From NCBI RefSeq assembly GCF_902713615.1, contig NC_052162.1:71435686-71499685 (forward strand): 64,000 bases of DNA, written 5' to 3'. The translations under genes and the position numbers were made by a program. This DNA is from Scyliorhinus canicula. Lineage: Eukaryota. The notes beneath the pieces were generated by a model. The model saw nothing but the letters and a program-made list of their open reading frames with translations. It was not told the origin of the DNA and made no database searches. Shown here piece after piece: positions 1-64,000 of the stretch. Each line of letters begins with the position of its first letter. Positions within the stretch are counted from its first letter, which is position 1.

Positions 1-882
1 CCCAGACCTTCCTGTAAATCCTGCCGAAATGTTATTAACAACCTCCGGCCCATCCAGGTACATGCGGCAATTCCGTTGGGATTGAAATTCTCACCCGCTA
101 ATGCTACCAAAGTGGCAAAAGACTATGTATCCACATCTTCTCTACTGTTGTAGCACTGTACTCCTCATGCTTCACCAGTCTATGTCTATGTATTTACATT
201 GTGTTTTTATCATACACCCTATGTTTTTCGTGTACGGAATGAACTGCCTTGACTGTACACAGAACAATACTTTTCACTTTACCTCGGTACACTTGGCAAT
301 AAATCTAAATTTGAATCGAAATCGGAATCTATCAGGTGTGTTAGAATAAGCAAGGCTCCTAATTATGCTGTAAGTAGAGGCTCCAAAAGCCATGAGGAGG
401 ATAACCGTTTGGCACGCATCCCCAATAACAACGTTCATCCGGAAAAAATATTGCACTCGTTCCACATATTTGAACTATTCATCCATACCTGCAACGAATG
501 GTTCGAGCTTCCCAATGTGTGCCATCCCTTCTGTCGGTAAAGCGCCCTCCTGACGCCTTTGCAAATTCGGCTGAGTTTGAAGAAATTGGCGCTGTCGGCA
601 GCTCCATTTTACCCTTGTCGCCAGCGTTGGATCCAAGCAGAGTGACCACAAGGAACGAATGCTTGCAGGCAAAACAAACGGTTTAATCAATTACACAACT
701 ACACTCCGCACTCACCGAAGGGTTCCGCCCACCCCGGCACACATCCATACTCGAGTTTTTAAACTGGTCAAGCTTCGCTTGTTCAGGGGAAGCCCCGCCC
801 CTTTAACGGGAAGTTCATATGATGCCGAACTCACGGGGGACCTAGCAGTCCATACCTTGTCACCTTTGTGCAGGTTATAACA
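1..882 (-). mobile_element. Gypsy LTR retrotransposon, 5' end: LTR (~625-882), PBS (~610-624), decayed gag running off the window edge
   Basis: Minus strand starts TGTTATAA at 882 and has PBS-like TGGCGACAAGGG after ~625. Gag N-terminus MAHIGKLEPF...YVERVQYFF...ILL..FGASTYSIIRSL...PD resumes as SFATLVALAGENFNP after a LINE insertion. Confidence 0.8.
122..331 (+). mobile_element. Rex1/Babar-type LINE 3' end inserted in the Gypsy gag
   Basis: 3'UTR ...CAGAACAATACTTTTCACT..ACCTCGGTACAC..GCAATAAATC plus an AAATC-like tail. Matches the 3' end of the RT-bearing copy at 12013-13020. Confidence 0.75.
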
Positions 883-1710
883 TGCTTCCAATAGGAATAC
901 GAAGCGCGCACAATTCAGTCCCAGCACCAACACGTATTGTCCCCCGAATGGAGAATTCTGACCACTATTTACTTGGTTTCACTGTCCTTCATTCACAATC
1001 TCGCTTTTACAGATTGGGTTTATTCTATTTCCTCATGTAATATTCTTCAGCTATAACTGATTCTATTAACTCCATGCAGAATATAGTCAAGAACATTTTA
1101 TTGAAATTTGACGATTTAATCAGCGATACATTCATTTCATTAATCTGTTTTATTTGTCCATAGATTGGGACAAATCTCTGGGCCTTTAACTCCCAGTGTA
1201 TTCCCTAACAGACATATCTTCCAGTCTTTGTTTGATTAATCTTTTTATAACATCACTTTGGGTTGCTTGGAGGCTCGACTTTGTTCCTGGAACAATAAGG
1301 AAAGACCTGCAGCAGAAATTTCACAAAATGGGCCACTTGGGGAAAGTTAGTTGTTCAGCAAATGTTAAATCTATTTATTTCCCCGCAGATGAAAGAAAAT
1401 TTCTTCAGCTTTATTTAAATACGATATCCGCACACGTGTGGGATGGTATGGTAATGCTACCATATACCAATGATATCCACATGAACACCCAATGGCCTTA
1501 CCAAGATGGGGCTTCAAATAATAGATCCAATACAAGTACATGAGTTAGCTCATGGCACCAGATGGCTGATGTCATGGAGAGGTTGAATGGAGACCCCTCT
1601 ATGCATGTGATCAGGACCTGTGGCAAATGGGATTGCTTACTCCTTACATGGTTAGGTCCCTGTGTAGTCAAAGGGTGATGTTATCCCTCATGATCAGAGT
1701 CCCAATGGAA

Positions 1711-2043
1711 GCAGCATGGTGGCACCGTGGTTAGCACTGCTGCCTCACAGTGCCAAGGACCTGGCTTCAATTCCAGCCTTGAGTCACTGTCTGTGTGGAG
1801 TTTGCACTTTCTCCCCGTGTCTGCGTGGGTTTCCTCTGGGTGCTCAAGTTTCCTCCCACTGTCCAAATATGTGCCAGTTAAGTGGATTCATCATGATAAA
1901 TTGCCCCTTAGTATCCAACAAAGTGGGGTTATGGGGATAGGGCAAGGAATTGGGCCTGGGGAGGGTGCTCATCCAGAGGGTCAGTGCAGACTTGATGGGC
2001 CGAATGGCCTCCTTCTGCATTGTAAGGATTCTATGGATTCTAT
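1711..2043 (+). mobile_element. HE1-type (V-SINE) tRNA-derived SINE, older copy
   Basis: A/B-box head (GTGGTTAGCACTGCTGCCTCACAG..GGCTTCAATTCC), V-core TGTGTGGAGTTTGCAC..TCTCCCCGTGTCTGCGTGGGTTTCC, CR1-like tail GGATTCTAT repeat. Confidence 0.9.
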
Positions 2044-2611
2044 GGAATGGTTTCAAAATGTCCTGTTTGAATGTTACTAGACCCCCAAAAGAGGACTAGA
2101 ATTCCACAATCCCTCAATGAGATCCATGCTGTCAGTGTTTTGATAATCATCGGCGTTAGTACCGTTAGAATGTTTGCAATAAAAAACATCCATACCTGAC
2201 TTCTCAGAATTATGGGCTTTTAGTCGCTTATTGCCTAGATCCTGCCTTCGGAATGCAGCATGCTCGCTGGAGACAAGGATTTCATATTGATTTCTAATTG
2301 CAGAGGTGAGTTGACCATTATTAATTTTTAGCCCCTTCTCCTTTGTGCTCCCACAAAGATCAAGATAACCAATTCAGTGGTGGCCAATTTGACTTAATCC
2401 AAGTTGGTCTTATGTGCATAACAAAACATAATTATAGTCATATTATGCCCCCCAGAAATGTGATCAATTACATCACCATTCAATTTTTTTTTCGTCATGA
2501 AGTTGCAACCCTATTTATAAAGTAGGAGGTTATCTTTTTCTAAAAGGTAATGTGTATCAAAAATGCAGATTTTTCTCCATCACAAGCAGCAATGTGAGTT
2601 CCAGTTTTGGC

Positions 2612-2812
2612 CTCTGGATAATCATCAATAACGGAACAGCCAACTTAGATTTTCTTGCCCCTAGCTCAAGAATGCTGAGGGTAATTGTAAAACCCTTGGC
2701 ACTACCCTGGCTGAGATCTGCTTCCTTATCACAAAACCAGAGATTGAACCAAGGACCATTCCCGGATGCATAAAGTAGTTCCACGCTGTGTAATGTATTT
2801 ATCGACCGAACC
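2612..2812 (-). mobile_element. Ancient AmnSINE2-like SINE remnant
   Basis: Minus strand GGTCCTTGGTTCAATCTCTGGTTTTGTGATAAGGAAGCAGATCTCAGCCAGGG..ACAATTACCCTCAGCA..GAGCTAGGGG..AAAATC..GATTATCCAG follows the AmnSINE2 layout as I recall it. Confidence 0.6.
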
Positions 2813-3993
2813 TGCCAGATTATCCCTGCAAGAGTTTTTTTTTAGATGTAACAAAATCCTTCTAAATAGAAATGAAATAGAATTTGAGTAAACCTGATTA
2901 TTGACCTTTGCATGATAAGTGTCCACGGTGACCCTAACGATCCAGTATAATTGATAGAGACAAAATTGAACATTTCAGACAAGCTATTTATTATTCTGTG
3001 TGGGTGTTTTTTTTTCATTGCATGCAGGTAGTTGATGGGTCACCCTCTAAATTATATGTCTTAGAAAAATAGGTAGGTAATAATTTAGCAAGCCTGCTAT
3101 TATGCAGCACCAATTTCCTCTTACACAATTCATTGGCAATTGAAAATATTACTGATAGCTTGCCATGCCCCTGGAGTAATAGTCCATTAGAATGTCTAAA
3201 AGTGGAGGAGGCCTTAGATGTACAACACTAAGTAGCCTACTGGAGACTGTTAATACATGATCACTTCTGTCACTCTCAAAGCCCTTGCAATTCCTTGGCA
3301 ATCCTTTAGAAACTGCAAATCCACCTCAGCAGTTGAACCAGGCAATCAATCATTCAGAAGCAAGGAGAGAAAGTGTTCACGGGGAGCATTAGGGAGGCAA
3401 TTAAATGACACTGTTGTGCGGAATAAGAATGGTGAGATTTCTGCTCCCTCAACTGATTTATTTTAGTCAGCATGTGTTTTGCACACATTGGAACAATTAA
3501 CCCCTCTTCATTAAGACATGGTGTGACTCTAATTTCCCTCGATTTCTTGGCAAACTGAGGTGTTCCATACCAACAACAGGATGAGATTAAAATGTGATAT
3601 ACCAGTTTAGTCACGCAATTTTCAGTTAGTCAAAATGACGGCATTGTAGCATTTGACAGCAGGGACTATTGGCACCGAGACCAAATTTCGACAAGCTAAA
3701 TATAAGTAGCAGTTTAATTGGTTTAAAAATCTGAGTTGTTGTGTGGTTTTAGGAAAAAAGCAGGAATATAAATGCAAAATTTGAGTTGAAGCTGTCATAT
3801 TATGGGGGCTATTTTCAAGATACCATAATTGTATCATCAATATTATGGGGGTTTGCTGCTGAGACATTTTTTTTCAACCATCTTGTTAAAACATCCAAAA
3901 TGGCAAAATCCAACTGCACAGAAAATCTGTTAACATACATTTTCTTTCAGAAAAAATAAAGTTTTTTTGTTGTCTTCTTTAAAATTGTTTTTC

Positions 3994-4200
3994 GGTTAGC
4001 ACCGCTGCCTCATGGCGCCGAGGGCCCGTGTTTGATCCCGGCCCCGGGTCACTGTACATGTGGAGTTTGCACAATCTCCCTGTGTATGAGTGGGTCTCAC
4101 ACCCACAATCCAATGATGTATAGGGTAGGTGCATTGGACATGCTAAATTGCCCCTTAATTGGAAAAAAATTATTGGGCATTCTAAATTTATTTTAAAAAT
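3994..4200 (+). mobile_element. HE1-type SINE, short variant
   Basis: GGTTAGCACCGCTGCCTCA head, V-core, ends GCTAAATTGCCCCTTAATTGGAAAAAAA. Confidence 0.85.
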
Positions 4201-4207
4201 ATATATA

Positions 4208-4465
4208 GGGTGGGTAAATGGATTCCAACGGCGGAATCAGGGCAGGCCGGTACCGGTTTGACACCAGTCAGGCTCCACGACCTCCAAGCCAGCATCATTG
4301 GTACGCTCGCCGCAAGCCGTTGCGACGGCATTGGCACATCATTGGCCGGCCTACCGATGGGCCAAGTTCCATCCCCGATGGGCCAAGTTCCCAACAGCAC
4401 GGGCCACGAGTGGTCCCAACAGTCAGAAAACCGGCGTGCCCGCTGCAAACAGTGTCCAGTGCCAC
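4208..4465. mobile_element. Harbinger-MITE remnant
   Basis: GC-rich. GGGCCAAGTTCCCAAC resembles GGGCCGAGTTCCCAAC in the MITE at ~21540. Internal duplication of CCGATGGGCCAAGTTCC. Confidence 0.5.
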
Positions 4466-5085
4466 CATACAATGCCGAGACATTGACATCATAATTCTTT
4501 GCAAGATCGATAGATCAGACGATGGACAAATTAAAGGACGTAGAGGCGGTTATACGTCTTCTGGAAAGAAAAGTCATGAGAAGAACGCAGAATTCATAGA
4601 GTTGTCTTTTCTATCAAAAACAAATTCATGAAGGGATTCTACCCATCACATGTTAAAATTAATGAGAATATCATCACACTTTACCTTAAGCTCAAAGGCA
4701 AACAATCTGCCACCCTCATCGGTGCTTCGGAAACAAACTTGAATTCTGAGGATGAAGTGAAAGAAACCTTCTTTCCAACCTGGAAGCAACTCTGGCAGCT
4801 ATACCGTCACAAGATCATATTTTTCAGTCATTTCAATACCTAGATGGGGGACAACCATTGCACTTGACCGAATACCATTAGAAAGCTTGAAGTTGGAAAA
4901 TCTGATCCCAAATGTGTAATCTGTCTCACCCTGAACACTGAAAGCAATCCTATCATCATTAACAGCTTCCTTGCGAAAAGAAATTCAAGTCAGCTTGGCA
5001 AAATCCAAGATTAAAACAGTCGCAACTAATAGTCCATGGATGGTCAGGACCAGGGTTCGTAAATATGTGCATATTACACATTGGG
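4466..5085 (+). mobile_element. Decayed RTE-clade LINE, AP-endonuclease domain
   Basis: Translations DIDIIIL..DDGQIK.R.GGYT, INENIITLYLKLKGKQSATLIGA...SEDEVKETF, KIIFFSHFN and SWQNPR follow the RTE endonuclease motifs. Frameshifts and stops present. Confidence 0.75.
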
Positions 5086-5789
5086 CTGTAACTTTCAATG
5101 GGGTGACAATTGAGTCAGATTTCCATGTCACTTGAAAGTTTTTACCTTGAAATCCAAGCGATCCTATCTCGCTCAATTTTCCGACTCAAACCGGGAAGAT
5201 AACTTTGTGTAGCAGTGAAGTAAGCCATGTCCCATTTTTTAAGGCACAATCTGTCATGTGGTTGGAGGGAGTCCCCTGTGGGATTGGTGTGGGACTGTAG
5301 AATCTTTACTCAGAAGCTAAAAGTGATTTTAATTCTTCAAACTTTTATTCTACGAAACGATTGATGTAACACAGTTGGAAGCATGAAAAGTTTCCAACTT
5401 AAATCACATTTTCAGTTTGTTCACATTGCAGGACAATTGTCCAGAGGAAGTTTGCACTTCCCAGGCAATTTTTGTGCAAACCTTAGCTCAAAAAGGTCTT
5501 GTTGGAAGGGGGGCATTCCCCAGCACATATTTAGTGTAACAGCCAAATACAATGCTTTGGAATTCAATTATGGCCGATTCTTATTTGCAGAGTATCTATT
5601 TAGTCATTATTGCTTGTGCTTGTGCTCAAATCTATTTAGTGAAGGTTCCTTTGGTGTTGCAATTTAATCTTGGAGTCCTCTTATTGATTTCTTTACCATT
5701 GGTTCTTCCACACCTTATATTTTTTAAATCATTATGGTCTATCAAGCCAGACCCTAACACGGATCTGGCATGTCCAGTGTTCTCACAAC

Positions 5790-5990
5790 TGGGGCTGGTT
5801 TAGTTCACTGGGCTAAATCACTGGCTTTTAAAGCAGACCAAGCAGGCCAACAGCAGGGTTCGATTCCCGTACCAGCCCCCCCCCCCCCCCGGACAGGCAC
5901 CGGAATGTGGCGACTAGGGGCTTTTCACAGTAACTTCATTGAAGCCTACTCGTGACAATAAGCGATTTTAATTTCATTTTTTCATTTTTC
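5790..5990 (+). mobile_element. Second tRNA-derived SINE family ('family B') inserted in the outer 5' LTR
   Basis: GGGGCTGGTTTAG..CTGGGCTAAA..GGTTCGATTCC head, tail GTGACAATAAGCGATTTT plus CATTT repeats, TSD CAACTG. Sister copies at 16649-16839 and 61745-61908. Confidence 0.8.
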
Positions 5991-6779
5991 AACTGGGATC
6001 ATAACAAATTTATGATCCTGGCAGGATCTAAAATCCATATATCCTGATGGAATTATGGACGCCATAAATCTAAGTGGGATTGTTGAATCTATAGAGCAAG
6101 GCCACAGATCAGCCATGATCTCATTAAATGGTGGTACAGGCTCGAGGGGCTGAATGGTCTACTCCTGTTCCCATGTTCCTAAGGCGAGTGAGTGAACATA
6201 CAGTGAAATTAAGTGAAAACAATTTCATGGTGAATTTTGCTACACTTATTGGACAAAAAAATAGACTTGTCAGTTGCTGAAATTTTTCTGGAAGAAGGAA
6301 GGTCTATCCCTGAGTAATTCGCAAACAATAGACAAGGTTAGCTTAATGGCATTTGCAAACAAGCTAGAGCTAGAATTAAAAGCAAGGGCTAAGATAGATG
6401 ACATGATTGAGATAATAGCATAGCATTTGGAATTGGAAGAAGGGGAAGTTAATCCAGACAGTAAGATTGTCCAATTGCAGATGAAGTAGCTTGAGATAGA
6501 ACGAAATAACGAAACCCAAAGACTCCTACTGGAAAAAGAAAGAGGAATGAAAAAGCTTGAACTGAAAAAAATAAAGGGAGAAAAAATGCAGACAGACTGA
6601 ACGAGGTAAAGAAATGCTGAGAATATGGGGTGAAAGAAAGTCCAGTAGTTTGGATGATGAGCTTTGATATAACAAAAGTTCTTTGCCTCACAACTAAGTT
6701 AATTGAAGATGGACTTGAAAAGATATTTGATCTCATTCGAGAAGGTGACTACAAGGTTTAAGTGGCCAAAATACACATC

Positions 6780-8020
6780 AGCCTGGATTTTCACCTACTC
6801 AGAAGCCCTTTAAAAATGGCGAAAAGTCTTGATTTGTGGATGGCCAGCCACAATTCTAGGCTCTGTGATTTTTGGGAGTGCATGTCAAAGATGTTGGTTG
6901 CTTCTGTCAGCAGCCCACATCTGGCATAACTGACCTGGCCCAGCTCCATTGCAGAGATAACTATTTCCTACTCGTCCAAAATTTCATGTATTCGGACCAG
7001 GATTTTAAAAACTTCATGGCTCCTTAAAGGTGTCCTAAATCCAAGTGTACATGAGGGGACCTTTTAAAAGGTAAGTACAAAAGGACCCCTCATATCCTTA
7101 TGCTTAGCTATGCCTCATCCACCACCAATTACCCCCCCTCAGACCCCTCATGTCAGGCTCTGCCCTTCCACTCAGCCCTGAACACTTGGCTGAGAGCTCC
7201 GGCATCCATTTGAATAATGATACACCTGCTCTACAGTGTAAAATGTGTTTGATTGACAGCTCTGACCTCTGCGGTGAATTTCACTATGTGTATTTACAAG
7301 TCACCAAACCTGTTCCACTTGGTGCAATCTGGATCTCACCCTCACTAGGTGAAATCCAGATCTGAATATATAAATGAGCTTAATGACTCATTTAAATATC
7401 TGGACACCGGATTCACCCTACACCCGCGAGTCCTCGCTAAGGCATTGTTTAGGACTGGTCCACGCAAACGTAGAACAGACATAACGGCACCTCGGGGAGG
7501 GGGGGTTCTCCAAGGACAGTGGAGGCACGTATGTGGTCAGGGACAAAGGGTGGCAACCTGGCACTCCCACTGGTACCTGGGCATCCTTGCACTGCCAGCC
7601 TGGCACATTGGAAGTGTCATCCTAGCATTGCAAAAGTGCCAGGGTGGCATGCTTGCAGTGCCAGGTGCCCAGGTGCTGGGTTGGCACTAGCAGGGGTTGC
7701 GTCTGTGGAGCCCTTGCCAAGTAGAGGAGGGAGGGTAAAGAGGGGTTCCCGGAGGCTTCCCCAAGTTTGGGATTTGGGGGGATCACCAAAGCAGGGGGAG
7801 ATGTTTGAGGCTGCCGGACAAAATGGCACCCTGATCTACAAAATGCCTTTCCTGCCAGACAACATATCGCCCCAATCTGCGAAAAGCCATTCAGTTCACC
7901 AGCAGGAAATCCTTCTAAGTATGTCCTCAGCGGAGAAAAAAGTGCCGCCGTTGGATAGCCGGATGTTTCTTGGTGCTGCCACCGCCATGAAACAACCCGC
8001 TAAACGTGCCTGACAGCGGA
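6780..8020. mobile_element. Old Harbinger-like MITE inside the outer Gypsy
   Basis: Starts GCCTGGATTTTC, has a GC-rich GGCACTGCCA/TGGCAGTGCC-type interior shared with elements at 35198 and 40480, and interrupts gag-pol. Confidence 0.55.
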
Positions 8021-8029
8021 CTTTAACTT

Positions 8030-9370
8030 CAATTTATGTCTTCCAGGGTCAAACGTTATGTCACAGATTTTTAAAGAAAGCATGAGTAGCTTGGGGATAA
8101 AACAGTTTAAGTTTTCAACATGCCATCCACAATCACAAGGAGAATTGGAAATGTGGAATCAAATCTTGCAGACCATGATTAGGGCCTATTGTCAAGAATG
8201 TTTGGACAATTTGGATAAGGGGATTCCATTCTTATCATTTGCCATCCAAGTTGCACCCAGTAAATCAACGTGGTTCAGTCCTTTTGAGTTAATACATGGA
8301 CATTTTTAGAAGGATTTTTTAGAAGGATGAGAGGGGATTTTATACAAACATATAAAATTATGAAGGGAATAGATAGGATAGATAGATAGGATAGGCACTG
8401 TCTGTGCGGAGTCTGCACGTCCCCCCCCCCGTGTGTGCGTGGGTTTCCTCCGGGTGCTCCGGTTTCCTCCCACAGTCCAAAGATGTGCGGGTTAGGTGGA
8501 TTGGCCATGCTAAATTGCCCGTAGTGTCCTAAAAAGGTAAGGTTAAGGGGGGGGGGGTTGTTGGGTTACGGGTATAGGGTGGATACGTGGGTTTGAGTAG
8601 GGTGATCATGGCTCGGCACAACATCGAGGGCCGAAGGGCCTGTTCTGTGCTGTACTGTTCTATGTTCTATGTAGCTGCGGGCGGGTTGTTTCCACTGGCG
8701 GGTGAAAGCAGAACTAAGGGGCATAGCCTCAAAATAAGAAGAAATAGATTTAGGACTGCATTTAGGAGGAACTTCTTCACCCACAGGGTTGTGAATCTAT
8801 GGAATTCCTTGCCGAGTGAGGCTCCTTCATTAAATTTTTTTAAGATAAAGATAGATAGCTTTTTGAAGAATAACGGGATTAAGGGTTATGGTGTTCGGGC
8901 CGGAAAGTAGAGCTGAGTCTACAAAAGAGCAGCCATGATCTGATTGAATGGCGGAGCAGGCTCGAGGGGCCAGATGGCCAACTCTGCTCCTAGTTTTTAT
9001 GTTCTTATGACATGAAGTGAGCGGACCATTAAAACCTTTTCAGGAGAAATTTATAAATCAAGTATCAGAAACTACTTTTTCAGCCGATATGTCCAAATTG
9101 CAGGTGAGATTATTAAAGCATGTGAAGGAGTGAAGAAACATTTCAAAGTTTCCCAATGAATAATGAAAGACCGAGACAGAACAGCTGAAAGATTGAAATT
9201 TTAAACCTGGACATATAGTATTAGTGTTTCTGCCTTTACCAGATGAAACTCTAATGACAAGGTTTAGTGGACATTATCATCTTAAAAAGAGACTTAATCA
9301 GACAAATTATGTGATTAGCACATCAGATAGAAGGAAAAAAAATTAATGAGTGTATCATGTTAATATTATA
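8030..9370 (+). pseudogene. Integrase of the outer Gmr1-type Gypsy (interrupted 8310-9010)
   Basis: ORF 8058-8309 MSQIFKESMSSLGIKQFKFSTCHPQSQGELE...QTMIRAYC...DKGIPFLSFA...STWFSPFELIHGH. A later F.PG..VLV.LP...RFSGHY segment is GPY/F-like. Confidence 0.8.
8310..9010 (+). mobile_element. CR1 LINE 3' end containing a 5'-truncated young HE1 SINE (8393-8670)
   Basis: SRTKGHSLKI...FR...RRNFFTHRVVNLWNSLP is the CR1 ORF2 C-terminus. HE1 core and TTCTATG tail lie inside it. Confidence 0.9.
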
Positions 9371-10665
9371 ATATTAGTCAGGAGAAGAATTTATTCAGAG
9401 TAGTCGGGGTGGCAAAGAGTAAGATGAACGAATCGGGGAATTTCAATGAGGAATCTGGATGGTGTTGAGCTTCTTGAGTGTTGTTGGAGCTGCACTCATT
9501 CAGGCAAGTGGGGAGTATTCCATCACACTCCTGACTTGTGTCTTGTATTTAATAGAATTCTTAGTCTCTGACTCGCTCTTATAGACACAGTATTTGTATT
9601 GCTAGTCTAGTTCTGTTTTTGGTCTATGGTAACACCCACGTTGTTGATGGTGGGAAATTCAGCAATTATAATGCCATTCAATGTCAAGTGTGACGATTGG
9701 AAGATGTTAGGAAAGTTGGATTGCAAATGAGTGGGCAATTTAAGAGTTAAAAGCCTGGGGGTATTACATTTGACTGCAATGGTCAGAGTTTTATAATGGA
9801 TTTTGTTTTGCTTCTGGGGAATAGCACGTGAAATTGATGAAGGATGTGTTTTTCAGTTTAGTTTAATGGGCTGTGTTTTCACTGAGGAGGTCCCTGGGGA
9901 ATTAATGTGCTTTTGAAGCCTGCAAGAGGTCATTTGTTTTTTAGCTTGGGGAGATGAGATTATTGCGGAGTGGAGCCCAGAAAGGCTAAGAGGCAATGAG
10001 TTTGGAGGACCTTTGAGAGAGAGGGGAGCTGATTTATGATCTGCCTGACTCTGAGTCCTCAATTCTTTCCAAGTAGGATAGCTAAACAAAAAAGAGAAAT
10101 AAAATTTTAAAGCAGAGCAATCTTATCTGAAAACAAGGAAGAGGCTGAAACAACCTAGTAGAAACAGCTATTTAAAGATATTCAGCCAGAGTCTGAAGGA
10201 GTTCTAACCAGAGGCAAATCTGTTTTATAAAGCAAGTATTACTCTATGCCCTGCTAATTTAAAGATGGATTAAGAGCTGTATGTTTCTTTCCTCGTTGTT
10301 TAATAGGAAATTGTATTGTTGTATATTTTCTTTTCAGTTGTGAAATTAGAAGTTTAATATTGCATTCATAATAGAGTTTTGTTTCAGAAATGCCAAAGCC
10401 CTATTTTTTTCATGAAGTCACTTCTGACGCAAATCATTCTTTCCGCACAGCCTTAAAATAAACTAAAATATTGTTTTGATCCAGTGTCCTCACCTTTGTT
10501 CTGGTATTGGTTTGGGATCGTAATGAAATTAGGGGCTTGCCCAGTATCGGGATCTTAAGTATAATTCCTCATTTGGTTTGGGGCTATTGAACTTCAAGGA
10601 AGTGAGTGTGTGTGGAGTGATTGCGTTATTTCAGATTTTGAAATTTTAATAGGGAGTGGTGGGAA

Positions 10666-11960
10666 ATGTTTTATTCAGTTGCAAAGATTTTCCTGAATGT
10701 GGAAGTGATTACTTGGGATGGTTTACAATGGGAGATTAAAGCAAAATCTTTGGTTTGGTGGATAAGCTAAAGTTAACCTTATCAAAAGGGGTGTGCAAAG
10801 TAGAGATAATACATGCCCTAGCTCAATATTTAAATTTGCCAGCGACAAGTCTGAATCATTAGAATTAGCTGGAATTCAATTCCAAATAGAAATGAAAAAT
10901 TGGAAATAGAAGCAAAGGAAAAGGAGAGATTGGCAATGGCAGAAGATAAGGAGAAAGAGAGAGCAGAAAAGGAAAAAGAGAAGGCAGAAAAGGAAAAAGA
11001 GAAGGCTTTTCATGGACAGGAGAAAGATTGAGGTAGAAATGGAAAGATTAGCAAAAGAATAAAGGGATAAGGAGAGAGAGAATTTTTATTTCAGAAACTG
11101 GCACTGCAAGGAGAACATAAACATAAAAGGTAGAAGTTAAAGGCAGAAGCCGAGGAAGGCTTAGTAGAAGAAGAACGTCTGAGTCAAAAGTTTAGTGGGG
11201 GAAAGTTTGAATATATTCAAGCACTACCAAGATTTTATGAGAAAGATGTGGAAGCCTTTTTCATCTCATTTGAGAAAGTTGGTAAACAATTGAATTGGCC
11301 AAATTCCATGTGAGTTGTGTTGGTTCAAACGACGTTGGTGGGTAGAGTTAGTGAAATGTTTACAACACTATCAGAGAAGGTATCGAGGGATTATGATGAG
11401 GTGAGGTAAACTACATTGAGTGCGTATTAACTACTGCCAGAAGCCTACAGGCAAAACTTTACAAATCTAATGAAAGATGAGGTCAGACACATATAATTTG
11501 AAAAGCTTAAACAAAATAATTTAACAGGTGGATAAGTGCATTAAACATATACCAAACGTTTGACACTCTCAGGGAAATAATTGTTTTTGAGGAATTTAAA
11601 GGTTAACTTCCCACAGTAGTGAAAACTCATGTGGAATAACAAAGAGTTAAACAACTAAATAGGCCACAGAAAGGCCGATGATTTTGAATTGGTTCATAAA
11701 ACAAAGTTTGGTTTTCAACATCAATTTCAATCTGTGAAGGATAGAAACTGGGGAAATGAAAAATTCACAGGTGGTTAATGCAAAGGTTCAGTTGGTGATG
11801 TCAAGGAGTGTGTGCCTCAGAGTAAGAAGAAAACCTATGATAATGGTGGAGAAATAAGAAAATGCAAGTGTTTTCATTGCAACAAAGATGAACATGTGAA
11901 GTTGTAGTGTCGGTGGCTTGAGAAAAGTACTGGGGAGACAGACTCAGTAAAACCAGATAG
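10666..11960 (+). pseudogene. Decayed gag of the inner element (E/K-rich coil, SCAN-like capsid region, zinc knuckle)
   Basis: ALPRFYEKDVEAFFISFEKVGKQLNWP, LLPEAYRQNF, LREIIVFEEFK and KCFHCNKDEHVKL*C, with several stops. Confidence 0.8.
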
Positions 11961-12012
11961 GATAATGGTGTTTATCAAAGTGGGAGGAAAAACCATTGTT
12001 CCAGTGGAAGAA

Positions 12013-13020
12013 TTTGGATTGGATTTGATTGTTGTCCGTGTACCGAGCTACAGTTAAAAGTATTGTTCTACATACAGTCCAGACAGATTATTCCATATAT
12101 GAAAAATAAACATACATAAATACACAAGGTATAGATTGACACATGGATCAGGTGAATCATACAGGAGTGCAGTACTATTTAGTGGAGAAGATGTGTGAAG
12201 AGATTAGATCAGTCCATAAGAGGGTCATTTATGAGTCGGATGACAGTGGGGAAGAAGCTGTTTTTAATCTGTTAGTGCATGTTCTCAGACTTCTGCACTT
12301 AATGCCCGATGCAAGAAGTTGGAAGAGTGAATAACCTGGGTGGGAGCTGTCTTTGATTATGGTGCCCATTTTGCCAAGGCATTGGGAGATGTAGACAGAG
12401 GAATGGATGGGAGGCGGGTTTGCATGATGGACGGCACTGTGTTCATGACACTCTAATTTGTTACGGTCTTGGGTCAAGCAGTTGCCATACCAGGCTGTGA
12501 TGCAGCCATATAGGATTCTTTCTATGGTGCATCTGTAAAAGTTGGTAAGAGTCAATGTGGACATGCTGAATTTCATTAGTTTCCTGAGGAAGTATAGGCA
12601 CAGTTGTGCTTTCCTGGTCGACGTGGGTGGACCACGACAGATTGTTAGTGATGTGCACACCTAGGAATTTGAAGCTGTCAACCATCTCAACCTCGGCACC
12701 ACTGATGAAGAAGGGAGTGTGTACGATACTTTGCTTCCTGAAATCAATGACCAGCTCTTTAGTTTTTCTGACATTGAGGGAGAGATTGTTGTCATTACAC
12801 CACTCCACTAGGTTCTCTATCTCTCTGCCATACTCTGACTCACTACAGTAAACTTGTAGATGGAGTTGGAGCCAAATTTTTCCACACAGTCATGTGTGTG
12901 TATAAGGTGTACAGCAGGGGGCTAAGTACGCAGCTTTACGGGGCCCAGTATTGAGGGCAATTGTGGAGGAGGTGTTGTTGTTGTTTATCCTTACTGATTG
13001 TGGCCTATGGGTCAGAAAGT
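12013..13020 (-). mobile_element. Rex1/Babar LINE, 5'-truncated (RT C-terminus and 3'UTR)
   Basis: WCNDNNLSLNVRKTKELVIDFRK...VDSFKFLGVHITNNLSWS and KAQLCLYFLRKL...FYRCTIE.IL.GCITAWYGNC...HPGYSLFQLL.SG. Confidence 0.92.
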
Positions 13021-13189
13021 GAACTTGCTCAGGAGCTCCAGCATACCAGCAGTCATCTGCATGAGCGAGAAAGGAGTGGCAACAACTTCAACAATAGTTT
13101 GCAATGCAAGAAAATGCAGGAACTGTGGTGCTCCAAGAGCAGTCCAATTCCAGTCATGGGTGTGACACAGGAGGTGATGATACTCGTAT

Positions 13190-13625
13190 CTGGTCAAGAG
13201 GATCAGATGAATGATTGGATCTGTTTCTCCATTTCACAGAGATTATCTGCAGTGGTGGAATACTGAGTCCGGAGGTTGAAAAGCTGGTACAAATGTGGCC
13301 AGAACATTGAGCAAACCTTCAGCATACAATGAATGGTGCCTTGCACTGTCCGAATTCGGCAGCTGTTACTAATTAGTTTGAGCTATCCTCAACAGACCCC
13401 AAAGGAAGCAGAATACAAAGCAGTTGATAAAATGTGAAGAACTGATGATGAATGCTGCAGCATCGATCAACAATCTGTCTTCCACTCAAGTGAAGAATTC
13501 TGCTGCGAGGGCAGGGAACTGCATATAACTGAATTATTGATTAAACTTTTATTTTTTCACAATATGCATGCAATCTTAGAGGCCTACTGGATCTTCGGAA
13601 ATCTCTCTCGCTCTAAGGAGTGGAT
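13190..13625 (+). pseudogene. ARMC2: Intronless decayed fragment of an ARMC2-like armadillo-repeat mRNA captured inside the LTR element
   Basis: Across frameshifts it reads RGSDE*LDLFLHF...ANL...QLLLISL[SYPQQTPKEA]EYKAVDK/CEELMMNAAASINNLSSTQVKNSA/RELHITELLIKLLFFHNMHAILEAYWIFGNLSRSKE. This matches, from memory, vertebrate ARMC2 ..LLLTTLEYKSLDDCEELVINATATINNLSYYQVKNS..LYIAELLLKLLVSNNMDGILEAVRVFGNLS. Confidence 0.75.
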
Positions 13626-14660
13626 AGATTTATTATAACATGTGAGAAGACAAAAATGGACTATATTCATGTTAATGTTTGCCTGTAAAAAAAATTCTTA
13701 ATTATATGTTGTATAGAATATAAATTGTGTATAATCTTAAGAAATGTTTGACGTTAAAAAGGTTTTAAAAGAATGAACTCATCTGTTTATATTACTGGTT
13801 CACTTTTTTAGAGGAGGAGGTGTGATGATTCGAATATGTTATGGAAATTGGATTATAAATGAAGTGGGAATTTAAGAGTTAAAAGCCTTGGGGTATAATA
13901 TGTAGCTACAGTGGTATAAGTTTGAAAAAGGATTTTGTTTTACTTCTAGGGAACAGCAGGTGAAACTGCTGAATGATGTATTTTTTAAACTAGACTAATG
14001 GACTGTAGTTTGAGTGGGGAGGTCCCTGGGAAGCTTTTGCAGCCTGCAGAGATCATTTGTTTTTTAACTTGGGGTGATGAAATAATTGTGGGGTGGATCC
14101 CACAAAGGCAGAGAGGCAAGGCAGTGAGTTTGGAGAGGCTATGAAAGAGAGAAGAGCGAGTTCTGATGTGCCTGACTCTGAGTCCACAATCCGTTCTAAG
14201 TAGGATAGCTAAAAATAGAGTAATAATATTTTAAAACAGAGCAATCTTGTCTGAGGACAAGGAAGAGACTAAAATAACCTAGTTCAAACAGCTATTTGAA
14301 GATATTCAGCCAGAGTCTGAAGGGGTTCCAACCAGAGCCAAATCTGTTTTATAAAGCAAGTATTACTCTATGCCATGATAATTTTAGGATAGATTAAGAG
14401 TTGTATGTTTATTTTCTTGCTGTTTAATGGGAAATTGTCTTTTGTGTTATGGGGTAATTGTAAGCTGTTCTTTTCAGGTGTGAAGTTAAAAGTATAATTG
14501 CATGCATAATAAAGTTTTCTTTTAGAAATACCAAAGCCCTATTTTTTCATGCAAATAGTCCGGAAGCAGATCATTCTTTCCGCAGTCTAAAAATACACTA
14601 TAATATTTCGGTTTCAGTCCAGTGTCCTAGCCACTGTTCGAGTCTGATCTGGGATCGTCT

Positions 14661-15010
14661 GGGGCAGCAGGGTAGCATGGTGGTTAGCATAAATGCTTCA
14701 CAGCTCCAGGGTCCCAGGTTCGATTCCCGGCTGGGTCACTGTCTGTGTGGAGTCTGCACGTCCTCCCCCTGTGTGCGTGGGTTTCCTCCGGGTGCTCCGG
14801 TTTCCTCCCACAGTCCAAAGATGTGCGGGTTAGGTGGATTGGCCATGCTAAATTGCCCGTAGTGTCCTAATGAAAGTAAGGTTAAGGGGGGGTTGTTGGG
14901 TTACGGGTATGGGGTGGATATGTGGGTTTGAGTAGGGTGATCATGGCTCGGCACAACATTGAGGGCCGAAGGGCCTTTTCTGTGCTGTACTGTTCTATGT
15001 TCTATGTTCT
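14661..15010 (+). mobile_element. Young full-length HE1 SINE at the end of the inner 3' LTR
   Basis: GGGGCAGCAGGGTAGCATGGTGGTTAGC..(TTCTATG)n, nearly identical to 39961-40317 and 43952-44307. Confidence 0.95.
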
Positions 15011-15819
15011 AAACGGATGGTTAAATTATTTTTTGTTAGAGATGTGGTATAAATGTTACTTGCCATCTGTTAACCGAAGCTTGAATATTGTGCAGATCCT
15101 GTTGTATTGGGACATGCTCTGCTTCAGTACTTGAGTAGTCATGAATGGTGCTGAACAATTCCTTGTCATCAGCGGACATCCCCAGTTATGATATTATGAT
15201 GGAAGGAGGTTTATTGATGAAACAGCTGAAGATGGTTGGCCTAGGACACTACACTAAGGAATTCTTACGGTGATGCCCTGGAACTGAGAGGATAGACATT
15301 TAACAACCATAGCCATCTTTCTTTCTGCTAGGTAATGGAGAGTTTTCCCGCTGATTCCCATTAACTCCAGTTTAGCTAGGGCTCCTTGATGCCATACTCG
15401 GTCAAATGCTGCCTTGATGTCAAGGGCAGTCACTCTCACCCCACCTGTGGTGTTCAACTCTTTTTCCCATGTTTCTACCAAGCTGTAATGAGGTCATGAG
15501 CTGAGTGACACTGGTGGAACCCAAACTGAGCATCAGTGCACAGATTATTGATAAATAAGTGCCGCATGATAGCGCTGGTGATCGCCCCTTCCATCACTTG
15601 CTAATGATCAAGATTAGACTGATAGTCATTAATTGCCTGGGCTGGATTTTGTTCTTGTAATTTCTTTTGGATGATTGCAGAACCGATGGTCAATTCTTTG
15701 AGTCATGTGATCTGTAGTAGCTATTTTGTGGTTCAACAAAAGTCCATTTCAAAATTAGTAAAGAACTATAACGTTTTGATACTCACAGGTTTTGATTTCT
15801 TTTCATGTTTTATTGACAT

Positions 15820-17585
15820 GACATTCCACACTAAATTGATGTAGAAAATACTCTACCTCTTTAACAACATCCTTACAGACTTAACCTTAAGAAAGTAGCT
15901 CAAGGGAAGAGATTAAATTTATGTTGGACAATTATATTATTGAGCCAAGTCAGATTAGTTGGAGCTCACCATTGGTGATGTTGGCAAAACTGGATGGATT
16001 ACAATGATTTTGTATTGACTATAGGAAAGTCAATGATGTGCCAAGAGCAGATTCATATCCAATTTCATGGTTGGAAGATTGCATTGATAAAATTGGAAAT
16101 GCAGACTTGTGAGTAAGATTGACATACTAACTCTTTATTGCTCGGTTCCATTAATGGATCAAGCTGAGAAAATATCTGCAGTTGTAACCCCTGATGGACT
16201 GTATTGTGACATTTGGAATAAGAAATACACCAACTACAATTTAAAGACTAATGAACAAAGTCATTAAAGGATTGTGCAGCTATGTTCTATATTTTGATGA
16301 TTTGGTGAGTTACAGTAAAGGAAGAACATTTGGAGAACATGTATGCATTGTTTGACCAGTTACATAAAGTTAATTGAGTGATACGTGTGGTGAAAAGTGA
16401 GCTTGCCAAAGCTTAAGTCACTTATTTGGGGCACATTATTGGATAAGGCCAAGTAGTGACCAAAGAGGCTGAAGGACAACATATAGGGGACGTGGTGGCA
16501 TATTGGTATTGTCACTCGACTAATAAACCAGAGACCCAAGATAATGCTCTGGGAATCCATGTTCAAATCCCACCACTCCAGATGGTGAAACTTGAATTCA
16601 GTAAAACAAATTCTGGAATTAAAATTAATGATAACCATGTCACAATTGAAATGAAAATGAAATGAAGTGAAAATCACGTATTGTCACAGTAGGCTTCAAA
16701 TGAATTTACTATGAAAAGCACCTAGTCGCCACATTTCGGCACCTGTTCGGGGAGGCTGGTATGGGAATTGAACCATGCTGCTGGCCTGCCTTTGCCTTTG
16801 TCTTTAAAAGCCAGCTATTTAGCCCTGTGCTAAACCAGCCAATTGACGATTATCGTAAAAACCCTTCTGCTTCACTAATGTCCTTTAAGGAAGGAAATCT
16901 GTCGTCCTTACTGGGTCTGGCTTACATGTTACCCCCTTCAAGGGCAAATAGGGATGGGCAATAAATACTGGCACAGCCCATGACACCCATGCCCCATGAA
17001 CGAATTTTAAAAAAGATCTTGGACTTTTCTGTTCTCGGAACTAAATGGAAAATGTAATGATGTTTGGGAATGAGTGGCTTTCAAATGAATTTTGCTGCAA
17101 ATTTTAGCACTGTGGTTCCTCCCCAACCAATGAAAGAAAAATAGAATGTTCAAATGGACAGACTGTTTTTGAAGCCATATTAACAAATAAACCTACATTG
17201 GCACCGCCACACTTCGACAAGCTGTTCAAAATGGTTATTAACACCATGATGTGGACATAGGAGTCTAGTGGCTGGAATCAGCCATCCAATTGGTTAATTT
17301 TTTCAGAATTAATTTTCAAGAAAATGAACCTCTGACCAGTGAAAATACTGCACAATTGAAAAAGAAAAAGTCTAGTCTTGGCTAGTCAATAATTTGAAAT
17401 AGATGTTTCAAGAAATCCAGGAGAGACAGTAGTTTATACGGAGCACAATCTTTTAATGATTGTGGAGCAGTTCCACATGAAGAACCTTTGGTTACTTCAT
17501 TTAATTTTGATGTTACAATCCTGCAACATAAAGACTGTTCATGTTGTGAATTAACAAACATTGCTCAAGCTCTATCAAGAGTGTG
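15820..17585 (+). pseudogene. RT/RNase H of the outer Gmr1-type Gypsy
   Basis: QHPYRLN..K, IIEPSQ.SWSSP, IDYRKVN, DSYP, EDCIDKIGNA, VTYLGHIIG, YCTIEKE and VVYTEHN motifs, located downstream of the integrase. Confidence 0.8.
16485..17010 (+). mobile_element. Third SINE family ('family C', CR1-like tail) with a nested family-B SINE (16649-16839, minus)
   Basis: Head GTGGCATATTGGTATTGTCACT.GACTAATAA.CCAGAGACCCA.GATAATGCTCTGGG..GTTCAAATCCCACC. The nested copy is flanked by TSD CAATTG (16643-16648, 16840-16845). Confidence 0.8.
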
Positions 17586-19249
17586 ACTGTCCAAATGATT
17601 CTCTATGGGGACATTGACTTTGTACATGTCATTTGTAAACCACAAGTTGTAAGAATATTTGACCTGTGTTCCAGTGTTGTATGAAGAAAATATTATATGT
17701 AAAGATAAGAATTAAGAAATAGCATGATAGGATATGTTGTTTTGTTTGTAAATGAAAATACCTCCCTTTCAAATGCATTCAAATGTTTTTTGAGGGGGAA
17801 TTGTTATAACTGCCCATTGTGGATAATATTAAGGTTTAAGAATGGGGATGTTTGGTTTCAGTTTCAGCTGAATTCAGGGGGTTGCGTATTTTAGGTTTTC
17901 TTTAATCTGCTTCTGTGTGCTTTTAAGTAATGCTTGAACTTTTGACTCAGTTGAAAGCCTTGAGGTTGCAATGGAAAGATTGCTGGATGGAGCTACGCTC
18001 TAAAGGTTTTTTCAGATAATAAAAATGTGTGGCAGGAACTGGCCTGGGAGACTGCAGATATCCAGACTCTTGCATGTAACCAAGGAACTGGGGTAGGACC
18101 AAGAATCTCTGTGAAAAAAGGAAAAGTCCAGCCATTGAATAAATGCGAAGATAGTGACTACATGAGTATCTTGCACCATAATTTGTGACTATCAGCGATG
18201 CCTATACTTAGACATGAAGGTCATATTGTTAGGAATACACCATAGACCTGGGACGGGATTCTCCATCGGCCGACACCAAAATTGAGACAGGCAATTGGGC
18301 AAAGGATCAGATGTGAGGCCATGATCATGGCCGGCGGTGGGTGCCCACCAGAATTTCACAGTACAGTGCCCCGACATTGGCGTCCAAGCATTCTACTCAG
18401 CATGTACAGTAATCACCGTCTGCATATTGTTAGTCGGCCTGACCAGGGCCTCTGCAATGCTCAGCCGGGAGGCATTACCGACGGCAAGTTTCACTTGTGG
18501 TTTCAAAAATCGGGAAACAAGTGCCGTGGTTAATGAGTGAAAGAGAGGAGGTAGGACATGCAGAGGTGCGACTGGCAAGGCTGGCTGCGCGATGGGTGGA
18601 CGTTTGCCAAGCCCAGGGGAGGCAGCAGGGAGCCACACAACGTGCGCGCCAGGGCTGACTTGCATGGGACACTCTAATCACCTCCAGGATCAGCGACAGG
18701 CAGAGAGGGATGGAGATGGGGCACCAAAGTAGTGAACGCTGGCTGAACTGGGATCCATGGCCCTAGGGCACCCCCCCCCCCCCACCCCCCACCCGCACCC
18801 CCGCCCCAGCACCCCCTCGGCAGCCAGCCCAGCTGATCCCTCACACCTGTCTGACAAAGACTGGTTTAAACGTTTTGAACATATGTTTATTGTGCCATGG
18901 TGAACAGGTTCATGCCATAGCCCTATCTCTATACTGTATGCTGCACCCATGCCAATCTGACTGATGTCTACCTTTCTGGCCTTACAAGCTCAAACGCTAT
19001 GCCTAGGTGCATCCCTCGGTAATACATGAAGGGTGGAGGCATCCTGTTGCGATTCCCTTCCTGTGACCTGAGTCCACTTTGGCAGCCATCTTCTGCAGCA
19101 TCGACTGGGCCTGGATGGGCCTGGCTGCTGCTCAGGTGTCCAAGTGGCATGGTGCCACCCTGTCCTGCCTGCTGCCCATCAGATGCACAAGGGACAGAAG
19201 GGAGGAAGTCTGAGGTGCAGTGGTGTTCCGGCACCTCCCCTGCGGTGTC

Positions 19250-21114
19250 ACCGCACAGGCCCCATCAACCCTCGGGGTGCCCGGTGGCCCCGGGCTGCTC
19301 CTTGGGATGGGGGTGTGAGTGGACTAACACCTGACGCTCCCCTGCCACCTGGCGCTTCCAGTCCTCGAAGCCTGCTCCTGTCTCGATCAGAGTCTCAATA
19401 CCCATGGCCATGGTGCATAAGGAATGGATAACCTCCCTCTGAGACTGTGTCACATTAGCCTGTAACTATGCCGCTATCTTCTGGGATTGTGCCACATCAA
19501 CCAGCACCTGGGCAATACCAGGGGCGCCCTCAGCCATCACCGCTGTGACTGGGCTACACTCTGGAGCGCCGCTGGAATATCTAGGTGGCCTGGTACATGG
19601 CTGTCTATGACAGGGCTGCCTTGTCCTTGCACTCGGTCCGCAAAGGGTGCCCCAGGCCTTGGACATCTTGGCTTATGGCTGATACCTTCACCCCCAAGGC
19701 CTCCACCACGGACGTCACCCATGTGGTGTTGGCCTGGGTGATACGCATGGTCGGCACCACCTCCTGCTCCTGCAGGTGGTTGGATTCCTCCAACTGCAGC
19801 TGCAGGCGCTGGATGGTTGCAGACACGCCCTCATGTAGCCCCCAGCTCTGCGACTGCATCTCCATTATCGATGGGACCACCCTTTCAAGAAGCCCAAAAC
19901 CCATCTTCTCTGCAGCTAGTCCCTGGGGTCGGACCACCCTCCGACCGTCCCATCGGGTGTTCCTACCTCCACCTGCTATACTGCAGCACATGCATGGTGA
20001 ATGCCACATAATGCCTCAGGAGCCTTTTCACTAAAGTGCCCAACCGAGTGTCTCTGGAGTGGTGGAGGGTGTTGGAGACAGTTGTGTCAGGAAATCAGTG
20101 CTCCGGGGTTTTCTCGGGCTGCGGGTCGAGGGTTTATGTCGCTGTCCGTGTCCTCTTCCTCGCTGCTATCCACTTGGGTTATGGTTGAGGTCGGGTGCAG
20201 GGGATAACAGAGGGGCCAGTCTCATCGGCAGGACATCTTGCAAGACACAAGGCATAACGATGATTGTATTTGCAGGTTGGGGTGGTGGGTGACGATGGAG
20301 GAGGGTGTGGGGGCATGGGGTGGGATGTTGGGGTGGTGTCTGTGGAGGCAGAGGTGTGTGTGTGGAGATGGGTGGTTGGTGATGGAGGAGGTTGTGGAAG
20401 GTGTTATGGGTGTGGTGGTGGTGGTGGAGGGGGGCTGCGGGGATGGCAGTTGGGATTGGTGGTGGAGGGGAGTGTGGAGAGGGGGCGTGGAGATGGTGGT
20501 GATGGAGGTGGGGGTGGGAGTGGTGGTGGGGGTGGTGACACACGCCCCATGGGGAACCGGTGTCTCACTTGCTTGTTCGATGCTGAGCTCTGCCCCGGCA
20601 TCTGCCTCTCTCCGGACCCACCAGCCAGGTCTACTGCCCTCTGCTCTGCTGCAGTCAGGGGCCGCAGGTCAGCTGGGGTGGGAAAGACAGAAAACGGAGT
20701 GTTAGACAGTTGGACGCCTGCTGCTCAGCGGGTGGGTAGCTGGTGACCTTCGTAGCCAGGGCACTCGGCTATGGCGGCCAGGGTAGGGGATCGCTTTCCC
20801 TCCGATTGGGAGAGGGAAGCATGGGGATTCAGGTGCATGGGATGGGGGTTGGTTCCAAGGGCACAGTGCTGTCTATTCACCCTTGGCGCGCTGAGAATGT
20901 CATGCAGTTTTTTTCTGCATTGATATCTGGACCTGTCGGTGCGTCCCATGGCGTTCATGACCTCTGCCACCTGCACCATGGCCCGGTATACGGCAGCAGG
21001 TGGCCATCTCCTTCTCACCCTGGGATACAATGCAACCCACCTCTCCACCATGGCGTCTAGAAAGGTGTCCAAATCTGCATCTGCAAATCTGGGTGTCACT
21101 CTCGATGTTACCAT
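19250..21114 (-). pseudogene. Harbinger Myb/SANT-like DNA-binding protein gene (multi-exon, disrupted)
   Basis: MVTSRVTPRFADADLDTFLDAMVER..ALYP...VAEVMNAMGRTDRSRYQCRKKLHDIL, GT donor at ~20880, downstream exons homologous to 53750-54400, heptad-like VAQSQR repeats. Confidence 0.8.
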
Positions 21115-21350
21115 CTTATTGGTTGGGATGAGTGTGTGTGGGGAGTGGAGTGCATATATGAGGCTGCAGCTTGTTTTTCTCTCAAATGTCAATCTCGACC
21201 CTGGCGAATACAACACTGTTGTTCATTGGAATCGATTGTGTTCCTTGTGGCTCAGGTGCTAGCTCATTAATGGTAGATGAATTGGCTGGGGAACGGTGCC
21301 AATTTTTCTGTCGTAGAAGTCTACCGATTCTGTCCTCGCATCGACACTTA

Positions 21351-21925
21351 GGGCGGGATTCTCCATTGCCCGACGCCAATATCGTAATTGGCAATTGGGC
21401 GGAGAATCCCTTCCAAACCCCAAATCCAGGGTGGCGGCAGTTTGATGCAAGTTTCCGAGTCTCCACCCCTACGCAATTGTGTCGCGCGCCGAATGCCGTT
21501 GGAACAGCGTTGCCACGTCATCGGGATGCCCTCCCCCAGTGGGCCGAGTTCCCAACCGCGTAGTTGACGTCTGTTCTGAGCGGTCAGGAACCTGGCGTGG
21601 CAGCCGCGGGCTGTGGTCAGCGCCGCCAAGGGGGTGTCCCGGGTTTGCCTGTGGTGCTGTATTTGCCAGGTCGGATCCGCACACAGCCGGCGCCATTTTG
21701 TATGCCGCAACCATTGCAGTTCATTGCCGTGCACACGCATGGCCATGGACCAGGCCATTTACCACCCATTTTTGGCGTGGGAGCTGGGAATTGTAGCCGG
21801 CGCCGCTGCCAGCCCCTCACCTTTCTCAGAATCTTTGACTGTTCACCGCCAATTGTGCCATCGTAAAACGCCACAGTTCCCATGCTGGCATCGGCACTTA
21901 GCCGCACAAATGGAGAATCCAGCCC
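21351..21925. mobile_element. Harbinger MITE nested in the subterminal region of the Harbinger element
   Basis: TIRs GGGCGGGATTCTCC / GGAGAATCCAGCCC, TSD TTA. Confidence 0.9.
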
Positions 21926-22410
21926 TTAGTTTTTGAAATAGAGAATCCCGCCCCTGAGCTGTGACATGTGTAGCTGGACCCAGAGGGAAATGAAACTGCC
22001 TCCCAGTGTATTAGTGTGTTTAAAAGCCAAACAGAGTGAAAGGCACAAACAAAATGTTCAGCTGCAATAAGCCTATTGGATTGAGTTTAAGGTAGAAGCC
22101 CATATTGTTTCAAATCACTAACTTATTTGTGAGGTGTATCTCTTAATTGCTGGTGTTTCTTAGTTGCTCATATCTGTATGGTAAAGATGATTTGGGTACT
22201 TTAATTTAAGCTTGGAGTCCTGCTGCTTATTTCCTTACCCTTTGTACTCCACGCTTTCTGTTTTTTGAATGATTATAGTTTATCATTCAGATCCTAACAA
22301 GTCGCAGGATTGTCCAGTATTGTCATAACTCGGATTGTAACATTTCCTACTCATGTTGTTATGACAATGTACCAATGGGAAGGGTTAAGGTCGACCAAAG
22401 TACCCCAATT

Positions 22411-23445
22411 TGTTATGATTCCAGATTAGATGCTTCAAAATTGCTATGCTCCCAGGTAATGAGGGAAAAACTGAAGAACTGGCTCCCCTTCTTTCTTCAA
22501 CTCCCTTGGTTCGTCACACCAAGGTAAATTTTTTAAAAAGGCTCCCTTCCCTCAGGGATGCCTTTTCCAAATCCAAATGTATTTATGTCTGAAGAGGGGC
22601 CAATTTATCCAGGCTTTTTTGAATTAAAGAAATAATGAGTTTGTCCATTACAAAGTCGCGGAAAAAGGGATAAAACACAACACACATACATACATGTGAG
22701 AAATGAGATGTGTGTCCAAAAATAAAAGTTACAAAAGAGAACTACAAATCAGTCCTTGGCTTGTCCTTGAGGATTAGTTGGTGAAACATTGCGGCCATTA
22801 AGTTGAATGGTTTCAATAGTGCTGACTTTGGCAGTTGAGCAGTTGGGTTTGGAGATTATTGGTTTTTCAGGTTAGCTGTAAGAAGTTTTCCGGTTTCCCT
22901 TTTCGACTGTGCCTTGGCTGTCTTATGACTTGTTTCCAGCAATCATAGAGAGAGAGAGACTGTTTCACCTGCAAGTGTAGGGATGCTGACTGGCTGTTCT
23001 GCCACAGGGACCTTCACAGAATACACCAGCACAGTAGAACCAGGACACCAGGCACTGTGTATTCCTGGAAGGGGAAAAACACAAACTGTCTCACGCCCAG
23101 AAACTAGATTTTTTTTTCAATTCACATCAGGCCCACAATTTGGCATATAACTCAAAGGAGATGGTTTCTGCTGAGATGGTAAATAGCTCCCATTAACTGT
23201 ACAGGAGATTATGGGTCAGCTTTTGCATTGCCATCCCTTTCTTTGAAGCACCTGTGTGAAAAGGGTGCAACATTCCATTCTCTCTGGACTAGTTGATCGA
23301 GTGTAATCCACGTAGAAATTCCAGCAGATTGTTACTTTATAGTCTCAGCCTGTTTTTGCTAGGATGTCTTTATTTAAAAACACATGTCTTACTTAAACGC
23401 TCAATATTTCGTAAGTAATATGCAGCTATAATCCCTTGACATGAC
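22411..23445 (-). mobile_element. Probable solo LTR
   Basis: TGTTATGA...CATGACA termini and composition like the other LTRs here in reverse orientation. No TSD seen. Confidence 0.4.
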
Positions 23446-23694
23446 AGAGAAAATAGAAATTAAAACCTAATAGTAAGTTTACTGTATGGAAGCTGTATTG
23501 AATCATACCTTGGTCAATACCCTTTGTGAGCTATCCGATGAAGGTCCAGAGAAATATGGCAAGTGAATATTTTCAATTTCTGCCCAGAATGAGTGTGAAA
23601 TTGGTCAAGTGCAAATACTATTCACTCGAAGCGGCTTCCCTGAGGGAAACCATTTTCAGATCTGTGCCTCTTCAGAATAGAGAGAATTATAGCA

Positions 23695-23980
23695 ATCATA
23701 GAATCCCTACAGTGCAGAAGGTGGCCATTCAGCCCATTGAGTATGCACTGACCTTCTGAGAGAGCAGTAAACTATGCCCACCGCTCTGCCCTATTCTCGT
23801 AACCTTGGATACTAAGGGACATCAACGTGCACAGCTATGGACTGTGGGAGGAAGCCAGAGCACCCAGAGGAAATCCATGCAGATACAGGGAAAACGTGCA
23901 AACTCTACACAAGTTACTCAAGGTCAGAATTGTACCCGGGTCCCTGGCATTGTGAGGCAGCCGTGCAAACCACTGTGCCA
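23695..23980 (-). mobile_element. HE1-type SINE, older copy
   Basis: Reverse V-core GGACTGTGGGAGGAAGCCAGAGCACCCAGAGGAAA and tail ATAGAATCCCTACAGTGCAGAAG. Confidence 0.85.
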
Positions 23981-24237
23981 TCCTCAAATAACTTGGGTGA
24001 ACAGTCATCGACAGCTTGCTGCACCAGGGCATGGGACATCTAACAACTGGGTGAGGGAGCTGAGCTGGGAGTGTTTAGTTAAAGTAGGAGACAGCACACC
24101 ATGGGTAAAAGAGTGGGAGAGGGCCACAATATATTTTAATGAAGCATGCAGCAGCATTTCTACTCTTCATTGCTTTACAAAAAATCCCGACCCAAAAACG
24201 TCTGGTCCTTTCGAAGTGCCAATAATTAGGTCCCTTA

Positions 24238-24515
24238 GGGTGGCATGGTAACACAGTGGTTAGCACTGTTGCTTCAAAGCTCCAGGGTCCCGGCTTGGGT
24301 CACTGTCTGTGTGGACTCTTCATGTTCTCCCCGTGTCTGTGTGGGTTTCCTACAGGCGCTCCTCCCACAAGTCCTGAAAGACATGCTGTTAGGTAATTTG
24401 GACATTCTGACTTCTCCCTCTGTGTACCCGAACAGGCGCCAGAATGTGCTGACTCGGGGCTTTTCACAGTATAATGTAAGCCAACTTGTGACAATAAAGA
24501 TTATTATAATTATTA
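24238..24515 (+). mobile_element. Chimeric SINE: HE1 head and core with a family-B-type 3' tail
   Basis: HE1 head and V-core, then GAACAGGCGCCAGAATGTG..GACT.GGGGCTTTTCACAGT..CTTGTGACAATAAAG and an ATT-repeat tail. Confidence 0.7.
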
Positions 24516-24924
24516 CTGCCCATCACAAGCAGAAAGTGTGTACTGTGGTGTATTCTGCATCCACCGGAGCCTGAAAACCTCAACTGTTGCCCTAAAACTA
24601 GTGTTGGCCCCTGATTTGTGCGTGTAAGCAGTCTCTCACCCCTTTCAAATTGGGGTATTGTGTGCTCACTTAATGACCTGCCTGAAAATTCTATCACACA
24701 ACTTGTGAATCTCCAATGGGCGTTCAAAGTGCCGCTCCTCATTTTTCAGACAAGAAATGCAAGCGGCACTGGTGCTTATTCAAGGTCCGGCAAATAAAAA
24801 TCATTTAAAACTACTGTCTGTCATGCCGGTGCAACGCTTCAGCTGGTTGTGCATAGAAATTGCAAGGTGGACCTATGTACATTGGCGGTACGGTGGCACG
24901 GTGGTTAACACTGCTGCCTCACCA

Positions 24925-25441
24925 GTCGATGCAGTGCTGGTCGGGGCCACTGAAAGAGGCCTCCGCGGTGATTTACCAAGTGCAGCTGGCCGAGTTCTTG
25001 ACGGCGTGGTTCTCTCATGGTTCCACCCGTCGGGAACTCGCGTGGCGGCTGCGGACTCTGTCCGTGGCCGCCCTGGTGGGGGGGCGGAGGGATCAATTAC
25101 GCGGGGACCTCCAGGACAGCTATTCTACTGATTGGGGGCCACTGATCCGCGGGCGTGCGCGACCTGGGGGGGGGGGGGGGGGGGGCCTATGTGTTCAGTG
25201 CAGATCCACAGTGCGGGCTGGCCATGTTACGCAGGCTGCCGCCGTGCGCATGAGCGGACCGCAAACCAGAAGTGCAGGGCCCTGTATCGGCAGCCAGAGC
25301 TGCGAGGACTACTCCGGGGCCCTGCTAGCTCGCTGCAAATCGGAGAATCGCCCTGGACTTTCTCCAGGTAAGTCCAGAGTGATTTGCCTGTGTTTGATCA
25401 AGGGCATGAGGACATATCCCCATTATTGGAGAATCGCGCCC
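24925..25441. mobile_element. Harbinger MITE fragment
   Basis: GC-rich, right TIR GGAGAATCGCGCCC at ~25428-25441. Confidence 0.7.
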
Positions 25442-26356
25442 CATGTATAATACCAATTTGCATGTTAAAAAGGTTTATCATCTGCAACAGATTCGTACTT
25501 CACTGCTTCCTCAGATCTCTTTGAGCATGATGGTGGGTGAAGTGCCAGTGTGAAAGTGGCAGCAGTAATGTTCTGACTGCTATTGCCCTGAATGCACTGG
25601 GTATCCCAACTTTAGTTCTACTTCATAGAGATTGCTTTTCACTTCCATAACCTTGATCTTGCTTTAAATTGTAATTCTCATTGGTAAGAGGTGCCTTCAT
25701 TTGCCAATTTAATTAACTGATTTAAGTAATGAATCTTATACGCCTTCATGTTTCAAGTTCCTAAAGACCTATGGCCTCTTCCGATCCGAGCATCTCAAGA
25801 TCTAAGCAATTTTATTTGCAAACGCTTCTAATCTCCCTCTTCAATAATCAATTTAATTTGTCCTGCAAATATATTTTCCGTTGCACTTAAAGGAGCATTT
25901 CATCATAATCATCAAGCTGACTTTCCTTGCAATTTGACAATAAGTAATTGGTAAAATAATGTTGCAGCGCTCCCACTGAGCACCAGCTTGATTTTAAAGC
26001 AAGGCCAGCTTTGTTTTTTAAAGACAAACCTCTTATTCCAAAAGGACCGTGCATCATTTTAGTCATAATATCAAACACAATGATGCTTCAATCATACAGT
26101 GCTATTTTAGTATGCCAATGCCACTGATGCTTTCCATATTCCTAAACAAGTGGAGAAAACCTGACACGATTGCACAGCAGGCATTGTCACTTTAACGGTG
26201 TGCAAATGAAATTGTTTTTGAATATTTCTGTCAACTTTTCTCTTTGATTGGAACAACAGAGGCAGGAATTTTTGATCCCATTATGCATCAGGACATCTTT
26301 ATCCTGCTATCACATTTAATCTGGTGGGAATGCTTCCGTGGTATTTGTCCCTTTAC

Positions 26357-27062
26357 AGGGGAGGCGGTTGGATAGTGGTATTATCATAGAATTTACCGTG
26401 CAGAAGGCGGCCATTTGGCCCATCAGGTCTGCACCGGCCCTTAGAAAGAGCACCCTACCTATGCCCGAACCTCAACCCTACTTGTACACCTTCACCCTAT
26501 CCCCGTAACCCCACCTAACCTTTTTTGGACACTATGGGCAATTTAGCATGGCCAATTGACCTAACCTGCACGCCTTTGGACTGTGGGAGGAAACCGGAGC
26601 ACCCGGAAGAAACCCACGCAGACATCGGGGAGAACATGCAGACTCCGCACAGGCAGTGACCCAAGTCGGGAATCGAACCTGGGACCCTGGAGCTGTGAAG
26701 CAATTGTGCTAATCACTATGCTACCATGCTGCCCTCCTATCACTGGACTAGTAATCTAGAGACCCAGGGTAATGCTCTGGGGACTCGGGTTCCAATACCA
26801 CCAGGGTAGATGGTGAAATTTGAATTTAATAAAAATCTGGAATTAAAAGTCTAATGATGACCATGCGACGATTGTCAATTGTTATAAAAACATCTGGTTC
26901 ACTCACACACATCCTTTTGGGAAGGAAATCGGTCATCCTTACCCGGTCTGGCCTACATGTGACTCCAGACCCACAGCAATGTAGTTGACTCTTAAGTAAG
27001 CTCAGGGATGGACAATTAATGCTGACCCAGCCAGTGACACCCACATCCCATGTAAGAATAAA
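26357..27062 (+). mobile_element. Family-C SINE with a nested HE1 SINE (26387-26737, minus)
   Basis: TSD TATCA (26382-26386, 26738-26742) flanks the HE1 copy. The family-C body continues to ..CCCACATCCCATGTAAGAATAAAAAAAA. Confidence 0.85.
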
Positions 27063-27089
27063 AAAAAGGGCAACACAGTAGAGTGTTGG

Positions 27090-29297
27090 GTGTTGTAGAA
27101 TCACCTCTCTGAGGCAAAGATGTTTTGGCAGCCCACTTCTTATTAACAAATACCTTTTGTGTTCATTAATGAAGTCTGTGAAACCTTGACACTGCCTTTG
27201 ACCCAACACCAGTGAGTATCCTGTTTTAATCGATTGCCTCTCTTTCTGCAAATAGACCCATTTGGCTCCTTCATGGATGACTAGGCACAGTAAAAAAATA
27301 GGGGAGGATGGGAAATGCAAAGAAATTCTCCTCAGCATTTGAGGAACTCAGACCTGTAACCTCATTCACAGCCTTGCAGCCCCAAGCACTGTCGACTCCA
27401 AATCATTTAGTGAGCTTGTGCATTCAGTGAAAGTTCAATTGTAACCTCAACCATCAGTCATACTTCACAGATTCAAATATTATTCGAGGGTGAGAGCCCC
27501 AGGTGAATTGATCACAACTTAAATTGCTGAATAAACTGAAGCTATTATTGGAGTACTGTGATTTTGGAACAACTCTAAATGACATGTTATGGGATAGGTT
27601 AGTCTGTGATATGAAAAATAATACTATTCAATGCAGATTGCTTGCGGATGTCAACGTAATTTTTAAACGGGAAATGGAGATAGCACTGGTCATGGAAAGT
27701 ACAGAAAACAGTGCACAGGAGCTGCAGAGCACACAAAATGGTGCTGATGACTAGTTTGGGCAAGAACCAGCAGCCAGCCTTGGTGCCGAAACCATCAAAG
27801 CAGCCACAAAGTGGGAAACAATAGTGGATTTTAAGGTATTTTTCCGCTATGGAAAAGATTTATGGATTAAAAATGATAATGAGAAAGTCAAATAAATGGG
27901 AAATAAGGGAATCAACAGGAAGGTCCCATACAAGGGCAAGACCGGTACATTATACCTTATGATAGAAAGTGGATCCTGAGTTAAACAGATTGGAAGAACT
28001 GGACATTATCTAGCCAGTTTGGTTCTGGGAATGGACAGGACCTATAGTCCTCCTGTTGAAACCAGGAAAGACAATTCACAGTTGCAGTGATTATAATTAA
28101 TTAATTAATTAATCCGGCTGCCAAGCTGGATAAATATCCAATCACAAGAATTGAAGACTTGTCAGCTGCCAGGAAGTCAATCTTACACAAAGCTGGATAT
28201 GGATCTAGCATACCAGCAGCTCAAATTAGATGATGCTTCCCATTGATGTGTCACAATAAGCACACACAAAGGCCTAATCCAGTACATGCACATGCCTTTT
28301 GTCGTGTCTTCAACATGTGCAATATTCCCAACGATAATAGAGAGTCTGCTACAAGGGCTACCATAGGTTGTAGCGTACCTTGACAATGTCCTTATAATTG
28401 GATCGACAGAGGTTGAGGTATTAGTGATTTCAAGAGGCTGGAGTTCGCTTGAGAAAGAGAAGTGCACCTTTCAAGCCACTGAGTTGACCTATGTGGGGCA
28501 TTGTATAGATGCACAACAATTACACCCCGTGGAAGTCAAAGTCAAAGCGACAAAGGAGGCACCTGTCCCCACAAACACAACTGAACCCAAATCCTTTTTG
28601 GGGATGGTTAGCTAATATGGACAATTTGTATCAAAATTCTCAATGGTTTTGAACCCCTTGCATATTCTGCTAAAAAACACAATTGTTGGTCTTGGAAGGC
28701 TCCCCAGGCGGAAGCTTTCAACAAAGTAAAACAATTGCTGCATTCCTCAAACCTGTTAGTACACGTCAACTTATCTAAGGAACTAATATTGCCCTACGAT
28801 GCTTCTCCATATGGTATAGGTGCAGTGTTGTCCTGTGAGATGGATGATGGCTCTGGAGGGGTGTTAGGGTACTTGTCAAGAACTCTCTCAGAGGTCGAAA
28901 AAGGCAACTCAGAAATCGAGAAGAAAAGCCTATCAATAGGCTTTTGCATCACAAAATTCCACAAGTACTTACATGGCAGACACTTTGCTATTGTTTTTGA
29001 ATAAAAACTGCTCTTGGGTTTCTTCAAAGAGGACAAGGCTCTCCTGCTGATCGCCTCAGCAAGAATTCAACGATGGCTGTTAGCACTGACCTAGAATACA
29101 CACAGCAAATGGGACTGCTCTTAGCTGCCTGCCCTCTGAACTGAGCTGCCTGCCTTTGCACAAAAGTATCACATGTACTCCAGTGGCACAAGGAATCATC
29201 ATGGCATTACATTTTTTAAATACATTGGCAGTCTCGGCTGCTGTTCAATTCTTATAAATAAATACCTTTTGTATTCATTAATGAAGTCTGTGAAAGT
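27090..29297 (+). mobile_element. Decayed, internally deleted Gypsy retrotransposon (gag-RT-RNase H) with LTR remnants
   Basis: CDFGTTLNDMLWDRLVC gag; DKYPITRIEDL and YTKLDM..AYQQL RT; DASPYGIGAVL..SRTLSEVEKGNSEIEK RNase H. Direct repeat AAATACCTTTTGT.TTCATTAATGAAGTCTGTGAAA at ~27148 and ~29260. Confidence 0.85.
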
Positions 29298-29764
29298 GCA
29301 TCTTTAAAGCTTCATTTTTGAATTGACATGTCACTTCTGTTAAATTGCCACATGTGCACCAATGTTAAGCATCAAAGTCTTCTCAAATACGTTACATGCT
29401 TGAAGTGATATATTGTGGTTGAATTCAAAGAACAAAGGTAAATTATGTTTTTATTTTTGTTTAAATTTGTTTGCTCACAATTAGCCAATTTTCCATTGTA
29501 GTACCATTACTCAAAATGCTGATCCTCTCATCATTTTCATCAGCATAAGTTAACGGTGTAGGCTGATGTGGATTGCGAGACTTCACCCTGCACTCCCGAC
29601 CTGGTTGGCTTCCTTGTGGTGATAGGCATCTCTTAGCCGTCCACAATCTTTGTGGAGTCTGACCATATTTACAATGTGTCATTTTTCTCGGCCCCTCAGA
29701 GGTGTTGTGAACCATAATCTGAATGCAAGAACCCTTTGAAAGCTAATTCAAAAGATGTTTTGCG

Positions 29765-29940
29765 ACAAAAGAGAAAATGCTGGAAAATCTCAGCATGTCT
29801 GGCAGCATCTGTAGGGAGAGAAAAGAGCTAATGTTTCAAGTCCGATGACTCTGTCAAAGCTTTGCTGCCAGACATGCTGAGATTTTACAGCATTTCCTCT
29901 TTCGTTTCAGATTCCAGCATCCGCAGTCATTTACTTTTAT
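29765..29940. mobile_element. Penelope-derived inverted-repeat element
   Basis: Arms AAATGCTGGAAAATCTCAGCATGTCTGGCAGCA and TGCTGCCAGACATGCTGAGATTTTACAGCATTT. Similar to the Penelope terminal repeat at ~45750. Confidence 0.75.
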
Positions 29941-30099
29941 CAAAAGATGTTATCCATGCCTCCTATACCAACTTATGTTTCTCCACGCACTCCCATTTTC
30001 CCCAACTCCTCCATGCCAACCTATGCCCCTCCACCCACTCCCAATGGTCACTCATACCCTCCTTGCCAGCATGTGTCATTTCAATGCTCATTTCATGGA

Positions 30100-30420
30100 T
30101 GGCACAGTGGCACAGAGGTTCGTATTTCTGTCTCATAGTGCCAGGGACCCAGGTTCAATTCCAACCTCGGGTGACTGTGTGGCATTTGCACATTTCCACG
30201 TGTCTGCATGGGTTTCTTTCGGATTGTCCGGTTTCCTCCCACAAGCCAAAAATGTGCAGATTTGGTGGATTAGCCATGCTAAATTGCCCCTCAGTGTCCA
30301 AAAGGTTAGGTGGGATTACAGGGACTGGGCGGGCGATTGGGCCTAGGTGTGGTGCTCTTTCAGAGGGTCGATGCAGACTCAATGAGTTGAATGGTCTCCT
30401 TCTGCACTGTAGGGATTCTA
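30100..30420 (+). mobile_element. HE1-type SINE inside an old palindromic MITE (~29950-31070)
   Basis: V-core and tail. The host element has inverted arms, e.g. GTCACTCATACCCTCC (~30047) and GGAGGGTATGAGTGAC (30791). Confidence 0.75.
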
Positions 30421-31179
30421 CTGTATTATTTCCATGCTATACACTATCTACAGAACAAATCTTATGTAAACTATATTTTGTAAAAGTAACTCATTTATAA
30501 CTTTCATACATAAAACTCCTTTTACGACATAAAAGAGTCAGTCAACCAGCCCTTTAATAGCAGAACTGAAAACACCTAACACCTCATTATCTTGTACAAA
30601 TAAACCTTGAACAATTGAGAAAATGATTTAAGAGAGAAAGTTATCAAGCAAGCAATGTTTATCCTTATGCACAACTGCTTCAACAGACTCGTGGCTATCT
30701 GAACTCTCGGCCCAAGCTTCATTGTGCATTCATTGTACATGGCCCCATGTATGGGCCATTGGGGGTTGGTGGAGGGCTGTATGTTGGTCTGGAGGGTATG
30801 AGTGACATTGGCAACATGTGAGGGGCATGAGGGACATGAGGTGGCATGGAGAGGGCATGGGAAGTATGTATGGGGATGAGTGGGTATGACAGGTGAGGCC
30901 TTGCCGGTCTTTTTGGTTTTATTTGCTTATATTATAACATGTACAAAGGCCCACAGCACTGAGCGCACCTTTTAAACAACACACCACAGCCTCTATGGCT
31001 ACCTCCAAACTATTTCCAGGGACACTGGGCTCCAGTTAGCATTTGCTCCCCAAGAACAAAATCCCTGCCTTTAAAGGCAATTTCTCTCGAAGCTGGCATG
31101 CCAAGATAAGAAATTTGCTGACTCCAGCTCCCTGCCATTTGGATGAGAATCCAGTCCATGATGTTTGTTAGATACAATC

Positions 31180-31655
31180 AGATAGAAACATAGCAAATAG
31201 GAGCAGGAGTAGGCCATTTGGCCCTTTGAGCCTTCTCCACCTCCCATGTTCATGGCTGATTCTTTATCTCAACCTTGTATTCCACCATTCTCCCCCTCCC
31301 CCCTTGACACCTTTAGAGTCTAGAAATCTACCATTTCCTTCTTAAGTATATTCAGTGATTTGGCCTCCTTGGCCTTTTGTGATAGAGTATTCCACAATTT
31401 CTCCTCATCACAGTTCCATACTCCTTACCCCGTAGCCCATGACTGTGACTCCTTGTTCTGGACCCCTTCCAGTCAGAGGAAACAACATCCCTGCATCCAG
31501 TCTGGCCAGCCCTGTCAGAATTGTTGTTTCAATTAGATCCCCTTTCATTCTTTCAAATTACAGTGAGTGCAGGTCCAGTCGACCAAATCTCTCCCCATAT
31601 GACAACACTGCCATCCCGAGAATCAGTCTGGTGAACCTGTGCTGCACTGTCAACT
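31180..31655 (-). mobile_element. CR1 LINE 3' fragment
   Basis: ATAGGAGCAGGAGTAGGCCATTTGGCCC reverse 3' end and CR1 ORF2 C-terminal remnants. Confidence 0.85.
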
Positions 31656-31989
31656 GAAAGCTATCAGTGAAAATTGTGTCTGCCATTCTACAATGGGCTC
31701 TTGTTTTATTATTCATTGTCTGCTGCTACCTCTTAGGGAAGAAAAAAAAATACATCGTGAATGGAGTGTCACTTCAACTTGCTTATCAATATGTGTTACC
31801 CCATATGCTTAATCTTTGATTCTGGACTGAAATTTCCCAGAAATCTTGCAGACTGTTTGTTCCTGTCATCATCTGATTGGAGCTAACCATGACCAGCAAA
31901 GTCCCTCGCTATCAATTGAAGTCAACCTGTGCAAATCTGTCTTACATAAATTAATACTGATTGCAGGCGTGTTATTCTGCAGTGAAAAA

Positions 31990-32425
31990 AAAATTGCATT
32001 TCTGTAGCACCTTTCACCATTTCATGCATTCCAAAATCAATGCCGCTAATCAAGCACTTTTTGGAAGTTGTCGTTGTGTGTAATGTAGGATGTTTGACAA
32101 CTAATATATACATAGCAAGCTCCCACTATGACATACATCACCAGATAGTCTCTTTTAGGTGTTGGATGAGGGGTAATGGTTGTTCAGGACACTGGAAAAA
32201 ATCTCTTCCTTGTCTTTAAAATAATGTCTTGGGATATTTCCGACCACACCAGAATGTGCTGGAGAGTCCTTGTTTCAATGTCGCATCCAAAAAAGAAAGC
32301 TCTGATAGTGCAGAAATCCCTCAGTACTTCACTGGAGTAGCAGTCTAGATTTTGCATTCAACTTTCTAAAGTGGAATTTGAATCCTGACTGTCTGACTCA
32401 CAGGTGAAATTGCTACCACTGAACT
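31990..32425 (-). mobile_element. DeuSINE (SacSINE-like) ancient SINE
   Basis: Reverse Deu-type body (..TGATAGTGCAG..ATCCCTCAGTACTTCACTGGAGT..) with a tRNA-like head at ~32370-32425. Sister copy at 49520-49835. Confidence 0.7.
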
Positions 32426-32874
32426 AAAACTGAGAGTTAGGATTGGATTTGCACCAAGTTGGGATGACTCAGGAGCCCTTTAAAAATGACAGGCGGGTCC
32501 CAATTCTGGGATTCCCAACCCTATTCCAGGGCCTTGCAAGTTTCAGGAGTGCCTTTGGATGGTGCAGGTTAGTTAATGTTATGAGCCTGACCGACATTTT
32601 GGACCCAGTTGACTCCATTGCGAGGATAGGCATCTCCTAATCCTCTGCAATTTTCATGTTGGGCTGTGTTTTTAAACAATCATAGTGCATGGCACCTGAG
32701 AGTTGTTGTGAACCATAGTCTGCAAGAGGTGAGTTCAAAATATCCTCCTCAAATAGCTCTCCCCACTCACCCCTTATTGCCCCTCATTCTCTCTATTCCA
32801 AGCTATGTCTCCCACCCTGACATATTGAGGTTTGGCTGAGAGCCCTGACATCCATTACTCGAATGAAACACCTG

Positions 32875-33348
32875 GGGCAGGATTCTCCAATCGCCGACGC
32901 CGAAATCGCTTTTGGCGATCGGCCAGAGAATCCCCCTTTACGCCGGAATGGGGGGCGATGCTGTTTTTGCGATGCTCCACCCCTGTAAAAATAGAGAACT
33001 CATGGAGCATGCCGCACACCATATGGACGGCCTCAGGACGTCACCTGGTGGGGGGTGGTCTGGGGGTGGCGAAGAGGGTTACAGGTGGGCAGTTTTTAAC
33101 AGGCTGGGCCCACGCATGGCAGGCACCATGTTACATAGCGAGACCGCTGCAGGCCACCACCGTGTTCATGCATGGCCACAGACCTGCCCGTTCTGTGGCC
33201 GTATCCGCAGGTAAAGTGAAGGGCTTTACACTGCGCAGCTGCTAGCCCCCCATAGGGCCGTGGATCGGTGTGGGGGCGGCCCCGACTTTCTGGTCGTAAG
33301 ACCAGACCGATCCTGCGGACAGAGCCACAGGATCGACGAATCCAGCCC
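32875..33348. mobile_element. Harbinger MITE
   Basis: TIRs GGGCAGGATTCTCC / GAATCCAGCCC, flanks CTG / CTC. Confidence 0.85.
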
Positions 33349-35197
33349 CTCAGCCTTGGGTAATACATTGCTCAGTTGACAGGTCTGGCTCACCGATCTC
33401 TGCTGTCAATTTTTTTTTACACAAGGTTAAGAGGTTTCAAGTGCCTGTAGTTTCTCTGATTGATACTTTAAAGGGTTTGGATGATTGACACTTTTATTGG
33501 GATGTGGTGAAATGACTTTTTAACATGATTGAACATAATGAATTAATTACTTTTTTAAAAAGCTTTTTCCACATCCGATTGTCACTATAGGGTTCATTGG
33601 TCCTACATGGAAGTTGCATAAGCCTTGTATTGAAAGATTGTTGGGGCATAACTTGACTTGGAGGGGATGTGGGGCCACAGGGAGTGGGTGGGGGAGCAGG
33701 CACATTCTCTGGGCTTTTTCTCAGCTCACACTACCCTCCTCAGTAATGAAAATCCAGGCCATAAATTCTGACACAAAACTCAAAGAATGGAGTAATATAT
33801 TATAAAATGACTTAAATGGCCAACTAACAGGCCTTTAAGTAACTGGAACAGCAAGTATTGGCTTTGATACAAATGCTATCACTTCACAATAAAATCTAAT
33901 CTGAATCTTCAATTACCAGGTCCCATTCCACCAGAAGCAATGCATCACTGATTGATATAAGCTGGTGTCTCCAGTCAGTAAGCGTTTAATCTTTATGTCC
34001 ACACTGAACAAATCTCCTAATTTTCATATTAAAATTATCCTTTCCACTTCAGCTGTAGAAAATAATCAGCTTCAGTGTTGCAATTTTATTTATTTATGAT
34101 TTTCATGCTTTTGTCTGTGTGCCGTCAGTTTTGAGGATTGATTCATAACTCAAATAATTTTTTTAAAAGGCAAATTCTTTGGATTAGAGTCTAAATTAAC
34201 ATATTTAATTTGAGTTGATTGTTCGGTACATCTTGACATGAAGCTTTGTTTTTATTCTCTGTCGGAAGCTGATAAAACTATCAGCTTCCGACATCTTGAA
34301 ATGGATGAAATGTATGCTTCATTTGAAGCAGATATGGAATGATGAGGGTGTTGGGCTATAAATGTACCAAAGCAGATTTTGAAGGTGATAATGGGAAACA
34401 AGAAAAGAAAATAAAGTGGGTAGGGATAACAAACTTAAAATGGATCACAAGCATACAAGAAAATATGTAACACATTTTAGTCCATTTGCCTGTGAGCTGG
34501 ACTCATTGGGAATAAAATGCTGCAGTTGGGTACATGTGTGGCAGAAGGAAAATTTGATAAAGATAGGAATTGTGGAGCCATGCATTACCTCAGAATATGA
34601 ATGAATTTAGTGACCGAGTTTCTGTTTTGGATGCAATCATCAATCTAGATGTAAATTGCTCTCAGCTTTTTATGTCTTCAAGTTTCTGTTCAAACGCAGC
34701 ACAAAATCGGCAGGATTTGAAAACATAATTTTAAAATCTATATTTTTGCTTTAAAATACACCTCGATATATTTAGGAGTGGTAACCAGTGGCAATTTTAT
34801 TGATACGGCTGAGAATGGGTTCAACACAAAAAATAAGCATTTCTAATCAGTTCTGTAAGGGCACTTCCCATTGATTCCCTTATTTTCCATTTTGTTTACT
34901 TTGTCATTATCGCAGTTGGTCCATGGATCTTTAATGGATATAAATCTTTAAGTTGAGCAGAGAAAGTGAGGAACTCAAATGTTTCATTGTGCTGTGAAGT
35001 TTTAGCTGATGAACAGAAGAACTCAGACTTTCTGGCACCTGAGAGATCAAAGGGATTTGGTTCGATTGGTTGGTTGTTGGCCAATGGATTGGCCAAGGTC
35101 CATTTTCTGCCTGGGGGACAGCAATTGGGTTCTGCCAGGTGGGGGTTTTCAGAGGATCCAGCAGATTAAGCTCCAGGGTGCTGAGCAGAGAGGTTAT

Positions 35198-35990
35198 GGG
35201 CACGATTTAATATCCGCGGCCAGCAGGAATTGGGATGGGACATGGCTAATAGATTCCGGGAGACACCCCTCTCGGGATTCCCGACAGTTGTTACACCTCA
35301 CGGGCTCTAACCTGATCTAACCCACAAGAGGCAGGTTCCAGACTTGCATAGTTAAGTAAGTTTTGAAACTAACTTAACTATGTTGACACCGAGCGAGCCA
35401 CGTGGCATCTACTGGCCTTGTCGCCGAGATCCCAGCCGAGCATCATTTAGCACTGGCCCTCACAAACGGGGACGAGGTGGAACAGCACTTTGAGGGGTCT
35501 CCCAGGTGTTGGAGGCCCCCAGGTGGTCAGCCTCTGGGGCATCCTGGCAGTGCCACCTGGATGTGACCCTGGAACATCCAGGGTGACCAGATGGCACTGC
35601 CAGAATGCCCAGATAGCACTGCCAGGCTGCTAGGTGCTTTTCTCAGCATGCCACGCTGGCAGTGCCCAGGTGCAGGCTGTATTTTGCCCAAGTCGGAGAT
35701 CAGGCCCGGGGGTGACCTGCCCGTGTAAGCTGGGGTGCGGGGGACCAAGTACCTGGGGCATGGGGGTGGGTTCTAGATGGTTGCACCTTGGGGGGGAGGG
35801 TCAAGAGATCGGGTGTCCATTTTCAATCTCTTCCTGCACTGAGGAGCTCCGCTCGTCAGAGTTCCCCAGTGCAAGAAATACAGCTAAGTGCAACCTTGGC
35901 ACGGAATTCCCAGCCGGGTGCCAAAATGGCAACAAAGTGCCGATAGATAGTACTATAAGCGCCGGGTACAATCCCACTAATCCAGCGTAA
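35198..35990. mobile_element. Harbinger-like MITE interrupting an LTR remnant (~34900-36536)
   Basis: Starts GGGCACGATTTAA, ends AATCCAGCG, related to 40480-41125. The flanking LTR-like sequence ends TGTTGTAACA at 36536. Confidence 0.6.
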
Positions 35991-37074
35991 AACAGACGCT
36001 GATATTTTAAAATTAAATTGTCCCTCTGTGTTGCCTCTCGCAAATATTTCCTGCCTGCTGTTTCTGAGTCTGCAGAGAAGTCGCGAGACCATAATGCATC
36101 TACTATGAAAATCATTACAGATTGAAAGCAAAGCCATCCAACTGGAGGCCTGGACTGAAGAAAAATCAAACTGGAAGACAGCCATCTGAAACAGAGACTT
36201 TTATCCTTTTATTATTAGTTTTATTTTTTACACCCATTTTACTCCTCTGTGTTTGTCTGCCCTGAATGTGTCCAGAGTGTGGGATGAGCCAAAGAGGGAG
36301 GCGTTATAAATTAGATAATGGTTAACCAGTTGTATTTGCTGCCTATTTAATTATACTTATTGTTATTAATAAAACTTTATTGTGTTTAAAATTACAAGCG
36401 TGTTGAGTGGTTATTGGGCAGCCAAAAACCAAAGATGTTGGATATTTTTGAAATGAAGGATTCATTTAAATTGCATTGCGACTCCAAGTCAAATGGGGTT
36501 GGAATTGACCACACGCTAGCACAAGGTGTTGTAACAGTGTCTCGGCTGCTACCTGTGTCTGCATTAAATTATTGAAAATGATTTCAAGGAAAAAACAAAT
36601 TGTTTTCAGGAGTCAATCAAAAAAATGAAAGCTTGAGATATGCCTATTATTGTCCTTGTAACTTTAAAGTGGCTTAATTTGTGGAGCCTTTTCAAAGGAC
36701 CCCAGTCAGGGAGAATTATCTAATTTTTATCTAAGATGGGACCAGTTGCGTGGGCTGGCTGGCTTCCAACGAAACATTTGATATAAACCAGCACCACACC
36801 AAGTGGACGTGCTTTGTGGTTATGACACCGAACAATAATCCAGAGGCCTGCTTGAATGCAACTATGATGTGAGTGCAATTACTTCCGCAGAAACTGAGAA
36901 ATTTAAATTAATTAAAGTAAATTATCCTGGAATATAACAAATAGAATCAGTAACAATGTCTGTGTGACCATTGGATTGTTGCAAAAACCCATGCCCCTTC
37001 AAGAAGGAAATCTACTGGACTTAACTAGTCTATAACTCTAGATCCTAACAATGTAGTTTAAAAAAATACATTAG

Positions 37075-37715
37075 TAAATGGGACATGGGCAACGATGGCT
37101 GGAAAAGCATTTATTTCCCATTCCCAAATTCCCTTGAGGGAGCAATTAACAGTCAACCACATTACTGTGGATCTGGAATCACATGTAGGCCAGACCAGGT
37201 AAGGTGGCACAGAACAGCACTGCTGCCTCACAGCTCCAGGGATCCGGGTTCAATTCCAGTCTTGGGTGACTGTCTGTGTGGAATTTGCACTTTCTCCCTG
37301 TGTCAGCGTGGGTTTCCCCTGGGTGCTCCGGTTGACTCACAAAGTCCAAAGAAGTGCAGGTTAGGTGGATTGGCCGTGCTAAGTTGCTCCTTAGTGTCCA
37401 AAAGGTTAGATGGGGTTACTAGGTTATGAGGATAGGGTGGAGACATGGTCTTAGGTAGGGTGCTCTTTCTACGGGCCGATGCAAACTCGATGGGCTGAGT
37501 GGCCTCTTTCTGCACTGTACATTCTGTGATTCTCTATGGCCGATCAGTGAACCAGATGGACTTTTACAGCAATCGACAATGTCATCATTAGGCTTTTAAT
37601 TCCGGATTTTTATTGAATTCAAATTTCACCATATGCAGTGGTGGGATTTGAACCTGGGTCCCAGAGCATTACCCTGGGTCTCTGGTTTGATAGTGCAGTG
37701 ACAATAACACTCTCT
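37075..37715 (-). mobile_element. Family-C SINE with a nested HE1 SINE (37202-37537, plus)
   Basis: Reverse family-C body interrupted by an HE1 head, core and tail. Confidence 0.8.
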
Positions 37716-39715
37716 CCCTTTTGACTCCTGTCTGCCCTCTGAAACGGCAAAGAAGCATTGGTATGTTATTTTATACAAATCAGTCAAGGGATATCAGCTT
37801 CTCTGGCTGGACCAGCATTTATTGTCCATTCCTTTGAAAATCTGGTGGTGAGTTAACTTCTTGAACTGCTGCAACCCATTGGGCATAAGTGCATCCATAG
37901 TGCTGTCAGGGAGGGATTCCAGGATTTTTATCCAGTGACAGCAAAGGAAGGGCAATATCTTTCCAAGTCAGGATGGTGAGATGGGGATATGGATGAGTAA
38001 TAAAAGATGGCTTTGTCACCGATACCGAAATCCCAGGATGATATCTATTTCTTTTAAATCACGGAAATGCAAATTTGCACTGGTCATAACCTATGTTTGA
38101 AATTCCATGATTGCTTGAGCTGACTTGCCCAATTTTCAGGAAAAATTCGGCAAGAAATATCAGTGCATCCGAAAGGAAACTCGAGGCCAGTATTCTGCAA
38201 AAATAGAGATTGCAGAATGGCTGATGGATTTTCTCGGGTAATCTGCATGAGAAGGAAATTGAAATAAGACCTTGGGGGAAGAAAAATATGTTTGGAGTTT
38301 AGAAAGTGGGCAGAGAAGTTGATTTATAGATAGAATTCTATCTGCTGCAGCCCCAAATGGAAGCCAATAGCACTTCATATCAACAGTGTTTGTATAATTG
38401 ATAAGTGACTGTGATCAATGCAATCTTTACTGGAAATGTTGCTTTCTGAGAGACTAGGGTTGATTAGCCACCCAGCAAATCTCTGCTCCCAGCCTTTAGA
38501 ATGGAATAGGAAGATTGGATGCTTAGCTCTTTCATTTCCCTGGTGAAAGCACATCTTGCTGTTCTTTGTGTGTAAGCTACAGACCAGTCCAAAAAACTGA
38601 ATAGGCTATTGCATGCATGGCTATGGATGGGGGAAGAAGGATGGAAGTGTTTAGTTATAAGGATCCAGCCATTATGGTATCGGGCACGTTTAATGGACCA
38701 GCTGGTCTTTCCCTGTCCACCAAAGTGCGTACATATTGATATTTGTCGAGAAGACATTCCCAGTTACACTGCTATCCACAAAACGTAGGTAGACATTCTA
38801 AAACCTCAGTGTTTAAGTAAGAAAAGGAAGTTAGTTTTTTGCTGCATCTTTTCAAATATGTCTTGCTCAATTAATGTTTAATGTATGATTACATTTTGTT
38901 TTGAGATTGTAGCTAATATGGATTCTAGTTTTATTTTGGAAAAGTGTATAGATGTATATTGCATCAGTTTTCACTGCAGAGGATTCAAGTAACATCCCAG
39001 AAGCATCAATAAAGCAGGAAATGGAAGGGAAAAAGGAACACAGAAATTAAAATCACCAGAGAAGAGGTACTGAGTTAATTGTTGACCTGCGGACTGAGAA
39101 GAGCCTGTCTCCTGATGGACTTCAACTGAGGGTCTTAAAGGAAATGTCTGGTGTGATAGTTGTCGTATAGGTTTAAATTTTCCCAAACTCCCTCGGTGCG
39201 GTGAATGTCCTATTAGATTGGAAGATAGCGAATGTGACTTCTTTATTCAAAAGGGGAGGGAGACAGAAGAAGGAAACCAGGTCAGATAGCCACGCGAAAA
39301 TATGAGAGACTATTACTGAAGAAGTTATAGATCCTGTTATCATTTACTTTGAGGGGATTTGAATACAGAAAAATTAAGGTTTTGCTTTAGTTTTACAGGG
39401 TACTGGCGCGACTATATTTGAAATATTGTGTACAATGCTGATCACCATTTTAAGAAAGGATGTAAATGCATTGGAAGCAATTCAGAGAAAGTTTTATTAA
39501 TCATTCATGGGATTTGGGCGTCGCTGGCTAAGCCAGCATTTATTGCCCATCCCTAATTGCTCTTGAGGGGGCAGTTAAGAGTCAACCACATTGCTGTGGG
39601 TCTGGAGTCACATGTAGACTAGACTTGGTAAGGACGGCAGATTTCCTTCCCTAAAGGACATTAGTGAACCAGATGGGTTTTTATGAAAATCGACAGTGGA
39701 TTCTTGGTGATTATT

Positions 39716-39917
39716 AGTCCAAAGATGTGCGGGTTAGGTAGATTGGCCATGCTAAATTGCCCGTAGTGTCCTAAAAAGTAAGGTTAAGGGGGGTGGGGTT
39801 GTTGGGTTATGGGTATAGGGTGGATACGTGGGTTTGAGTAGGGTGATCATTGCTCGGCACAACATCGAGGGCCGAAGGGCCTGTTCTGTGCTGTACTGTT
39901 CTATGTTCTATGTTCTA
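39716..39917 (+). mobile_element. Young HE1 SINE, 5'-truncated
   Basis: Matches the 3' half of 14661-15010. TATTAG at both junctions. Confidence 0.9.
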
Positions 39918-39960
39918 TTAGACATTTAATTCCCAATTAGATACCAGACTAATACCTGGA

Positions 39961-40317
39961 ATAGAACATAGAACATAGAACAGTACAGCACAGAACAGGC
40001 CCTTCGGCCCTCAATGTTGTGCCGAGCCATGATCACCCTACCCAAACCCACGCATCCACCCTATACCCGTAACCCAACAACCCCCCCCTTAACCTTACTT
40101 TTTTTTATTAGGACACTACGGGCAATTTAGCATGGCCAATCCACCTAACCCGCACATCTTTGGACTGTGGGAGGAAACCGGAGCACCCGGAGGAAACCCA
40201 CGCACACAGGGGGAGGACATGCAGACTCCACACAGACAGTGACCCAGCCGGGAATCGAACCTGGGTCGCTGGAGCTGTGAAGCATTTATGCTAACCACCA
40301 TGCTACCCTGCTGCCCC
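39961..40317 (-). mobile_element. Young full-length HE1 SINE
   Basis: Reverse complement of the 14661-15010 type. Confidence 0.95.
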
Positions 40318-40479
40318 TGGGTGGGTTGGCTTATGAGGAAAGGTTGAACAGGCTAAGCTTGTATACTGAAGTTTAGTAGAAGTGTCCATATCTGAGGAAG
40401 GATGTTCTTGCTATGGAGGGAGTGCAGCGGTTTACCAGGCTGATTCCTCGGATGGCAGGACTCTCATATAAGGAGAGAT

Positions 40480-41125
40480 TGGGCATGAATTAACTAAGAA
40501 GGTCCCATGGTGACCGCGTTTAGCCACATGTTTCTCAATGCTTGTCGTGTCGACAAACACATGGCTATAAAATGCCACTGACGTTAGATAAGGGGCCTCA
40601 GTGGGGAATGCAAGGCAGAGGCCACACATAGCCCCGTTTTGTGCACTGAGGAGTTGCGCTTGTCAGAATTCCTCAGCAGCGCAAGAGATCAGGGCACCAT
40701 TTTTAAATGGTGTCCCAATTCCGCGGCCCCTGCCACGACACTCCCCAAGCCCCAACACACTAGGGGAGGATCCCCAGTCCATCCCACCCCCAGCCCGATC
40801 ACCAGCTTGGCACCTTGGCAGTGCCAACCTGGAAATGTCATGTGGGCAACTTGGCAGTGCCAGACCCACAGCCAGGCAGTGCCAGAGTGCCCTGGTGGCA
40901 CTAGAAGTGCCAGGGTACCACCCTGCCCAGAGAGCGTGCCTGGGAGACCTCCAATCCCATGAGAGACTTCCACGAGTGTCATTGCATCTGGTCCCCGTTT
41001 CTGGAGACCATTACTGAAGAGCGGTCTCCAAGGCAAAGGGGATTGATCCCATGCCTGGGGTAATTCGGGAATCTGCACATTCAGTGAGATTAGCAGTTTT
41101 GCTTTAACATGCAGATTTCCTAAAA
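40480..41125. mobile_element. Harbinger-like MITE fragment
   Basis: Reverse homolog of 35198-35990 with an internal hairpin GGAATCTGCA..TGCAGATTTCC. Confidence 0.6.
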
Positions 41126-42574
41126 AGTGTCTTGAGCCTTTGGAACATTCTTCCTCTAAAGCTTATGGAAGCAGAGTCTTTGAGTATTTTTAAGGAATTG
41201 CTGGATAAATTCTTGGCAAACAAGGGGTTGATAGGCTATTGGGGCTATGCATTATTCGGATTTGAAGTTACTATCAGATTTGCACTGATCTTACTAAATT
41301 GTGGAGCAGGCCTGAGGGGTTAATGGCCTTCTCCTGCTCCTTGTTCATATGTTTGTATTAATTATTTTGCAGCTATTAACTATTTAAGCGTTGAAAAAGG
41401 GAAAGTCAATTGAGTTAATAGCAATTCTACCCTTACCTGCCACTGATAATGCAAATGTCACGTGTGTACAAATGATTGCAAGCTAACCCACAGATTATGG
41501 AGGCTTCTGCTCTGGTTGTTGTGAAGTGCTGGCCCAGCACTTATATTGGTTACAGTGGATGTGGAAATGTTTTGCAGTGTCCCTCCACTGATAGCATTAC
41601 AGAAAATATCAACCATGCCTCTGGATGAGTAACTCTCCACAAAACGACTTATCTGATAGACCAAAGCACACGGGCTTTGTGGGATTTTGATAGCATAACC
41701 AAGCTTTCTCCCTCAGCAGGAGGGTCAGTAACTAGAGGACATCTATTTTGTGTTTTGCAAAAATAACCAGAGTGGAGACAAAGAAACTTTTGCTTTTATG
41801 CAATTGGTTGTAATGACCTGGAATGCACTGCCTGAACAGGTGATGGAGGAAGATTGAATAGTAACGTTGCAAAGAGGAATTACATAACTACCTGAAGCAG
41901 AAAGAAAATGGCAGGACTATGAGGTGAAAGCAGATGCGTGGGAATATTTAGACAGCTCTTCCATGCAGCTAGCACAGGCACATTCGGTTGAACAGTCTCT
42001 TTCTGCGCTCTATCATTCTATGAGTGGCACATTAAGATTTTGTAGGAAGTATGGCTGGTGAATTAATGAGCAGCACAGTTAATCTGACTGCAGTAATTGC
42101 TGGTGCCTAAGTCGGACCTTCTTCTCACACCATTAAAGCATCAAAGCATGACCAACTGGTCTTTTCATGCCACCAATTTTGTATTTACTGATGATTGTGG
42201 CAAAGACATTCCGATGACATTTATGCTCATGAAATGTAGTGCTACAGACAGGACAGAGAAAGGCAAACTGTATTTATTCTCTTTTATAAACTGTCCATAA
42301 GTGGAAGGTGTTTGAATTACTTTAAAGTGTGCGGTGATGTGCTTCCTGGACCCTGATGCTGGGAAGTTGTCGGATAGAAAATATCTCTCCCACATCCGCA
42401 TCAGGTAGATTTACAGTGGTGCAGCTGGGTTTGTCTTTACATCTTGTTTTAAATGCAGTGAGTGGCCCTGCCAAGTCTCCTCGCTGTCCTGCATTTAGGT
42501 GGGTGAAGACAGGGGTCCAATCTCATTAGAATTTCCCTGTTGGTTCATCGGATATTCGAGGATTCACATGGAAA

Positions 42575-43625
42575 AACAGAAAAAAATTGGAACAGGAAGA
42601 GGCCATTCGGTCCTTTGAGTCTGCTCCGCCATTAATTATAATCATGCTGATGTTCCCATGTTTCCCCTATGATTCCTTTAACCCCAGGAGCTACTTCTAC
42701 CTCCCTTTTGAAAACACACACTGTTTAGGCCTCAACTACTTTTTATGGTAGTGAACATCACAGGCCAACGACTAGATTTCTCCTCATCTCAGTCCGAAAT
42801 GGTCTACCCCGTACACTCAGACTGTGAGCCCTGATTCTGGACATCCCCACCATCGGGAACATTCTTCCTGCATCTACCTTGTCTGGTCCAGTTAGAATTG
42901 TATAGTTTTCTTTGAAGTTCATTCTTCTAAACTCCAGTGAATTTAAACCTAACCGACTTAATCTCTCCTCATATGTCAGTCCTGCCATCCCATAAATCTG
43001 TCTGGTAATACTTTGCTGCACTCCCTCTATGGCAATAACATTCTTCCTCAGATAAGGAGATCAAAACTGCATGCAAGATTCCAGGTATGGTATCACCAAA
43101 TCCCTGTGTAATTACAGCTAGACATCCCTGCTCTTATAATCTAATCCTCTCGCTCTGAAGGCCAACATACCATTTGCCTTCTTCACCGCCTGCTGCATCT
43201 GCAAGCTTCCTTTCAGCAACTCATGTATGAAGACACACGTGTCATTGCGCATTCCCCTCTCTCAATCTATAGCTGTTCAGATAATAATCTGCCTTCCTGT
43301 TTTAGCTACCAAAGTGGATAACCTCACATTTATGCACATTATACTGCATCTACCATGCATTTGCCCACTCCCTCAACTTGTCCAAATCTTACGAAAGCAT
43401 CTCTGCATCCTCCTCACAGCTCACTCTCCTTCTCAACTTTGCATCATAACCAAATTTGGAGATATTACATTTAAATCATTAATATACATTGTCAATAGCT
43501 AGGGTGCTAGCATTGATCCCTGCGGTACTCGACTAGTCACTGCTTGCCCCTTGAAAAAGAGTTGTTTATTCCTACTCCTTGTATACTGTCTGTCAACCAG
43601 TTTTCTATCCATCTCAATACACTAT
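42575..43625 (-). mobile_element. CR1 LINE 3' fragment
   Basis: MAGLTYEERLSRLGLNSLEFRRM...DKVDAGRMFP...RAHSL.VRGRPFRTEMRRN. Confidence 0.9.
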
Positions 43626-43951
43626 CCCAAATTCCTTGCACTTTCACCTCTGTCTCGCTGCAATTCATTTTCACTGTTCCGATCTTGCTCTCTTGTTTCA
43701 GAAATTGATTTTCTCCTAAACTCTGCTTCCTGTAATGCTACTGCACTCGGGCAGACGTTCATCTCCAGCTGTACCCCTTTTACTCTTCAGCTAGGTGAGG
43801 CATCACCATAACCTTTCCTTGGTTTATTTGGGAACTTTCTTCATCCCCATGTAAATCTGCCAAAAAGCTATCGGCTAAATCAATCATCGGCTCAGTACTC
43901 ATTTCTTTGGCTTGGGAATGGGCATTCCCCAAATCAATTTTATGTTTGAAA

Positions 43952-44307
43952 GGGGCAGCATGGTAGCATGGTGGTTAGCATCAATGCTTCACAGCTCCAG
44001 GGTCCCAGGTTCGATTCCCGGCTGGGTCACTGTCTGTGTGGAGTCTGCACGTCCTCCCCGTGTGTGCGTGGGTTTCCTCCGGGTGCTCCGGTTTCCTCCC
44101 ACAATCCAAAGATGTGCGGGTTAGGTGGATTGGCCATGCTAAATTGCCCGTAGTGTCCTAATAGTAAGGTTAAGGGGGGGGAGTTGTTGGGTTACGGGTA
44201 TAGGGTGGATACGTGGATTTGAGTAGGGTGATCATTGCTCGGCACAACATCAAGGGCCGAAGGGCCTGTTCTGTGCTGCACTGTTCTATGTTCTATGTTC
44301 TATGTTC
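43952..44307 (+). mobile_element. Young full-length HE1 SINE
   Basis: Same subfamily as 14661-15010. Confidence 0.95.
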
Positions 44308-45739
44308 AACATCCCTTGGAACACTTTGCCCCCCCAAATGGAGGTTTAGCTCTTGCTGTATGCCCTTGCGGATCTTAAACTTGGTTTGTCTGGTTGGGAA
44401 CATACTTTGCTCCTATTTAAATCTGAAAAGGTCTCTCCAAACCATACTTCTCACACACTCTCTCTTTCAAATACACACATGTATACACACAATTAATGGG
44501 CCATGTTACATGACCCCAAACCTCTGGCACACACACACACGCACAAAATAACGGGGAGATTTTGAACTATAGATGCAAACAGTACACGAACCTAAACAAT
44601 ATATATTAGTTCACGTCAGAGTCCAATGAGAAATTATTTCATGCTAGAATTCGAGTTCAGCTGACTGAAGACTAGAGTTGCAGAATTTTCTTTTTCCAGT
44701 TGGTGCTGATATCACAAGATGAAATAGATACACAGAGACTGAGTTGGTTCTGCGAGCAATGGTAGGAAATTGTCCAGCAGAGACAGACATTAAGAAGCAG
44801 GCTGGAGTTCTGCCTCTTGGGGAAGAGTGAGGTTCATTGGTTCGATGTTAAACAGCATGCCTATGGGACTAAAGATATAATGTTAAAACTGTCCAAAAAG
44901 GCCAGAGGCTTGGGTCATGTAACATGGTCCTGTTAATTTTTAGTTGCAGCTGAACATCCGGTCTATGTGCTTTTGGCCAGAATTCCATTGTTCCTTCTTA
45001 GGAGAGAGGCAAGGACGTTATTAGCATCTCTTCCAGTACAATTAATTTCAATCTCTCTCTTTTCTCATAGTTGAGGGTTCATATGCACTTCCTCTGCTTT
45101 TGTTGATTACAAAGAGGTGTGAGAGTCCAGCGGCCAAGGGAGGGATTATTTTATTCTTGCAACTCCCAGAATCAATGTCACCATGTGACTTGGAACAACC
45201 ATCTTTTTCGGTTCAGCATTTTTTAAAAATGGCAAACAAGTAAAATTTGGGGTGTCTTTTCACTTCATGTGGAACCCAACAGTAGGCAGACATTTTAAAG
45301 CCCCAATTTTAAAATTCCAAGTCTCATTTCAAAGCCAAAGTTTGTTGTGAATTACCAAAAGGTTCTGTTTTTGATCCAGTAATCGATTAGCTGCAAAGGC
45401 ACACGCTGTGGTCATGCAAATGTTGTGGATGACTGACATTTAGAGCAACTGATTGATGCACTGATTAGTAGCATAGCCAAATATTTAATTTATTTTACTA
45501 CAGGCAAATAACAAAAGTAGAACAGGTTTCTCCTGACCTCTGCTGTCTGGCTCGCCTAATACAACCTTTTCAAGCTTACTAACTACATCTCGGAGGATAC
45601 ATGTTGCTGAGAAGGTTGGCATGAGCAATGTGGTGACTTGTGACCTTTTGACCCGCGTGTCGGCTGCTGTTCTAACCTCTAATAACAGAAAAGTCACCGA
45701 TGTTACAGTACATTTTCTCGGAGGCAACTTCCCTCAAAG

Positions 45740-48230
45740 TTTGATAGAAAAACAGAAAATGCTGGAAATACTCAGCAGGTGATGCCTGCATCTGTGGAGT
45801 GCAGATGAGTCAAAGCTTTGGGTCAATGACTTTTCATCGGAACTGGGAAAAAATTTGAAATGTGTTTGCGTGGGTTTCGCTCCCAGAGCCCAAAAGATAA
45901 GCAGGCTAGGTGGATAGGACACGATAAATTGCCCCTTAATTGGAAAAAATGAATTGGGTACTCTAAATTTATTTTTTTTAATTGAAATGTAATAGGGTTT
46001 GAGCAAAGGGTATGTGGGACAAGGACAAAAGGAAAGTCTGTGAGAGGGTGAAAGTCAGGAGAGACTGAATGACTGAAAGATTAGTCTTCCGGGGCCATAG
46101 GGAATGGCGACGGGGCAAGAAAAGAAACAAACAACTTATGTGCTTGGAGGCGGAACGAAGAATGAAGCAGGGATTGTGATCTTAAACTGTTGAAATCAGT
46201 GGGCGGGATTCTCCCAACGGGAGACTAAGGGCACGATTCTCCGCAATGGCCGACGCTGGAGTGAAAACCGGAGTGTTTCACTAGAGCGTCGGAGGCTGCT
46301 CCTCGCCGCCTATTCTCCCACCCCGGGGAGCTAGGAGCGGCGCCGCGTCATTTACGCGCGCCAGGCCATGGCGCCGCATGAAAGCGGCGCCACGTAAATT
46401 ACGCGGAATGACGACACCCGCGCATGCGCAGGTTGGCCGGCGCCAACCCGCGCATACGCGGTTGCCGTCCTCCCCGCGGGCGTCCCGCAAGAAATGGAGG
46501 AGTGATCTTGCGGGGCAGCTGAGGAAAGGAGTGCGTCCTTCAGAGAGGCCCGCCCGCCGATCGGTGGGCACTGATTGCGGGCCAGACCCCTTTTGAGCGC
46601 CCCCTCCCATGCTCGATCCTCCCTCCCCACCCCCACAGGCCGCCCCCACAGCTTTCGCGCGCTGTTCACGCCGGCAGCGACCAGGTGTGGTTGGTGCCGG
46701 CGTGAACCCGTCGTATTTGGCAGGCCGCTCGGCCCATCCGGGCCGGAGAATCGCCGCTCGCCCATTACAAACGGCGAGCGCCGATTCTCCGAGCGGCCTG
46801 CCGTAAATCTCGGCGCACCATTTTGGGCGGGGTGGGAGAATGGCGTGCGGATGCCAGGGCGGCGTGGCGGGACTCGCCCGGTGCCCCCCCCCCCGATTCT
46901 CCCACCCAGCGTTGGGGTGGGGGGGGGGGGGGAGAATTGCGCCCAGTGTTGAGTCAAAAGAGCTTTGAAGTGCCGAATTGAAAGATGAGGTGCTGCTCCT
47001 CAACCTTTCATTGAGATTCACTGGAACAGGGCATCAGGCTGAGAACAGAGCTGGTCAGCCAGGTGCTGAATTAAAATGACAGGCCACCGAGAACTCGGGG
47101 TCATGTTTTCAGATTAAATGGCAGTGTTCTGCAAAGCAGCCATCCAATCTGCACTTGGTTTCTCCAGTGTAAAGGAGACCAAATTTTGAGCAGCGAATCA
47201 GTGCACTAGATTGAAAGAAGCCCACCTAAATTGCTGGTTCACCTGGAATGAGTGTCTGAGCTTGTGCGGTGACCTCTTTATTTGGTTGGAATGATGCCAT
47301 GGGTAAGGGGCTGAAGTGTTGGGGTGACTGAGGAGTGGACCAGAGTATCATGGAGGGAATGTTCCCTTCGGAATGCTGAAATGGGAGGTAAGAGGAAGAT
47401 ATAGCTGGTGCTGGCATCATGCTTGAGGTGGTGGAAAATGATCCATTGAATATGGAGGCTGGTGGGGTGGAGAGTGAGGGCAAGCGGAACCATATCTTGG
47501 CTCTGTGAGGTAGGGGAAAGGGTGAGAGCAGAACTGTGAGAAATGTGGTGGATATGGTAGAGAACAACCATGGTGTCAGGGAAAAAAGAAATCACCGCAG
47601 ATGCACTGCTGTGGAAGGTTGTATCCTCAGAACTATTGTCAGAGATGGAGGAACTGGAGAATGGCGTGAAGTCTTTTTGTGTTTGAGGTGTGAAGATGTC
47701 TAGTTGAGGTAGATGTGGGATTTAATGGGCTTATAATTAATGTTAGTTGGCAGCCTATCACCAGTAATGGAGACAGAAAGAATTCAAAGAAGGAAAGGAA
47801 GAATTGTGAAAGGGACCGTGAAACTGAGAAGTGAGTAGAAATTGAAAGTAAAATTGATGATTTTTTCCAATTCTGCAGGAGCAAGACATGCCACTGATAC
47901 AGTCATCAATGAACCAGACAAAGGGTTGAGGAAGGGGGCACGAGTAGCACTCGAACAAGAAATGTTCTACAAATCGGACAAAAAGGCAGGCATAGGTGGG
48001 ACCCATATGGTGACCCAGAGCAACACTATTTATTTGAAGGAAGTGCGATGAATTGAGGAGAAATTGTTCAACGAGAGAACCAGTTCAACCAAGCAGAAGT
48101 GGTTATGGTCGATGGAAACTGTTTAGGCCTCCATTTAAGAGAATGTGGAGACTCCTCAGTTGATCCTGATGGGGGATGGCGATGTTTACATTGCAAAAGA
48201 CCATTTTCCTGCTTGTATGCCTGTGTGGTG
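45740..48230 (-). mobile_element. Decayed Penelope-like element (RT, GIY-YIG, terminal repeat), interrupted by a MITE and an HE1 fragment
   Basis: MGPTYACLFV..VEH.LF..Y..PLPQPFVWFIDDCI and VPLALTLHPTSLHIQWII..HDAST..IF..PPISAFRREHSLHDTLVHS. YTGETK GIY-YIG remnant at ~47160. Confidence 0.85.
46201..46944. mobile_element. Harbinger MITE, CpG-rich (young)
   Basis: TIRs GGGCGGGATTCTCC / GGAGAATTGCGCCC, TSD AGT. Confidence 0.9.
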
Positions 48231-48416
48231 TAGTGTACATTGAGTGTGAGGGACATGAATTAAGATCTAGATATTGTTTGTAGCTTGGGAAAGCTAGAAG
48301 ATACAGCTCCACACCAATTTGATCAGTTATAAAACTTACAGAAATATGTCACCTTCATCCATATTATACAAAGCACGTTGTCACATTATTGATAATGTCC
48401 TAAGCTCAGAAAGCTG

Positions 48417-49515
48417 GGGCGGAATTCTCTGCTCCCGCGAAAAATCGGGAAGGCCGTCGTGAACTCGGCCGAGTTTCACGACGGCCTCGGAGGCCGCTCC
48501 TCTCACCTTATTCACCCCCACCCGGGGGGCTAGGAGCAGCCCTCCGTAACTCTCGGCCGCCGGGCCTTGGCGCTTGCGTCAAGGCGGCGCGCCGAGAATG
48601 ACGCGGCCGGCGTGCCTAAGTGACATCAGCCGCGCATGCGCAGGTTGGCCGGCTCTAACCCGCGCATTGGCGGCTGACGTTAAGACGGCTGACGGCTCAA
48701 ACCCGCGCATGCGCGGTTGCCGTCTTCCCCTCCGCTGCCCCGCAAGACGTGGTGGCTTGATCTTGCGGGGCGGCGGAGGAGAAAGAGTGCGTCTCTTTGA
48801 GATGCTGGCCCGACGATCGGTGGGCACCGATCGTGGGCCAGTCCCCTCCCGAGCATGGCCGTGGTGCTCACTCCCCTCTCCGCACCCCACAAGCTTCAAA
48901 CCAGCTTTTGGCGCCATGTTCACGACGTCAGCAACCAGGTGTGGTTGCCGCCGTCGTGAACCGTTCGCGAACCATAGGCCGCTCGGCCCATCCGGGTCGG
49001 AGACTCGCCGGTCGCCTTGAAAAATGGCGAGCAGCGATTCTTCCGAGCGGGGGGTGGGAGAATCGTGGGGGGCACCAGGGGGGCGTTTCGTGTGTCGCCC
49101 GACCCAACATGCCCCACAGGCCACCCCCTGACCATGCCCCACCAGCCCCCCCCCCCCCCCCCCCCCACCCCGCCAGCACTTGCGGAAGACGCCTCCGACC
49201 AGTGGCACAGATCCCGGCTGAGTATGGAAGCACTGACACAGTCTGCAGCCGCCATGCCGGATCCCTAACCACTGAGACCACATGTGTCCTGTGCCATCGG
49301 AAGCTAGGGCCATCGGGGGTGAAGCATTACGGGAGAGTCGGCTGATGACGTACCAACACGGTTGCAATGGCTCGCCGTGCGACACGGTGATGCTAATTCT
49401 GAGGGGGCAGAGCATGGCTGACCGGCGTCAAACCGGCCCCATCTTGGCGTCAGAGTCGATTTTCCTCCCGATCACCAATTATGATATTGGTGTCGTTCAA
49501 CGGAGAATCCCGCCC
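48417..49515. mobile_element. Harbinger MITE (possibly composite), related to 46201-46944
   Basis: GGGCGGAATTCTC / GGAGAATCCCGCCC. Flanks CTG and AAT do not match. Confidence 0.8.
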
Positions 49516-49519
49516 AATG

Positions 49520-49835
49520 TCTTTCACAACCAAATGAAGTTCCAAAGTGCACCTAGAGAAGCACTTTTATAGTGTAGTCACTGTTGCAATGGAGGAGATT
49601 ATACCCACAGAAAGTTTCCACAACAGCGATGTGACAATAAGCAGATAATCTTTCTGATGCTGATTGAGCGATAATTATTGACAAGGACACCAAGGATAAC
49701 TCCTTTGCTCTTCTTCAAATTCATGTCAAAGTACATTTTAGATACACCCGAGAGGGCAGACTGGGTCTTGGTTCAAAGTCTCATCTGAAAGACTTGCACT
49801 TCAAGAATGCAACACTCCCCCGTACTGCAATGCCT
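49520..49835 (-). mobile_element. DeuSINE-like SINE
   Basis: GGACACC.AGGATAACTCC..TGCTCTTCTTCAAAT..CACCCGAGAGGGCAGAC..GTCTCATCTGAAAGAC Deu-type core. Confidence 0.75.
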
Positions 49836-52829
49836 TGATTGTGGTGTAAAATGGGCAGACAACACAAACCCATGTTGTTCCTAAATGATGGATTAGGTTA
49901 TTCTCTGGACGAATATGGTTATGTATTTTGTGGCCAATACCTCTTTTGGAGTCTACTTTCTGGAAATCAGTGCTATCTCATATGCATGTTTTTCCTTGAG
50001 AAAGACCCATGACTGAAAATAAACCTATATTTCTTACATGAAAATATAACCTCTTCTTGTGAATTATCTTATGAAATATCTCTGAATGATTTAAGCAAAT
50101 AATCAGGATATTCATGTTGTGCAGATTGATCATTATCTTCCATGTGCACTAAGTCAGGAAGTGTCAATGTCTGTTGGTGTTAGTTTGTTCAGTCAGCAGC
50201 GGTATAGCCTCTGGGGTATCAGGATATGGCGGTAAACTTATGCCTAGAACTAATGGCAACACTGTATTTGCAATGGCTCGCTCTAAAGGCTTCATGAATT
50301 AAATAAGAAAGCCCCTCATTCTGCTAGTAAATAATAAAACTCCCCATGAGCCCTCGTCGGAAAGAACACATATAACTTCAGTGGTTTATTGGCCCAAAAA
50401 ATCATGTATTAGGTTGTTTAACATGTAACAAATCCAATATGAATGTTTCTAAAAGTGTTGCTTGAAGGTTATTTCACGAATCCATAAGTGAAGATGAAAG
50501 ATGAATTCTGAACTATAACCATCTTCTCCTTCAACTGAATTATTAGAAATCCAGAAGAATTTGTGAAGCTGAGATAGGTTAACCTGAATGAATTGCAATT
50601 TGGACAAAATATGTTCAATAATGTAACGTGGGTTAAAGAAATAACGATTTAGAAAGGTATATTTTAAAATAATTACAGTACAATTGTGTTATGATTTGAA
50701 ATACTCCATTTATCTAATGTCAAGAATAATGTTTAGATTCTAAGAATCTGTATTCAAATATAACAATAAACCTCGCAGCAAACCTTGTAACCCAGAAATT
50801 AATGCTGGTGCTAACAATAGACAAATGTTTAGCTCAGCCTTTATTTTAGCAGAAGGGTTAAGCTGCTAATGTTCCACAGGTTAAAGACCCTCCTCAAATA
50901 AAGAAATGTTATGACTACATTAAGTATTTGTCTGTTATAATTGGGAGCAGTGAATTTTAAGCTTATGTGTTGATCTGTCTTTATGATCAAGTGTTCCATA
51001 ATCGCTAGACACTTTTGATACAAAAAATATACAAGGTTGCCATTAACCTCAATAGATCTAAATGCTATCAAAATCAGTGTTATCTACATACCCAAGACAT
51101 TTCCAAGTGATAATGAGGTCGTGAAGTGATGTACAGCTATGGGACATAAGTGCAGCACACTACTGAGAAACTAATTAGTGAGGTCATTTATCAGTACACC
51201 TGTGGTCGAAGAACAATGTTTCATTCTTAATGGGGCCGTGTATTGTTTATTAAAGAATCTGACTGTATGAATGCTTTTTAATTGGAGGTACAAGCTCCTC
51301 TGCAATCTGAACCCTTTTTAACCCAGTCATGGAAGTTGGTGATATACCCACAAATATATTCACATTCATCCTGATCCTGCTTGCCTGATGCAACATTGAA
51401 ACACGAGTGGACTGAAAAGCTAATGGCACAGCTACTGACACAGTTACAAGTGAAGAGCTCTTGTGGGCTCCTTGCTACCAATTAGTGTAAGTTGTGAGAG
51501 CAGTTACGTTCTGGGAGCTCACCCACAGGGACTGGTTTGAAGGCTACTCAAATTAATTTTAGGTGAGACTCTTACCAGAAAGGCAGTTTTATCTGATCTC
51601 CCTGGGTTAGATGTGGGTCCAGGTGCCTGGCAGTTTTAATGATTGTCTAGGTTCTTTCAAACTAGAGAAAGGGACTAAGTAATTTTAATAATATTGAAAA
51701 ATTTATTTTGCAAGTCATGAAAAGATCAAGGAAATGGCCAAAGCTGTCATCTATAAAATTACAAGTATTTTGTATCTAACAGCTATATATATGTATGTAT
51801 ACACAAACATGTTGAAAGTCAAATAAATAGCATTTCAGGCATGAAGAATAGTTATTTTTTTTAACCATAGAAGCAAGGACCCTGAGCAAAAGGAGAAAAT
51901 TCTCATCGACATTGGTTTTTAGGTGGATAAAATCACATCTTCAAATCTCACAAACTTGAAAATGCCTGAGAAGCAATATTCCACCCACTGCCTGATCATT
52001 AGCCGGTTTTTAATGTACAAGAATGAATTCAGAAATTCCCAATCATGTGTTTCAAAATGAGTATAATTTTGAGACAAATGGAAGGAGAGTGTCTCAAAAC
52101 CAGCAACCTTAGGACTGAATCTGTGCCACATTTCAGAACTTGTAGAAAAAGAATCAGGGCTGGAATCTCCGAAAACCAGCGCGATGGCTACGACCCGGCG
52201 CCGTAATCAACGCCGCGCGGCGTTACAGCACATACGTGACCCCCCCTCCCCCAGAAGACCCGCTAAGATGGACGCCCGCCGCGCAGCACCGAGGTTCCAG
52301 AGGAGGGAGGCCATGTACCCCGGACATGGCCGCAGGGGTGCCTCACGCCTCAGCCGGCGCCTGTGGAGCGAGATGGCAGAGGCCGTCAGCACTGTGGCTG
52401 TGACACCGAGGACAGGCACCCAGTGCCACAAGAAGGTGAACGACCTCGTCAGGGCAGCCAGGGTGAGTACCCCCCCCCCTCCCCCGATGTGCGGCACACA
52501 CCCAGGTGCAACCAACCCTAACGCTAACCCAACCCTAACCCTGATGTGCTGCGCACCTCTGCCAATATACGTGCAAACTCTGGCGTGCATTCATGTACCT
52601 GACTAACACTGTTGCCCTTTACCCCTGCCACCCACCCGCCCGCCCCCCCACAGGAGAAGGACGCACACAACAACAAGGTGCGTGAGAGGACTGGAGGGTG
52701 CCCGCCTTCCTCATTCATGAGGAAAGGGCCCTGGAACTGTCAGGCGAACATAAGGACCGGGAGGTTGCCGATGCAGAGGTCGGGGGCCCACCAGCAAGTG
52801 AGCCACCCACTGCCCATCCCCATTCCCCC

Positions 52830-53170
52830 CCTCCACATATCCCCCATATCCCCTCTCCCCATATACCCCTCTCCCATATCTCCCCTCCCCATATCCCCCA
52901 TATCCCCCTCTCCCATATCCTTCCTCCCCATATCCCCCTCCCCATATCCCCCATATCCCTGCTCCCATATCCCCCTCCCCATATCCCCCATATCCCCGCT
53001 CTCCCATATCCTTCGTCCCCCATATCCCCCCTCCCCATATCCCCCCTCCCCATATCCCCCATATCCCCGCTCTCCCATATCTTTCCTCTTTCATATCCCC
53101 TTCCCCATATCCCCCCTCCCCCATTTCCCCCATATCCCCCCTTCCCCATCTCCCCCCTCCCCCATATTCC
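52830..53170 (+). repeat. Intronic minisatellite of CCCCATAT / CTCCCCATATCC units
   Basis: Directly visible tandem C-rich units. Confidence 0.95.
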
Positions 53171-53419
53171 CCGATCACTGCCCGCGTGTCTAACCATGCA
53201 TGCTGTATTGTGTATTGCAGGACCAAACGTCAAGGCGCCCGTCCCGTGGATTCCGACCGCCCGCAGGACGCCCCAGGGCGGACACGAGAGAGGGAGAGAC
53301 CCGGAGCAACAGGGAGACGACGCTCCCATCTTGTGCGGGGGCGGTGACGTAGGCGTGTGACACCCAGCGACGAGGGGAGCAGCCACAGGCCCCTGTCGCA
53401 GCCGAGCCAAGACACCACT

Positions 53420-53644
53420 ACCCAGGACAGCCCTACCCAGGACACCTCTACCCAGGACACCACTACCCAGTACACCCCTACCTAGGACTGCCCTACCCAG
53501 GACAGCTCTACCCAGGACACGACTACCCAGGACAGCCCTACCCAGGACACGACTACCCAGGACAGCCCTACCCAGGACACGACTACCCAGGACAGCCCTA
53601 CCCAGGACACGACTACCCAGGACAGCCCTACCCAGGACACCAAC
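53420..53644 (+). repeat. Coding tandem repeat, about 15 x 15 bp (ACCCAGGACAnnnCT), encoding TQD(S/T)(P/T)
   Basis: Units alternate acccaggacagccct / acccaggacacgact, giving a 30-bp higher-order period in the 3' half. Confidence 0.95.
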
Positions 53645-54589
53645 ACACATGACACCGAAATACAGGACAGTGACACACAGTCGACAAGTGGAGATGAGGT
53701 GCCACCCCAGAGTACCATGGACTCTGAGTCGGATGATGCTCACGACACAACGCCACTGCTGTCTCCAACACCCTCCACCATCGCAGAGACACTCACCTTG
53801 GTTGGGCACTTTAGTGATGAGGCGTCTGGTACATTCACTGGTGCGCACCACATAGCCGTACCGGTACAGCAGGTGGAGGTAGGAACAGCTGAGGGGCCTG
53901 GAGGTCGGAGGGCATCCTGGCACAAGCGAACCTCTGCTGCTCAGATGGGTCCCGGGTTCCTGGAGTTACCACACCCACACATAGACCCGATGCAGCCACC
54001 AAACCTGGGACGAAGGAAGAGGATGATGGCTGGCTTGCAGCAGCTGCAGACGCAGGTGGAGGAGTCCACCCGCGTCCAGGATCTGGGAGTGGTGCCGGTC
54101 ATCCGTGCCACCCAGGCAGGCAATGGCCCAGTCTCTGCAGGCCATGGCCCAGCCTCAGCAGGCCATCACTGAGGGCATCGGCGTCATTGCTCATGTGCTA
54201 GCCGGCGTCGCATGGTCAAAGACAGGGATGGGCAGCTCCCTGAGCTCCATGGCTGCAAACCCGCAGACCCTTGCCGATACCAGGGTGGGCCTCCATGACT
54301 GGCAGCGCCAGGTGTCGGGGGGGCGTCGGATATCCGGTCTGTTCGCACCCCCGACCCATGCAGAGGCCAGGGGGCCATCGGGCACCCCGAGGGAGGAGGT
54401 AAACAAACAATTAGACACTGAGCAAGTTGTCAGGGGTGCAGGGCACAGAGGAGTTTTAGGGGCTTGGGCACGTGTATGTACTGTTTGTTATTAAAATCAC
54501 TTTCACACCTACAGAAACTGCCTTTGTGCTCTGTCCAAAGCGTGCGGGGTGTCATGTACGTTGAGCACCAGTGTGTGTGTGTAGGGGTG

Positions 54590-55990
54590 GTCTTACGTCG
54601 CCCCCAGGTGAGTGTGCCCCCCCTCCCCCTGGGCCGCCCTCTCCATCCCCCAGGCAGATAATGGGACCGTGCGCTGCAGTCTCACGGCCGCATGCAGGGA
54701 TGGTCCAGGTGGATGGTGGTACTGTGGCCATGGGTCAGACATTGTCCAACGATGTGGAGCCAGGAGCTCATCGCAGAGCGGGTGGTCATCATCCTTCATG
54801 GTCTCCAATGGACACGCTTCCACCGGCGACTGTGTGAGCCCTGCCCGTCGTGCCGCAGGTGGATCTGCAATGAAGGGGTGGTGTGCAGGCTGGTGGGGTG
54901 GGTGTGGTTGGTGGGTGGGTGGTGGGGGGGAGGGGGGGATGAGGATGTTGGTGCTGGGTGGGTGGGGGTGTTGGTGCTGGGTGGGTGAGGGGGGGTGAAG
55001 GTGGTCGGATGTTGCCATGGTGTGCGCTATGTAGCCATACTCGCCGGTTCCCACGCCCCCTAGTCAGTGAATGGGGCAGCTTGTATCACAGCCCTTGTCG
55101 CTGCATGGGTATCATTGTAGCTGTTCTCCACGTCACTCTGTGGTCTCCGTATAGGCGTCATCAGCCATGACCGCAATGGGAAACCCCTGTCGCCCAGAAA
55201 CCAGCCCCTCAGCTGGGGGTGGCGTCCCTCGAACATGCTGGGGATGAGACCGCGACAACACGTATGAGTCATGAACACTTCCCGGGTACTGGTCGCAGAC
55301 GTGCAGGATAATCATGCGGTGGTCGCAGACAACCTGCATATTCATGGAATAGGTCCCCTTCCTATTGGTTAACAAGGCCCTGTTATCTGCAGGTGGCCAC
55401 ATGGCAATGTGCATCCCATCATTCGCCCCCTGGACCATAAGAAAACCGGCCACAGCAGAGAAGCCCATGGCCCGGGCATCCTGGCTCGCCCGGTCCACAG
55501 GGAACCGGATGTAGCCGTCCGCAATGGCATAAAGGGCGTCTGTCACTGCTCGGATGCACCGGTGCATCGATGTCTGCGAGATGCTGGACAGGTCCCCACT
55601 CGATGCCTGGAATGACCCCCATGGCATAAAAGTTCAGGGCCACCGTAACCTTGATGGACACGGGGAGAGGGTGTCCTCCCCCAGTGCCAGGTGGCCAGCA
55701 GGTGGCAGATGTGTGCTATGGTTTCGCGGCTCATCCGGAGTCTCCTTCTGCATTCCCGGTCCGTGAGGTCCTGGAACGACGAATGGGGCCGGTACATACC
55801 GGGCCTCCTCAGGCGTATCCGTCGCCGTGGCACCACAACGTCCTCCGCCCTCTCCTCGTGCTCCCCTCCCCCTCCTCATCCTGTTGGGCGGGTGGCCCTC
55901 CAGCCTGGGCGGCTGCCGCCTGCCCTTCTGCGGAAGCCTGCTCCGCCTCTCTGGCCCGCTCCTCCTCCTCCTCTTCATCGAGGGCAACAC
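54590..55990 (-). pseudogene. HARBI1-like DDE transposase, frameshifted
   Basis: SFQDLTDRECRRRLRMSRE, KVTVALNFYA.GSFQ, VQGANDGMHI, NRKGTYSMNMQVVCD, YPGSVHDSYVL, WFLGDRGFPLRSWLMTP, YNDTHAATRAVI. Confidence 0.92.
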
Positions 55991-55999
55991 GTAGAATAG

Positions 56000-57230
56000 C
56001 GGCCTCCCCTCCCCGACACTTGCTCTCTCCCCCCCTCCTCGGCACTCTTTCCCCCCCCCCCCTCCCTGACACTCACCCCCCTCCCCGGCACTCGCACTCA
56101 CCCCTCCACGGCACTCGGTCTCACCCCCCCTCCCCGGCACTCCCCCCCCCTCCCTGACACACCCCCTGTCCCCCTCCCCGGCACTCACCCCCCCTCCCCG
56201 GCACTCGCACTCACCCCTCTTCCACGGCACTCGCTCTCACCCCCCCTCCCAGCACTCGCTCTCACCCCCCCTCCCCGGCCCCCCCCCACTCCCAGGCACT
56301 CACTCTCACCCCCACTCCCCGGCACTCACACTCATCCCCCCCCCCCGGCACTCGCTCTCTCCCCCCCCCACACCGGCACTCACCCCTCCTCCCCGGCACT
56401 CGCTCTCATCCCCCCTCCCTGGCACTCACACTCACCCCCCCCCACCTGGCACTCGCTCTCTCCCCCCACACCGGCACTCACCCCTCCTCCCCGGCACTCG
56501 CTTTCACCCCCCTTCCAGGCACCCCCCCCCTCCCAGGCACTCACTCTCACCCCCACTCCCCGGCACCCGCTCTCTCCCCCCCCATACCGGCACTCACCCC
56601 TCCTCCCAGGCACTCACTCTCACCCCCCCGGCACTCGCTCTCACCCCCCCCTCCCCGGCACCTCCCCCCCCTCCCAGGCACTCACTCTCACCCCCACTCT
56701 CCGGCACTCACACTCACCCCCCCCCACCCGGCACTCGCTCTCTCCCCACACACCGGCACTCACCCCTCCTCCCCGGCACTCGCTTTCACCCCCCTCCTCG
56801 GCACTCGCTTTCCCCCCCCTACCCGGCACTAGCTTTCACCCCCCTCCCCGGCACTAGCTTTCACCCCCCTCCCCGGCACTCGCTCTCACCCCCCCTTCCC
56901 CGGCACTCGCTCTCACCCCCCCTCCCTGGCACCCCCCCCTCCCCGGCACTCGCTCTCACCCCCCCTCCCCGGCACCTCCCCCCCTCCCAGGCACTCAATC
57001 TCACCCCCACTCCCCAGCACACACTCACACCCCCCCTCCCCGGCACTCGCTCTCACCCCCCCCCCCCCCCCCGGCACTCGCTATCACCCCCCCTCCCTGG
57101 CACTCGCTCTCACCCCCCCTCCCTGGCACTCGCTCTTACCCCCCTCCCCGGCACTCGCTTTCTCCTCCCCCTCCCCGGCACTCTCCCCCCCCGGCAATCA
57201 CTCTCTCCCCCCCCCCCTCACAGAGCCCCC
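56000..57230 (+). repeat. C-rich minisatellite of CCCCGGCACTCGCTCTCA-like units, probably in a transposase intron
   Basis: Dozens of variable ~20-25 bp units. Confidence 0.95.
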
Positions 57231-57542
57231 CCCACACACCCCTACCCCGCACACACAGACTGCGGCCACGCCGTCACTTCTCTTGTGGCCACCCCACATG
57301 CCGTGACCTACCTCCACGCTGTATGGCATCAACCATCAGCACTGGTTGATGCCGTTATATAGGTGTTTTGATTTACGCCGACGTGACCCATGGTCACGTC
57401 GGTGGGACTTCGACACATGCGGCCGGGAGAATACGGGCAGCACCGGGGTCCATAGCGTCGCGCCGGCCCCTGCCATTCTCCGAGGCGGGCGGCGCGATTG
57501 ACCTTAATTAAATGAATAGGGATGCATGAATCAAGAGATAAT

Positions 57543-57770
57543 GGGCTGGATTCTCCCCTACCCGGCGTGACGGAGGGTCCCGGCGTAGGGGAGTGGTGCC
57601 AACCACTCAAGGGTCGGGCCTCCCCAAAGGTGGTGAATTCTCCCCACCTTTGGGGGCCAGCCCCACGCCGGAGCGGTTGGCACCAGAAGACTGGCGCAAA
57701 AAGACTGGGCTGGATTTTCGGCGGCCTCAGGTGATTCTCCGACCCTGCTGGGCATCAGAGAATTTCGCCC
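57543..57770. mobile_element. Short Harbinger MITE
   Basis: GGGCTGGATTCTCC / GAGAATTTCGCCC, TSD AAT, second internal TIR-like copy at ~57707. Confidence 0.85.
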
Positions 57771-58942
57771 AATGTTATAGAATGCATACCATAAAGTGCT
57801 TTCCATCTGTCTGAATCTTGAGCCTTTCTGGAACACCTTTCTGTCAAGGAACTTCACCTGTCTGTTCTATTTATGCGAACAAAGCTGTATCTGACATATT
57901 GGTTTCATTTTGAGGTAGCCTTTTCTGACTCTTACTGCAGGCTGATGAATACTCACTCTTCTGCTTGGTTTTAAAGTTAGTAGTTTTCTTTTTAATGACA
58001 CTGCTGCTTCTAACCTTACTGAAAATATGCTCTCAAGCAGAATACATAGCTAAGTATTTCACTTCATGGAATTCTGCAAAGGTCTTTGTTCTTTCTGGGT
58101 GAGTTCAACCATCTCTGCCACTGATTTCAATCAAATCCAAACTGTCTCAGCCAATTGTCAGAAAGGTTCAGCAATTTTCACTGGTGAGGTAAGGTAAGGA
58201 AGGCTGACTCGCAGTCTTTGCTGAATTTAAAGTATGTGAATGCAAGTGGAGCTGCCAGAGGACTAAGCTAAGCTGAGCTGCTCGTTGCACGGGAAGGGCG
58301 CGACAAAGTGGATAACTATTGAGCACGCCACTGAATTGATGCAGCAACTCCCTGAACAAGCCTGCAAGCTTTTTCACTCATTAAATTGCTCTTCAAATTG
58401 TTCAATGGCCTGCACAGAAAAATGTCAATTTTCAGGACATCACCGATTTTTGGATAGCCGGGTTTGAGGTTCTGTACTATACGAGTAAAATTGATCCATT
58501 TTTGCCTATGAATGCTCGAGCTGAATGTTCCAGCGCTCTGGGTTTTACAATAAAATTCTTATGGTTGTTAAATCCAATACAAAACTACTGGGTATGAATA
58601 TAGATCATTTATTTGTTATAATGCACCTGCATTTGCAGCCTTGGTTCCAACCATAGATATAACCCACTGAGCTACTATCTCTCATAAGAACAGGAATAGT
58701 CTATATATAGCTAGCAATATAAAGTTACTTCACAACCTTACACTGGGTCACTGTAAATGTCAACTCACATACCTTGTCATTTACGTTTGTTAATATGTCA
58801 CTATCTACGCCTGAATCATCCCCCCAATCAGTAAATCCTTTTACATCGACTTGATGGTAGAATGGCATAAAACACGACTGACTGCGAATGTGTGCACCTG
58901 CCAATCAGACCTCCCAAGGGAGCTCAGGTGAATGCATCACTT

Positions 58943-58973
<31 letters not shown>

Positions 58974-59909
58974 GGGGGGGAAGAGGGGTGGGGTAAGAGT
59001 CATGACCAGCGCTGCCCTGGCACTGCCACCTCGATCTACCTCCTGGTGTGCTGGGTGGATGCAAGGGGGGTTCTACGGTGAATTCCTTTGAGCTGGGACA
59101 GCCTTTAAAAATCGCAGCTCGATTCTCTAGAGACTGAGTTGCTGGCGGGGCGAGTGAATGACAGGCTTGCTCCGCCAATGATACATTCTAGGCCCTGACC
59201 CTTAACTTGCCTTTTTTTCCATGTGCTTGACTTCATGGCGGAGAAAGATGTTGTTGCTGACAGCAACCTCAACACCACTTTTGCTGCCCACTATCAGCCT
59301 TTGCCGATTTCCGGGAAAATCTTGCCTCTTGTGTTTTGCTTTAGCTCTTTCCAGTGTTTGAACATTGCTTTTAGCAAATATTGAGTTTACATGAAAAACT
59401 CGAGCTTAAATGTCACATTTTTATAGGTTGTCTGTTGCAGACAATAAATGGGAAGCTTGAGGTTAATTCATTGTGTCACTTACCAGTATACATTTGTATG
59501 CTGACTTTGTCCTCCAGTAACTTAAAAGAAAAATTTACAGGTAGTTCTTTATTTAGCCTGGGTTCACACCAGCCTGCTTATCTATTATCTGTAGAAGCTG
59601 GTGTGAAAGGAAATAGAATTCCAGCAGTTGTCTTGTTGTTTCAAAATTGAATTTAAAAAGATTGAAAATGCATCAAAACAGTTAAATGTGACACGATGAT
59701 TCATCAAAGATCTGCACGATGCTGTGAACTCCATGATCTTCCTCTACCGGTATGACATCCCTCCTGGAGTCCACAGGTTTTTGATTCTTATACTCGAGAT
59801 TGTAAAAGAAATTATGCAGGGCACCAAAGTTGAATCTGTACATTTTACTGTATTTTCAAGACAGATCTAAAACCATTTAAAATTAATTATAAAACACCAC
59901 AATCCTGCG

Positions 59910-60208
59910 GCTCATCGAGTCTGCACCAGCCCTTGGAAAGAGCACCAAAGCCCACGCCTCCACCCTATCCCCATAACCCAGTAACCCCACCTAACCTTTT
60001 TGGACACACAGGGCAATTTACCATGGCCAATCCACCTAACCTGCACATGGTTGGACTGTGGAAGAAAACCGGAGCACCCAGAGAAAACCCACGCAGACAC
60101 GGGGAGAACGTGCAGACTCCGCATAGACAGTGACCCAAGCCGGGAATCAAACCTGGGAGCCTGGAGCTGCGAAGCAACTGTGCTCGCTTCTATGCTACTG
60201 TGGTGCCC
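59910..60208 (-). mobile_element. HE1-type SINE
   Basis: Reverse head and V-core. Confidence 0.9.
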
Positions 60209-60227
60209 AATATGAGTAGTACACCAT

Positions 60228-60440
60228 TAAAGTAAGTAAAGTCACCATAGTCCCAGATGACCACAGGCTGCTTTCTCCTTTGAGGGGGAGAGCTGACTCG
60301 TGGTAACTTAATGTGAGGATTACCACATCTCAGATTGGGGCAAGGTTGAGAAGGCAGAATCTTCATGAATAACCTCAGCCTGTACAGGAATTGAACCCAT
60401 GTCTTGCTCTGTACTACTAACTGGCTGACCCCAGCCAACT
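60228..60440 (-). mobile_element. Fourth tRNA-derived SINE type
   Basis: Reverse head (GGAATTGAACCC = B box GGGTTCAATTCC). Tail ..GGGACTATGGTGACTTTACTTACTT. Confidence 0.7.
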
Positions 60441-60703
60441 GAGTTGAACCAGTCTCCAATACACGACACCCAAGGACACCAATAGAATTACAAGAGATAA
60501 CCATATATACAATTGTCAGTGAGTGTTCAACTCTTCTTGATTGAAAGTCCTCCTGGTGTGAAGACTGACCAAGTCACCTTGTTCCACCTGTGAAGAATGA
60601 GTTTCATTTAGTAATCACCTTTTATAGATTTTGTTCAATGTCAGGATTTCAATCAGCATCCAGAATAATCTTTTGTAAAATAAATTATCCAATGGAACAT
60701 CAT

Positions 60704-60825
60704 GGGTGGGATTCTACGTCCCGCCAGCTGGCCAAAGGCGTTTCTCATTGCGGGCAGCCCCACACTGTTGGGAAATCCCCAGGCTGACCGCGCAACAGAG
60801 AATCCCGCCGCCGGAGAATCCAGCT
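60704..60825. mobile_element. Mini Harbinger MITE
   Basis: GGGTGGGATTCT / GAGAATCCAGCT, TSD CAT. Confidence 0.8.
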
Positions 60826-61090
60826 CATATTCTTTGTTTGAACCATGGAGTGAAAGCCCACCTTGATATTATCCATTCTTCACCAGCTTCTCTCGTTTTT
60901 ACATGCGCCTTTTACCTTTGATCAACTAGATTTTATATTATATTTTCCTATATCGTCCTGGGTTGTTTTCCGCAACTCTCTCGAAATATCTCCCCTCCAA
61001 TTTGGAAAGTAACTTTCAGATCTTCCTTATTCATTTGTTACCAGTTACTTACATTGTGAGCTGTTCATAATAGTTGTTATCCAGTCGTAA

Positions 61091-61438
61091 ATGTTGCCTA
61101 ATAGAGAAAGTGGAAGTTCTATTCAATAATTACCTTGCATTCCAGCATGAATGATGCCTTAAGATAGTGTGTGTTGCGTATAGTTCTCCATTATAACAGT
61201 GGGCCTCAAAATTTTGTTTTCTGTCACTGTCCAATGGTTCTTCTTTATCTGTGGAAACCAGCCTGCTGTTTTCGGCAAGGCCAGTCTTCTAACGATAACT
61301 CCCTTTATTAAAGTGAAAAAGGTCGCTGCAGCGAGATACAACGCTTGGGTCCCATCCCGGGGACCTACCGAGATGCCGGCCCGGATTGGAACTGTGGGCT
61401 TTAAACCAGCCCCTATGCATCTTCTATTGGGCAACCCT
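61091..61438. mobile_element. MITE with hAT/Tip100-like termini
   Basis: Imperfect TIRs ATGTTGCCTAATAGA / TCTATTGGGCAACCCT. No TSD. Confidence 0.55.
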
Positions 61439-61744
61439 CTGTCCGCTGAATAGGGGAATTTGTACTCCACGAAGCCCAAGGGGAGATCTATAGATGATGC
61501 CATGTGTCCTTCGTGATCACCATTACAAGCAGGTATTATATAATCTTTTGGCCTTGCGAAACATGCTAATTTGAAATTTGGTCAAGCATTATATTTGTTC
61601 AAGTTTTAACAAACCTCTATTCTTAAATTGCAAAACCAAATTTGAATGGAAAGCCAATGGGGGTAAATCTTAATATAACTTGCCAGACAGGAAACACCTA
61701 TGTGTATGTGATGCCAACAGTTTAAAATTAACTACATAATCATA

Positions 61745-61908
61745 CATGAAATTAAAAATGAAAATCACTTATTGTCACGAGTAGGCTTCATTGAAAAGCC
61801 CCTAGTCGCCTGTTCCGGGAGGCTGGTACGGGAATTGAACCGTGCTGCTGGCCTGCCTTGGTCTGCTTTAAAAGCCAGCAATTTAGCGCAGTGTGCTAAA
61901 CCAGCCCC
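61745..61908 (-). mobile_element. Family-B SINE
   Basis: Reverse complement of the 5790-5990 type. Confidence 0.85.
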
Positions 61909-64000
61909 TGGTCATCAGCCCCTACATCAGAGTGGATGGTGATCTGAGAAGCATCAAGGAAGAGCAATAACTCAAAAGTGGGCCAATTGTATATGCAGTC
62001 TCCTAATTTGATTAGGAGACTCACAATTGGGAATACCGATTACCAGAAAAGCCCATTGCTTCTAATAACTTGGTTGGCTATTGTCCAAATAAAGTAATTC
62101 ATCACTGTAAAAAGCAGCCCCTGGAGAGCATATGTAAGTTATGTACTTTACGATTAAGTATGCAAAAATCATCATTGTATTGGTAATTGACATAATCATT
62201 ATCATTCATATCATCTGCAAAATTGTTGTTCAGCATCAGTTGAAGTATCGTGGGAAGAGTTCTCAATGGAGCATACTGCTCCTAATTCTGATTTCTACGT
62301 TGCGTTTTTTTAAAATTACCAATGCCATGCTGCATGGTCGGTGGCTGTAGAAATTTTTGTGGCGTTCATTCAGTCAACTCAGTCTTGCCATTGGTTTTAG
62401 TGGAGGTGCAGCGGTGTTAATGTGCGAATGTTTCAGAGAGGGAAACTGCAGGTCAACGTGAAGGTACTCGGAAATAATGAAGTTGCATTCGGAATGGTGC
62501 AGGTTAGGTACGTCATATTTTTTGGGATGTTTGTGCCATAAATTGAGCCTTGTGACATGGGTAATTCTGGATCGTTTTTTTCTTCAAGTAGGTTCCTTTT
62601 TAATTCGTGGCGTATGTGAAATCTGCTTGTCTTCCTGCTGAATCCGTTCTGATCTTTTGCCTCCTCTGCAGCACTAACAGATGTATAATAATACTATTGC
62701 AAGGGTACAGTCTTTTTTTATCAACAAACTCAAGAAAATGGACCAGGTATAGAGTTCCATCTCTGCCAAATCTATTGCCGGTTAGATGACTTTGAGCTTC
62801 CAATTCCATACATGTTTTGGAGGGAAATCAAAAGAAAGTATTGCTTCAATTAGTGGAATCACAATGGTAATGTGCTACCCAAGATTGTTTCCCCCTGGGG
62901 AAGTAGGAAGGACATTTCAACAAGTATAAATTACACTGTCAAGAAATGATGGTATGTTGCTTGTTAATTTTCAACAATGTAGCAGAATAAATATTTTCAT
63001 AACTGGCAGGTTTTCAGTGTTAGCTATGCCTTGTTGTAATAACTCCTCGCTGGATAAGCCTGAAGAAAAGCAATTAAAAGCAATCTGACAGCCGCGCATT
63101 CATTTTGCAAGAGGGCAGCATTCAATAGAGCTAATCTACAATAATCATCATCATTTAATCTACAATAATAATCACCTTTAGAATGCCCAGTGGACCACAT
63201 AGAATGTGGTCCAATGAGCTATGAAGGACAGGTATGCATTTTCTGCCGAGCGATTGTTAATGAGAATAACAGATCCTTTGTTCTTTTTATTATTGACAGC
63301 GTATTTCACATCTTTTTTTTTGCCTGATAGAGAGCTTGCAATGAAAATAGAACCATGGAAAAGCCGTCTACAATGGACAGCTTATCTGCTTTAGAAACGA
63401 TATAACTGGTGCGCCAAAAATGTTAGACATTCCTTAAAGATTGCTTCCTCTGAATTGAAATGCGTCTGGAAGTGAAAGAGTGCCACTTGCTAAATCAGCA
63501 GTGTAATTTTCCTTTCGTCAGAATGATTAGCAGAATATTTTGCCTTGTAAAGATGGTCAGGTGAGATGACTTCTGCACACAGGTCACTTGGCCTCGAAGA
63601 GGATAAAGAAGTACTGCACTGATTCACCTGTTCTGACTGCAGTGTTGCCCTGATCGAGATTGACAATCCTATACAAGAAAACAAAATGGCAACAGTTAGG
63701 TGGTTACACTGAAGAAGCTGAGAGAACTACATTGCGGGAAGTCACATGTGAAGATGTGCCAGAGGTGCAGCTGGCTGATGTCATTCTTAATATAGATCAA
63801 CTGTATTTCGAGCCATTAATAAAAGAAAGCTATTTTGGTTTCAGTCTCTTCTACCCCAACATCAATTAGCAACTATAATCATAACTGTCATTACTTTGAA
63901 ACTGCAGGTGAGTAAGGTGAAGATCAAGTTTGGATTCATTTCATTTATTTAAAACTTGTCACCTGTCTTCTGGTATTAGTGTGATATAAATGCATGGTAT

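What the first reader, a model, noticed from the sequence alone, without database searches (positions are those of the whole stretch)
13190..13625. Host mRNA fragment (ARMC2-like) captured inside a two-LTR retrotransposon in place of pol
Seen: between gag and the PPT/3' LTR of the 9689-14660 element there is no pol. Instead there is ~430 bp that, across frameshifts, reads ..QLLLISL..EYKAVDK/CEELMMNAAASINNLSSTQVKNS/RELHITELLIKLLFFHNMHAILEAYWIFGNLSRSKE, in the same sense as the element and with no intron or polyA tail. Knowledge: from memory this matches the armadillo repeats of ARMC2, a cilia/sperm-flagellum gene, and LTR elements can capture cellular mRNA by template switching. Inference: this is a non-autonomous LTR element carrying a germline-expressed transcript, possibly an amplified gene-carrying family. 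The ORF track misses it because of the frameshifts.
Basis: partly seen in the sequence, partly recalled or inferred. Interest (0 to 1): 0.85.

Follow-up and report, generated by a model that had tools for sequence, protein, structure and literature searches.

The report
Armadillo-repeat gene fragment inside shark LTR retrotransposon
An old, decayed two-LTR retrotransposon that has gag but no polymerase carries a frameshifted piece of an armadillo-repeat protein gene, and other diverged copies of this piece exist in this species and a second one; gene capture of this kind is known elsewhere, and the ARMC2 label could not be tested.

Summary
LTRs at 9689-10521 and 13821-14658 are 82% alike (K2P 0.20). 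They enclose a decayed gag with a CCHC knuckle, no recognisable RT or integrase, and a purine tract next to the 3' LTR.

The stretch 13215-13635 reads as armadillo (ARM) repeats across at least four frame changes, in the element's sense. The two best matches to an ARM helix-3 consensus among 127,906 six-frame positions of the window lie here. They are on one strand, 128 nt apart, which is one repeat length.

New here: 13091-14030 is a low-copy repeat. About 3-11 distinct contigs per variant site in this species and 6-41 in a second species are 82-92% alike, an abundance like the LTR's U3 part. Other copies and 5 of 5 RNA reads lack the extra A at 13429, so that frameshift is private to this copy.

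This supports capture before amplification by a non-autonomous LTR family. ARMC2 identity, spliced-mRNA origin and germline expression were not testable; no search retrieved an ARMC2 sequence. I rate it a new member of a known kind, of moderate interest. The scan holds two unchecked notes of NAP1L1 fused to a Gypsy gag-protease elsewhere in this genome.

The parts
9689..10521 (+). 5' LTR (starts TGTGA; similarity to the 3' LTR ends at ...GGGATCGT)
10531..10555 (+). primer-binding-site-like stretch a few bases after the 5' LTR (resembles a tRNA-Pro PBS with an insertion; inference from memory, not tested)
   Evidence: sequence
10650..12037 (+). decayed gag in several frames with stops; CCHC zinc knuckle CFHCNKDEHVKL*C at 11869-11910
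   Evidence: pieces; weak language-model leads, 0.75-0.83, all to retrotransposon-gag-type families; no Pfam hit
12038..13020 (-). nested 5'-truncated LINE (L2-like) 3' fragment, antisense to the element
   Evidence: minus-strand ORFs; PF09004 E 1.2e-7; summed contig depth about 60,000 falling to about 20 after 13063, and LINE contigs leaving the window at 13020
13021..13090 (.). 70 bp of unknown origin next to the LINE 5' end; diverged family contigs start to match only at 13091/13092
   Evidence: table 8, records 9 and 17
13091..13214 (+). family-shared internal sequence of unassigned coding identity (frame 3 is open from 13098 to 13307 apart from one stop)
   Evidence: no protease or other family found
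13215..13635 (+). armadillo-repeat coding fragment read across at least 4 frame changes; H3-type motifs at 13436-13483 and 13564-13611
   Evidence: extra A at 13429 absent from other copies and RNA reads (table 4)
13636..13809 (+). AT-rich 3' internal region, shared with diverged copies that continue into the LTR
   Evidence: record 11: 13641-14013; one organism-B contig with small insertions at 13633-13636
13810..13820 (+). polypurine tract AGAGGAGGAGG
13821..14658 (+). 3' LTR; the U3-side part (to about 14200) is low-copy, the rest is high-copy

Best explanation
This is one old, decayed copy of a low-copy, non-autonomous LTR retrotransposon family. The family keeps LTRs, a PBS-like site, gag with a CCHC knuckle and a PPT, but has no RT or integrase. 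In the place of pol it carries about 420-545 bp from a host armadillo-repeat protein gene, in the sense of the element. ARMC2 is the likely parent by recollection only. The host piece was acquired before the family spread. The most likely route is a read-through or co-packaged host transcript joined to the element's RNA by template switching during reverse transcription. The chimera was then copied in trans by enzymes of autonomous relatives. This copy later took a LINE fragment in antisense (12038-13020) and several private frameshifts, so it encodes nothing today. Shown: the anatomy, the ARM nature of the stretch, the multi-copy status and the private frameshift at 13429. Inferred: host origin, capture mechanism, mobilisation in trans, parent gene.
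For: - Anatomy: LTR pair, PPT and gag knuckle.
- ARM nature: the 66-aa piece matches designed consensus ARM proteins over LLIKLLFFHNMHAILEAYWIFGNLSR. The language-model search gives Arm families at 0.96 with all ten best hits in one clan. The two best ARM-H3 matches of the whole window are adjacent at one repeat spacing.
- Family status: at 80% likeness, variant sites in 13129-13708 are carried by 3-11 contigs in this species' DNA run X1 and 6-41 contigs in organism B's run X10. This is like the U3 part of the LTR (5-7 and 13-19 contigs) and far below the R-U5 part (58-77 and over 100 contigs).
- Diverged contigs tile 13091-13418, 13232-13512 and 13641-14013, and one organism-B contig crosses 13633-13636.
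- The extra A at 13429 is missing in 3 (X1) and 11 (X10) contigs and in 5 of 5 RNA reads.
- There is no poly(A) at the fragment's end.
- Precedent: ERV capture of KIT-ligand and nectin3 mRNAs in crocodilians (PMC4299795) and LTR-retrotransposon gene capture in rice and sorghum (PMC3726574).
Against: - No diverged contig spans gag to ARM or ARM to LTR in one piece. The only long contig from ARM into the LTR (13444-13933) is the window's own locus.
- The LTRs are only 82% alike and no target-site duplication was found (a SINE abuts the 3' LTR), so a composite of two elements is not excluded.
- Pfam's Arm model gave no hit on any piece. The PDB E-values come from summing the same weak 26-aa match over repeats.
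- No host parent was retrieved, so 'host-derived' rests on the fact that LTR elements are not known to encode ARM repeats.
- Summed contig depth is not a copy number.
Confidence: 0.6

Rival explanations
1. The ARM-like module belongs to a different multi-copy repeat (another transposon or a retrocopy family). That repeat nested into this LTR element or its ancestor, and the link with gag and the LTR is not a feature of the other copies.
For: No diverged contig links ARM to gag or to the LTR in one piece. Depth over 13406-13519 is higher than on either side. A more diverged, high-depth homolog covers only that core (X8 about 190, X10 about 387).
Against: Contig counts are even from 13129 to 13988 and match the U3 part of the LTR. 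One diverged contig crosses the ARM/3'-internal boundary at 13633-13636 and another crosses the PPT/LTR boundary (13641-14013). No terminal repeats, poly(A) or duplications bound the module.
Confidence: 0.15
2. The structure is composite. Two related LTR elements or solo LTRs flank a piece of host DNA that holds a dead exon or pseudogene of an ARM-repeat gene, so there was no capture and no retrotransposition of the fragment.
For: LTR identity is only 82% with K2P 0.20. No target-site duplication was found. A splice-acceptor-like tract (ctgtttctccatttcacag) ends at 13239, and RNA reads start in the bin 13235-13291.
Against: The region is multi-copy in two species at the abundance of the LTR's U3. 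One organism-B copy is continuous across 13169-13240 with 34 other letters in place of the acceptor-like tract, and those letters lack its ACAG end (table 5c). The PPT and 3' internal region are contiguous with the fragment.
Confidence: 0.1
3. The fragment is a LINE-mediated processed pseudogene inserted into this element after integration.
For: A LINE fragment lies next to it, and there is an A8 run at 13679-13686.
Against: The LINE is on the opposite strand. The ARM similarity stops 44 bp before the A8 run and is not the 3' end of a coding sequence. No flanking duplication was seen. The fragment is shared by many diverged copies.
Confidence: 0.05
4. The ARM resemblance is chance, and the stretch is ordinary non-coding internal sequence of the element.
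For: No Pfam hit. No significant specific hit among 1.84 billion representative proteins. AlphaFold folds the 43-aa piece as one plain helix.
Against: The top two ARM-H3 scores of the whole window sit side by side at repeat spacing. The language-model score is 0.96, reached by about 1 in 100 shuffled sequences.
Confidence: 0.05

Closest known systems
Host mRNA capture by endogenous retroviruses (crocodilian CrocERV29 with KIT-ligand, CrocERV31 with nectin3; PMC4299795) and, classically, acutely transforming retroviruses
   Same: Host coding sequence lies between the LTRs in sense orientation and replaces viral coding sequence. The chimera multiplied into several genomic copies and is shared between related species.
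   Different: Here only about 140 codons of an internal part of the gene are present, not a whole ORF, and this copy is frameshifted. The element is gag-only, with no RT, integrase or env left. The parent gene and the lack of introns are unverified.
Gene-fragment capture by plant LTR retrotransposons (maize Bs1 from my own knowledge; rice and sorghum survey PMC3726574)
   Same: A non-autonomous LTR element carries a host gene fragment in its internal region. Most such captures decay as pseudogenes.
   Different: The host here is a cartilaginous fish. My two literature searches on this returned no shark or ray case, which is not proof that none exists.
ARMC2 (armadillo repeat-containing 2, cargo adapter for radial-spoke transport in cilia and flagella; PMC8789290)
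   Same: It is an ARM-repeat protein.
   Different: No ARMC2 sequence could be obtained, so nothing was aligned. ARMC3, which was retrieved, matches only at generic ARM level (30% identity or less, E above 0.5).
LARD/TRIM-type non-autonomous LTR retrotransposons
   Same: They have LTRs, PBS and PPT without their own polymerase and depend on autonomous relatives.
   Different: This family keeps a gag-like ORF and carries host-like coding sequence.

Membership tests
LTR retrotransposon (structural definition) | Two direct long terminal repeats in the same orientation | tested here: met
   9689-10521 and 13821-14658, 82.4% identical
LTR retrotransposon (structural definition) | Polypurine tract directly upstream of the 3' LTR | tested here: met
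   AGAGGAGGAGG at 13810-13820
LTR retrotransposon (structural definition) | Primer-binding site complementary to a tRNA 3' end just after the 5' LTR | tested here: inconclusive
   A PBS-like stretch lies at 10531-10555. Its resemblance to a tRNA-Pro PBS is from memory, and no tRNA was aligned.
LTR retrotransposon (structural definition) | Target-site duplication and TG...CA termini | tested here: not met
   Both LTRs start with TG, but no CA end and no matching 4-6 bp flanks were found. A SINE abuts the 3' LTR at 14659/14660. With about 10% decay per site this does not exclude a single insertion.
LTR retrotransposon (structural definition) | gag with a CCHC zinc knuckle | tested here: met
   C-X2-C-X4-H-X4-C at 11869-11910 with one stop inside. 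Only weak gag-family leads and no Pfam hit.
Autonomous LTR element | RT, RNase H and integrase domains between gag and the PPT | tested here: not met
   None on the + strand. The only polymerase-related remnant is the antisense LINE.
Armadillo repeat (Pfam PF00514, clan ARM) | Score above the Pfam gathering threshold | tested here: not met
   No Arm hit on any stop-free piece at E up to 10. The pieces are short (66 aa or less) and decayed.
Armadillo repeat (Pfam PF00514, clan ARM) | Tandem units of about 42 residues with the conserved helix-3 pattern | tested here: met
   The rank 1 and rank 2 H3 matches of the window lie 128 nt apart on one strand. Match to designed consensus ARM proteins. 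Arm clusters at 0.96.
ARMC2 orthologue-derived sequence | ARMC2 is the best protein hit, clearly above other ARM proteins | tested here: inconclusive
   The representative search gave only 2 generic ARM hits. Word-index searches found no candidates or were swamped by the carrier protein's relatives. A roughly 40-aa decayed match could fall under the E 0.001 cut.
Retroelement-transduced host mRNA | Fragment colinear with spliced mRNA (crosses exon junctions, no introns) | not testable with these tools
   No parent locus or mRNA sequence could be obtained.
Retroelement-transduced host mRNA | Same host/element junctions in several copies of the family | tested here: inconclusive
   Diverged contigs cross 13633-13636 and 13641-14013, and abundance equals that of the LTR's U3.
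LINE-mediated processed pseudogene | 3' poly(A) tail and flanking target-site duplication of the fragment itself | tested here: not met
   No poly(A) at 13635. The A8 run lies 44 bp downstream. No flanking repeats were reported.

The most novel reading that the evidence does not exclude
An ARM-repeat module taken from a cilia/flagellum gene has been kept by a gag-only LTR lineage through long evolution. It exists in at least two subfamilies more than 20% apart and in two shark species, and it is transcribed. The few letters seen of a high-depth, more diverged homolog keep the ARM frame open over 29 bases past the window's second frameshift site (of 7 differences in that stretch, two are synonymous and one gives E to Q). 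Together with the unchecked notes of NAP1L1 fused behind a Gypsy gag-protease in the same genome, this would point to a class of shark LTR elements that recurrently acquire host genes and perhaps express gag-host fusion proteins.
Probability: 0.12. Interest if true: 0.7.

Novelty: new member of a known kind. Interest (0 to 1): 0.4.

Why it matters
Capture of host coding sequence by LTR elements is well documented in plants and retroviruses but rare in vertebrate germlines, and my searches found no case from cartilaginous fishes. An amplified, transcribed family carrying sense-strand sequence of a flagellar gene could feed small-RNA pathways that cross-target the parent gene. It would also mark when such non-autonomous elements were active. 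As it stands this copy is dead and the parent gene is unverified, so the value is mainly as a lead for a genome-wide survey of gene-carrying LTR families in sharks.

Tried and rejected
- Pfam on all stop-free pieces of 13000-13635 gave no Arm hit.
- phmmer of the 66-aa piece against 1.84 billion representative proteins gave only two generic ARM or low-complexity proteins.
- Word-index protein searches with the 66-aa and 48-aa pieces found no candidates.
- An alignment with a long ARM carrier, used to widen the length window, was swamped by the carrier's dinoflagellate relatives. It returned ARMC3 but no ARMC2.
- BLASTP of the pieces against everything retrieved showed only generic ARM-level matches.
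- phmmer of P0001 against all 1,675 six-frame pieces ranks the 66-aa piece first, but this is circular because P0001 was found with that piece.
- AlphaFold of the 43-aa piece gave one long helix, unfit for a fold search, so none was run.
- A protease reading of 13098-13211 (a DTGG motif in frame 3) found no support in Pfam, PDB or the protein atlas.
- PDB searches of the gag piece and the 48-aa piece found nothing useful.
- Peptide strings from the window were not found in ARMC2 papers or the paper library.
- Exact-protein look-ups of two window ORFs in public assemblies found nothing on record.
- Self-BLAST found no second copy of the fragment or of the flanking older repeat in the window, so the empty site and the target duplication could not be reconstructed.
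- Pfam on the upstream antisense LINE pieces gave no RVT hit. The LINE call rests on PF09004, its depth and motif knowledge.

Full report
**1. What is in the sequence**

Two direct repeats, 9688-10521 and 13820-14658, were found independently by the repeat finder and by BLAST. A global alignment gives 82.4% identity over 819 sites, K2P 0.20. Both repeats begin TGTGA. The purine run AGAGGAGGAGG (13810-13820) abuts the 3' repeat.

Behind the 5' LTR lie a PBS-like stretch and then about 1.4 kb of gag-like reading frames broken by stops. These end in a CCHC knuckle at 11869-11910. Pfam does not recognise the gag pieces. The protein-atlas search gives only weak leads (0.75-0.83), all to retrotransposon-gag-type families.

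No RT, RNase H or integrase is present on the + strand before the PPT.

**2.

Between gag and the fragment lies about 1 kb that reads on the minus strand as the C-terminal part of a LINE ORF2. One piece hits PF09004 at E 1.2e-7. From my own knowledge, this domain is typical of L2-type LINE tails.

When public contigs are laid on the stretch, summed depth is about 60,000 at 12950-13006 and collapses to about 20 after 13063. Contigs of that repeat leave the window at exactly 13020. So a 5'-truncated LINE copy (12038-13020) is nested in antisense.

The next 70 bp (13021-13090) are not shared with other copies of the internal region. Those copies begin to match at 13091/13092 (records 9 and 17).

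**3. Is the fragment really armadillo-repeat coding sequence?**

- Pfam finds nothing.
- The 66-aa piece matches designed consensus ARM proteins in the PDB over 26 residues. The small E-values come from adding the same weak match over six identical repeats, so this is suggestive only.
- The language-model search puts the 43-aa piece among Arm clusters at 0.96, a score that about 1 in 100 shuffled sequences reach. All ten best hits fall in one clan.
- The strongest test was my own. I slid the 16-residue helix-3 part of the designed-ARM segment printed over all 127,906 six-frame positions of the window. The best score is 13564-13611 and the second best is 13436-13483, on the same strand and 128 nt apart.
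- The first rank is circular. The second falling one ARM period from it has a chance of roughly 7e-4. 128 is not a multiple of three, which fits a frameshift between the two repeats.

I conclude that this is decayed ARM-repeat coding sequence, in the sense of the element.

**4. Is it ARMC2?**

I could not test this.

- The exhaustive HMMER search of 1.84 billion representatives with the best piece gave only two hits at E 0.001 or better. One is a metagenomic ARM protein and the other a low-complexity protein, at 27-28% identity.
- A decayed match of about 40 residues to a representative up to 50% distant from the shark protein could fall below that cut. The result is therefore inconclusive, not negative.
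- The word-index searches are limited to proteins of similar length and found no candidates. An alignment with a long carrier returned the carrier's relatives and ARMC3, but no ARMC2.
- ARMC3 matches the pieces only at generic ARM level.
- No well-known ARM protein with a solved structure is the parent either.

**5. The new finding: the fragment is part of a family**

I laid Logan contigs of this species' DNA (X1), a small run of unknown kind (X8), a second species' DNA (X10) and raw RNA reads (X19) at 80% likeness.

- The window's own locus appears as exact contigs of depth about 4-6. Beside them are many diverged contigs, 82-92% alike: for example 13091-13418 and 13232-13512 in X10, 13092-13431 in X8 and 13153-13332 in X1.
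- At variant sites between 13129 and 13708, the letter that differs from the window is carried by 3-11 contigs in X1 and 6-41 in X10.
- These counts match the U3-side part of the LTR (5-7 and 13-19 contigs). They are far below the rest of the LTR (58-77 and over 100 contigs).
- A diverged X10 contig runs from 13641 through the PPT to 14013. Another crosses 13633-13636 with small insertions.
- So the module, the 3' internal region and this LTR subfamily occur together at the same low abundance in two species.
- The window's extra A at 13429 is absent from 3 contigs in X1, 11 contigs in X10 and 5 of 5 RNA reads. That frameshift is private to this copy.

All this argues against a later private insertion and for acquisition before the family spread.

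**6. Expression**

- No RNA read matches this copy itself; the cleanest read has 5 differences.
- Reads from other copies or the parent cover 13235-13519 only. All have the first mate on the minus strand, at depth 2-7. The library type does not tell me which RNA strand that means.
- X8 behaves unlike whole-genome DNA: its LINE depth is about 16 times lower than X1's, while its depth over 13406-13519 is higher. It holds a high-depth contig (about 190) over 13430-13505 that continues for 255 letters.
- The first 30 of those letters are about 76% like the window and stay open in the ARM frame. Indels inside the aligned part prevent any claim about an intact ORF.
- A contig with one of the same indels (one base missing at 13468) has depth about 387 in X10. 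Mean contig depth can be inflated by neighbouring repeats, so I do not read it as a copy number.

**7. Mechanism**

The best reading is a non-autonomous LTR family that acquired part of a host ARM-repeat transcript in place of pol and was then copied in trans.

Capture by read-through or co-packaging plus template switching is the established route for retroviruses. It is also the route proposed for the crocodilian ERVs that captured KIT-ligand and nectin3 mRNAs (PMC4299795). LTR retrotransposon gene capture is common in plants (PMC3726574). The mechanism is inferred here, not shown.

The K2P of 0.20 between the LTRs means either a very old insertion or a composite of two elements. No target-site duplication was found, and a SINE abuts the 3' LTR.

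**8. Rivals**

- An independent repeat nested in the element (0.15).
- A composite of two LTR copies around host DNA (0.10). The acceptor-like tract ending at 13239 speaks for this. However, one organism-B copy is continuous there and has 34 other letters in place of the tract, without its ACAG end (table 5c).
- A LINE-mediated pseudogene (0.05). There is no poly(A) or duplication, and the LINE is on the opposite strand.
- Chance resemblance (0.05).

**9. Verdict**

ARMC2, spliced origin and germline expression remain open.

This is a new member of a known kind, of moderate interest. Two other unchecked first-reader notes in this genome describe NAP1L1 fused behind a Gypsy gag-protease. If they hold, host-gene capture may be recurrent in this genome, and that would raise the interest.

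Noticed in passing
window 14660-15010 and 8390-8672: Two copies of a tRNA-headed SINE, 90-97% alike over the shared part (families D3 and D4). The first starts within two bases of the 3' LTR end, which hides any target-site duplication of the LTR element.
   Followed up: partly
window 13821-14658: The LTR is a mosaic in abundance. The U3-side part up to about 14200 is low-copy (summed depth 40-200 in X1). 14204-14650 is 10-80 times more abundant (900-3,300 in X1, up to 30,000 in X10). So many subfamilies share the 3' half of the LTR but not U3 or this internal region.
   Followed up: partly
window 14505-14515 versus 10366-10376: An AATAAA signal in the 3' LTR (cataataaagtttt) reads aatagag in the 5' LTR (alignment).
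   Followed up: no
window 9400-9688 and 15011-15600: Both flanks of the element plus SINE look like parts of one older repeat. On the minus strand, 15300-15450 reads like a LINE reverse-transcriptase region (by eye). No second copy in the window could confirm that the two flanks are contiguous.
   Followed up: partly
window 8300-8400 and 8680-9000: Remnants of CR1-type LINE 3' ends (an RGDFIQTYKIMKG-like reading) lie around the upstream SINE (by eye).
   Followed up: no
window 13225-13239: A splice-acceptor-like tract (ctgtttctccatttcacag) lies just before the ARM reading starts, and RNA reads begin in the same bin. One organism-B copy has 34 other letters in its place, without the ACAG end (table 5c).
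   Followed up: partly
same genome, other pieces (notes s1-253603, s1-258611): First-reader notes describe NAP1L1 mRNA fused in frame behind a Gypsy gag-protease. This may be the same kind of gene-carrying LTR element. I could not see those sequences.
   Followed up: no
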